A stretch of DNA of 63,345 nucleotides, filler included, from Octopus bimaculoides (Eukaryota): assembly GCF_001194135.2 (NCBI RefSeq). It is 6 parts of 4 records of this genome, joined end to end, with 100 filler letters (N's around TTAATTAATTAA, not from the genome) between each part and the next. Parts side by side here need not be neighbours in the genome. Positions count along the whole stretch, not along the records: positions 19,361 to 44,358 come from NC_068986.1; 5 more parts are not named here. One strand, 5' to 3'. Made by a program: the position numbers and the translations under genes. Numbering within the stretch: the stretch's first letter is position 1; each line of letters starts with the position of its first letter. Below, piece after piece: positions 1 to 63,345 of the stretch. Under the pieces are notes generated by a model that saw only the letters and a list, made by a program, of their open reading frames with translations, did not search any database and was not told the DNA's origin.

Positions 1-230
1 TGTGTGTGTGTGTGTGTGTCTGTGTTTGTCCCGCCAACATCGCTTGACAACCGATGCTGATGTGTTTACGCCCCCGCAACTTAGCGGTTCGGCAAAAGCA
101 ACCGATAAAATAAGTACTAGGCTTACAAAGAATAAGTCCTGGGGTCGATTTGCTCGACTAAAGGCGGTGCTCCAGCATGGCCACAGTCAAATAACTGAAA
201 CAAATAAAAGAGTAAAAGAGTAAAAGAGAG
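1..230 (+). mobile_element. SINE family C 3' half
   Basis: (TG)n followed by CGCTTGACAACCGATGC...CCAGCATGGCC...GAAACAAATAAAAGAG. Confidence 0.88.
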
Positions 231-250
231 TATCAAGGAAAGGAATGCGA

Positions 251-670
251 CAAGCTGGCAGAATCATGACGGTGCCGAAATAGATGCTTAGCTGCCTTTC
301 TTCCGGCTTTGGCGTCCTGAGTTCAAACGCTGCCGGGATCGACTTAGTCTTTCGGGGTCGATACAATAAGCACCAGTTGGTGATTGGGGTTAATGTAATC
401 GACTTAGCCATTTCTGAAATTGCTGGCCTTGTGTCAAAATTTGAAACTAGTATCAGGGAAGAGGTAGCGAGCATGCATGCCGGTCAAAATGCTCAGCAAC
501 CTTTCTTCCGCCTGATTTCGTTCTCAGTTCAAATTCTGTCAAGGTCGACTCTGCTTTTTATCCTTCGGGGTTGATTAAAAAAGGACCAGTCAAGTACTGC
601 AATTGATGTAACCGAAGAACTCCCTACCCTTATAATTAATGGTCTTGTACCAAAATTTGAAATCATTGTT
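251..670 (+). mobile_element. Two degenerate family A SINEs
   Basis: AGCTGGCAGAATC head, CTTTCGGGGTCGAT cores and GGCCTTGTG tails. Confidence 0.7.
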
Positions 671-748
671 AATACCAGGTAAAAAATTTTTAAAAAAACT
701 CTTTCCTTATTTCAAAGCCTTTTCATAATTCTTTTTTATTTATCTTCA

Positions 749-1120
749 CAGGTGTAGCAATGTAGTAAGAAGCTTGCTTCCCAACTATATGGCTCTGGGT
801 AAATGTCTTCAGCTATAGCCTCGGGCCAACCAAAGCCTTGTGAGTGGATTTGGTAGACGGAAACTGAAAGAAGCCCACAGTATATATATATATATATATG
901 TATATGTGTGTGTGTTTGTCCCCCAATCATCGCTTGACAACCGATATTGGTGTGTTTACATCTCCGTAACTCAGCGGTTCGGCAAAAAGAGATCGATAGG
1001 GTAAGTATTAAGCTTACAAAGAATAAGTCCTGGGACCGATTTTTTCGACTGAAGGCAGTGCTCCAACATGGTCGCAATCAAATGACTGGAACAAGTAAAA
1101 GAATAAAGGAATAAAAGAAT
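749..1120 (+). mobile_element. SINE family C
   Basis: Same modules as 52095-52750 with a deletion in the head. Confidence 0.85.
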
Positions 1121-1644
1121 ATACAAATACATTCTTGGAACATGCTTTGCCGTTGCCGTTATCCGTTCCTTTAATCACCAAAACCTACCAGATGCTTATT
1201 CCCTCGACACAAAACAACAATTCTTCCAAGCCTGAGTCTCTAACAAAATATGACGATACCATCATACACCTGATCTACATAACGGATTAGCTTTTTTAGA
1301 AACGTTCTCAAAACCCTATTTGCTACTCTACATCATAATGAGCTTATACTTTACAGCATGATCAACATCATGTGAATACCATTGTGTCGTAAATTTGCAT
1401 ATAAGCCTAATGTATATTCATAAAGTGTTGCCATGCTTACTGTTCTGCTCACATTTTGTCTATTTCTATATTCTTTACCGGTTTTTATGTCCCCCAGTAT
1501 TCTTTAAATACTGTATTTTAAATACACATTTTAAAATTTTCTTTTATTAACAACACGTTTCTTATTATCATCGTTCCTAATCTTATACATTTCTGCAGTT
1601 TCTTTAATTCTGTTTTCGATATAAGAACTTAATATAGCAGAATG

Positions 1645-2031
1645 GCGGAGGTGCAATGGCCTAGTGGTTAGGGCAGCGGACTCGCGGTTATAGGATCGCG
1701 GTTTCGATTCCCAGACCGGGCGTTGTGGGTGTTTATTGAGCAAAAACACCTAAAGCTCCACGAGGCTCCGGCAGGGGATGGTGGCGAACCCTGCTGTACT
1801 CTTTCACCACAACTTTCTCTCACTCTTTCTTCCTGTTTGTGTTGTGCCTGTAATTCACAGGGTTAACTTTGTCACACTGTGTCACGCTGAATATCCCCGA
1901 GAACTACGTTAAGGGTACACGTGTCTGTGGAGTACTCAGCCACTTGCACGTTAATTTCACGAGCAGGCTGTTCCGTTGATCGGATCAACTGGAACCCTCG
2001 ACGTCGTAAGCGACGGAGTGCCAACACACAC
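1645..2031 (+). mobile_element. Full-length tRNA-derived SINE, family B
   Basis: tRNA-like head GGAGGTGCAATGGCCTAGTGG...GGTTTCGATTCCC, (CA)n tail, TSD ATAGCAGAATG. Confidence 0.9.
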
Positions 2032-2075
2032 ATAGCAGAATGATTGGAGCAAATGTCGACGCATTTTAAATGCAT

Positions 2076-2794
2076 CTTTTATCTGTTACCTGTTCAAGTC
2101 AGCAGACTGCGGCCATGCTGGAGCACCGCCTTGAAGAATTTTTTGTCGAATGAATCAACCCCCAGTATTTATTATTTATTCTATAGCCTGATACTTATTC
2201 TATGATCCTCTTTTGCCAAACTGCTAAGTTATTGGGATGTTAACACACCAACACCGGTTGTCAAGTGGTGGTATGGAGGACAAACATCCCTCACACATAC
2301 ACATATAGATACGGATATAAAACGAGCTTCTTTCAGTTTCCGTCTACCAAATCCTCTCAGAAGCTTCAGTCGGCCCGAGGTTATAGAAGTCACCCGCCCA
2401 AGGTGTCCCGCACTGGGACTGAACCCAAAACCATGTGGTTGGGAAGCAAGCATCTCACCAAACAACGTCGACTACACACACACACACATATATACACACG
2501 CACGTACGCACGCGCGCACACACACGCACACACACACACACACACACACACGCACGCACGCACACACACACACACACACATATATAGTAACTTGTTTCAG
2601 TCATTGGACTGTGGCAATGCTGGGGCACCACTTTGAATGGTTTTAGTCGAACAAATAAGTACTTATTTATTTTAAAGCTTGGTACTTACTCTCTCGGTAT
2701 CTTTTGTCGATCCGGTAAGTTACGGGGATGTAAACACATCAACACCAGCTGTCAAGCGCTGGTGGGAGACAAACACAAAGACGCATAAATACAC

Positions 2795-2800
<6 letters not shown>
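2076..2800 (-). mobile_element. Two family C SINEs separated by a (CA)n tract
   Basis: Reverse-complement matches at 2076-2470 and 2585-2800. Confidence 0.8.
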
Positions 2801-2829
<29 letters not shown>

Positions 2830-3556
2830 CACACACATACACACACACACATACACACACACACACAAATACATACATGCATATATATATTCCATCTTTG
2901 AACTTCTTTCTGTTAACACCTTAAATGTAAGATCTCTTCCCTGAAGACGGAAGCCCATATCATCTGATAGCAGTTCCACAAAGGAGACCGATAGAATAAG
3001 TACCAGACTTTAAAAATAAGTATTGAAGTCGATTCGACCGACTAAATCCGTTAAGATGCTCCAGCTTGGCTGCAGGTGGAAGACTGAACCAAGTAAAAAG
3101 GCCAGTCTGTGACCCTGTACCAACACGATTCGCTTTCTGAATCCTGGATATCCAAAGGAATTAGAACTTCACTATGCCTTTTTTTTTGTATCTTTTAAAA
3201 ATCTAGTATTTATTCTATCTGTCATTTTTCCGAGCTACTAAGTTACGGAGACGTAAATAAACCAACACTGGTTGACATGCAGCGTGTGAGAGTGGGGGTA
3301 GACAGTCACAGATATAGTCACACACACATATATATGAAGGACTTCCACACAGTTTCCATCTGCCCCAAATTCACTCTAGAGGAATTGGCTGACATCAATG
3401 GGGCTTGCCTTGGACCTGTGACTCTGGATGTATTAGGTGAGTACCGCTGTGACATTCGGCGTTTTTGGGGGGAAATTTTATTTTAGACCAACGGTGCCCC
3501 TCTCTCTTTATCTTTATCATGTGGAAACAGGCTGACTGGTAAATAGAAAAATAAAA

Positions 3557-4324
3557 CGATCTAGTTCAAAACGGGGGCGCCAGTATTTTCTTAACGAAAC
3601 ACTTTGAAACTTGGGACACTGGTAGAATGTGTCATATAAAACATCTTTTTCTCTTAGTCTTCTTAAGAAAAATTATTATATTGCAACTTATTTCATGTTA
3701 AAGTTGTCGTATTTCTGTAATTTCAACCAATGACTGACGTCCATTCAGCCGTAAAAATTAAGTGCTGACTACGTAAACAAACGATTCTCAAACGATTCTC
3801 AGGTGATAAAATTATTATTTCCTTGTCAAAAAATGGCTGAAGCATATTGGCAGTAGCTAATAAACCTTTCTATTATAGGCACAAGGCCTGGATTTTGAGG
3901 GAAGGGTTAGGGTTAGGGTTATGGTTAGGGTTAGGGTTAGGGCAAATGTTGTACACATACAGTTCAGGCAGATGTTAACGAAATTATATTAAAAATAAAA
4001 CGAAAGAAAACGAACACACGTGTGTTGCCTCTCTGCAAAATGTCAGAAGTAATGGAGATTAAATACGCTTTACACCGCTTAAACTGCCAAAGGAACCGCT
4101 TAAACTGCCAAAGGAGTAACTGTAAACAGCTGAATACTTGTCAGTGATTGGTTGAAATTATCGAAATAAGACAATTTTTTACATGAAATAACTTCGAATA
4201 CAAAATTTTTTTTCTGTTCTATAACACAAAATAGATAAGTATACGAAGTTTGAAAGTCTTTCGGTACCAAAAACACTACATAAAACATAAATGAAAACTG
4301 GTGCCCCCGTTTTGAACTAGATCC
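3557..4324. mobile_element. Non-autonomous TIR element (MITE) with 8-bp TSD
   Basis: TIRs GATCTAGTTCAAAACGGGGGCGCCAGT and ACTGGTGCCCCCGTTTTGAACTAGATC. AAATAAAA is duplicated at 3549-3556 and 4325-4332. Superfamily unassigned (Merlin- or hAT-like TSD length). Confidence 0.88.
3907..3942 (+). repeat. Interstitial telomeric repeat, six units
   Basis: TTAGGG x5 plus one TTATGG. Confidence 0.9.
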
Positions 4325-4999
4325 AAATAAAAGAAGAACCGAACCATGGTATTTTATTTAGTGACCTCGAAAGAATACAAAGCCAAGTTGAGCATATGGG
4401 GATTTGAACTCAAAGAGTAGCAAGCGTGAACATTTACCGTAAAAAGCAATCGATTCGACGATGTAACGACTCTGCCAATTGGCGGACTATCTAATGCTAT
4501 TTATTGGGAAAGCCATAAACGTCACAATTCTCCACCCTTTTGAAAAAACAATTTAATAAAAAAGAAATACAGCCGACTACTCTAGAATCAATCTATGAAA
4601 AGTAGTTATAACTTCCTAACATCGTTAATTCTCTCCCGAGAGAAAAAAAATATATGAATGCCAACCATACAATAAATATCTTCGCCCTTCTTCCCTATAA
4701 ATATAAAAATCTTGTGATTATGTAAGAAATCAATAAATTTGCTGCAGATATTATTTATTTTATAGCTCCAATGAAACTTTTGTGCACGAAAATATATATC
4801 GCCTCTGCTTTCGAAAAAAATATGATGAATATAATTATATAACACGAAGCTGTTGATAGAGCGAACTTGATAATATTACGTGATCTTAATCACAAGCCAC
4901 AGCCAAATGGTCCATTCTACAATTATGGGATCACAGGTTCGATCTACTTGCGAGACATTCTAGGTTAAACTGAGATCTTTCATGAGCCCTAGCACCTAT

Positions 5000-5240
5000 A
5001 AGGCCAGAGTACAACCTGGTTTCCAGGGCATGTAAGTGACAGAGGTTACAACACACCTTCTTGGACGGGACGCCACTCCATCGCAGGTTTAACTTCCCAG
5101 CTATTGTTGGAATTCGTTTGTAGCTAAGCGGATTGGAGTAACGTCAAATGATGTATTTTGCTCATGAACACAATTAACCGCAATCCTCAGGCAGAAACCG
5201 CGTGCCACAGTGTCACAATGTGTGCCACAATGTATAACAT
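5000..5240 (-). mobile_element. SINE with V-domain-like core
   Basis: GGACGGGACGCCACTCCATCGCAGG. A related copy lies at 50030-50270. Confidence 0.55.
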
Positions 5241-5829
5241 AACTGACCGCTTGGGATTACAGTACAACACATGCGATGGTTGCCACCCTTTCCGCCTGTC
5301 CAATTTCTCTCACAAATCTTCGGTCATCTCACGGGTCTGCTAAAAAAAAGACAAAAATGATGAAACCTCTTACCTAAGATGAAGGACCCTAGTCTAATAA
5401 TTAGTGTGTTGAACTCATCGTCGTAAGATTGTGGTTTCGATTCTTGGACAGGGGGGCAAGACCTACCTGAGTGAAAAAGGTTCCACGCAACGTAGACTAG
5501 TGATCAGTAACCTCAAGATAAGAGTTAAGCGCATTCAGGAACGTAAGACAATTTGGAATATATGGAAGCCGGAAGATCCCCCGACCAGGTGTAGGCTCAA
5601 AGAGACATCATTTGATTCATATGAGAAGTTGGAGGAGAATATAGGGACTGATAATTTACAGTGCATTATTGGACTGGGTGGCTATTCCACTCAGTCCAAT
5701 AAGCAAACAGAATGCATACAGCATTTGACACACGTTCTGTGTATACATAAATTAGTGTTAACGTGAAAGGCGCAATACAAATGGATGTTAAGATAATAAA
5801 AACTGAGTACATTTTCAGTGATTAAAATT

Positions 5830-6700
5830 TTTCTCATTATCATCACCATCATCATCATCATCGTCAAAGTCATCATTAGGTATCGTCTGTTCTCAGTAGG
5901 TTGATCACCAAGGACCTCCATTCAGGTCTTTTCTCTGCCATTTTCACACATTCACCATATGATAGTCCTTGATGTTATCAAGCAAGTTTGTTCTAGGTTT
6001 TCTTCCCAGGTGTTTGCTATTTATCTTTATATATTTTTATATACCTTGCTGCTCTTACTTTAAGACCAAAGTACTTAATCTTCCTTTTTTTTTACCGTTA
6101 AGTATAATAATATTTTCGTATTTGTAAGTTGTAGCACTTTTTCACTAGTTTCGTTTTGTCCCAGATATTCTTAACATTCTTCTCTCTGTCCACATTTCAG
6201 ATATTTTTCATCAATGTCCACGTTTCTACATGTTGCATGTTGCGGGCAACATGTAACATTTCCACAGCCTTTTTTTTTGTTTGTTTCTTTGACTATATTC
6301 TTTGATGTTAAAGCTCTAGACATATTTTCAAATGTTTTCCTTGCAATTTCTATTCTTCGTCGGTTAAAATCAGAAGGGACAACATCGGAATGAAAATTAT
6401 TTACAATTAGTTTTTCTAAAATATAGCTTTCCAGTGAGAGTGTCTCTAGTCTTTAGCTGTAACTTCGCTTCAGTGTTGGACAACTTTCTTTTCTAAATTT
6501 ATTTAACTTTAGAATATATTTTGAAACTGTAACATGTCGAATTACCCCCAAATTGTCAGTTCAAAATCAAACAATCCTTATTCTCACCTCCTTTCCCATT
6601 TTGATTAGGTGGTACTGTAGTCTTCACTAAATGCACAACTGCATCAACTCATCTCAAAAACATTTTCTATATAATCTTTAGTTGTAGATCTTACCTTTCA
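5830..6700 (-). mobile_element. RTE-like LINE 3' fragment
   Basis: Minus strand ends ...AEKRPEWRSLVINLLRTDDT** followed by a (GAT)n tail. Upstream RT is degenerate. Confidence 0.6.
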
Positions 6701-6744
6701 CTTAAACGTTGTACAAAAACAGCGAAAGCTCTTCACAATATGGA

Positions 6745-7150
6745 TATAGTTAGGATAAGGCGGCGAGCTAGAGGAATCGTTAACGTACAGAGCAAAATGA
6801 TCAACCTTGCCTTTCATCTTTTCAGGGTCGATAAAATAAAGTACCAGTCAAGTACTGGGATGGAGGGTATCAACTTACCCCCAGCCTTAAATTTGCAAGG
6901 CTTGTGCCAAGATGTGAAATCAGTATTTCAGATTATGCCAGAACCAGCTGGCAGAATCTTTAGCATGCGGGACAAAATGTTTAACAGCATTTCCTCCGGC
7001 TCTTGACGTTTTAAGTTCAAATCCCACCATGGTCAACTTAGTCGTTCATCCTTTCGGGGTCGATAAAATAAAGTATCATTCAAGTACTGGAGTCGATGTA
7101 ATCGACCAACCACCTCCCCTCGAACTCTTGGCCTTGTGCCAACGCTCGAA
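6745..7150 (+). mobile_element. Two degenerate family A SINEs
   Basis: Two TTTCATC(C)TTT..GGTCGATAAAATAAAGTA cores. Confidence 0.75.
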
Positions 7151-7869
7151 ACAATATGGATATAACTTTAATTAATTAAAATTATAGTGATCACCGCATT
7201 TAATTATGTTAACATTTATCTCAACATAAGAATTGTAATTAACTCACTAATTTAATTTGTCGGCATTTCATTGTTTATTTAACATAAAGCCATTGTTATG
7301 TTTCATAATAGAGAGTGTTCTTTTGTTTTTTTAAAAAATAGTTTGTAATTAGCGCTGTATTTGAAGAACAATTTTGATTATAATGAATATGAATTCTATG
7401 CAAATAATATTTGTTTTCCGATGTAAGCCACAGAATAATATTTTCTTTCAGCGATTTTCTAATAAAATAATCGTGATGTTTTGTTGATATGTATATCAAA
7501 TGTTTTCTTTCCTTCATTATATGAGCAACATAAATGACCTGTTCGATCTAACCAACTGTAACAGAAAGAATTGCACTCACTTAAAGCATCCAAAGAATAA
7601 CCAAAAATATTGTGGAATGACAGGATGCGCACTCAAAACAATTGTATTCAATGTGATAGAACGATGATGCCTCTACACCGTCGCTAAGCCTGCTAGATAT
7701 AACAGCTAAATCTTCCACAAAGCACACTCTACCGACCTAAATTAAAGGGAAACGAAGTAATTGTAGAGCTGGATATTAGGATGATTACTACTGGTATGTT
7801 TATAATCACGGTTTATCAATATGAAACAGCAAAAGTTAATTAATTAATTAATAATAGTTTCAGACTTTG

Positions 7870-9060
7870 GTACAAGATCACCAATTTTAGAAAGATGTTT
7901 GTCAATTATATCGACCTAAGTACTCAACTAGTATTTATTTTATCGGCTCCGAAATGATGAAAGACAAAGTTGGCCACGGTGGAATTTGAACTGAGAGCGT
8001 GAAGAAGCGGAACAAATACCGCAAAGCCTTTTCTCCGACGCTCCAACGACTCTGTCAGCTCACCTTAATAATAATGATTCCAAATTTTTGGCACAGGTGG
8101 AGGCGCAATGGCCCAGTGGTTAGAGCAACGGACTCGCGGACGGAGGATCGCGGTTTCGATTCCCAGACCGGGCGTTGTGTGTGTTTATTGAGCGAAAACA
8201 CCTAAAGCGCCATAAGGCTCCGACAGGGGGTGTTGGCGACCCCTGTTGTACCCTTTCGACACAACTTTCTCTCACTCTTTCTTCCTGTTCCTTGAGTAAC
8301 GCTGCGATAGACTGGCGTTTCGTCCAGCTGGGGGGAATACATACGCCACAGAAACCGGGAAACCGAGCCCATGAGCCTGGCTAGGCTTGAAAAAGGGCGC
8401 ATAAATAACTAAAAATATTTTTGGCACATGGGCAGCTTGAGGGAGGTGGGGATGAGTCGATAACATCAACCACAGTGTTCAACTGGTACTTATTTAATCG
8501 ACCCCGAAAGGATAAAAGGCAAAGTCGATTTCGGCAGAATTTGAACTCAGAACGTAACGACGGACGAAATACCGCAAAGGATTTCGTCCGGCGGGCTAAC
8601 GGTTCTGCCAGCTCACTGCCTTATTCTTAATATTAATTCTTTCTAATTTTGGTACAAGGCCAGCAATTTTGTGGAGAGGGGGCAAGTCGATTACATCTTG
8701 ACTTATACTTTATTTTATCGACCCCGAAAGGATGAAAAACGATGTTGGTCTCGGCGGGATTTGAATTCGGAAGATAAAGAGTCGGAAGAAATACTGCAAG
8801 GTATTTTGTCCGACGCGCTAAGGATTCTGCCAGCTCTTAATATTGGTTTCACATTTTGGTACAAGGCCAGCAATTTTGAGAGGACGGGGTAAATCGATCC
8901 ACCTTTCCTAGTACTTAACTGGTACTTTACTTTATCGATCCAGAAGAGATGAAAGGCTAAGTTGACCTCGACAGGCTATGAACTCAGAAATGTAAAGAAA
9001 ACTAAAGAGCCGTAACTAAACATTACATAGCATTTTGTTCGACGCACTAACAATTCGTTT
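7870..9060 (-). mobile_element. Head-to-tail array of four family A SINEs
   Basis: Repeated reverse complement of GGCGGCGAGCTGGCAGAATCGTTAG...CCTTTCATCCTTTCGGGGTCGAT...GGCCTTGTGCC. Confidence 0.85.
8099..8417 (+). mobile_element. SINE family D (family B head and body, different 3' part)
   Basis: First 190 nt match family B, then CTGCGATAGACTGGCGTTTCGTCCAG (V-domain-like). TSD TTTTTGGCACA. Confidence 0.8.
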
Positions 9061-10189
9061 CCACATGAGTCTGTTCATATTTTCTTAAACTATCTCAGAT
9101 GTTTATTCTGTAATTTGCTAGACGTTGGTACTATGATACCGATACCGTGCGGTAATCGAAGTCGATACTTGATTTTCTCTTCTCATTTCTCGGTTGATGC
9201 TAATGTTTCAATTTTTCAACTATTTCTTGCCGATTCTATTACAAACTGCAGACTTTCCTTTTCCTTAACCCAACAACAAACCATCCTTAATTACTTTACT
9301 TTCATTACAAACATTAATATATCTGCATTACTATCAGACCTTCCATGTTTAAGAAAGAAGTAGGCGATTGGTGTGTATTACAGATTTTTCTTTCTATCTT
9401 TTCTATGATCCTTCAAAGCAAAATTATTTTAATTTGGTTGAAATACTTCGCTGTATCCTAAGAGAATTCGGCCGTTTGATCGATTTGCTTTGAACATATA
9501 GTTTAAGATTACCAATTATTTCGGTATTGCAGAAAACAGCAATATCAAAATCATTTCTTATTGGTAATCTATAACCTCTGCTTTGCTTAAATGATTTGGA
9601 TTTTATTGATCAAAAAGTATTGTCTGTTTGAGATATCGCATTTCAAATATATTTCGATTCGCCTTTAGAGTCTAGTGTTCATGCGGATGGTGAAATTCAA
9701 GTAGTTCACGAATCAAGAGAATAGAACTTCTATATAGCCCAAGCTTCAATTATACTTCGTCATGATTTTTTTTGCTTTGTATTATTTCTAAGGAAACAGC
9801 TTAACACAAACTTACAGAACAGGCCTTTCAAATACTTCGCTTCTACCGACTTTTACTCTTTGGTAGTGATGGCTGTGTGGTTAAGAAACACGTTTCGCAG
9901 CTTCGTGGTTTGGGTTTGAGTCCGAGCTAATCAATGGGACTTAATTTGTTTAATGGACTCTATGTAGAAGCCCGTCATATATATATATATATATATTTTA
10001 TATATNNNNNNNNNNNNNNNNNNNNNNNNNNNNNNNNNNNNNNNNNNNNNNNNNNNNNNNNNNNNNNNNNNNNNNNNNNNNNNNNNNNNNNNNNNNNNNN
10101 NNNNNNNNNNNNNNNNNNNNNNNNNNNNNNNNNNNNNNNNNNNNNNNNNNNNNNNNNNNNNNNNNNNNNNNNNNNNNNNNNNNNNTATA

Positions 10190-10426
10190 TATCGTGGTGG
10201 CACTCTGTCGGCGACGACGACGAGGGTTCCAGTTGATCCGATCAACGGAACAGCCTGCTCGTGAAATTAACGTGTAAGTGGCTGAGCACTCCACAGACAC
10301 ATGTACTCTTAACGTAGTTCTCGAAGAGATTCAGGGTGACGCAGAGTGTGACAAGGCTGGCCCTTTGAAATACAGATACAACAGAAACAGGAAGAAAAAG
10401 CGAGAGAAAGTTATGGTGAAAGAGTA
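10190..10426 (-). mobile_element. 3' half of SINE family B
   Basis: Matches 21345-21570 and is joined directly to the hammerhead SINE. Confidence 0.85.
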
Positions 10427-10615
10427 CATCGAAAAATACCTTAGGAAACAGAACCCAGGTTCGAAATTTCCCCAAGACATCTGATGAAGGCTGGAGGGTA
10501 TATCAGCGGAAACGTTGTGTTAACAACAAACAAGATGAGGACAAATATCCGTCAAATGTAAATAATGTAAATAATGTGCATAATTCCTCATCTCTTAAAT
10601 ATAGAACTGAGAAAA
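10425..10615 (+). mobile_element. 3' half of the same hammerhead-bearing SINE
   Basis: Same ACATCGAAAAATACCTTAGGA body as 15350, a complete hammerhead-like motif, and a tail of AATGTAAAT repeats. Confidence 0.75.
10476..10521 (+). ncRNA. Minimal type I hammerhead-like motif
   Basis: GACAT-CTGATGA-A-GGCTG(loop 10)CAGCG-GAAAC-GT-T-GTGTT, with palindromic ACGT stem III. This copy has a G:G mismatch at the base of stem II. Confidence 0.6.
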
Positions 10616-10746
10616 ATTCTCTCTTTAAACAAAATGGCATTAAAGTTTGTTAATTTTCCGTCACTGCTTCGCACACCAGTATACATATTTGCTCGGGCCT
10701 GGTGGCCTGCTCACACAATCAGTCAATAATATAATAATGACTTCCT

Positions 10747-10945
10747 AAGGCGGTGAGCTGGAACAATCGTTAGCACGCCGGGGAAAAAAATGCTTACCGG
10801 TATTTCGTCCGTCTTTACGTTCTGAGCTCAAATTCCGCCGAGGTCGACTTGGCTTTTCCTCCTTTCGGAGCTTATAGAATAAGTGCCGGCTGAGTATTGG
10901 AATCGATGTAATCGACTTACCCGCTCCGCCGATATTGTTAACCTT
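10747..10945 (+). mobile_element. Family A SINE
   Basis: AAGGCGGTGAGCTGG...GTTCTGAGCTCAAATTCCGCCGAGGTCGACTT. Confidence 0.85.
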
Positions 10946-11239
10946 GAATTTGAAATCAATATTTACCGATTTCTTGAAAGTTGTGCTTCCAGTCAGTTTA
11001 AAGCTGCCTTTCTGGGTATCTGGTACTGGAGTTTGAAATGCATGTATTAAAGGGCGCTCCGAAATGACTACAACACATTGTCTTAAGCGACAATGTTTTT
11101 CCACGCCAAAACTGCAGTGAAAAGCCTTTACAAGTTCAAATGCGTCCCAAACATTTGAACTGATCTCAAATTGGTTTATTTTCTATTATTGCTTCGAGTT
11201 CCTAACCACATACCGTAATTGTTTATTCTTTTTATTCCT

Positions 11240-11660
11240 TTTATTTTCTTTTTACTTTTTCCGGTGAATTGACTGCGGCCATACTGGAGCACCGCCTTTA
11301 GTCGAACAAATCGACCCCAGGACTTATTCTTTGTAAACCTAGTGCTTATTCGTTTTTTGTGCCGAACTGCTAAGTTACGATGACGTAAACATACCAACAC
11401 CAGTTGTCAAGTGATGGTGGTGGTGGTGGTGGGGTGGACAAACAGATACGAATAACAAACACACAAACATATATATACATATATATACATATACATATAT
11501 ACGACGGACTTCTTTCAGTTTCCGTCTATCAAATCCACTCACAAGGCTTTATTCGGCCCGAGGCTATAATAGAAGACACTTGTCCAATGTACCACGCAGT
11601 GGGACTGAACCCAGAACCATGTGGCTGGCAAACAAGCTTTTTACCACACAGCCACTTCTA
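11240..11660 (-). mobile_element. SINE family C
   Basis: Full reverse-complement match to 52095-52750. Confidence 0.88.
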
Positions 11661-12329
11661 CGCCCATTGAACACGATTATTTAACAGCAGCACAAGTTAA
11701 ACACTGAAGATACTACCAGCCATCAAGAATGTCTCTGCGCAGATATCTAAACTGCTAGAAACAGCAACCAAATTCTCTTCATGCCGTCGTAATAAATAAT
11801 AAAAAAAACTGGTCACAGTTGGAACGTTTTTTTACTTCAGATTTGCTCTGTCAGGGCTGACCTGGAGTTAAATAACACCAACTGATAACACAAAAAGCAT
11901 TTCTATAGGACAATATGAAGTCATTGTATATTAATTTTAGTTATTATTATAAACCATTGTGAATGAAGTATGACAAGTGTTATTATGTCTATAGCTGCTG
12001 TCTACTTCATATGTAGTATACCGAATTCATACTGATATAACATTGTTTGCCTTCGAAATGGATGAGATTATATTAAGACTTTTTCCTATTATCTGGGCAA
12101 AAAAAGTAAATAATAATAAATAAAAGCCACTCATCTATTGAATTTTTGCTTTCTTTGCAATATAAAAACAGAATTTTACTAGAAGAAAATATCTGAATGG
12201 AAATTAAATTACATTCTTTTCGACACTCAAAGAATTAAATTATATTTTCATGTAATCGATAATATTTCACAAAAAAAGACAAACTTCAAGACAAAGAATA
12301 AAGTTTGTGTTTAAAAACAAGTGATTTAG

Positions 12330-13140
12330 AAATGGTTAGCGGTAGCGCTCGAGTAGACGGTTTCGGGCGCCATGTGTTGCTTGCCGCCTTCGAAGCAGCC
12401 ACTTGCTTCAGAAAGTCGCTTTCGGTGGAAGGAATAAAACGAGTGGGCGCGGCTCTTTGGCGTTGAAGATTTGGCACGGCTGAATGGACACTGAACATAT
12501 TTTGGTAACGGTACTCTTTGGCAACAGTACTCATTAGCAAATACGCGCGCGCGCATAGAAATATACGAAGAATTAAGAGGAAAGAGAGAGAGATAAACAA
12601 TGCAATTTATTAACTGAACATGATCGAGACAAGCACAGAGAAATAAGTTCATAGAGAGAAGAAGAGAGGAGAGAAGGAGGAGAGGAGAGAGTGAGGTGAG
12701 AAGAAAAGGAAGAAAGAGAGAGAGAGAGAGGAGAGGAAGGAGAGGAGAAAGAGAGAGAGAACGAAAAATCCTTAAAATGTCTGATGTCAAATAAAACAGC
12801 GTCAAATCAGCGACGCCAGATAAGCATCGCCAAAACGGCTGTGCCAAAACGTCTCATATCTCGCAATAAAACCATCATAGTTTTGGATACAGCTGATTAT
12901 TTTTGTTGTACCTGGATGTAAGGACGGTGTCACAGTTTTTCCATTCCGAAGTGGAAGCGGCAGGTATTTTTTCTGGGCTACGACTGGTATTGATGCTTAC
13001 CCCAGTGCGAACCTGGTGAAACTGGTGTCAAAACCCGACGTAATCGCCCGTTTAGAGGAGGATTACAAACTGACAAAGTTTCGAGTACTTTCCAATATCG
13101 TTGTTTTGGGATCTATAGCTGTGTAAACGTCCCATATCTA
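12330..13140. promoter_or_regulatory. CpG-rich, non-repeat-looking island around a GA-rich tract
   Basis: Many CG dinucleotides relative to the flanks, an ACATGGCG (YY1-like) motif on the minus strand near 12366-12373, and CGCGCGCGCGCAT at 12544. No gene model recovered. Confidence 0.35.
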
Positions 13141-13420
13141 GAACTTCCTCCTTATTTAGTTTCATCGGGATAAAAACTAATTAATATCTGCATGTGCGCG
13201 TGGGTATGTGTGTGCGCGTGTGTATGTGTGTGCACGTGTGTATGTGCGTACGTGTGTACATATGCGGGTGTGTATACGTATGCATACATATATATATATG
13301 AAATCTGGAGAATCTACAAGAATAGATGGAAGTGCTAATTTATAAAAACATGTGACATATCAATAAAAATCTGTAAATGTACAACCATCCAGATATCTGA
13401 GTACCTTATTATTTTTTCTA

Positions 13421-13451
<31 letters not shown>

Positions 13452-13735
13452 CTTGGAAACATACATATATGTATGTGTATATATACACATACATATAAGT
13501 ATATNNNNNNNNNNNNNNNNNNNNNNNNNNNNNNNNNNNNNNNNNNNNNNNNNNNNNNNNNNNNNNNNNNNNNNNNNNNNNNNNNNNNNNNNNNNNNNNN
13601 NNNNNNNNNNNNNNNNNNNNNNNNNNNNNNNNNNNNNNNNNNNNNNNNNNNNNNNNNNNNNNNNNNNNNNNNNNNNNNNNNNNNNNNNNNNNNNNNNNNN
13701 NNNNNNNNNNNNNNNNNNNNNNNNNNNNTACACAC

Positions 13736-13785
<50 letters not shown>

Positions 13786-13879
13786 GTGAATGATACTATG
13801 TATGTGTGTATGTTTGTGTGTGTATGTGTGTGTGTATCTATATGTGTGTTTGTTTGTGCGTGTGTATTTGTGTGTGTGT

Positions 13880-14080
13880 GTGTTTGTGTGTGTGAGTTTG
13901 TCAGCCTACCACTGCACAACAGTGTTTGTTTGTTTACGTTCTCGTAACTCAGTGGTTCGGTAAAAATGACCGATAGAATAAGTACCAGAGTTAAAATTAA
14001 ACCAAAAGAACTGGATACTATTTGTTTGAATGACGCCCATCCAGGCGATGCCCCAGCCTGGCCACAGTCCAACGCTTGAA
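13880..14080 (+). mobile_element. SINE family C 3' half, degenerate
   Basis: GTTTACGTTCTCGTAACTCAGTGGTTCGG...CCGATAGAATAAGTACC. Confidence 0.7.
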
Positions 14081-15214
14081 AGAAGGGAAAAAATTAAAGA
14101 TGTCAGATAGTAAAAGTTAACTCATTAGAAACGTTTTTAGAAGTGGTTTTACGTCATCTAGTTTTGTGTTTCTCGTTTGTTCTTTGTTGTATTTTTGTCC
14201 GTAAATGCTAATAAAATATGTATACCAGTGATATTCAATGATTGATTTTTATCAACTAAATGCATTTTTTCTAACTTGTGAATTGTCAAACTAAATCAAT
14301 ATTTATCACTCAATAATCTCATGAATTTTCTTTTCATTTTGTTTCCTTTCTGCAGTAAGAAATGATCAATAGAAATTTGATGTTAAAAGAAATATCAAAC
14401 TGTTCAATAGAGTGGCAATATTGAGTGGAAATGCTGTTTACTTTACCGAATACACTAACGCAAACACAATGCCAACCGAAGTTGTAAATTATTTAACCAA
14501 AACAAAATACTTTCAGTTACGAAAAATACTAAAAACCTATTGACGTTTTAAGTAAAGTTTATCCTAGAAGTTGTTGAGTACATTTCATTTTTATTCCGTA
14601 TAGTCTTTACATTGATATGACATTGATCACATATTGATCTTTAATGCTAGATGGATTAATATTATTGAAGACGATTCTGTATAAGATTGTTTGTTGTTAA
14701 AAGCATTCATCTTTGTGGAATTAGAAACAACAAAAAACTTTGTAACTAGTGTCAGTATGCTGTATCAGTCTTTTCGGGGTGTAATCATGCGTTTTGGGAA
14801 AATTGTTTCACTGAATTCGATTATTCTTTGAACGCCCATACAAACAGAATGTATGCTTTAGCTTCACATATCATCTATACTTAGTAGTAAAACACATCAA
14901 GTTCCTCTGTTATATTCATAACGATACAGTTACTTTTATTTATCGCATACATCATCAATCAAGTTTTCTTTAATCTTTGAAATATTTATCAAAAACATTA
15001 CATCATTAATTGTTTAAATCACGTCAATTACTTGATCTTCCTGATTAGAGATATCCATGAAAAGGAGATCGATCCTATTGATTACTGTGTCAGGGAAGAA
15101 CCCCTGAAGTTATATTTTGAGTAGAACATTGTTACGATAACTTTCTTTTGCATCTCCCCAACTTGCCAGTCCATCATTCGGTTGTTCCTCACGAAGGATA
15201 AGAAATATGCCCAC

Positions 15215-15285
15215 GGGCATATGGTGTAGTGGTTAAGAGCACGGGCTACTAACCCCAACATGCCGAGTTCGATTCCAGGCAGTGA

Positions 15286-15350
<65 letters not shown>

Positions 15351-15413
15351 CATCGAAAAATACCTTAGGAATGAGAACTCAAGACACCTGATGAAGGATG
15401 GAGGGTATATCAG
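15215..15413 (+). mobile_element. tRNA-headed SINE with (AAT)n and hammerhead 5' half, cut by a gap
   Basis: A box TGGTGTAGTGG, B box GAGTTCGATTC, (AAT)n, ACATCGAAAAATACCTTAGGA body, then GACAC-CTGATGA-AGGATG...CAG and an N gap. Confidence 0.8.
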
Positions 15414-16970
15414 NNNNNNNNNNNNNNNNNNNNNNNNNNNNNNNNNNNNNNNNNNNNNNNNNNNNNNNNNNNNNNNNNNNNNNNNNNNNNNNNNNNNNNN
15501 NNNNNNNNNNNNNNNNNNNNNNNNNNNNNNNNNNNNNNNNNNNNNNNNNNNNNNNNNNNNNNNNNNNNNNNNNNNNNNNNNNNNNNNNNNNNNNNNNNNN
15601 NNNNNNNNNNNNNNNNNNNNNNNNNNNNNNNNNNNNNNNNNNNNNNNNNNNNNNNNNNNNNNNNNNNNNNNNNNNNNNNNNNNNNNNNNNNNNNNNNNNN
15701 NNNNNNNNNNNNNNNNNNNNNNNNNNNNNNNNNNNNNNNNNNNNNNNNNNNNNNATATATATGTCCATCTATCTATCTATATGTGTGTGTGTATGTATAT
15801 GATGGAATCTCTCGTCGAAGATGACATATGAATGTTCAGCCAGAAGACAAAAAAAGCAAAGAAAAAAAACCAATACCAACACGCAAATACACAATCAACA
15901 ACATGACCATACTACTATTACTACTATCCACCAATGTTTCTGAATTCATTCACTTCACCTTGTGAATCCTCCTCTATGAGTCCTCAGGCCACCGATGAGT
16001 CACAAAGACGATCACAAACACAACACCAGCAATTTACATTATTTGAAGCAATATGGATGCGAGCGTGACTCATTAAGTCATCACGTGATCTAGCCGAGAA
16101 ATCATAATGCGGACAAGATGGTTTGAGAAACGATTGGTGTTCAGTTGGTTTATTTTCCTATTTTCTCGTAGCTGTTCTTGATGAAGTACCCTTTCAGTTT
16201 CAAAATTTTGAATCTGGGAAAAGCACTCACTCCTCAAAATGGTAAGGCCACGTATTCGGCTCCTGGATCGAGTGGCACATGTCCCTGAGCAAGGCACGTC
16301 ATTTCACGTTGCCTCGGTTTACTTAAAATTTACTGAAAGTGGTCAGCACTCTACTGCTGCTGATGCTGTTCTCACTCCCTCCAACTGTTACCATCTTGGA
16401 TGCTCCACTGGTTTAAGGGTGGAAGGGTTGAAATGGATTCTACGTATATACATACATACATACAAATATATATATATATATATANNNNNNNNNNNNNNNN
16501 NNNNNNNNNNNNNNNNNNNNNNNNNNNNNNNNNNNNNNNNNNNNNNNNNNNNNNNNNNNNNNNNNNNNNNNNNNNNNNNNNNNNNNNNNNNNNNNNNNNN
16601 NNNNNNNNNNNNNNNNNNNNNNNNNNNNNNNNNNNNNNNNNNNNNNNNNNNNNNNNNNNNNNNNNNNNNNNNNNNNNNNNNNNNNNNNNNNNNNNNNNNN
16701 NNNNNNNNNNNNNNNNNNNNNNNNNNNNNNNNNNNNNNNNNNNNNNNNNNNNNNNNNNNNNNNNNNNNNNNNNNNNNNNNNNNNNNNNNNNNNNNNNNNN
16801 NNNNNNNNNNNNNNNNNNNNNNNNNNNNNNNNNNNNNNNNNNNNNNNNNNNNNNNNNNNNNNNNNNNNNNNNNNNNATTCCGATATTTCAAACACAGAAT
16901 ACTAAAGCAAAACAAAAGTGGCGACAACTTCATACGTTTTCAGTGAATAACTTTAAAAATTTGTCTCCGT

Positions 16971-17010
<40 letters not shown>

Positions 17011-17169
17011 ACACACACATGCACACACACACACACAAACACACACATGCACATACACATGCACATACACACCTGCGCATACACACATGCATACATACAT
17101 GCACACACGCACACACATGCATATGTTTATGAATATGTCTATGCGTAAATAGCATACATATGTGTATGC

Positions 17170-17525
17170 ATAAATATATATATATATATATAAACAAATA
17201 GTAAATGAGTATATGCATATATACGTACAGGTATGTGCATACCGACATCCACCTGTATATATAGGTGCATATCTGGGTACAGGACATTGCAAACAAAACG
17301 TAGACGAGAAAACACACAAGCCACATAGAGAACGTTCTACTTCATCAGCTACCCCCGTTTTAACACCGGCGTTTCGAAGAGCTGGGCAGGACGCATCGTT
17401 AAAACGGCTCTTCCCATGGACCGCAAATTAAATTTGTATACACAAATTAAATCTTGCCATGGAGGAATGTAGTGGCGGACACAAAACAAAACAGGAAAAC
17501 AAACAGAAAAGGCTTTACGGCCAGA
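17170..17525. repeat. Unclassified interspersed repeat, second copy at 53055-53245
   Basis: About 190 nt are near-identical between the two loci. Confidence 0.8.
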
Positions 17526-17869
17526 NNNNNNNNNNNNNNNNNNNNNNNNNNNNNNNNNNNNNNNNNNNNNNNNNNNNNNNNNNNNNNNNNNNNNNNNNNN
17601 NNNNNNNNNNNNNNNNNNNNNNNNNNNNNNNNNNNNNNNNNNNNNNNNNNNNNNNNNNNNNNNNNNNNNNNNNNNNNNNNNNNNNNNNNNNNNNNNNNNN
17701 NNNNNNNNNNNNNNNNNNNNNNNNNNNNNNNNNNNNNNNNNNNNNNNNNNNNNNNNNNNNNNNNNNNNNNNNNNNNNNNNNNNNNNNNNNNNNNNNNNNN
17801 NNNNNNNNNNNNNNNNNNNNNNNNNNNNNNNNNNNNNNNNNNNNNNNNNNNNNNNNNNNNNNNNNNNGG

Positions 17870-18070
17870 GAGTATTTGTGTGCTTGACTACCGCTGTTGG
17901 TTTGTTTTCGTTTCCGTAAATTAACGGCTTGATTAAAGAAATCAATGGAAAGGACTAATAGAATAAGTGCCAGACTAGAAAACAAGTATTGGGATTTATT
18001 TATTCGTCTAAACCCTAGGACACGGTGCCCCAGCTTGGCCACTGCTCAATGGCTGAAACAAGTAGAAATG
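17870..18070 (+). mobile_element. SINE family C 3' half, degenerate
   Basis: GCTTGACTACCGCTGTTGG...GAATAAGTGCCAG...CTGAAACAAGTA. Confidence 0.65.
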
Positions 18071-18967
18071 CAAAAAGTATCCATGCATATGTGTGTGCGT
18101 GTGTGTGTGCGTGTGTGTTTGTGTTTGTGTGGGTGTTTGTGTGTGCATGTGGGTTTGTGCGTATGTGTGTATTGTATTGTATAAGTATTTGTATGCGTAT
18201 ATATGTATACTGAATGATACTTACGTACATATATATTATGTATATACGTGTATATGTACACACACACACACACACGCACACACACACACACACACACACA
18301 AATTGCAAGATAAGTTAATTAAAGCCATAATTGTTCTGATATATAATGACAATATGTATTTACACACGCGCCACTTGCAACCTCCCTGACACTCGAGATA
18401 TGCAATATTCATACGAAAAATAAAAATGAAAAATAAAAAAAATACTCATAGCATATACCGAAAGTAAATATAAAATAAAAAAGATTTGTGAGACAGGGAA
18501 GCGTGAATCACCAAAGTTTACTGATTCTGGAAAGCTTTTATGACGCTGTTGGCTATGTTGCAGTGTATTCCGAACAAGTAAATGTCAACAAACAGCAACA
18601 TGTATAGATAATTTTAAAACGCAACAGGAAGCCATGTTATGTTATGTTATGCTGATATCGTCTGCAGATATCTAAAAGATATTTGACCGAAAAGATTATT
18701 ATACATTGCAAATATTTGTTTAAACATCAATATTTATGTTAATATTAATATCAATATTACTAATAATGAGGCCGAGGAGTAGATCTAATGGATACTTGAG
18801 AGGTGCTATTCAGCTTAGTGGATTGACTTGGGCACAACTTCAACCGCATCCAAACGGCGTTCATCAAAAATTTATGCATGCAACTTATGCATGGAATGCA
18901 ACCTATTAAGTGCATATGAATGGTGAGTGTGTGTGTGTGTGATAGAGAAAGAGCGAGAGAGAGAGAG

Positions 18968-18999
<32 letters not shown>

Positions 19000-19161
19000 T
19001 GTATGTGTGTGTGCGTGTGTATACATATGTTTATAAGTGTTTATGCCTATACGTATATCTTGTAAGTAGAAATACATATGAACATAAGCAGAGGCACTGA
19101 TAAATACACATATATACGCAAACGTACTAAGTGTATGATTTTGTAACACACATATATACAT

Positions 19162-19228
<67 letters not shown>

Positions 19229-19304
19229 TACACACATACACACACATTTGCATATACATANNNNNNNNNNNNNNNNNNNNNNNNNNNNNNNNNNNNNNNN
19301 NNNN

Positions 19305-19316
19305 TTAATTAATTAA
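19305..19316. other. Assembly linker TTAATTAATTAA inside N gaps
   Basis: Identical 12-mer flanked by Ns at 19305, 44403, 48484, 53326 and 57617. It encodes stops in all six frames. Confidence 0.9.
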
Positions 19317-19375
19317 NNNNNNNNNNNNNNNNNNNNNNNNNNNNNNNNNNNNNNNNNNNNATGTCTTTTACTAAC

Positions 19376-19430
19376 CTGTAACTAACTGAGCTTTGGTGAA
19401 CACCTGCCTATAATCTAAATTCATGAATGT
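19376..19430 (-). pseudogene. Internally deleted EGF exon copy
   Basis: Begins ACATTCATGAAT (compare ACATTAATGAAT), contains TGTTCACC, and ends ACAG/GTTAGTAAAA like the intact exons. Only 55 nt long, with an in-frame stop. Confidence 0.6.
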
Positions 19431-19519
19431 TAAGTGATGATAATGATGATGGTGATGATGATGATTATGATAACAATGATGACAATGAAGATGATCTTAC
19501 ATCAATGCCTTTTACTAAC

Positions 19520-19642
19520 CTGTACAATTAACGCCATCTCCAATATATCCAGCTTTACAACTACAGTTGAAGCCACCAACTACATTCATACAGCTAGCCT
19601 GAGGTGAACAGTTGTGCTGATTTACATCGCATTCATTAATGT
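19520..19642 (-). CDS. Calcium-binding EGF exon, 123 nt, phase 1-1
   Basis: Same acceptor context, (D)INECDVNQHNCSPQASCMNVVGGFNCSCKAGYIGDGVNCT, GTTAGT donor. Full D-I-N-E-C calcium-binding consensus. Confidence 0.9.
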
Positions 19643-19896
19643 CTGCAAGTTGAAACAAACAAAATTTGAATTAAAACTATTGTATAGAGAGCAGAGTTTT
19701 GAAATCAAGAAGTAGCATAAAGGCACTTAAGAAGACAGGAAACACATTGGTAATTATATCTTAGATAAAATGTAGCTTTAATACATTAAGCTAAAGGGAG
19801 TAATAATAATAAAACATTTATCGATAACCTACCATCTCAGATTTATATCACTGTTCATCACATTTGGAGAATTTTTTATATCACTGTGACATTTGG

Positions 19897-20700
19897 AGAT
19901 CACTGCAAAGCTGCCAAATGGACAACATTCTTGGTTTTAGCATTTGGTGTGAATATGAAGAGATTGTTGCCATTTCCAACCCTGGAATAACCAAGTTGAC
20001 TGTGGGAAAAGCATTGCTGCATGAAGTGAAGTCCAGCAATTTTCAATGACTGTCATTGACTCTTATCAATTTACATTGCAAAACTAACTCTTACTGGAAA
20101 TTGAAGTATCTTGAATTCTAAGGACATGTCTGCTGGAATCAGTGGAATTCTTGAAATAAACACATTTACTCCCTTTCCTCGTCCAGTGAGGATTGCTGCT
20201 TCCAAAAGATGTGGATGCATTTGCCTGACAATCAGTTTTGTTCCACTGCACAGCTTTGGGGGGATCCAGATTTCTCAAAAGCATGATTGGAACTCCTTTC
20301 TTCAATGTCCATTTGAGAGAAAACATTCCAGGAGTATCCAAAAAGTTAGGAAACTCAATAGGATAACTCTCAGACTCATTGGGGTCCACAACAGTATGAA
20401 TTGAGAAATGATTTTCTTCCTCAGTATTGATTGAAAGCATAAGTTTCCAATTGACAATCAGGACAGTTTCATTCTTTGGTGCAAGTATGGCTCTTTCACA
20501 AGATCTTGAAAATTATGTCCAATGTTTGGGTAAACCTTGGTGATCAGCTCTTCTACAGTTTTGACCAAAATGCCACAGCCATTTGGAAATGTGACATCTC
20601 CATTACTGTCTTGCTGAATGCTTCTGTTTCCCAGATCCAGTAGCTGAGCTGCAAATCTTCTACCATCCAAATCTCTGAAGAAACTGACACCGCTGAAAGT
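19897..20700 (-). mobile_element. Helitron RepHel helicase (Pif1-like) remnant
   Basis: Motifs FAAQLLDLGN, LITKVYPNI, YPIEFPNFLDTPG, KGVPIMLLRNLDPP, VSFAM*IDKSQ*QSL, CFSHSQL and SRVG, broken by frameshifts and stops. Confidence 0.9.
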
Positions 20701-21022
20701 CCAATATGGCCAGAAGACCAATTAGGCCAATCTGGCTGAAAGTCCAGTTTGGGCAGAAGAGTTCAATTTGGGTGGAAAGTTTGATTTGGCTGAAAGTTAA
20801 AGTTCTTCAATATTTCTTTCTGAGAGCTCCACTTCACAGACTCAATGGAACTTTAAAACCTCACAAATACAAAACCTTTCACTCTACGTTGGATCCAGTT
20901 TTAAATGAACTGAATTGAAAACATTTTAAAATTCACATGTTTTGGTATTTAAATTCAGATTAAATGTAAAACTTGTAAGTTCACAAACGTTTGATGATGA
21001 TGTACCAATATTTTTTACTAAC

Positions 21023-21148
21023 CTGTACAATTAAAACCATCTCCAATATATCCACCATTACAGCTACAGTTAAAAGTACCAGTAATATTTACACAGCTAG
21101 CCTCAGGCGCACAGCTTTGCAGAGTTGCATTGCTACATCCATTAATGT
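21023..21148 (-). CDS. EGF-like (calcium-binding type) exon, 126 nt, phase 1-1
   Basis: ttgtttgtttcaacttgcag acceptor, (D)INGCSNATLQSCAPEASCVNITGTFNCSCNGGYIGDGFNCT, GTTAGT donor. Six Cys in EGF spacing and a C-x-N-x-x-G-x-F-x-C motif. Confidence 0.88.
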
Positions 21149-21329
21149 CTGCAAGTTGAAACAAACAAGATTTGAATTAAAACTATTGTATAGAGAGCAA
21201 AAATTTTTAATCAGGAAGCTTTGAGTGAGACTGGATGACGTTGGTATCTATATCTTAGATAAAATGTGACATTAATACATTGTATTGTAAAATAAGACAA
21301 TAATATCACAAAGAAATCTTTAATAATGT

Positions 21330-21721
21330 TTGTTGTTGTTATTGACACTCCGTCGCTTACGACGTCGAGGGTTCCAGTTGATCCGATCAACGGAACAGCC
21401 TGCTCGTGAAATTAACGTGCAAGTGGCTGAGCACTCCACAGACACGTGTACCCTTAACGTAGTTCTCGGGGATATTCAGCGTGACACAGTGTGACAAGGC
21501 TGACCCTTTGAATTACAGACACAATAGAAACAGGAAGTAAGAGTGAGAAAAAGTTGTGGTGAAAGAGTACAGCAGGGTTCGCCACCATCCCCTGCCGGAG
21601 CCTCGTGGAGCTTTAGGTGTTTTCGCTCAATAAACACTCACAATGCCCGGTCCGGGAATCGAAACTGCGATCCTGTGACCGCGAGTCCGCTGCCCTAACC
21701 ACTGGGCCATTGCACCTCCAC
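21330..21721 (-). mobile_element. Full-length SINE family B
   Basis: Reverse complement of 1645-2031, TSD CTTTAATAATGT. Confidence 0.9.
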
Positions 21722-21742
21722 CTTTAATAATGTATTTGTTAT

Positions 21743-21859
21743 ATAATTGACTCCATTTCCAGTGAAGCTCTTGTCACAGCGACAGTTGTAACCACCATCA
21801 CTGTTGTAACACATAGCAAATTGTGAACAGTATCAATGGTTGTATGTTTTGCACTAATT
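21743..21859 (-). pseudogene. Decayed EGF exon
   Basis: Reads N*CKTYNH*YCSQFAMCYNSDGGYNCRCDKSFTGNGVNY. Two in-frame stops, last Cys replaced by Tyr, no donor site, and a SINE inserted about 20 nt downstream. Confidence 0.8.
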
Positions 21860-22929
21860 CTAAATGAATTAGATAGAAAGTTAATTATTATCATCATTTT
21901 ACACCTGTATTCCATTCTAGCAAGTAATGGACCCTTTAGATGAGTCGGATGATTGCATCATGCTCCAGCATCTCTGCTCTGGCATGGTTTCTATGATCGG
22001 ATGCTCTTCCTAACACCAACTATGATATAGTGGGTACTGGGTGCGTTTGTGTTGGCAGGAAACCTGACAATGTACATGACTAAAGATCCTATTTGGGGCC
22101 TATGCAACTGAAAGAAGAATAGGAAAGATGACAAAGGATGTTAAAGTGTGAGATTTGTGGAGTCGTGGAGTGAGTAATAAAGCATTTACTAATGAAGAGG
22201 GAATATGTAAGGGCAAAGAAGAAAGAGGAGTAAGTGATAAAGGAGAGCTAAGGCTGATTTGGTGGATTGTGTAAGAGGTATGAGCTGCTATCCCATATTA
22301 TAAGGGTTAGTTGGGTGTAGGCATGAGGAGACAGAGGGACTGAAAAGAACCAATTTGGTGCAGGTGATGAAGAACCTAATGTTGGTTAAGTGAAGGAAGA
22401 AGGGGATTAGAGATTACGGAAAGGCTAAGAGTGGAGGAAGTCAGGATTTGAGGGAGTCTTTGAAGTAGCCCAGAGAGGAAGAGACAGGGGGGGGGGTGAG
22501 TAAGTGGAACAACTGTGGGTATGATACAGTGAGAAAAAGAAAAGAGAGAGTGTTGGATTAGGGGGCAAAAGGATGGTGAGATGTGTGAGGGAAAGGAAGC
22601 TAAGAAGTGTGAGAGAAATCCATCTGGACAAGGTGGAAGGGAAGAGAAAGAGGAAGACCAGCTGGAAGTCATCATAGAATTGGAGAGAAAGGAATGATGT
22701 ATGAAGAAAACGCATCTCATTCAGGAAGGCTGTAGGGAAAGAAGAGGGTTAGAGAATGAAGAGAGGAGGATAGTGAGTGCAAGTGCTTGGAAGGTAGCCC
22801 TTCGATGAGGATGCTGGACTAAAGGATGAGGGTAGCAGAGAGGCAGGGCGAGACGAAGAAAGCAGTGAGAACATTCAAAGCAACAATATTTCCCTTTTGG
22901 CCATATTTTGCCTGAGAGAAAAAGTTTCC

Positions 22930-23230
22930 TCTCCTTCAACATATCACAATCAGTTGTAAAATTCTTTGTGATGCTCAGCATCTTGAAACTGGCTTTCAGG
23001 ATTTTGTTTCATGTCTTTGTAGGTTTTCTTCCACTGGAAGCAACCATTTTGAGGGTTCAGCACTTTTTTATGCTGCAGTCACCATTCAAACACATCACAG
23101 CAACACAGTTTTCTCTCTCACAAATTACATCTGATTCCACTTATACACACAGATTTTCTCTTTGATCAATTACACTGCATCTTTCATGCATGCTGACATT
23201 ACACACTAACACTGGGTTACCACTATGACT
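22930..23230 (-). mobile_element. RTE LINE 3' fragment
   Basis: DCSIKKC*TLKM...GRKPTKT*NKILKASFKMLSITK matches the RTE C-terminal GRPRKTW...DLKML pattern. Confidence 0.65.
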
Positions 23231-23249
23231 ATTTGCAAGGACATATACC

Positions 23250-23720
23250 AAACACTTAGGTCAAATACAAATCCTTTCTTGATGAAGTCACTGCAAATTT
23301 AGAAGTAGTTAAGACTGAGTCAGTTGTTCTACAAGGAGTCTTCAAAGGACATGTTGGTACTGATCACCAAACATGGAAAGAAGTGATTGGGAAGAATGAC
23401 GACTCTGAACTCAGTATAAATGAAGAGGCCTTGCTAAACCTCTAGGCTGGAAATGGACTCTCCATTATGAATGCATTCTTCTAACATAAGAATATCCATA
23501 AATATACCTGGTATAGGGATACTTTGGGACAGAAGTCTTCGACAGATTTGATTACTATCATGTGCCTCTTTCATTCTGTACTGGATGTTCATGTAAAGAG
23601 AATGGTTGAGCTATAGCTGACTGCCATCTAGTTATCTGCAAATTGAGACTATCTACAGCAGGGAGAAGTCACAAAATTGCTTAAGTTCAGTGTGACTTAC
23701 AGGATAAAGTGGGAAACCCT
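23250..23720 (+). mobile_element. LINE AP-endonuclease fragment
   Basis: GVFKGHVG...WKEVIGKN...NAFF*HKNIHKYTWYRDTLGQKSSTDL matches the APE GDFNAHVG and TW...S.ID motifs. Confidence 0.8.
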
Positions 23721-24492
23721 GGCAAATTATTGATCAAAAACAAATATGCAGACACAATTGCACACACAAACACACAAACACACAAACATACATACTCATA
23801 ATCATGAGATTGTGGTTTCAGTTCCTAGATCAGGTGGTGTGTTGTGTTTTTGAGCAAAATACTTCATATCATGTTGCTCTGCAATCACTTTGACACCTGA
23901 TATGTGGTACACCATGCATACCTGTCCAGGTAATGTTGATTTGATGGCGGAGGGACAGTTGAGCTAATGTACAGCACATATTTTTGATCATTAGCAACAA
24001 ATCATATGTGCAAGTCATTCAGCAAAATCTGAGAACTCATACACCGACTCTGACAGAAGAGTCCATCATCATCATCATCCTCATCATTTAGTGTCTGCTT
24101 TCCATGCTGGCATGGGTTAGACAGTTTGACTGGAACTGGTAAGCTGGAGAGCTGTACCAGGTTCTAGTCTAATTAGGTATGATTTCTACGGCTGGATGCC
24201 CTTCCTAACTCTAACCATACCAAAACTGTGGTGGTTGCCTTTTACATGTCACTAGCACGGGTGCCTTTTCCATGTTACTGGCACCATCCATGACTATGAT
24301 CTCAATTGGTCTGACAAGTCTTTTCAAGAACAGCAAAGCATCAAAAGTTTTCATTACTTGTCACTGCCTCTGTGAAGCCCATCATCCAAAGATCATGTGT
24401 CACCAGCCCATCTTATGTCTCCCTGGATCTACCTCTTCCACAGATTCCCTCCACATTTTACTACATACATACACACACACAGACATACACAC

Positions 24493-24539
<47 letters not shown>

Positions 24540-25136
24540 NNNNNNNNNNNNNNNNNNNNNNNNNNNNNNNNNNNNNNNNNNNNNNNNNNNNNNNNNNNNN
24601 NNNNNNNNNNNNNNNNNNNNNNNNNNNNNNNNNNNNNNNNNNNNNNNNNNNNNNNNNNNNNNNNNNNNNNNNNNNNNNNNNNNNNNNNNNNNNNNNNNNN
24701 NNNNNNNNNNNNNNNNNNNNNNNNNNNNNNNNNNNNNNNNNNNNNNNNNNNNNNNNNNNNNNNNNNNNNNNNNNNNNNNNNNNNNNNNNNNNNNNNNNNN
24801 NNNNNNNNNNNNNNNNNNNNNNNNNNNNNNNNNNNNNNNNNNNNNNNNNNNNNNNNNNNNNNNNNNNNNNNNNNNNNNNNNNNNNNNNNNNNNNNNNNNN
24901 NNNNNNNNNNNNNNNNNNNNNNNNNNNNNNNNNNNNNNNNNNNNNNNNNNNNNNNNNNNNNNNNNNNNNNNNNNNNNNNNNNNNNNNNNNNNNNNNNNNN
25001 NNNNNNNNNNNNNNNNNNNNNNNNNNNNNNNNNNNNNNNNNNNNNNNNNNNNNNNNNNNNNNNNNNNNNNNNNNNNNNNNNNNNNNNNNNNNNNNNNNNN
25101 NNNNNNNNNNNNNNNNNNNNNNNNNNNNNNNNNNNN

Positions 25137-25179
<43 letters not shown>

Positions 25180-25252
25180 TATCTAAAAATCGTAAGTCAG
25201 AAAAAATGTGCAATTATATATTTGTCAATAGAATGAGTATATTAATCAAAGT

Positions 25253-25370
25253 GCGCAGTATTATTGATCCATTACAGTTGATCTTTCCAATCGGTTTTGC
25301 ACTGGGTATTAAAACAGTCTTCAATGATGACAGCTATGGCAGAAGATTGGCAACTGTTCTCCTTAACTAG
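25253..25370 (-). pseudogene. Possible very old EGF pseudo-exon
   Basis: CQSSAIAVIIEDCFNTQCKTDWKD aligns without gaps to CSPQASCMNVVGGFNCSCKAGYIG, but two Cys and several Gly are lost. Confidence 0.3.
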
Positions 25371-26597
25371 AAGTGAAAAATGTCACATCCAGCTTGTGGA
25401 TGGTGCAAAGAAAATGAAAGCTGTGGGAGGCGAACTGAGCAAGGATTATATCAAGAGTTATGTTCCTTGGCCCCAAGGTAACTGAGAGGCTATAAAGAGT
25501 CAAGAGTGCCGAAAATATGTGCATTGGTGATGGTGGGGTATTTATCAGAATGTATGTAGGAGCTTCATGTTAGAGCTTCCTTGGTGGGGGATGGAAGTGT
25601 TGGGCAGGTGTCAGAACGTTTAAGCTTATGTTTGGATACATATGTATGTCATTTGAACAGGAGGAGCCGCCGCCGACAACAGTGACTCCTCCGCCTCCTC
25701 CTAGCATGCATTTGCAGAAATAAGACATCAGCTTAAGGAAAGGAAATGAGTAAACGAAGTAGAATGTGTCTTGAATATATANNNNNNNNNNNNNNNNNNN
25801 NNNNNNNNNNNNNNNNNNNNNNNNNNNNNNNNNNNNNNNNNNNNNATATATAATACGTCATTTTCCTTTCTAATGCAAGAAAAGGAAAAGAACTCGTTGA
25901 AATCCGGGTAGCAAACACGCCTATTGAGGACACAATGATATATGATAATCAAGACGTAACCCGATGAATTCAAGGCATTCCTATCCGTGTATAAATGAAC
26001 TATATCGTTGTAACAGCTAGACAAAGGAAGGATTGGCTTTTTATTTCGTGTGGTTCGTATTATTTAGCCCAAGGCCAGGCTTGATCGAGCAGACTTGTGA
26101 TTAAAGATGATTAGGCTGTGATCATCTTTTAAGAAACTCTCTAATATGTGCTCCTTCTCTGTAGTGGATAATCTTGTTAAAATTTGTATCAGGTCAAAGA
26201 GGATCCCACTTTGTCTTGTTATATCCTGTTTTATTTCAATGAAAGAAAAAGAATATACTAATAAAGTGACCTTGAAGGGTAGCCTAAGACTTGCCCTGTC
26301 CTTAACAACAGTTTTGATGTAATAAATAATTTCATTCAGACTGCGACGTCTCCTATTTTAAGTTGGAACCCTATCCCCTTTTATACATTGCGAATGTCCT
26401 TGAGGGAAATTTCAATGTCATAGCTTTTCCTCATATCGTGTTCGTTTACGAAATTATATACGTAACAAAAAATACGTTTTTTCTTGGAGATAGGAGGAGA
26501 AAAGTTTAGCCAAGTGATTTATCAAATATTGCTACTAATTATTCTATAAACCTTCACTGATTTGCACACAGAAAAGCACGTCGATTACTTAATACAG

Positions 26598-26638
<41 letters not shown>

Positions 26639-27853
26639 AAACTGCATTTTTTCAGTGTGTACTCCATTTTTCTTTTCTTCAGAAAAGTGGGGTTGAATTG
26701 GGGAAGAGGGCGCATTTGGCTGTTATTTCTAGCAAAACTGTAAGAACACAGAATTGGATGCTTTGTGGTAATTATTTCGGATTTTTGCCTTATGAGTTCA
26801 AATACTGCCTTGGTTTTAGATTCGATCTAGAGACACCTTGGGTGCTTTTAATGAAATTCATTCACTCTTGCAAATATTCAAGCCATGTTTGATTGGAAGA
26901 TATCGTCCTCTCTCTCTCTCTCTCTCTCTCCCTTAGTCCCAAAGGTCCTGTACAGGTTCATAGGCACGCTTGACTTTATTAAAAATAAAAAAGTTCGAAC
27001 GACTACGTATTATTCACTACCATCCAATATTAAATAAATATTTCTTTATCTAATGTTGGAATCTAGTAGATGCTGTGGTGCTGGCTATATTTTCTAAATG
27101 AACTAAAAGGGTACAATAGATTAAAGAACCATTTGGGTCCTTGAGTAGTGTATCAACGTTACCCCCCTCCCCCATATGTTTTTGAGATATTATTCAGATT
27201 TAAGTAAAACAAAACATAATTTACACAAGTAAACAGTTAAAAAAAGAATAATTTTTTTTAAAGGATTGGGGGAAAAAGAATCCATTTATTATCAACAAAA
27301 TAGCTTTACATTGTCTTAAAAAAACAAGTTATTACGACTATAATTAGTTGTTATAACTTGTTTCATGGAAGATTAAACATGCAACAACAGGTAGATGGAC
27401 TCAAAGGTAAACTAACCGTCTATACAATCCATACACACACACAGACATTTAAATGGGAGTGTATATAATTTGTATATATCTGATATGCATACGAACGTGT
27501 ATATGAATGTAGGACGATGTGTGTGTGTGTGTGTGTGCGTGCGTACGTGCGCGCATTAGGGACGTATATTCCGGGTGCGCTGCACACCCATCGAAAATGG
27601 CATATTCATTATAAATACCAGCGTTACTCATTAATTTAATCACAAATCTCAATAGAAAACTTTTGTTATACTACTGCTTGAAATTTGCTGACACTAGTTG
27701 TGGCAACACACCCAATACAACAACCACCATACGCCTATGGTGGGTAGGTAGGTATAGAAAATGAAAGTGTATTGTTTTTTTACGTGTGTGATTTGTAGAA
27801 AGAAATGATTGAGTCATGCAGGCCTGGTCAGCCATTAGAGAAGTCACAGGAAT

Positions 27854-27974
27854 CGGCACTACTCAAATACAGAGGTCCCGATGCATCTACGTAACGATAT
27901 GTTTTTTACGGAGCACACTCGTTAGGGTTAGGGTTACGCAGATGTGTCGGGACCTTTATATCTAAGTAGTACCG
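27854..27974. mobile_element. Small hairpin MITE with TTAGGG in the spacer
   Basis: Imperfect inverted arms of about 40 bp (CGGCACTACTC...GTAAC and GTTAC...GTAGTACCG) around a spacer containing GTTAGGGTTAGGG. Confidence 0.6.
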
Positions 27975-28029
27975 TTAAGGGAATTCTGTATTTGAGTAGT
28001 ACTCAGAAATCAACACCTTGTAAATTGTG

Positions 28030-28210
28030 ATACGGCTATTGTTCACAACAGAACATGTGCAACCTGCGGAGGATTAAAAAGACGTCCAAAGACTTCATAC
28101 TGTAGTACCTGTTCCTTCTGCGAGCCAGCACAGTTGTGCATTATGCAATAAAATGTGCAAATCTTTGGCAGGGCTCAAGAGTCATATAAGGGCCTCACAT
28201 TGCATTATCA
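28030..28210 (+). mobile_element. LINE ORF C-terminal C2H2 finger remnant
   Basis: CALCNKMCKSLAGLKSHIRASH, typical of RTE-clade ORF ends. Confidence 0.55.
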
Positions 28211-28599
28211 ATGACTCAACTCAATGATTCTCTCTAGCAATAACTTTACTCGTATACAAAGAAGCAGTTACTTATATATTTGTGTGTGTGCATGTGTGTA
28301 TGAGAGAGAAGAGTGATTAATGCTATTTTCTGACAAAGAAATAAAACAATGGATTGACTCTTTATGGTGATAATGGCAGCCATCATCAAATGTTACTGCT
28401 ACAAAGTTGGTAAGGACTTATTAATATTTACTGGAATGTATTGTGGTTCAGACAATGTGTAGCCACATCGCAGGCGTGGCTGTGTCGTAAGAAGCTTACT
28501 TTCCAACCTCATGGTTCCATGATGAGGTAAGGCAGATAGAAGAGATATAGAAATATAGGAGAGATAGTAGAGATATAGAGGGGTATGTGCTAATGATCA

Positions 28600-28920
28600 T
28601 GGAGGTTTGTATGTGGATGTCATGGGAGGGGGGAGGAATTTATATTTAGATTTATGAAAGAATTTAAAAGTGCAGAAGAATTTGTGCTTACATGTAGTGA
28701 AGGCTTCGTTGTGTTTATTAAGCGATTGTGGTAAGTTAGGGGTTGAAATTTTGAGGGTTTCTTTTAAGTAGAATTCACAAATGGAGTGTTGGCCCTGATA
28801 CAGGATACCCCAAACTATTATAGCCCAGGAAATGTTATATTGTATTTTTCTATGAATTAGATGGTGTACGTGGCTGGCTAGTGATGTGGAACAGCTATTC
28901 TCATTATATTTAAACAAGTT
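28600..28920 (-). mobile_element. PLE endonuclease C-terminal remnant, same family as 43050-44000
   Basis: STSLASHVHHL...CEFYLKE...LNKHNEAFTTCKHKFFCTFKFFHKSK parallels STILANHIHHL...LNKHNEALSTCNHCFFHTFKFYHKSK. Confidence 0.8.
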
Positions 28921-28959
28921 TAAATGTGCATAATATCTTTGTTTAAAATTTGTAGTAGA

Positions 28960-29975
28960 TCCGATGTAGTAGCAATGTAGGAGTTATTTACTATGTTGCG
29001 AACGGTGCATTGGAAGCCACCTACATCCACCCTTGCAGGTCTCTCAGGTCCTTTGGGAGGATATTAAAGAGATGTGGTTCCCTGAAGCCCAGGCTCTTGC
29101 AGTATCTTGTCCTATATCTTGATGATAAATTTGGAGTCCTTAGAACTATGCAGTGGCGCCCAGTTCTAGTATTTGTGCAACTCTCGATGCCAAAGTTTGG
29201 GACAAGTCCCTCCAGGATCTTCCAGATGTATATTATGGCATATCATTCTTGCCTATGCTCTAAGGAATAGAGTCTTAATCTCTTGAGTCTTTCCCAATAG
29301 CTTATATGCTGCATAGAGGCTATCTTCTTTGTGTAGCTTCACTGGATAGCCTCAAGTTCTGCAATTAATTTGACACTGGTTGGTGACTATAGCTGAGAGC
29401 AATAGTCAAAGTGGCTTAGGACAAGTGTCCGCCAGAGGACCATCATGGTTTCCGATATCTTGTTCTAAAAGTTCTAAGAACCCATCTGGTCAGCCACCTG
29501 CATTTCATTGCCAACTTAGCAACATACACATGGAAGGATGCATCATTATTGATGTAAATGCCCAGGTCCCGCACTGACTATGTCTCTGGGATTGCAATTC
29601 CTCCAGGTCCAGTGTATTTAATTCGTATTGCATTTAGTTTTTCAGCATTAAACTGCATGCTATTCTTTTCAGCCCACTTGTATATTTCATCCAGCTCACA
29701 TTGCGAGTATCACCTGTGAGACTTGTGTATCATCTGCATAACTTGTGATTATGGCTCTCTGTGTGGCTGAGGGCATATCTCAGATGGCCATTATGAATGG
29801 TAGTGGTCCCAAAACAGTGTCTTGTGGAACAGCACTCACTATTTGCCTGTCAATGGAGGTGGCCTCATTGGCAACTACCACCTGACTTCTATCCTTCAGA
29901 AATCCATGCAGCCATTCTCCCAATTTTCCAACTATGCTGAGATCACACAGTTTGTGACATCATCCATGATCGACT
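28960..29975 (-). mobile_element. CR1/Jockey-group LINE RT fragment
   Basis: GKLGEWLHGFLKDRSQVVV...SAVPQDTVLGP...YADDT, decayed. Confidence 0.88.
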
Positions 29976-30025
29976 TATCAACATATATATATATATATGT
30001 GTGTGTGTATATATATAGGTGTGTG

Positions 30026-30066
<41 letters not shown>

Positions 30067-30137
30067 ATAAGGATTTACTTTTTGCAATGGCATAAAAAAA
30101 ACCAAGGTTGTGTACATTATAAAACATTTATAAATAA

Positions 30138-30185
30138 GTCTTACAGCTGTTTCCAGGATATTTATTATATCTCTACATCGGAGAT
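30138..30185 (-). ncRNA. Degenerate copy of the same PLE-type hammerhead
   Basis: ATCT-CCGATGT-...-GAAAC-AGCT-GTA-AGAC. A9 is mutated and stem II is imperfect. Confidence 0.55.
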
Positions 30186-31446
30186 GGTGTGAGAGGATGG
30201 TTAAGCAATAGTTAGTTTAGTTAAGATAGGAAATAGAGAGTGAATGTAGGGATATTGTATTTGTAAATCCATTGATTAGGCAGAATGATATACATATAAG
30301 ATTCCAATACCTTGGGAGTAAAATCCAATAGTCTTTAAGATTAGTCACTGCATTTGTAAATCTATTATTAAGATTCCAATCCCCTATGAGTAAAATCCAA
30401 CAGTCTTTGAAATTGGTCATTCCGAAAACAGAGTTTATACACAGTGTTATTGAATCAAGGGTTCTGTTTAAAATATATATATATGTATATACATACATAT
30501 ATATACATATATATCCAGAGGATATCCTTGTTGCTTATTTTGATTTTAATCACCATACTTTGAAATTGTNNNNNNNNNNNNNNNNNNNNNNNNNNNNNNN
30601 NNNNNNNNNNNNNNNNNNNNNNNNNNNNNNNNNNNNNNNNNNNNNNNNNNNNNNNNNNNNNNNNNNNNNTGTGTGTGTGTGTGTGTGTAAAAGGCAACAC
30701 CTGAAAGACAACTTGATGCTGGTGTTGTAACCGTTAATGTTTACAGGTGAATGAATATATCTTTCCTTGTGATTTCAAGTTACAAGGCTTTTCAAACACA
30801 CACACACCTTTATCAAACGTAAAATTGATGGTGTTAACGATGCATTCAAAGTAATATAATATAGATGAGAAGAAATGTGATTTAACAGCATCATAAATCC
30901 TCTAACTATTATAATTAATTACATGATAAAAATAACAAAACTATACAAGTTGGTCAGAATTTCCGAAATATCTAAAATTCTGTAAACAAAATTATTTAAA
31001 AGAGAAATGGTAAAACAGAAGTTTTCTTCACAACATCAATGTTTAAACCATATATAAATGTTATTTTTAGTGAGATGGAAATGATAAAAGTGCGAGATAA
31101 TAATTATTAGTGACTGCTGTTGTCATGGAAACAATAAGTAATCTTCCCACTTCTAAGTGATTTGTCAAATTTAGCAAGTTTCCCCCTTTTGTTTTGATTA
31201 AAATACCTTTGATTTATTAAAACAAGTTAGGCATACGTTTCCACTTTTTACTGTTTTCCAGCGATCGAACGAAGGTGTAAATAAATGAAAATACATAATG
31301 AAAAAGAAATCTTATAATTAAAATCTTATAATTAAAAAGAAATCTTATAATTTAAGTAATTGCTATCATAACATATTTTGTATCGTTCTTAAAATGAAAA
31401 CCTTGAATTAAAAATAATCAAAATTAAAAATAATCAAAATACTTAC

Positions 31447-31540
31447 CAGTTACCGCTGCCACGTGCAATGAAGTTCCAAAACTATAAAATAACGAGACGG
31501 CAATACAACATAAAGAGAGGATATTGTGCCAGGAGTTCAT
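31447..31540 (-). CDS. First coding exon, signal peptide of a secreted or membrane EGF-repeat protein
   Basis: Translates MNSWHNILSLCCIAVSLFYSFGTSLHVAAVT plus G, then a canonical GTAAGT donor (phase 1). It has a hydrophobic core and lies downstream of a TATA box. Confidence 0.75.
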
Positions 31541-31621
31541 AATTTTGTCCTGGTTCAAAGCAGTATATATTCAAATACACCTGAATACGGACACCTTGCT
31601 CACAGTTAACTCTTTTCGTGG

Positions 31622-31658
31622 GACTGGAAGTTTAAGGAGAGATCGCTTGACTTTTATA
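31622..31658 (-). promoter_or_regulatory. Core promoter: TATA box plus initiator-like motif
   Basis: Minus strand reads TATAAAAG at 31658-31651 and CCAGTC with its A at 31625, 33 nt downstream. An 85-nt leader follows before the ATG at 31540. Confidence 0.7.
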
Positions 31659-33439
31659 GGTATTGAATAACAAAGTAGCTGCGACAATACGAGTAGTAGT
31701 AGTAGTAGTAGTAGTAACATTGACAGTTGTCATTGTAGAAGTAGTTGTTCATAAATCGAACTCATCCAATGACCTGGGACAGTGACTGACTACACATACA
31801 AGAGTATGTTTTATCAATACCACACACCTATAAAGCTTCTAAAATGTTTTAACAAGTGGGACAACCACCGCCGCTGCCGACCAATGTCGCCCTTTTAAAT
31901 AGAAGACACTGTTTCGTTGAACAACTAATTGGAATCTATTGTTTCAGATATTTTACTCTGGACCTTTTTTCTCTTCCCCTAACTCGCGCACGTATGGATG
32001 TATGTATGTATATATACGTATGTACACATGTGTGCGTTGTGTGTGTGTGTATACAGATACACGTATGTTTTATATCTATCTATCTATATGTATGTATGTA
32101 TTTATGTGTGTGTGTGTGTGTAAAGGTAAGATCCAAAGATCAAGGTGTAGGAAGTTAGTGAGTTTTAAGCACTCTGTAGAAGATATATAAAAAACAACTT
32201 TGAAGAACAAATCTGAGATTATATGAGTACATATAATGTTTTCCTCTCTAACTCTACTTTCTACACATTTCGATTGACTCCCTGACGAGTTAACATGGCA
32301 TCTCCTAATGACAATGTAAACTTCATATAATTAAGGTCTCCTTGGCCTGAAGAGTAGCTTACAGTTGACCCCTTGTTTAGATAATTATTACTTCCAAAGT
32401 TCTGCTAGTTCTGAAACATATATAACAAACTGATTATAGGAGATTGAGAAATAATATAAATAAATAACAAGAAATATCAGGAAGAACTTTGAGAAAGGAA
32501 TCAATTACTAATTTTAAAAAAATGAACAAAGAACAGCTGGAAAGCAACATAAAAAAATAACTTTGTGCTGCTTTGCTACAACATCAGAATTAAAAAAATG
32601 TCTGAGAAGGGTACAGAACCTGTAAACAGTTACTATAGCAGTGAAGCGAAACCTCTTTCTCGTTAGCCTTACCTTAATGATCTGAAGCAAATTCTAAGCA
32701 AGATAATTATTTCAGGAAATATCTCTGAGATTATAATTGTTCAGTTTCCTTGACTTTATTTGTTTAAAAGTTACATCACCTGAAGTTATGGGGTCAATAG
32801 ATTTAGAATACAAAAGTAGACATACCATTCCAGTTCTTACTATGTACCTGGAAAGTGATTGCCCAGAATATGAACAATTTTATATTGTTGTTGCTAACAG
32901 AGCTTTACAATCCCTAGCATCTCAAGATTCACAATGTTTGTTTAATGTGATGAAGACAATAGTTGAAATTATGATTTTCCCCAACCTATAAGCTGAACTA
33001 TATTAAAATAAGTGTCTGGTAGAGTTGCAAGAACTCTGGGATATTCAATAAACATGCACTGCTCTGCAAATGAGACTCTGACACCAAGTGGTACAATTTT
33101 CCTGCAAGTAATAAAATTACTGCTGTTTATTTGTAAGAATGAAGCCCCTCTAGAAAACATACAACATAATTCATCCAAGAATTTCAACATCAACAAGTAT
33201 TTCATATTTATCCTACTATCTTCAACTAATTTCCTGTCATTTTTTTCTTTCCCTGTTGTGAAATTGGCTGGCACAAGAGACTGCTGCAAAGTGAAGAATG
33301 ATTCTATGTTTCAAATGAGATCAGTAAAAGTGTTCAACTTTTATCATCTTGCATTCTGAGGTGGCTTCAATGGTGTTCACAAATCAGAAAAAGCATAAAG
33401 ATGAAGGGTACAGTTTACAGTTGGTTACAAACAAGGAGC

Positions 33440-33860
33440 CTCAGCTGTGAGTTGAACAGAACTGTGAACTCATAGTCAGAGAAGTCCAATAACCAAAATC
33501 ATAGCTGTGGCCAGTGTCCCCTGACTGGCTCCCACTCCAGTTGCACGTAAAATGCATCATCTGAACATGGTCGATGCCAGTGTCCCCTGACTCGCTCCTG
33601 TGCCAGTACCACATAAAAAGTACCATCCAAATGTGGTCAATGCGAGGTCCACCTGACTGGCGCCCATGCTGGTGGCATGTAAAAAGCACCCACTACACTC
33701 TCAAAGTGGTTGGCGTTAGGAAGGGCATCCAGCTGTAGAAACATTGCCAGATCAGATTGGATCCTGGTGCAGATGCTGGCTCTCTAAACCTCAGTCAAAC
33801 CATCCAACTCATTCCAGCATGGAAAATGGACCTTAAACAATGATGATGATGATGATATAT
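33440..33860 (+). mobile_element. RTE-tail element (family E) with internal 65-70 bp tandem units
   Basis: Repeated GCCAGTGTCCCCTGACT units, then GTTAGGAAGGGCATCCAGC...CAGCATGGAAA...TTAAAC(GAT)n. Confidence 0.8.
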
Positions 33861-34689
33861 ATATATATATATGTAACTTTAATTACAGGTTAAATACCTC
33901 ATTAAGGGATAATAAAATCCAATGAATTTACTAGTTTACTACCTATTATTTATTTTGAATATTCATCATCGTAGTTTAACATCCTCTTTCCATGCTGGCA
34001 TGGGTTGGACGGTTTGACTGAGGACCGGTGAGCCAGAAGGCTGCACCAGGCTCACTCCAAAGGCCACAATACTCACAACTTGTTTCAAATTCTATCCATA
34101 TGATTAATTACAAAAAAATTCTTGTACCATCAGATTTTGTCCTACTCTTCATGAAATGACAAGTAACAAAAGAAGCAAGGTACACCTGTTGAAGACCAAC
34201 CTCACACACAAATGTTGACAATGTTATTGGAAGACAATATACTGTAAACATCAATCAATGTGAATGCTTCTTTCAATGGCATCTCCATAATGCATGAGAC
34301 TCAAGTTCATTTCAAGATCTTCAAATAGGTAATGGTAAGAGATATGCTTGGATTGTTGGATCCAGTGGGATGCAACATTGTCAGAAGGTTCTGTGTCTCA
34401 AACAGCCAAGAATCTTAGTGTTCTTCTCACTATACTGTTAAAATGTTGTGAACCATTCAATTTCTTTCATGTCAAATATCATAATGGCCTTCCTGAAATA
34501 TCCAATTACTATTGACTGTAAATCTGTTGCAGTGTGTTTGACACTGGACTGCTAAATATAGAATAGAAAATAAACTTTCTTTCTCACACGAAAGGGAAGA
34601 CATTCAAAACAGATTCATTTGAAAATGCATTAATTAAAAACAATTTTAGGTCAATCAGGTCATTTATATATATATATAATAAGGTTGAG

Positions 34690-36480
34690 GAGGGTATTGA
34701 ATTTAACCAAACCCAAGAAGATACAGGTAATACCGAGTAAGTGCTGTATACCGACTAGTTATGCCCCAGTCGTTGTATGAACAGGATTGGGGATTATAAG
34801 TCGTGTATTAGCGTGTGTATGTATAAATATATAAAAGGATAAAGAGAGCAATGGTAAAGTTGGAAATATATTTTATGGATAGAGTCTTACAGCTGTTTCA
34901 GGGAAGATCCAATGCATCCCTTCATCGGAGACAGAAATAGTAAAGGAATCAATTATTATATCCATAAGCGGAGAGTTATAGTAGGAAGTGAGAGTGAGTG
35001 TGATGCGCTGAAAAAAGAAAGAAAGAACAGTACTTGGAGTGTAGCTTCATTCCAGTAGTAAGTATCCGTGTAAAATAATCCTTGTGGGAATTTTCCGGAG
35101 ATAGTTGCTGCAGCAAAGGCTGAAATAGCAGAGGTGGATATATGCCATATCATGTCCGAGGTATATTGCTTGTGTTTACTTGAAGGATGTCTCACTTGAT
35201 TTGGTCCAGTACACCACCATGTTTATTCTTTGGCATGCTGGTAGAGCACCGAGGTTTGTTTGTGATTCTTATAGTCCCTCCAATGTTCATTTACACGCTC
35301 AGTCAAACTTCTCGCCGTTTCACCTATGTATGTCGTGTTTCTGTTTTTACAATCACCATCCATACAACTTATTTTGTAGACTACATTTCTGGCTTTGCAG
35401 TTGATACCATGACTATATTTGCACACAATGCAACTCTCTTCTATACACCTTATCTTTCTGAAGGGGTATGTTTTGCATATTATCGATCTAATGGATCTCC
35501 CTGGTTTTCTATGACATTTATCTTCAACTTAGTACTTTTGAGGATTTTTCTAAATCTGCGGGTTAGTTCTTCGTGTGGTGTGGCGTCTATAAACATTACT
35601 CCTTGGAACTTGTCGGTATTGTACCATGTGCTGTTTCTGTTTGTTTTGTCACTAATTCTTTGTAGTTGATTCCACTGTTTATTACGGTACCTAGGTTCTG
35701 TTCCATCTGTATCTTTGACAACAATCTCCTCAAATTTCTTGCTAGCTCCTCTGTATACTCGGATTCTATCTTTCTGGCTGTATCCTGAAAACTGCATGCG
35801 ATGCATGAAGTCTTGTATATGTCTTTGCCTCTCCCAGGGACTGCACGGTGGGGGGGGGGATATGTTTTTCATTATTCTGACTAAATCGGCTATTAATATA
35901 TTAATTTTCACACTGTGCGATAGAGCCAAATTCTTATAGATAACATACTTTGAAGATATAGGTTTCATATAATGTGAGTGGAGGATTTGAACTTTGTCGT
36001 TAATTGTTTCTAGCCAAAGTTCTGTGTCAAGTACCGGGAGTCTCTTGTTTAGGTGTTTTGTTGGGTAATCTATTGTTACTTTGACACTCTGGTGTATTGC
36101 ATTAGCTATATTCTGGATGTTTTCCATCACGATCTTCTCGTTCTCTTCAGTCTGAATGTTTGATGGTGTTTCGACTACGATGTTAATGTCATCCACATAC
36201 CTCCCGTATAGTTTGATTGTTATTGAGTGTTCCTCGAGAGTTTTTTTTTTCAGCTTTTTGTCCCACCAGGTCATGAATAGGCTTGCTACGTCCCTGGCCA
36301 CACAGACACCAATAGCCGCTCCTTGGACCTGCATGTATAGTTTTTCATTGAATTTAACTATATGGTTCTGCAGGGTGGTCTTCAGACTTGCACCTACAGC
36401 ATGTGCAACCATTTTTCGTGTTTGGATATTATCCTCTGGGTCGTGGGTGGGTGTATTCAATTTTAAGTTTCTATTTTCTT
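34690..36480 (-). mobile_element. 5'-truncated Penelope-like retroelement (RT + GIY-YIG endonuclease + 3' UTR)
   Basis: ORF 35480-36460 has QGAAIG and RYVDD RT motifs. A frameshifted continuation carries NVVYKISC...YIGETARSLTERVNEH (GIY-YIG). A hammerhead motif lies downstream. Confidence 0.93.
34884..34932 (-). ncRNA. Minimal type I hammerhead ribozyme motif
   Basis: GTCT-CCGATGA-AGGGA(loop 12)TCCCT-GAAAC-AGCT-GTA-AGAC. Stems I and II pair, stem III is the palindrome ACAGCTGT, and the cleavage triplet is GUA. Confidence 0.75.
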
Positions 36481-36797
36481 ACTTGCAACAATCCTACTAT
36501 TTTATTATGATACCACAATATGAAAAAAAAAAACAGAGATATTAATGTGAATCTTATCTTGATGATCTCTTATAGTGTTTAAAAGTTTTATAAAACGTAT
36601 GTCTACATGTGGATAATGCTTCCAATCGGCAATTAATTAAATTATTTTGTTTATGTAATAATATGTATAGCAATTCATTTGTACAAAGATGGCAGATAGA
36701 AGATTTATGTGTATATGGTGTAGCTGAGTAAATAATTGACCAAGATAATTTATAGTTAACGTTTTTTGTTAGAGTTTATGTACATATGTAACCAATG

Positions 36798-37169
36798 AAA
36801 TAGGGTTATATTCGGTTTAAATGAGGTTATATTCGTTATATTAAATATTAAATAGGGTTATATTCGGTTTAAATGANNNNNNNNNNNNNNNNNNNNNNNN
36901 NNNNNNNNNNNNNNNNNNNNNNNNNNNNNNNNNNNNNNNNNNNNNNNNNNNNNNNNNNTGAGGTTATATTCGTTATATTAAATATTAAATAGGCTTATTT
37001 TCGGTTTAAATGAGGTTATATTCGTTATATTAAATATTAAATAGGGTTATATTCGGTTTAAATGAGGTTATATTCGTTATATCAAATATTAAATAGGGTT
37101 ATATTCGGTTTAAATGAGGTTATATTCGTTATATTAAATATTAAATAGGGTTATATTCGGTTTAAATGA
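36798..37169 (+). repeat. 52-bp minisatellite spanning a gap
   Basis: Unit AAATAGGGTTATATTCGGTTTAAATGAGGTTATATTCGTTATATTAAATATT starts at 36798, 36850, 36987, 37039, 37091 and 37143. Confidence 0.95.
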
Positions 37170-37249
37170 ATGTATATGTGCTAAAAAATTTGTTTAAAGT
37201 TAATAGAGCACTCTATGTATACTTTACTGTGTGAATTATAATAATAAAC

Positions 37250-37861
37250 GTTCTTCACGGTGGCGGGACAAAATGATGCTCTGAAAACCTTCCCTAAATC
37301 CGAGCTCTTCAAAAAGAAGGTTATGGTGACTGTTTGGTGATGTACTGCTGAACTCAGCCACTATAACTTCTTAAAACCCGCAAAAACCATTACTGCAGAA
37401 ACATATTGCCATGAAATTGCCAAAATGAACGAAAAACTGCTACTCCTCCATCCCAGACCCCGTCTACAGAAAAGGGCCAATCATTCTTCATGACAATGCT
37501 CGACCACATGTTTCACTAATGGCGCTCCAGAAGTTGAGGGAACTTGGCTACGAAGTTCTTCCCCACTCAGCTTATTCCCAGACCTTTCTCCTACAGACTA
37601 CAACTTTTTCAAGCACTTCGATGGTTTCCTGCGAGAGAAGGAGTTCAAAAATCAAACTGATGTTGAAAGTGTGTTCAAAGAGTTCATCAGTTCCAGAACT
37701 GCAGATTTTTACGTTACCGGAATAAACAAACTTGTAACTCATTGGCAAAAATGTGTTGATTGTAATGGTACTTACTTTGATGAATAAAATTTCTGCATTA
37801 CTGAAATATATTGGGACGAATTTTGTTTCAAAACGTTGCTTACTTTTTACTCAGTCTGATA
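37250..37861 (+). mobile_element. Mariner transposase 3' fragment with terminal repeat
   Basis: [47 protein letters not shown]. Ends in a TIR-like sequence followed by TA. Confidence 0.92.
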
Positions 37862-38787
37862 TATATATATTTTAATGTAGTCACTGGTTATAGCCAGTCA
37901 GAAATTTACCATTGGTTTTGTGGAGGCACATGCAATCTTGATAAGTAAGGTTATGAAAAAAACCCTGAAACAAAATTCTTCAAAGTAAAAGCCTGTTGGG
38001 TGAGATGGAGTTATCTCCTTTGACTGGTTCCATTTGTATTCAAAAAGGGTCAGTTTATGTACGATCTCTGTTTACTAGTCAGCAAGTGAGGAATTCTATG
38101 TCTTCAACATGAATTTTCTCTCATGGAGACAATGACTAAATACCCCACTTTAAGAAGACCCCTGTGTCAAGCAAATTATTTTAGAATTCTGGCTCTTTCA
38201 ACCAAGCAAATTTTGCATCATCTATTCCTATTGAGGTGTGATCCAGGATGTTCCAGAAGCTTCCATTTAATCCTGTATGGCATTTTCTCTCCTTTTAAAT
38301 ACCATAAGCTGGCCAAAGATGATATTTTCTGATCAGTCATAATCAACAACTACACTTCTTGAAGTAAGAATTTATACATCTAGTTATGAAAAATAATGAC
38401 GTAGTAATTTTTGCTATCATTAGCTATCTATAATTTCTCTACATATACATTAGCTATAGAAACAGCTGTTACAACTACAGAAGGAATTGTTAAGCTTCAT
38501 CTCATTGGTCAGATTTATTGCAGGTGTAAATATGTGCCAAAAAATCTTACAAGATTGGATCGAGACACCTTTCAGTTGTTTAGCTTAGTGAGTTCTTGGC
38601 AAACTATTACTTGGGAGCCTCCCATTTGAGATAAAAAGAAATTTATTCAATCAATTTAATCAGAGAGACTAGTTGCTTTTCGTTGCTTTTCTACCTATGT
38701 TGGCTCAACATGCTTACACATTCTTGCCCCCCCCCCCCGTCTCTAACTTTCTTTTATTTTATAGAGCCCACATTAACACACAAATGT

Positions 38788-38871
<84 letters not shown>

Positions 38872-39479
38872 CCTGTTAAGCAACACAAATACACAGAAAT
38901 CTTCATATTATGAAAAGAACACTCCTTTTTCGTCTATATTCTATTGGCGGTCATGTTCAATATAATCTTTTTCTTAACAATCAACATATGTTAAATCAAG
39001 GGAGCACCTTCTAAACTTAATTCACCCCACTTCCTTCTGGATTTCTAATAATTATTTTGTGTTAACATAAGATATTTTCAGTTCCCATTTACGAAGTACA
39101 ATCACAAAAAATTTATGACAAGTAAGGATCAACCTAAATGTACCTTACTTAAGCCTGTTGTGTAACATACCTTATGATCATTTTACATTTCAGAGAACAT
39201 TTCAAAATTTTTTTTTTTAAATCTTGTTAACCTTTTCTCAATTATGCTACAATATATAGGTTGGAAACCAATGATATAAATATTTTCAGCATTTCTTAAG
39301 AAGAATTTTTGGGGCAGTTTAGTTGCCTGTTATCTCAATACAGAATGACAAACATAGCTGAGTATGTCAGCAATTGATCTATTTCTGGCTTAGAGTTACA
39401 TTTAAATATTACATCATCCCATAAATAATGCAGTTTTTACAATTGCATGAACTAAAAGTCAGAGGGGGATGGGATAAAC

Positions 39480-39690
39480 TACCTGCATCAACTTGTTATA
39501 AAAGCAGGTAGTAATTTTACCTTATCCTTATTCTTAGTGCAAGTTTTGAAGAGTGCAGTTCGATTTTAACAGTTACTTTTTCAAAGTTATAATGAAAGTG
39601 ACAAAGGGGCATATTCAGCATATTTTGCTTTATGAGATCAATAAAGGCAACAATGCAGAAGAAGGTGCGAGGAATATTAATGCATCCCTG
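39480..39690 (+). mobile_element. Mariner transposase 5' fragment
   Basis: MKVTKGHIQHILLYEINKGNNAEEGARNIN resembles a mariner N-terminal helix-turn-helix region. Confidence 0.75.
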
Positions 39691-39699
39691 GGCAACTAT

Positions 39700-40400
39700 G
39701 AACCGCCACAGGCCTGTTTCAGTCACATCAATATTAACCTTGTCAGCCCCCTACCACCTTCACAGGGTTGCTCATACTTACTGAAAAAAGATGCACCCCC
39801 ATATGTAGGAAAGAAGTTGGAAGAAATTCCATTCACTGCACCCAGTGTAAGCTATGGACACATAAGAGGTGCAGTGGAATCACAGGTAGATTAACAGATA
39901 AAGTTGCCTCTGTATGTTGGCAGATGTGCAGGAACAATAAGCACTAAAAGCACACGGGACTTAGATTCTCTTAAATGCCCAGGAAGCTCTCTTGAGGTTG
40001 TAGATAGGTTCTGTTACCTAGGTGACCAAATAAGCAATGGTGGAGGATGTTCTGAAAGTATTGTTTCTAGAATAGATATTGGGAGGAGGAAGTTCAGAGA
40101 GCTCTGTTGGCAACAAAAGGACTCTCTCTCAGAGTGAAGGGCAGACTATATGGTACTTGTATGTGAACGGCTATACTCCATGGTAGTGAGACATGGGCTC
40201 GGAATGCAGAAGACATGTGTAGACTGGAGAAAAACAAAGGTAGTATGATCTGTTGGATGTGCAACATCAGTGCACATGTACAGTGAAGTGCAAATTTGTT
40301 GAGAGAAAAGTTGGGCATAAGAGGAATCAAAATTAACATGCAAGAGAGAAAACATGACTATGTTGGTTTGGACATGTGATGCATATGAATGAGGACAGCT
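39700..40400 (+). mobile_element. RTE-clade LINE, RT C-terminal fragment
   Basis: LEVVDRFCYLGDQISNGGGCSES...KFREL followed by degenerate downstream RTE motifs. Confidence 0.85.
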
Positions 40401-41284
40401 ACATAACAAGAAAACTTCTCATAACATAACAGCTACATAACAAAGAAGACTTCTCACATACTCTACCACAACAAACCAAACTACATTTCTACATCTCTTC
40501 TCTTCCTCACATTTCCACTTCATATACTATGATTACCTCCCACTCCCCAATCTTGTCCTCTTGGCCCTGTGCCACTGTATCATTTCCCCCAACCTGTGCA
40601 TTCTACCCACATGCTGTCTCACTCTATTATTGCTATCTGCTAGCCCCCAACCTGGGTTTTCCACCACACATAACAAGAAACTTTTTCCTTCAACCTACCC
40701 CAACAAACCAATCTGCATCCTTCCTCTTTCTCACATTTCCTACTTCATACACTATGCCTAGCTTTCATTCCCCAGTCCTGTCCTCATACCCCTGTTCCTC
40801 TGTATCATTGCTATCCAGTAACCCCTCCAACTCCATATATACCCAGGTCTTTCACCACTTACTCACACTCTTTAATCACACTTCCTTCACAATATCCTGC
40901 CACTTATGCAATGGCATTTGAACCTCAAGGGTATTACCTGGCACTTGCCACTATCTACATCTCTCTCTTCCTTTACTCAATCATCCCAGTTATATTCTGA
41001 TCCCCATTCCTTATAAGTATGCCTGGAATTTTGCCACCATCTCCATCCTGTGGTCTCCCACCCTCTCTTTCTCTCCTTCTCTTGCACTTCCCTTAGGTTG
41101 GGCAACCATGTATTTTCTTTGTGGTAGCACACCTGTTTCTGTCTTCATTCCTGATCTTTCTCTCTCTGGCCGGGTAACCTTGTACTTCCTCTTCAGCAAG
41201 GCACTTATGTCTCTCTCACTATAACCTTTTCATCATCACCTCCTCCAATGCCTCCTCTCCTCTTAAAAGTGTTTGTCTTCCAAG

Positions 41285-41500
41285 TACTTGATGACCCAGT
41301 CAGTGCAGGTGCCACTTAAAAGCACCCAGTTCACACTGTAAAGTGGTTGGTGTTTGGAAGGGCATCCAGCTGTAAAAATCTTGCCAAAACAGTCACAGAA
41401 GTCTGGTGCAAGCTTTGGCCTGGCCAGCTCTTGTGGCACTGTCCCACCTATGCTAGCATGGAAGACGGATGTTAAATGACAATGATGATGATGATGATAT
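41285..41500 (+). mobile_element. Family E copy
   Basis: GGAAGGGCATCCAGCTGTA...GCTAGCATGGAAGACGGATGTTAAATGA(TGA)n. Other copies lie at 21905-22070 (-), 24070-24260 (-), 33960-34070 (-), 48050-48150 (+) and 52800-52930 (+). Confidence 0.8.
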
Positions 41501-41512
41501 ATATATATATTT

Positions 41513-41543
<31 letters not shown>

Positions 41544-42060
41544 TAGATATTAGACAGAAATAATGGTTTTATACATTTTATTTATTACAGTCTTACAACT
41601 ATTTTAGATGTGTTTAGCTGCATTCATGGTTCAATCTTATTGATTAATCAACTGATTGAAAAGATTGAGCCATGAATGTACCTGAATTCATATATGAAAC
41701 ACCTGTAAGCCTATAATAAATAAATGAATGTATATAATCCATTATTTCTGTGCATTTTATGCATCACTCTGTAAAAATATACCATTATAAACTGTGTAAT
41801 GGAACCAAAGATTTACAAATTTGATTGGAAATGGACTTTGATTTGGATTACCTGATCTATAAGACTGATCATAAAACTTTTTTGTTAGCCCGGTACAAAA
41901 TTTTTTCAACGAGAACTTAAGAAGTATTTCAACTGGGTTATTAATCTCTTTTTGTGTTGATATGTTCATGTGTGTGTGTGTGTGTTCGTGTGTATAAACT
42001 ATGAACATATTACTCTAGGTGCAAGTGTGCATGTACGTGTGCAGGAATAACTACAGATAA

Positions 42061-43050
42061 CACTGGTCAACAACAAATTTATTGCCTAAAGTTTCAGATT
42101 TAGGACAATTCTTTTGTGCTAAATCCAAAAATCACATTAGTTTTGTTCAATTATCTCAGGTTTTTGACCTAAGACCACATGTTATTTTTTACATTTTTGT
42201 TTACATGCACAGGTATTTTTACTTTATATGATGCAAAATTCTTTTTTTATTTCTTGAAATAAACAAACTCAGAAGAGTTTGCATTTATGACTAATTGGTA
42301 TTTTTATTTTACAGGTGAATGAAATGGCTTTGACCAGAAGATCTTGCAAATGTAAGCCCAACGTATTCTGCTACATCTGCAGTGAATACACCATTGTTCC
42401 TAACGGGAATCCAGTCACAAGTTTCATAAAACATGCTTACCGTGCTTATTTTGGTATTAAACTTGGTGACCAGGATAATGCTTGGGCACCACACAGGGTA
42501 TGCAAAGCATGCACTGAGAATCTGCATCAGTGACCAAGGGCAAGAAGAGTTGTTTGAAGTTTGGAATTTCCATTATTTGGAGGGAACTGACAAATCATGG
42601 CACTGACTGCTATTTCTGCACTATTCATGTGACTGGGATCAACAAAGAGAACCTGAGCAGCCTCAAGTATCCTCATCTTCAATCAGCACATCGTCCTGTA
42701 GCTCACTGTGATGAAATTCCAGTACCTGTCTTCAGAGAACTTCCTGACACTAGTGATGAAGAATCCTCCAGTGTCCAACAAGATGAAGAAGAAAAAGAAG
42801 AAGTTCTTGACAATGATGCACCACATCCTTTTTCCAAAAATCGAGCTAAATGATTTAGTTCACGATCTTGGATTGTCAAAGTTCTCTGCCAAACTGTTGG
42901 CATCCAGATTGAAGGGAAAAAAACCTCCTCTCTGACAATGCTCGCATCACCTTCTACCACAACAGGCATCAAGAGCACCTCCATTTTTTTCAGTGAAGAG
43001 AAGGACTTGGTGTACTGTACAGATATTGCTCATCTTCTGCACAAGCTTGG
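42061..43050 (+). mobile_element. Chapaev-like (CMC superfamily) DNA transposon, 5' part, decayed
   Basis: Starts CAC. Encodes FCYICSEY...LGDQDNAWAPHRVCKAC...W...HGTDCYFC zinc finger and ELNDLVHDLGLSK...LLASRLK. Stops and frameshifts present. Confidence 0.75.
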
Positions 43051-44000
43051 GATCTCTTGGCAACATAAATATCATTCTATCTTTAATAGACCCACCCTGA
43101 AACTATCTTATTCTGTCCCACCCAACTTCAAATCTATTGTAGCAGCCTCTAATAAGCAAAAGCTTTCTCTTTACTACCAAAATTCACATAGTTACAACTC
43201 ATACAGACACTCAACATATACACAGCTCCAGCACAGACACCCTTACATCAGACCACAACCACAGCCCAACCCATCCTACTGACACTGCCCAGAACACCAC
43301 CACAATCTCTACCACTCTTACAAATAGTACAACTAATAACAACAATAGTAATAATAACAATGATAGTAATGATAACGTTAATAATACTAATAATCTAGAA
43401 TCTTCTGCCCCCTTCTCTAACCTCTCTTCTGACAATATTACCTCCTCCATTCCTGAACACAATCCCCAAAATTCACCTAATTGTAACTGCCATCCTGAAA
43501 CCATTTGCCCATTACAAACCCATTGCAGAAGATATAATGTAATTTACAAATGCACTGTCCTTAATCTATTACACAACTCTACAGCCATATACATAGGATC
43601 AACCAAAAATTTTAAACAACGATATGCCGCTCACCTCCATTCTTTCAAACATGATAAACATAGTAAATCTACAATACTCGCCAATCACATACATCATCTC
43701 CAAAATACAAATATACCCTATACTCTATCCATACTGGCCTCAGGGCTTCCCTACCGAAGTCAGCACTCAACCTGCAAGCTTTGCCTTAAGGAGGCACTTC
43801 ACATATTAAAGCACAACTCTCCAACACTGCTAAATAAACATAATGAGGCACTAAGCACATGCAACCACTGCTTTTTTCACACATTCAAATTCTACCACAA
43901 ATCCAAATGCCTAAATGACCATGCAGTACATTTCCACAATACCCCTTAAGTAATCCCAATAACCTTATAAATCTACAATCTAACTCCTAATCCCTATCTA
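43050..44000 (+). mobile_element. Penelope-like element 3' fragment (linker + GIY-YIG)
   Basis: HKYHSIFNRPTLKLSYS linker, then a stop-free frame CNCHPETICPLQTHCRRYNVIYKC...YIGSTKNFKQRYAAH...CKLCLKE...LLNKHNE ending at 43949. Confidence 0.9.
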
Positions 44001-45255
44001 ATTCCTCTTTCATACTCGAATATCACAACCATTTAATTATATTCATGTGTATATGTGTGTGAATGTATGTATGTATGTATGTATGTATGTATGTATGTAT
44101 GTATGTATGTATGTATACAAGGTATATATACCTGCGTGTGCAGGAGCAATAATACATACAGATACACATATATATATGGGTGTACATATGTACATATACA
44201 TATGAGTACGAGTTGTATGCGTAGATGTTGATATGTATAAATATTTGGCTGAAACACATAAATAAATAAATAAATAAATAAATATATATATACATATTTA
44301 ATATATGCATCTGTATACATCTTCACATATATATTTTCTTCTCATAACCTATATATATNNNNNNNNNNNNNNNNNNNNNNNNNNNNNNNNNNNNNNNNNN
44401 NNTTAATTAATTAANNNNNNNNNNNNNNNNNNNNNNNNNNNNNNNNNNNNNNNNNNNNTCTATCTATCTATCTATCTATCTATCTGTCTATCTATCTATC
44501 TATCTAAAGCAGGATCAGTGATAACAAATCCGAGACCTTATATGGTGACTCTAATTTCTAAATAATCAAATATATCTTGTACGAACGAAAATACTAGATT
44601 AGAAAATTTGATAGTCTGCGTATAAGGGACGAATGCATGAAAGTTTCAAGTATATAAATAAATGTTCATTGTTCAACATATTTCTTCATTAAATTTATGT
44701 GTGTGTGTGTTTGTGGGCGTGTTTGTACGCGTGTGTGTTTTTGCATATGTTTGTGATATGTATATAAATATATATTTTGAGCATACGTCACAATGACGAT
44801 AAACCTCGGATATATAATTAGAGCTTATCCCTATGGTCTGAAAGAGACGGGTTAAATATTCGGAGAGAATTCTAATCAAAGCGAAACGTCAAAAACTCAA
44901 GAAACATTTGCCAATTAAAAGGTCACAAAAGCAAATGAAATAGGAAGAAAATATTTCTGGGAAGTTCATCTATCATATATAATTTGATATTGTATTGGTA
45001 AGATAAATCGTTCGTTTATGATTTTCTTTATTCATTTTGTTGTTAACGAAGTTGTTTTTGCAGATATGAGACAAATAACGACGTTGTTTTTGATGTTATC
45101 TTTACCATTCCGTTTGTTTTATTCATTTGTAATTAAATATCGAATATCGGTCCCATATGAATAGGAAAAGATATTTAATCATAACAAAACAAAAACGTTT
45201 GAAGCAGTGTTTACAAACTCGCAAATAGAATTTCAACAAACACACATACAAATAC

Positions 45256-45302
<47 letters not shown>

Positions 45303-46404
45303 ATACATACACACACTTATTTTATATGTGTGTGTATAAGCATGTGCATATATATATATATATANNNNNNNNNNNNNNNNNNNNNNNNNNNNNNNNNNNN
45401 NNNNNNNNNNNNNNNNNNNNNNNNNNNNNNNNNNNNNNNNNNNNNNNNNNNNNNNNNNNNNNNNNNNNNNNNNNNNNNNNNNNNNNNNNNNNNNNNNNNN
45501 NNNNNNNNNNNNNNNNNNNNNNNNNNNNNNNNNNNNNNNNNNNNNNNNNNNNNNNNNNNNNNNNNNNNNNNNNNNNNNNNNNNNNNNNNNNNNNNNNNNN
45601 NNNNNNNNNNNNNNNNNNNNNNNNNNNNNNNNNNNNNNNNNNNNNNNNNNNNNNNNNNNTATATATATATAAATATATATATATATTATTCTTTTAAATG
45701 CACGTGACTTCACATTTGTAATTTTTTTTGTTTCTGAACAAACTTTTGGGCGCACGGTGCTTGTATGTATATGCGTTGTTATATGAATTTGTGTGAGTGA
45801 GTTTGTGCGCGCATGTATGTGTGTGTCTGTCTAAGCATGTGTGTATTTGTTATGTAACCAGACTTCTACTGTGGAAAATAATCATGATACATACTAAAAA
45901 TCTATAAACGTCATATGTTGTATGTTAAGTTAATCTTAAGCTGCGTGATGTTCAGTCATAAAAGTGAGTAAAATGTGGCATAATGTACGTACTCTGTTTC
46001 GGAGTTTCGTATATTTTAGTGTGTTGAATAAGAATTATTTACACAGTAATTACAATACGTGTGAGTAAAATACGAGATTTTCATTGTTGGTATATTTTTA
46101 TTGCTCTCCCTTTTCTTGCAGAACTCATACTTTTTGTATTTTTTAATGTTAGATCATCGGTCTCTAGTTTCTAGAATATATTGTGATTAATATCACATCC
46201 ACTTAATATCAATATTTTCCCTAATCTGGATCTGAAATATTTATTCTAATTTATACAAGTACTTTGGATTCAATTCTTAGACGTTGCGCCTAAGCCTTAA
46301 CTCATAAAGATTCTATGAACTCTACATTCCTTTACCAAAATATACCGATTCAAATAGAACACTATACACCCTACTTTAATATACTTATAATAATAATTTC
46401 TTAT

Positions 46405-46781
46405 GTTGTTGTTGTTGTTGGCATGCCGTCGCTTACGACGTTGAGGGTTCCAGTTGATCCGATCAACGAAACAGCCTGCTCGAGAAAGTAACGTGCAAGT
46501 GGCTGAGCACTCCACAGACACGTGTACCCTTAACTTAGTTCTCGGTGATATTCAGCGTGACACAGTGTGATAAGGCTGGCCCTTTGAATTATAGGCACAA
46601 CAGGAAGAGAAAGTAAGAGTGAGAGAATGTTGTGGTGAAAGAGTACAGAAGGGTCCGCCACTATCCCCTGCCGGAGCCTCGTGGAGCTCAATAAATACTC
46701 ACAACGCCCGGTCTGGGAATCGAAACCGCGATCCTATGACCGCGAGTACACTGCCCTAACCACTGGGCCATTGCGCTTCCG
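46405..46781 (-). mobile_element. SINE family B
   Basis: Same sequence with a small internal deletion, TSD ATAATTTCTTAT. Confidence 0.9.
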
Positions 46782-47944
46782 ATAATTTCTTATAGAGACC
46801 TTGAAAATTACAAGGAAGTCCTGTTCTCTTAACATACACGAATAGAAATACGCCCTATTAAAAGAATAGCTCACTGCTTTTGTTGATGCATACTGATTCT
46901 CAAATGTCCCTAAATAAATTCAGGCAGTGTATTTTCTCAATAACATCAGGGTTCATTTCTCAAATATACTACCTCTTGTTACAATATGTGACCTATGCAG
47001 CATGCAGGAATTGATGCTACTGGCATATTCGAGATTAATATATTCGCTATTTAATACTCTTAACGATTTATAACTTTCAGCTTCAGAATCTTTAATTATC
47101 ATACTTTGTTATTAAAAAAAAAAAAAAAAAAAAAAAAATGGGGCGGATCTACCGTATGTATAACCCTCTAAATTCGCATCGCAGTGTATATATCTCCTTT
47201 CAAAATCTCTGTCTATATGTTCGATGAGAAAGGGGAACGTTCTGTAATAATTCTTTTTTGAAATATCCCTTCTGCAGTATTATTAAATCAATCATGTCAA
47301 ACTTCATAAAAAGATGTAATGTGAATATTTCAATTATATAATTATTTTCAGATTATTGAACTTTTAGACGGAAATTAGGTGTATAAATTATGGGTAACAG
47401 TGAATAGAATAAGGATGAATCGAAATTAATTTACTCGTAACATAGTACATTTTACAGGAAGTATTTTATAATTCAAGACTACAAGTTATTATATGTGGAG
47501 TAAAAGCAATCGATTCAGAAATTAAATTATTCAGTTAGCTCGATATTTTTTATTGTGAGGACATGGTCTTCTTTCAAATCTTTATCATAACTATAAACAA
47601 GCGTTTTGGAATTCATTCTGCAGTTTATTAAACATTGCTCAGCTAAAATTACATTAAATACCAAGCAATTTGAAATTTCTGGATGAAAGCAGATAGGGAA
47701 GACATTCCAACATTAAAACTGCAACTCGCAAAATTCCCAAAGTCCATTTTATTTAGGCATTCCCTTTTATATAACCTCTCCATACATTAAGTCTTTTTTT
47801 TTTTTTTTAGCTAATGTTACCTTAAGGAATAGGTTTTCATTATCTATAATAACGGTCCCTAATGCAAGCACTCCCAATATATGGCTATATACTCCCTACA
47901 TAGACATAAACCACGCATGTATAAATGCACGCAAAAATGTGCGG

Positions 47945-47995
<51 letters not shown>

Positions 47996-48392
47996 TGTGT
48001 GTGAATGTGTGTATGTGTAAATGCATACGTTACTTGAANNNNNNNNNNGAGCCTGGTGTTGCCATCCGGTTTCACCAGTCCTCAGTCAAATCGTCCAACC
48101 CATGCTAGCATGGAAAGCGGACGTTAAACGATGATGATGATGATGATGATATATATCATAGAAATAGGTTTCAAAGAAAAATGTCTAAACGTGGTATAAA
48201 CAGGGGAAAAGTAACAAAAGATAACAAAGAAAATGCACATTAGATATAAAAAATAAACGCTTTTTCAAAAAAAGCAAAGACACACACACAATTAGATGAT
48301 TTGAGATGGAATTATGAAGCATAAAAATGATTATTATGAATTATTATAGAGATTCAAAGTCATACCGGCACTGTCAGAGCTGATCACTGACT

Positions 48393-48430
<38 letters not shown>

Positions 48431-50349
48431 GTATATATANNNNNNNNNNNNNNNNNNNNNNNNNNNNNNNNNNNNNNNNNNNNTTAATTAATTAANNNNN
48501 NNNNNNNNNNNNNNNNNNNNNNNNNNNNNNNNNNNNNNNCAGCATGAGGTATCAAGGCTGAAATCTCTCTTTAGACAATACTGAAAGGGGGAGAAGGATG
48601 AGTGTGGGAAGAAATAACAGAGAAAGAGAGGGAGGAGGAGGAGGGGGGGCAAAGAGGAAGGACAAAAATCCCACTCATTTGAAAATTATCAATCAATAAA
48701 ATCAGATTTGCTTGGGGGTTTTTGTGGGGGTTTTTTTCTTTTGTTTTTCAATTCAATTGTTTGATAGAAAACTGGCTTCCTCTCCCAACCCCTACCACAA
48801 CAACAACAACAACAATAATAATAATAATAATAATAATAATTATTATTATTATTATAATAAAGAGAGTCTGATTATATTTAATCAGAGGCCAACTAACCAA
48901 CCGACTTATCGTCAGGCCAGGCAGGCAGTCAAACAATGAGACAATAAAGTAAACAGAAAGAACCTGAACAAAGTAATTTGAAACACCACAATACCATATG
49001 AAAAGTTCTCTCTTGATATTTATCACAGTATTCTGTGTTCTAATACAACAACTTTCAAGTGGGGATAAATACTACCTTTTGGTATTAACACAGCTCCTGT
49101 TGCTATTAATTAATTTTTATTTAGCCCACTGGCTATTTGCAACACCAGTGCCTTATTGGGCACTGTGAGTCTATGTATATAGCTACTGTGGCAGCTGCTG
49201 CTATTTCCAGCAGTCAGGCATCTACCATTGACAAGGCCAAGGGAGGCTGGTATCATGTGATCTCGTAGTTTTGGCAGTGGCGATGGCAGTGATTGTCTCC
49301 CTTAAATCCTAACAGTTCTACTCTTTTTCAATTTTTTTTTTATCAAGAGTTTAAAATACAGACAGTCCATTTTTTTTTGCTTAAATCCCAGCAATGGACC
49401 ATCCTAGGGTGCATCATCATCATTATTCCTTCGTGTGTATGGGGGAGGGGGAATATTGAAAAATATCAATACATATCAGAGTGACAAAGAAATGAAGAAG
49501 GCATCAGATTTTCAAGAGTTGTGCTAAAAATAACAGCTAAATCGCTCTTAAATCATACACCCCCAAAAAGTTATGAGGGGTTATATGGGGTACTTAATCT
49601 ATAATTCAGCAAGCGAGTTTGGTAACCTTGGAAAGCAGCAAGTTCAGGGAAGGACCACTCTGAGTATGATAGTACTTCATTGTCTGTGAAAACCTGTCGA
49701 GGGCAAAACTTAAAGGGGTTAACACCAACAGTTAAGGGTCAGAGAAGAACTTGGGGATTACTGACTCTATACATAGGGCATGAAAATGCATAAATAAGAA
49801 TGGTGGTTGTGTTGAAGACCCTAACTCTCAGCTAGGAAAATGGCAAATATTAACTCATTTAAGGGCTGCTATTGGACTGAGGAACCACAGAGGGGTTTTC
49901 TGTGGGGGCGTATGATATATGCCTGTAAAATTCTCATAAAGGGACACACTGGATACAGGTGAAGGAAATTTGGATTGAACATATCAAACTGCTGTTGCCC
50001 CATTTCTGCATTTATAACTGCTGTCTGTTATGAGCCTAGGGCCCATGGGGGCCAAATCTTAAGCAGGTTTCCATAGCCTGGAGCAAGATTATAACACTAC
50101 CCCCTGAATGAGATGCCAGTCCATCACAGGGTTAAATTCCCAGCTATTGTAGAAACCCATTTACAGCTGAGCAGATGGGTGTAATGGGAAATGAATGCAA
50201 CACACCATCTGATCTGGGAATAGAAACCATGACCTTAGAATTGTGAGTGCAACCGTCTAACTACAAGGCCACATGTCTTTCATGCAGTACTTATATCTGG
50301 GGGCTGTGTAGTGGGCAGAGGAGTGTAGAGGGAAGAAGAGGGCTTAGAC

Positions 50350-50969
50350 CAGTGGTTCTCAACTGGGGTCCATATGGCTTCTGAAAGCTCATATAGGATT
50401 TTTGGGGTCCATGCAATAAAATAGTAAATTAGAGATCCACAATAGTATTTTCAGGGCCCCTGAAAAAACTTCTCTTTAGATGTATGTATTGGTTATGTAT
50501 TGCAAGAAACAGTTGGGTTTCTTTCTCTAACATTTTATAGAGCTCAACCTACAGAAGTTAATGTGTGGAAAATAAAATAGGAATTTTGAAAGAAGTTTCT
50601 GTAAAACAAGTTTTGAAACATCAAATGGCTATGGGGGTTCACCGGAATAAAACAGCAATCAAAGAGGGTCCACACAAGCAAAATAATAAATTGGGGACCT
50701 ACAATTGTATTTTAAGGGCCCCTGAAAAGACTTCTCTTTAGATGTATGTATTGGTTATATATTGCAAGAAATACCTGGGTTTCTTTCTCTAACATTTTAC
50801 ATTGTTCAACCTACAGAAGTTAATGTGTGTAAAGCAAAATAGAATTTTGAAAGAAGTTTATATAAAACTAGTTTTTAAATACTGAATGGCTATAGCAGGG
50901 TCCACCAGGAGAAAATAGTAACGAAAGGGGTCCATAGATAAAAAAATTAAAAATTATTGAGAATCCTTA
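50350..50969. mobile_element. hAT (Charlie-like) MITE with internal tandem duplication of about 260 bp
   Basis: Starts CAGTGGTTCTCAA and ends TTGAGAATCCTTA. Flanks GCTTAGAC and ACTTAGAT form a degenerate 8-bp TSD. Units start near 50407 and 50666. Confidence 0.75.

Positions 50970-63345: not shown

What the first reader, a model, noticed from the sequence alone, without database searches (positions are those of the whole stretch)
19376..31658. Hidden minus-strand gene: TATA, signal peptide exon and tandem calcium-binding EGF exons
Seen: three short exons with canonical splice sites, all joined in phase 1, give MNSWHNILSLCCIAVSLFYSFGTSLHVAAVT-DINGCSNATLQSCAPEASCVNITGTFNCSCNGGYIGDGFNCT-DINECDVNQHNCSPQASCMNVVGGFNCSCKAGYIGDGVNCT. 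The introns are 10298 and 1380 nt. Each exon is below the ORF-track size cutoff. The two EGF modules carry seven N-x-S/T sequons. Known: phase 1-1 one-exon-per-domain layout is typical of cbEGF arrays in fibrillin-like, uromodulin-like and EGF-adhesion-GPCR proteins. Inferred: exon 1 splices to these EGF exons. The 3' end is missing and may lie in gaps.
Basis: partly seen in the sequence, partly recalled or inferred. Interest (0 to 1): 0.7.

Follow-up and report, generated by a model that had tools for sequence, protein, structure and literature searches.

The report
Expressed octopus signal-peptide plus EGF-repeat gene start
The three short minus-strand exons are the real, transcribed start of an octopus gene for a secreted or surface protein built from EGF modules, an ordinary kind of animal gene whose remainder, apparently a run of near-identical EGF exons, lies beyond the edge of this piece.

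Summary
On the minus strand, exon 1 (ATG at 31540, donor after 31447), exon 2 (21148-21023) and exon 3 (19642-19520) have GT..AG borders. RNA contigs from six runs and raw RNA reads from three more join 31447 to 21148 and 21023 to 19642. All three assembly gaps lie inside intron 1, so they affect only its nominal length, not the reading frame. Raw-read depth ends about 25-35 nt downstream of TATAAAAG (31658-31651), which fits a TATA-directed start. Pfam finds two EGF_3/EGF_CA modules, but only the second meets the calcium-binding consensus; the first reads DINGC.

Exon 3 is 3.4-8.8 times deeper than exons 1-2 in RNA. Contigs read exon-3 end, then another 123-nt EGF exon (ending EGFTGDGVTCA), then exon 3 again. 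This suggests the transcript continues as an array of near-identical alternating EGF exons beyond the piece edge.

The host is most likely Octopus bimaculoides or a close relative. The gene is not octovafibrin. Whether it ends in a ZP domain, a 7TM domain or neither cannot be seen. It is a new member of a known kind, of modest interest.

The parts
31651..31658 (-). TATA box (TATAAAAG)
   Evidence: Read. Raw RNA depth ends 25-35 nt downstream of it.
31541..31625 (-). 5' UTR. The inferred start is near an Inr-like CCAGTCC with its A at 31625. There is no upstream ATG.
   Evidence: In one search, depth holds a plateau from 31452 to 31595, falls between 31596 and 31631, and molecule ends sit at 31599 and 31610. 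One search finds no ATG in 31541-31660. The exact start is inferred, not mapped.
31447..31540 (-). Exon 1 coding part: MNSWHNILSLCCIAVSLFYSFGTSLHVAAVT plus the first base of the Asp codon. This is the signal peptide.
   Evidence: Sequence. The hydrophobic core ILSLCCIAVSLFYSF has a mean Kyte-Doolittle score of 2.22, and small residues at -1/-3 fit cleavage after G22, S24 or A29. Exon 1 is held in full by at least 18 RNA-type run sets. SignalP was not available.
21149..31446 (-). Intron 1 (GT..AG, phase 1), nominally 10,298 nt. It contains the three assembly gaps and a very high-copy repeat at 21312-21797.
   Evidence: The junction is shown. Unique parts of 21150-26000 carry no RNA in X13 and almost none in X17.
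21023..21148 (-). Exon 2: EGF module 1, DINGCSNATLQSCAPEASCVNITGTFNCSCNGGYIGDGFNCT. It has six cysteines and does not meet the calcium-binding consensus.
   Evidence: Sequence, Pfam, RNA depth and junctions.
19643..21022 (-). Intron 2 (GT..AG, phase 1), 1,380 nt, with a Pif1 2B-domain (Helitron-like) fragment at 20084-20440.
   Evidence: The joint that skips 1,380 nt is.
19520..19642 (-). Exon 3 ('A-type'): calcium-binding EGF module DINECDVNQHNCSPQASCMNVVGGFNCSCKAGYIGDGVNCT. In RNA it is 3.4-8.8 times deeper than exon 2.
   Evidence: Sequence (matches PS01187). Depth and neighbouring exons.
19361..19519 (-). Start of intron 3, cut off by the piece edge. Its last 20 nt (19380-19361) repeat the exon-3 donor TACAG|GTTAGTAAAAG.
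   Evidence: There is no RNA depth on 19505-19519.

Best explanation
This is the genuine, transcribed 5' end of a protein-coding gene of an octopus, most likely Octopus bimaculoides or a very close relative, on the minus strand.

A TATA-type promoter drives a first exon that carries an 85-nt leader and a cleavable signal peptide. That exon is spliced across a roughly 10-kb intron directly to EGF exons. Each exon encodes one module and all are in phase 1. The modules are of the EGF_3 type (C-x-C-x-x-G-Y/F-x-G-D-G-x-x-C). The first is not calcium-binding and the second is a canonical calcium-binding EGF.

Inferred from RNA depth and contig structure: beyond the piece edge the transcript continues as a tandem array. 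Exon-3-type exons recur about 4-9 times and alternate with a second 123-nt EGF exon type. The product would therefore be a long, N-glycosylated, disulfide-rich, partly calcium-stiffened rod of EGF modules that is secreted or displayed on the cell surface. The C-terminal part, which decides the family and the role (matrix, ZP polymer or receptor), was not seen.
For: Shown:
- Exon sequences, splice sites and phases.
- Both junctions in Logan RNA contigs of six runs and in raw reads of three runs.
- A transcription start consistent with the TATA box.
- EGF_3 at 2.5e-20 and EGF_CA at 1.4e-17, with the PROSITE patterns.
- A hydrophobic N-terminus with -3/-1 cleavage sites.
- Exon 1 present in at least 18 RNA-type run sets from six studies and absent from sister runs of the same studies.

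Support for the array:
- The exon 3 to exon 2 word-depth ratio is 5.7-8.8 in five runs, and the two depths correlate at r=0.99. The raw-read ratio is 3.4-5.3.
- Contigs of 178 and 276 nt read: last 28 nt of an exon-3-type exon, then a 123-nt other exon, then exon 3.
- At the 5' edge of exon 3, 139/64/35 raw reads come from an exon ending EGFTGDGVTCA, against 25/19/9 from exon 2.
- A rare third variant reads ...FNCSCKSGFAG.
- The last 52 nt of introns 1 and 2 are 51/52 identical while the exons are 78% identical, as expected for tandemly duplicated exon units.

Organism: a transposon-like ORF in the piece is 85% identical to O. bimaculoides LOC128248506.
Against: - The 3' part of the gene is not in the piece, and the sequence of the second exon type was seen only at its last 35 nt.
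- The excess depth of exon 3 could come partly from a paralogous, co-expressed gene rather than from the same transcript. The genomic copy number of exon 3 was not measured.
- No signal-peptide predictor was available.
- The first EGF lacks the calcium-ligand Glu/Gln.
- Some contigs and a few raw reads extend upstream of the TATA box to about 31823-31866, so a minor upstream start exists.
- Species identity rests on one transposon match and on run dates.
Confidence: 0.85

Rival explanations
1. It is the octopus member of the molluscan EGFZP (uromodulin-like) family: signal peptide, two EGF modules, then a ZP polymerisation domain, a furin site and a membrane anchor. The extra exon-3-like RNA would then come from a different gene.
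For: - In EGFZP/EGFL genes the signal peptide and the two EGF modules each sit in their own conserved exon, and EGFZP homologues are reported in O. bimaculoides and O. vulgaris (PMC9290575).
- Uromodulin is among the best solved-structure matches, at E=1.1e-19.
- The window shows exactly one signal-peptide exon and two EGF exons.
Against: - RNA contigs show exon-3-type sequence preceded and followed by further EGF exons.
- Exon 3 depth tracks exon 2 depth at r=0.99, which fits one transcript with many EGF modules better than two genes.
- No ZP sequence is available to test.
Confidence: 0.15
2. It is an EGF-TM7 adhesion GPCR (ADGRE/CD97-like): signal peptide, a non-calcium-binding first EGF, several calcium-binding EGF modules in phase-1 exons that are alternatively spliced, then GAIN and seven-transmembrane domains.
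For: - The order 'first EGF non-calcium-binding, next calcium-binding' matches.
- ADGRE5 and EMR2 appear among the solved-structure matches, at E=3.7e-17 and 3.7e-10.
- The representative with the highest identity (54%) is named ADGRE2-like, from Lingula.
- Ratios of exon 3 to exon 2 that differ between runs (3.4-8.8) could reflect alternative use of EGF exons.
Against: - The Lingula protein has only EGF domains in Pfam, so its name reflects EGF similarity alone.
- NELL and uromodulin score better than ADGRE5.
- No GAIN or 7TM sequence is available. EGF-TM7 receptors are, to my knowledge, a vertebrate group.
Confidence: 0.07
3. It is octovafibrin, the tandem-EGF egg-tether protein of O. bimaculoides, or an isoform of it.
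For: Same likely organism, and a secreted protein with many tandem EGF modules (PMC10336842).
Against: - Octovafibrin has a C-type lectin domain between the signal peptide and the EGFs. Here exon 1 joins an EGF exon directly.
- Its EGF cysteines stand at positions 5, 10, 16, 25, 27 and 36 and none of its EGFs is calcium-binding. Here they stand at 5, 12, 18, 27, 29 and 40, and exon 3 matches PS01187.
- Its tryptic peptides are of another EGF subtype and none occurs in the peptide here.
Confidence: 0.01
4. It is a chance set of ORFs, or a dead pseudogene fragment, with no spliced product.
For: Each exon is short, and the piece is rich in transposon debris.
Against: - Spliced RNA is present in many runs, with exact junctions.
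- The reading frame is intact.
- The domain E-values are about 1e-20.
Confidence: 0.01

Closest known systems
Generic EGF_3 / calcium-binding EGF array proteins of animals (NELL1/2, fibrillin/LTBP-like, amphioxus and Ciona multi-EGF proteins)
   Same: The module type is the same: D-x-N-E-C ... C-x-N-x4-F-x-C-x-C-x-x-G-Y-x-G-D-G-x-x-C. The best solved-structure matches are the NELL2 and NELL1 EGF domains, at E=4e-30 and 4e-22. A full library search gives 17,503 hits, with giant EGF_3/EGF_CA arrays on top.
   Different: The highest identity is 54%, and no near-identical protein was found. Here the EGF array follows the signal peptide directly. The accompanying domains (TB, vWC, TSPN, fn3 and so on) are unknown.
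Molluscan EGFZP / uromodulin-like proteins (LUSP-17, PfuEGFZP)
   Same: Signal-peptide exon plus one exon per EGF module. The family is present in octopus genomes (PMC9290575). Uromodulin matches at E=1.1e-19.
   Different: EGFZP proteins have two EGF modules, whereas RNA here points to many more. The ZP domain, furin site and membrane anchor were not seen.
Octovafibrin (O. bimaculoides XP_014771937.1)
   Same: A secreted octopus protein made of many tandem EGF modules. It shows what such an array can do mechanically (PMC10336842).
   Different: It has flanking C-type lectin domains, a shorter EGF subtype that does not bind calcium, and different peptides. This is not the same gene.
EGF-TM7 adhesion GPCRs (ADGRE5/CD97, ADGRE2/EMR2)
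   Same: Signal peptide, then a non-calcium-binding EGF, then calcium-binding EGFs, one per phase-1 exon. Moderate sequence matches.
   Different: There is no evidence for GAIN or 7TM domains. The similarity is confined to the EGF modules.

Membership tests
EGF-like domain, EGF_3 / EGF_CA (Pfam PF12947 / PF07645) | Profile match above the curated cut-off, with six cysteines in the EGF spacing | tested here: met
   EGF_3 scores 72.8 bits (cut-off 28.5) and EGF_CA 64 bits (cut-off 27), two stretches each. The six-cysteine pattern is found at both exons.
Calcium-binding EGF (PROSITE PS01187) | [DEQN]-x-[DEQN](2)-C ... C-x-[DN]-x(4)-[FY]-x-C | tested here: met
   Met by module 2 (DINEC..., exon 3). 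Module 1 (DINGC, exon 2) fails at the fourth position. Both have the Asx-hydroxylation pattern.
Secretory protein | N-terminal signal peptide | tested here: inconclusive
   A hydrophobic 15-residue core (mean Kyte-Doolittle 2.22) is followed by sites that fit the -3/-1 rule. No trained predictor (SignalP) was available.
Octovafibrin | C-type lectin domain directly after the signal peptide | tested here: not met
   Exon 1 splices directly to an EGF exon. The feature is taken from PMC10336842.
Octovafibrin | EGF repeat with cysteines at positions 5, 10, 16, 25, 27 and 36, and no calcium-binding EGF | tested here: not met
   Here the cysteines stand at 5, 12, 18, 27, 29 and 40 of a 41-42-residue unit, and exon 3 matches PS01187 (compared). 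The published peptides are absent.
Molluscan EGFZP / uromodulin-like | Signal-peptide exon followed by EGF exons | tested here: met
   The feature is taken from PMC9290575.
Molluscan EGFZP / uromodulin-like | Exactly two EGF modules, then a ZP domain, a furin site and a transmembrane segment | not testable with these tools
   The 3' part lies beyond 19361. RNA suggests more than two EGF modules, which argues against membership but does not settle it.
EGF-TM7 adhesion GPCR | GAIN domain and seven-transmembrane region after the EGF modules | not testable with these tools
   The downstream sequence is not in the piece.
Fibrillin / LTBP | TB (8-Cys) domains interspersed among calcium-binding EGFs | not testable with these tools
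   The downstream sequence was not seen. The fibrillin EGF matches are only moderate, at E=1.5e-9.

The most novel reading that the evidence does not exclude
The array of near-identical EGF exons may be variable. The number of exon-3-type units per transcript differs between samples, with ratios from 3.4 to 8.8. If this reflects copy-number differences between individual animals, or regulated use of cassette exons, the gene would encode a length-variable EGF rod: a VNTR-like or splicing-tuned surface or matrix protein missing from the protein collection searched, perhaps because the assembly breaks inside the repeat.
Probability: 0.12. Interest if true: 0.55.

Novelty: new member of a known kind. 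Interest (0 to 1): 0.3.

Why it matters
The result adds a verified gene start to a gapped part of an octopus assembly: promoter, signal-peptide exon and two EGF exons with read-supported junctions. No protein in the large collection searched carries this peptide.

It also flags that the scaffold probably ends inside a tandem array of near-identical EGF exons. That kind of region is often collapsed by short-read assembly and missed by gene prediction.

Biologically it is one more multi-EGF extracellular protein, a very common kind. Octopus already has a studied example, octovafibrin, which shows that such arrays can be load-bearing materials. A second, calcium-binding-type array would be of some interest to people working on cephalopod extracellular matrix. 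It does not open a new question.

Tried and rejected
- **Word-indexed protein search with the joined peptide:** no hit, so no annotated counterpart was found.
- **Full HMMER search of 1.84 billion representatives:** 17,503 hits, but ranked by number of EGF repeats. The highest identity is 54% and no orthologue can be recognised. The names of ten top hits and the Pfam content of nine show only generic EGF arrays.
- **Reading the exon that follows exon 3:** three read-laying runs (11, 25, 26) gave the end of the upstream 'B' exon but never listed the loose ends at 19520. The start of B and the continuation of the transcript stay unread.
- **Laying reads on 25900-31446:** The third gap and the upstream half of intron 1 were therefore not examined with reads.
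- **Closing the gaps with DNA contigs:** contigs stop at the microsatellites that flank gap 1 and at the edges of gap 2.
- **tRNA and Rfam scans of the piece:** nothing found.
- **Octovafibrin as the identity:** rejected on domain order, cysteine spacing and peptides.
- **Supplement of PMC9290575, for octopus EGFZP sequences:** not held.


Full report
**What is in the sequence.**
- The coding part of exon 1 runs from the ATG at 31540 to 31447. Exon 2 is 21148-21023 (126 nt) and exon 3 is 19642-19520 (123 nt).
- The donors are ACTG|GTAAGT and, twice, ACAG|GTTAGT. Both acceptors are ...TTTCAACTTGCAG|ACA. Every junction splits a codon after its first base (phase 1).
- The seven N-x-S/T sequons are there, although four are N-C-S/T with a disulfide cysteine in the middle.
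- A six-frame scan for the six-cysteine EGF pattern finds only these two EGF exons in the piece. The single other match, at 44088-44183, lies in a TGTA microsatellite.
- Pfam gives EGF_3 (E=2.5e-20) and EGF_CA (E=1.4e-17), two stretches each.
- One correction: the PROSITE calcium-binding pattern is met only by the second module (DINEC...). The first reads DINGC, with glycine where a Glu/Gln calcium ligand should stand. Both modules carry the Asx-hydroxylation and EGF_2 patterns.

**The gaps.**
All three N runs named in the finding (24540-25136, 25782-25845, 30570-30669) lie inside intron 1, between exon 1 and exon 2.
- Frame continuity therefore does not depend on them. What matters is whether the two exons are joined in RNA, and they are (next section).
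- Only the stated intron length (10,298 nt) is nominal.
- Short-read DNA contigs end at the edges of gap 2. Gap 1 is flanked by (TACA)n and (AT)n microsatellites that attract unrelated contigs. Neither gap was closed.
- Across 21150-26000, X13 has no RNA outside repeats and X17 only a trace of word depth, so no additional exon shows there.
- The missing 3' end cannot be in these gaps. It lies downstream of exon 3, beyond the piece edge at 19361.

**Transcription and splicing.**
- Exon 1 is held word for word by at least 18 RNA-type run sets from six studies. It is absent from other runs of the same studies, so expression is real and not universal.
- Exon 1 to exon 2: RNA contigs that cover exon 1 end at 31447 and continue with the reverse complement of the start of exon 2. 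Contigs and 30/16/17 raw reads that cover exon 2 continue at 21149 with the reverse complement of the end of exon 1.
- Exon 2 to exon 3: the joint from 21023 to 19642 skips 1,380 nt with CT..AC ends on the plus strand, that is GT..AG on the minus strand. It is seen in three contig sets and in 25/19/9 raw reads.

**Promoter.**
- TATAAAAG lies at 31658-31651.
- Raw-read depth is flat from 31452 to about 31595 and falls between 31596 and 31631. It is near zero upstream, apart from cross-mapping on the (AGT)8 microsatellite at 31692-31716. Molecule ends cluster at 31599 and 31610.
- An Inr-like CCAGTCC has its A at 31625, 33 nt after the first T of the TATA box.
- This fits a TATA-directed start and an 85-nt leader without an upstream ATG. 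The exact start is inferred, not mapped.
- One contig and a few reads reach upstream to about 31823-31866, so a weak upstream start or read-through exists.

**The N-terminus.**
The first 31 residues have a 15-residue hydrophobic core (ILSLCCIAVSLFYSF, mean Kyte-Doolittle 2.22). It is followed by small residues at -1/-3, giving possible cleavage after G22, S24 or A29. That is what a signal peptide looks like. No trained predictor was available, so this stays an inference.

**What was not in the finding: a repeated exon.**
- In every RNA run examined, exon 3 is much deeper than exons 1-2. The ratio is 5.7-8.8 by contig word depth in five runs, with the two depths correlated at r=0.99. It is 3.4-5.3 by raw reads in three runs.
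- Contigs of 178 and 276 nt read: last 28 nt of an exon-3-type exon, then 123 nt of another exon, then exon 3.
- At the 5' edge of exon 3, 139/64/35 raw reads come from that other exon, against 25/19/9 from exon 2. Its last 35 nt translate to EGFTGDGVTCA, an EGF_3-type ending.
- A rare third variant shares the first 88 nt of exon 3 and then reads ...CKSGFAG.
- Contigs stop two bases after the end of exon 3, so at least two different exons follow it.
- At DNA level, the 52 nt before the two acceptors are 51/52 identical while the exons are 78% identical. The last 20 nt of the piece repeat the exon-3 donor.
- Taken together, this points to a tandem array of duplicated units, each an exon plus its intron. 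I infer that the transcript continues as roughly 4-9 exon-3-type modules alternating with a second type, and that the piece ends inside, or just before, this repeat.
- The alternative, that the extra depth comes from a co-expressed paralogue, is not excluded. I could not measure DNA copy number.

**Organism.**
A 326-residue transposon-like ORF at 35480-36460 has as its best named match an O. bimaculoides protein at 85% identity. The run history is compatible with that species, as far as I know: DNA and RNA runs from 2015 onwards. This is an inference, and a sister species cannot be ruled out. RNA runs under a second organism label hold exon 1 unchanged.

**What it is like, and what it is not.**
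- The modules are ordinary EGF_3 / calcium-binding EGF. The best solved-structure matches are NELL2, NELL1, uromodulin, ADGRE5, Notch and fibrillin.
- The best library hits are giant EGF arrays from amphioxus, Ciona, Lingula and others, at 37-54% identity.
- No protein in the word-indexed collection shares the peptide, although that collection contains O. bimaculoides RefSeq proteins. The gene, or at least these exons, appears to be unannotated there.
- The literature search turned up octovafibrin, the egg-tether protein of O. bimaculoides made of 29 tandem EGFs (PMC10336842). It is a different gene. It has a C-type lectin domain after the signal peptide, a shorter EGF with cysteines at 5, 10, 16, 25, 27 and 36, no calcium-binding EGF, and peptides of another subtype.
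- The molluscan EGFZP family has the same 5' exon layout and exists in octopus (PMC9290575). However, it has two EGFs followed by a ZP domain. The RNA evidence for many EGFs argues against it, and the ZP part cannot be tested here.
- An EGF-TM7 receptor is a weaker possibility, for the same reason.

**How it most likely works.**
- Shown: a TATA-compatible start, a spliced mRNA, and an N-terminal hydrophobic leader followed by EGF modules.
- Inferred from established knowledge of calcium-binding EGF arrays (fibrillin, Notch): consecutive calcium-binding EGF modules form a disulfide-locked rod stiffened by calcium. Here the rod would be heavily N-glycosylated and exposed outside the cell as matrix, coat or receptor ectodomain.
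- Which of these it is depends on the unseen C-terminal part.

**Verdict.**
The gene is a new member of a very common kind. The likely array of near-identical EGF exons is the only mildly unusual feature, and it probably explains why the assembly ends here.

Noticed in passing
window 21312-21797 (in intron 1): A very high-copy repeat. Logan word depth is about 10^6 in DNA runs and 10^4-10^5 in RNA runs, far above the flanks. ARAGORN finds no tRNA-like head.
   Followed up: partly
window 20084-20440 (-), in intron 2: A 118-residue ORF with a Pif1 helicase 2B-domain match (E=1.7e-7), which looks like a Helitron/Pif1-like fragment. A few RNA reads carrying two base differences map nearby (20085, 20108), so other copies are transcribed.
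   Followed up: partly
window 35480-36460 (-): A 326-residue ORF with a YVDD motif. It is 85% identical to O. bimaculoides LOC128248506 and 45-54% identical to many unnamed proteins, with no Pfam family. It is probably a retroelement remnant, and I used it only to place the organism.
   Followed up: partly
window 39553-39894 (+): An ORF with a Mos1-transposase HTH_48 match (E=1e-7), a mariner-like fragment.
   Followed up: no
window 36959-37169, beside the gap at 36877-36958: A 52-nt unit repeated 4.1 times at 97% identity, directly after an assembly gap.
   Followed up: no
window 19361-19380 (piece edge): The last 20 nt of the piece repeat the exon-3 donor region (TACAG|GTTAGTAAAAG) about 140 nt downstream of the real donor, with no EGF coding sequence in front. 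This may be a trace of the next repeat unit or an assembly join.
   Followed up: partly
window 19520-19642 compared with 21023-21148: The exon 3 to exon 2 RNA depth ratio differs between runs, from 3.4 to 8.8. It could reflect copy-number differences between animals, alternative splicing or a paralogue. This is unexplained.
   Followed up: partly
window 31692-31716 and 31740-31866: An (AGT)8 microsatellite just upstream of the TATA box attracts unrelated reads. Separately, one RNA contig (X15) and a thin trail of raw reads (X40) extend upstream to about 31823-31866, suggesting weak upstream transcription.
   Followed up: no
window 31447-31625: RNA runs under a second organism label (organism C: X44, X45) hold exon 1 with all sampled words. 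That label must be the same species or a very close one.
   Followed up: no
window 33510-33666: A 66-nt unit repeated 2.4 times at 75% identity.
   Followed up: no
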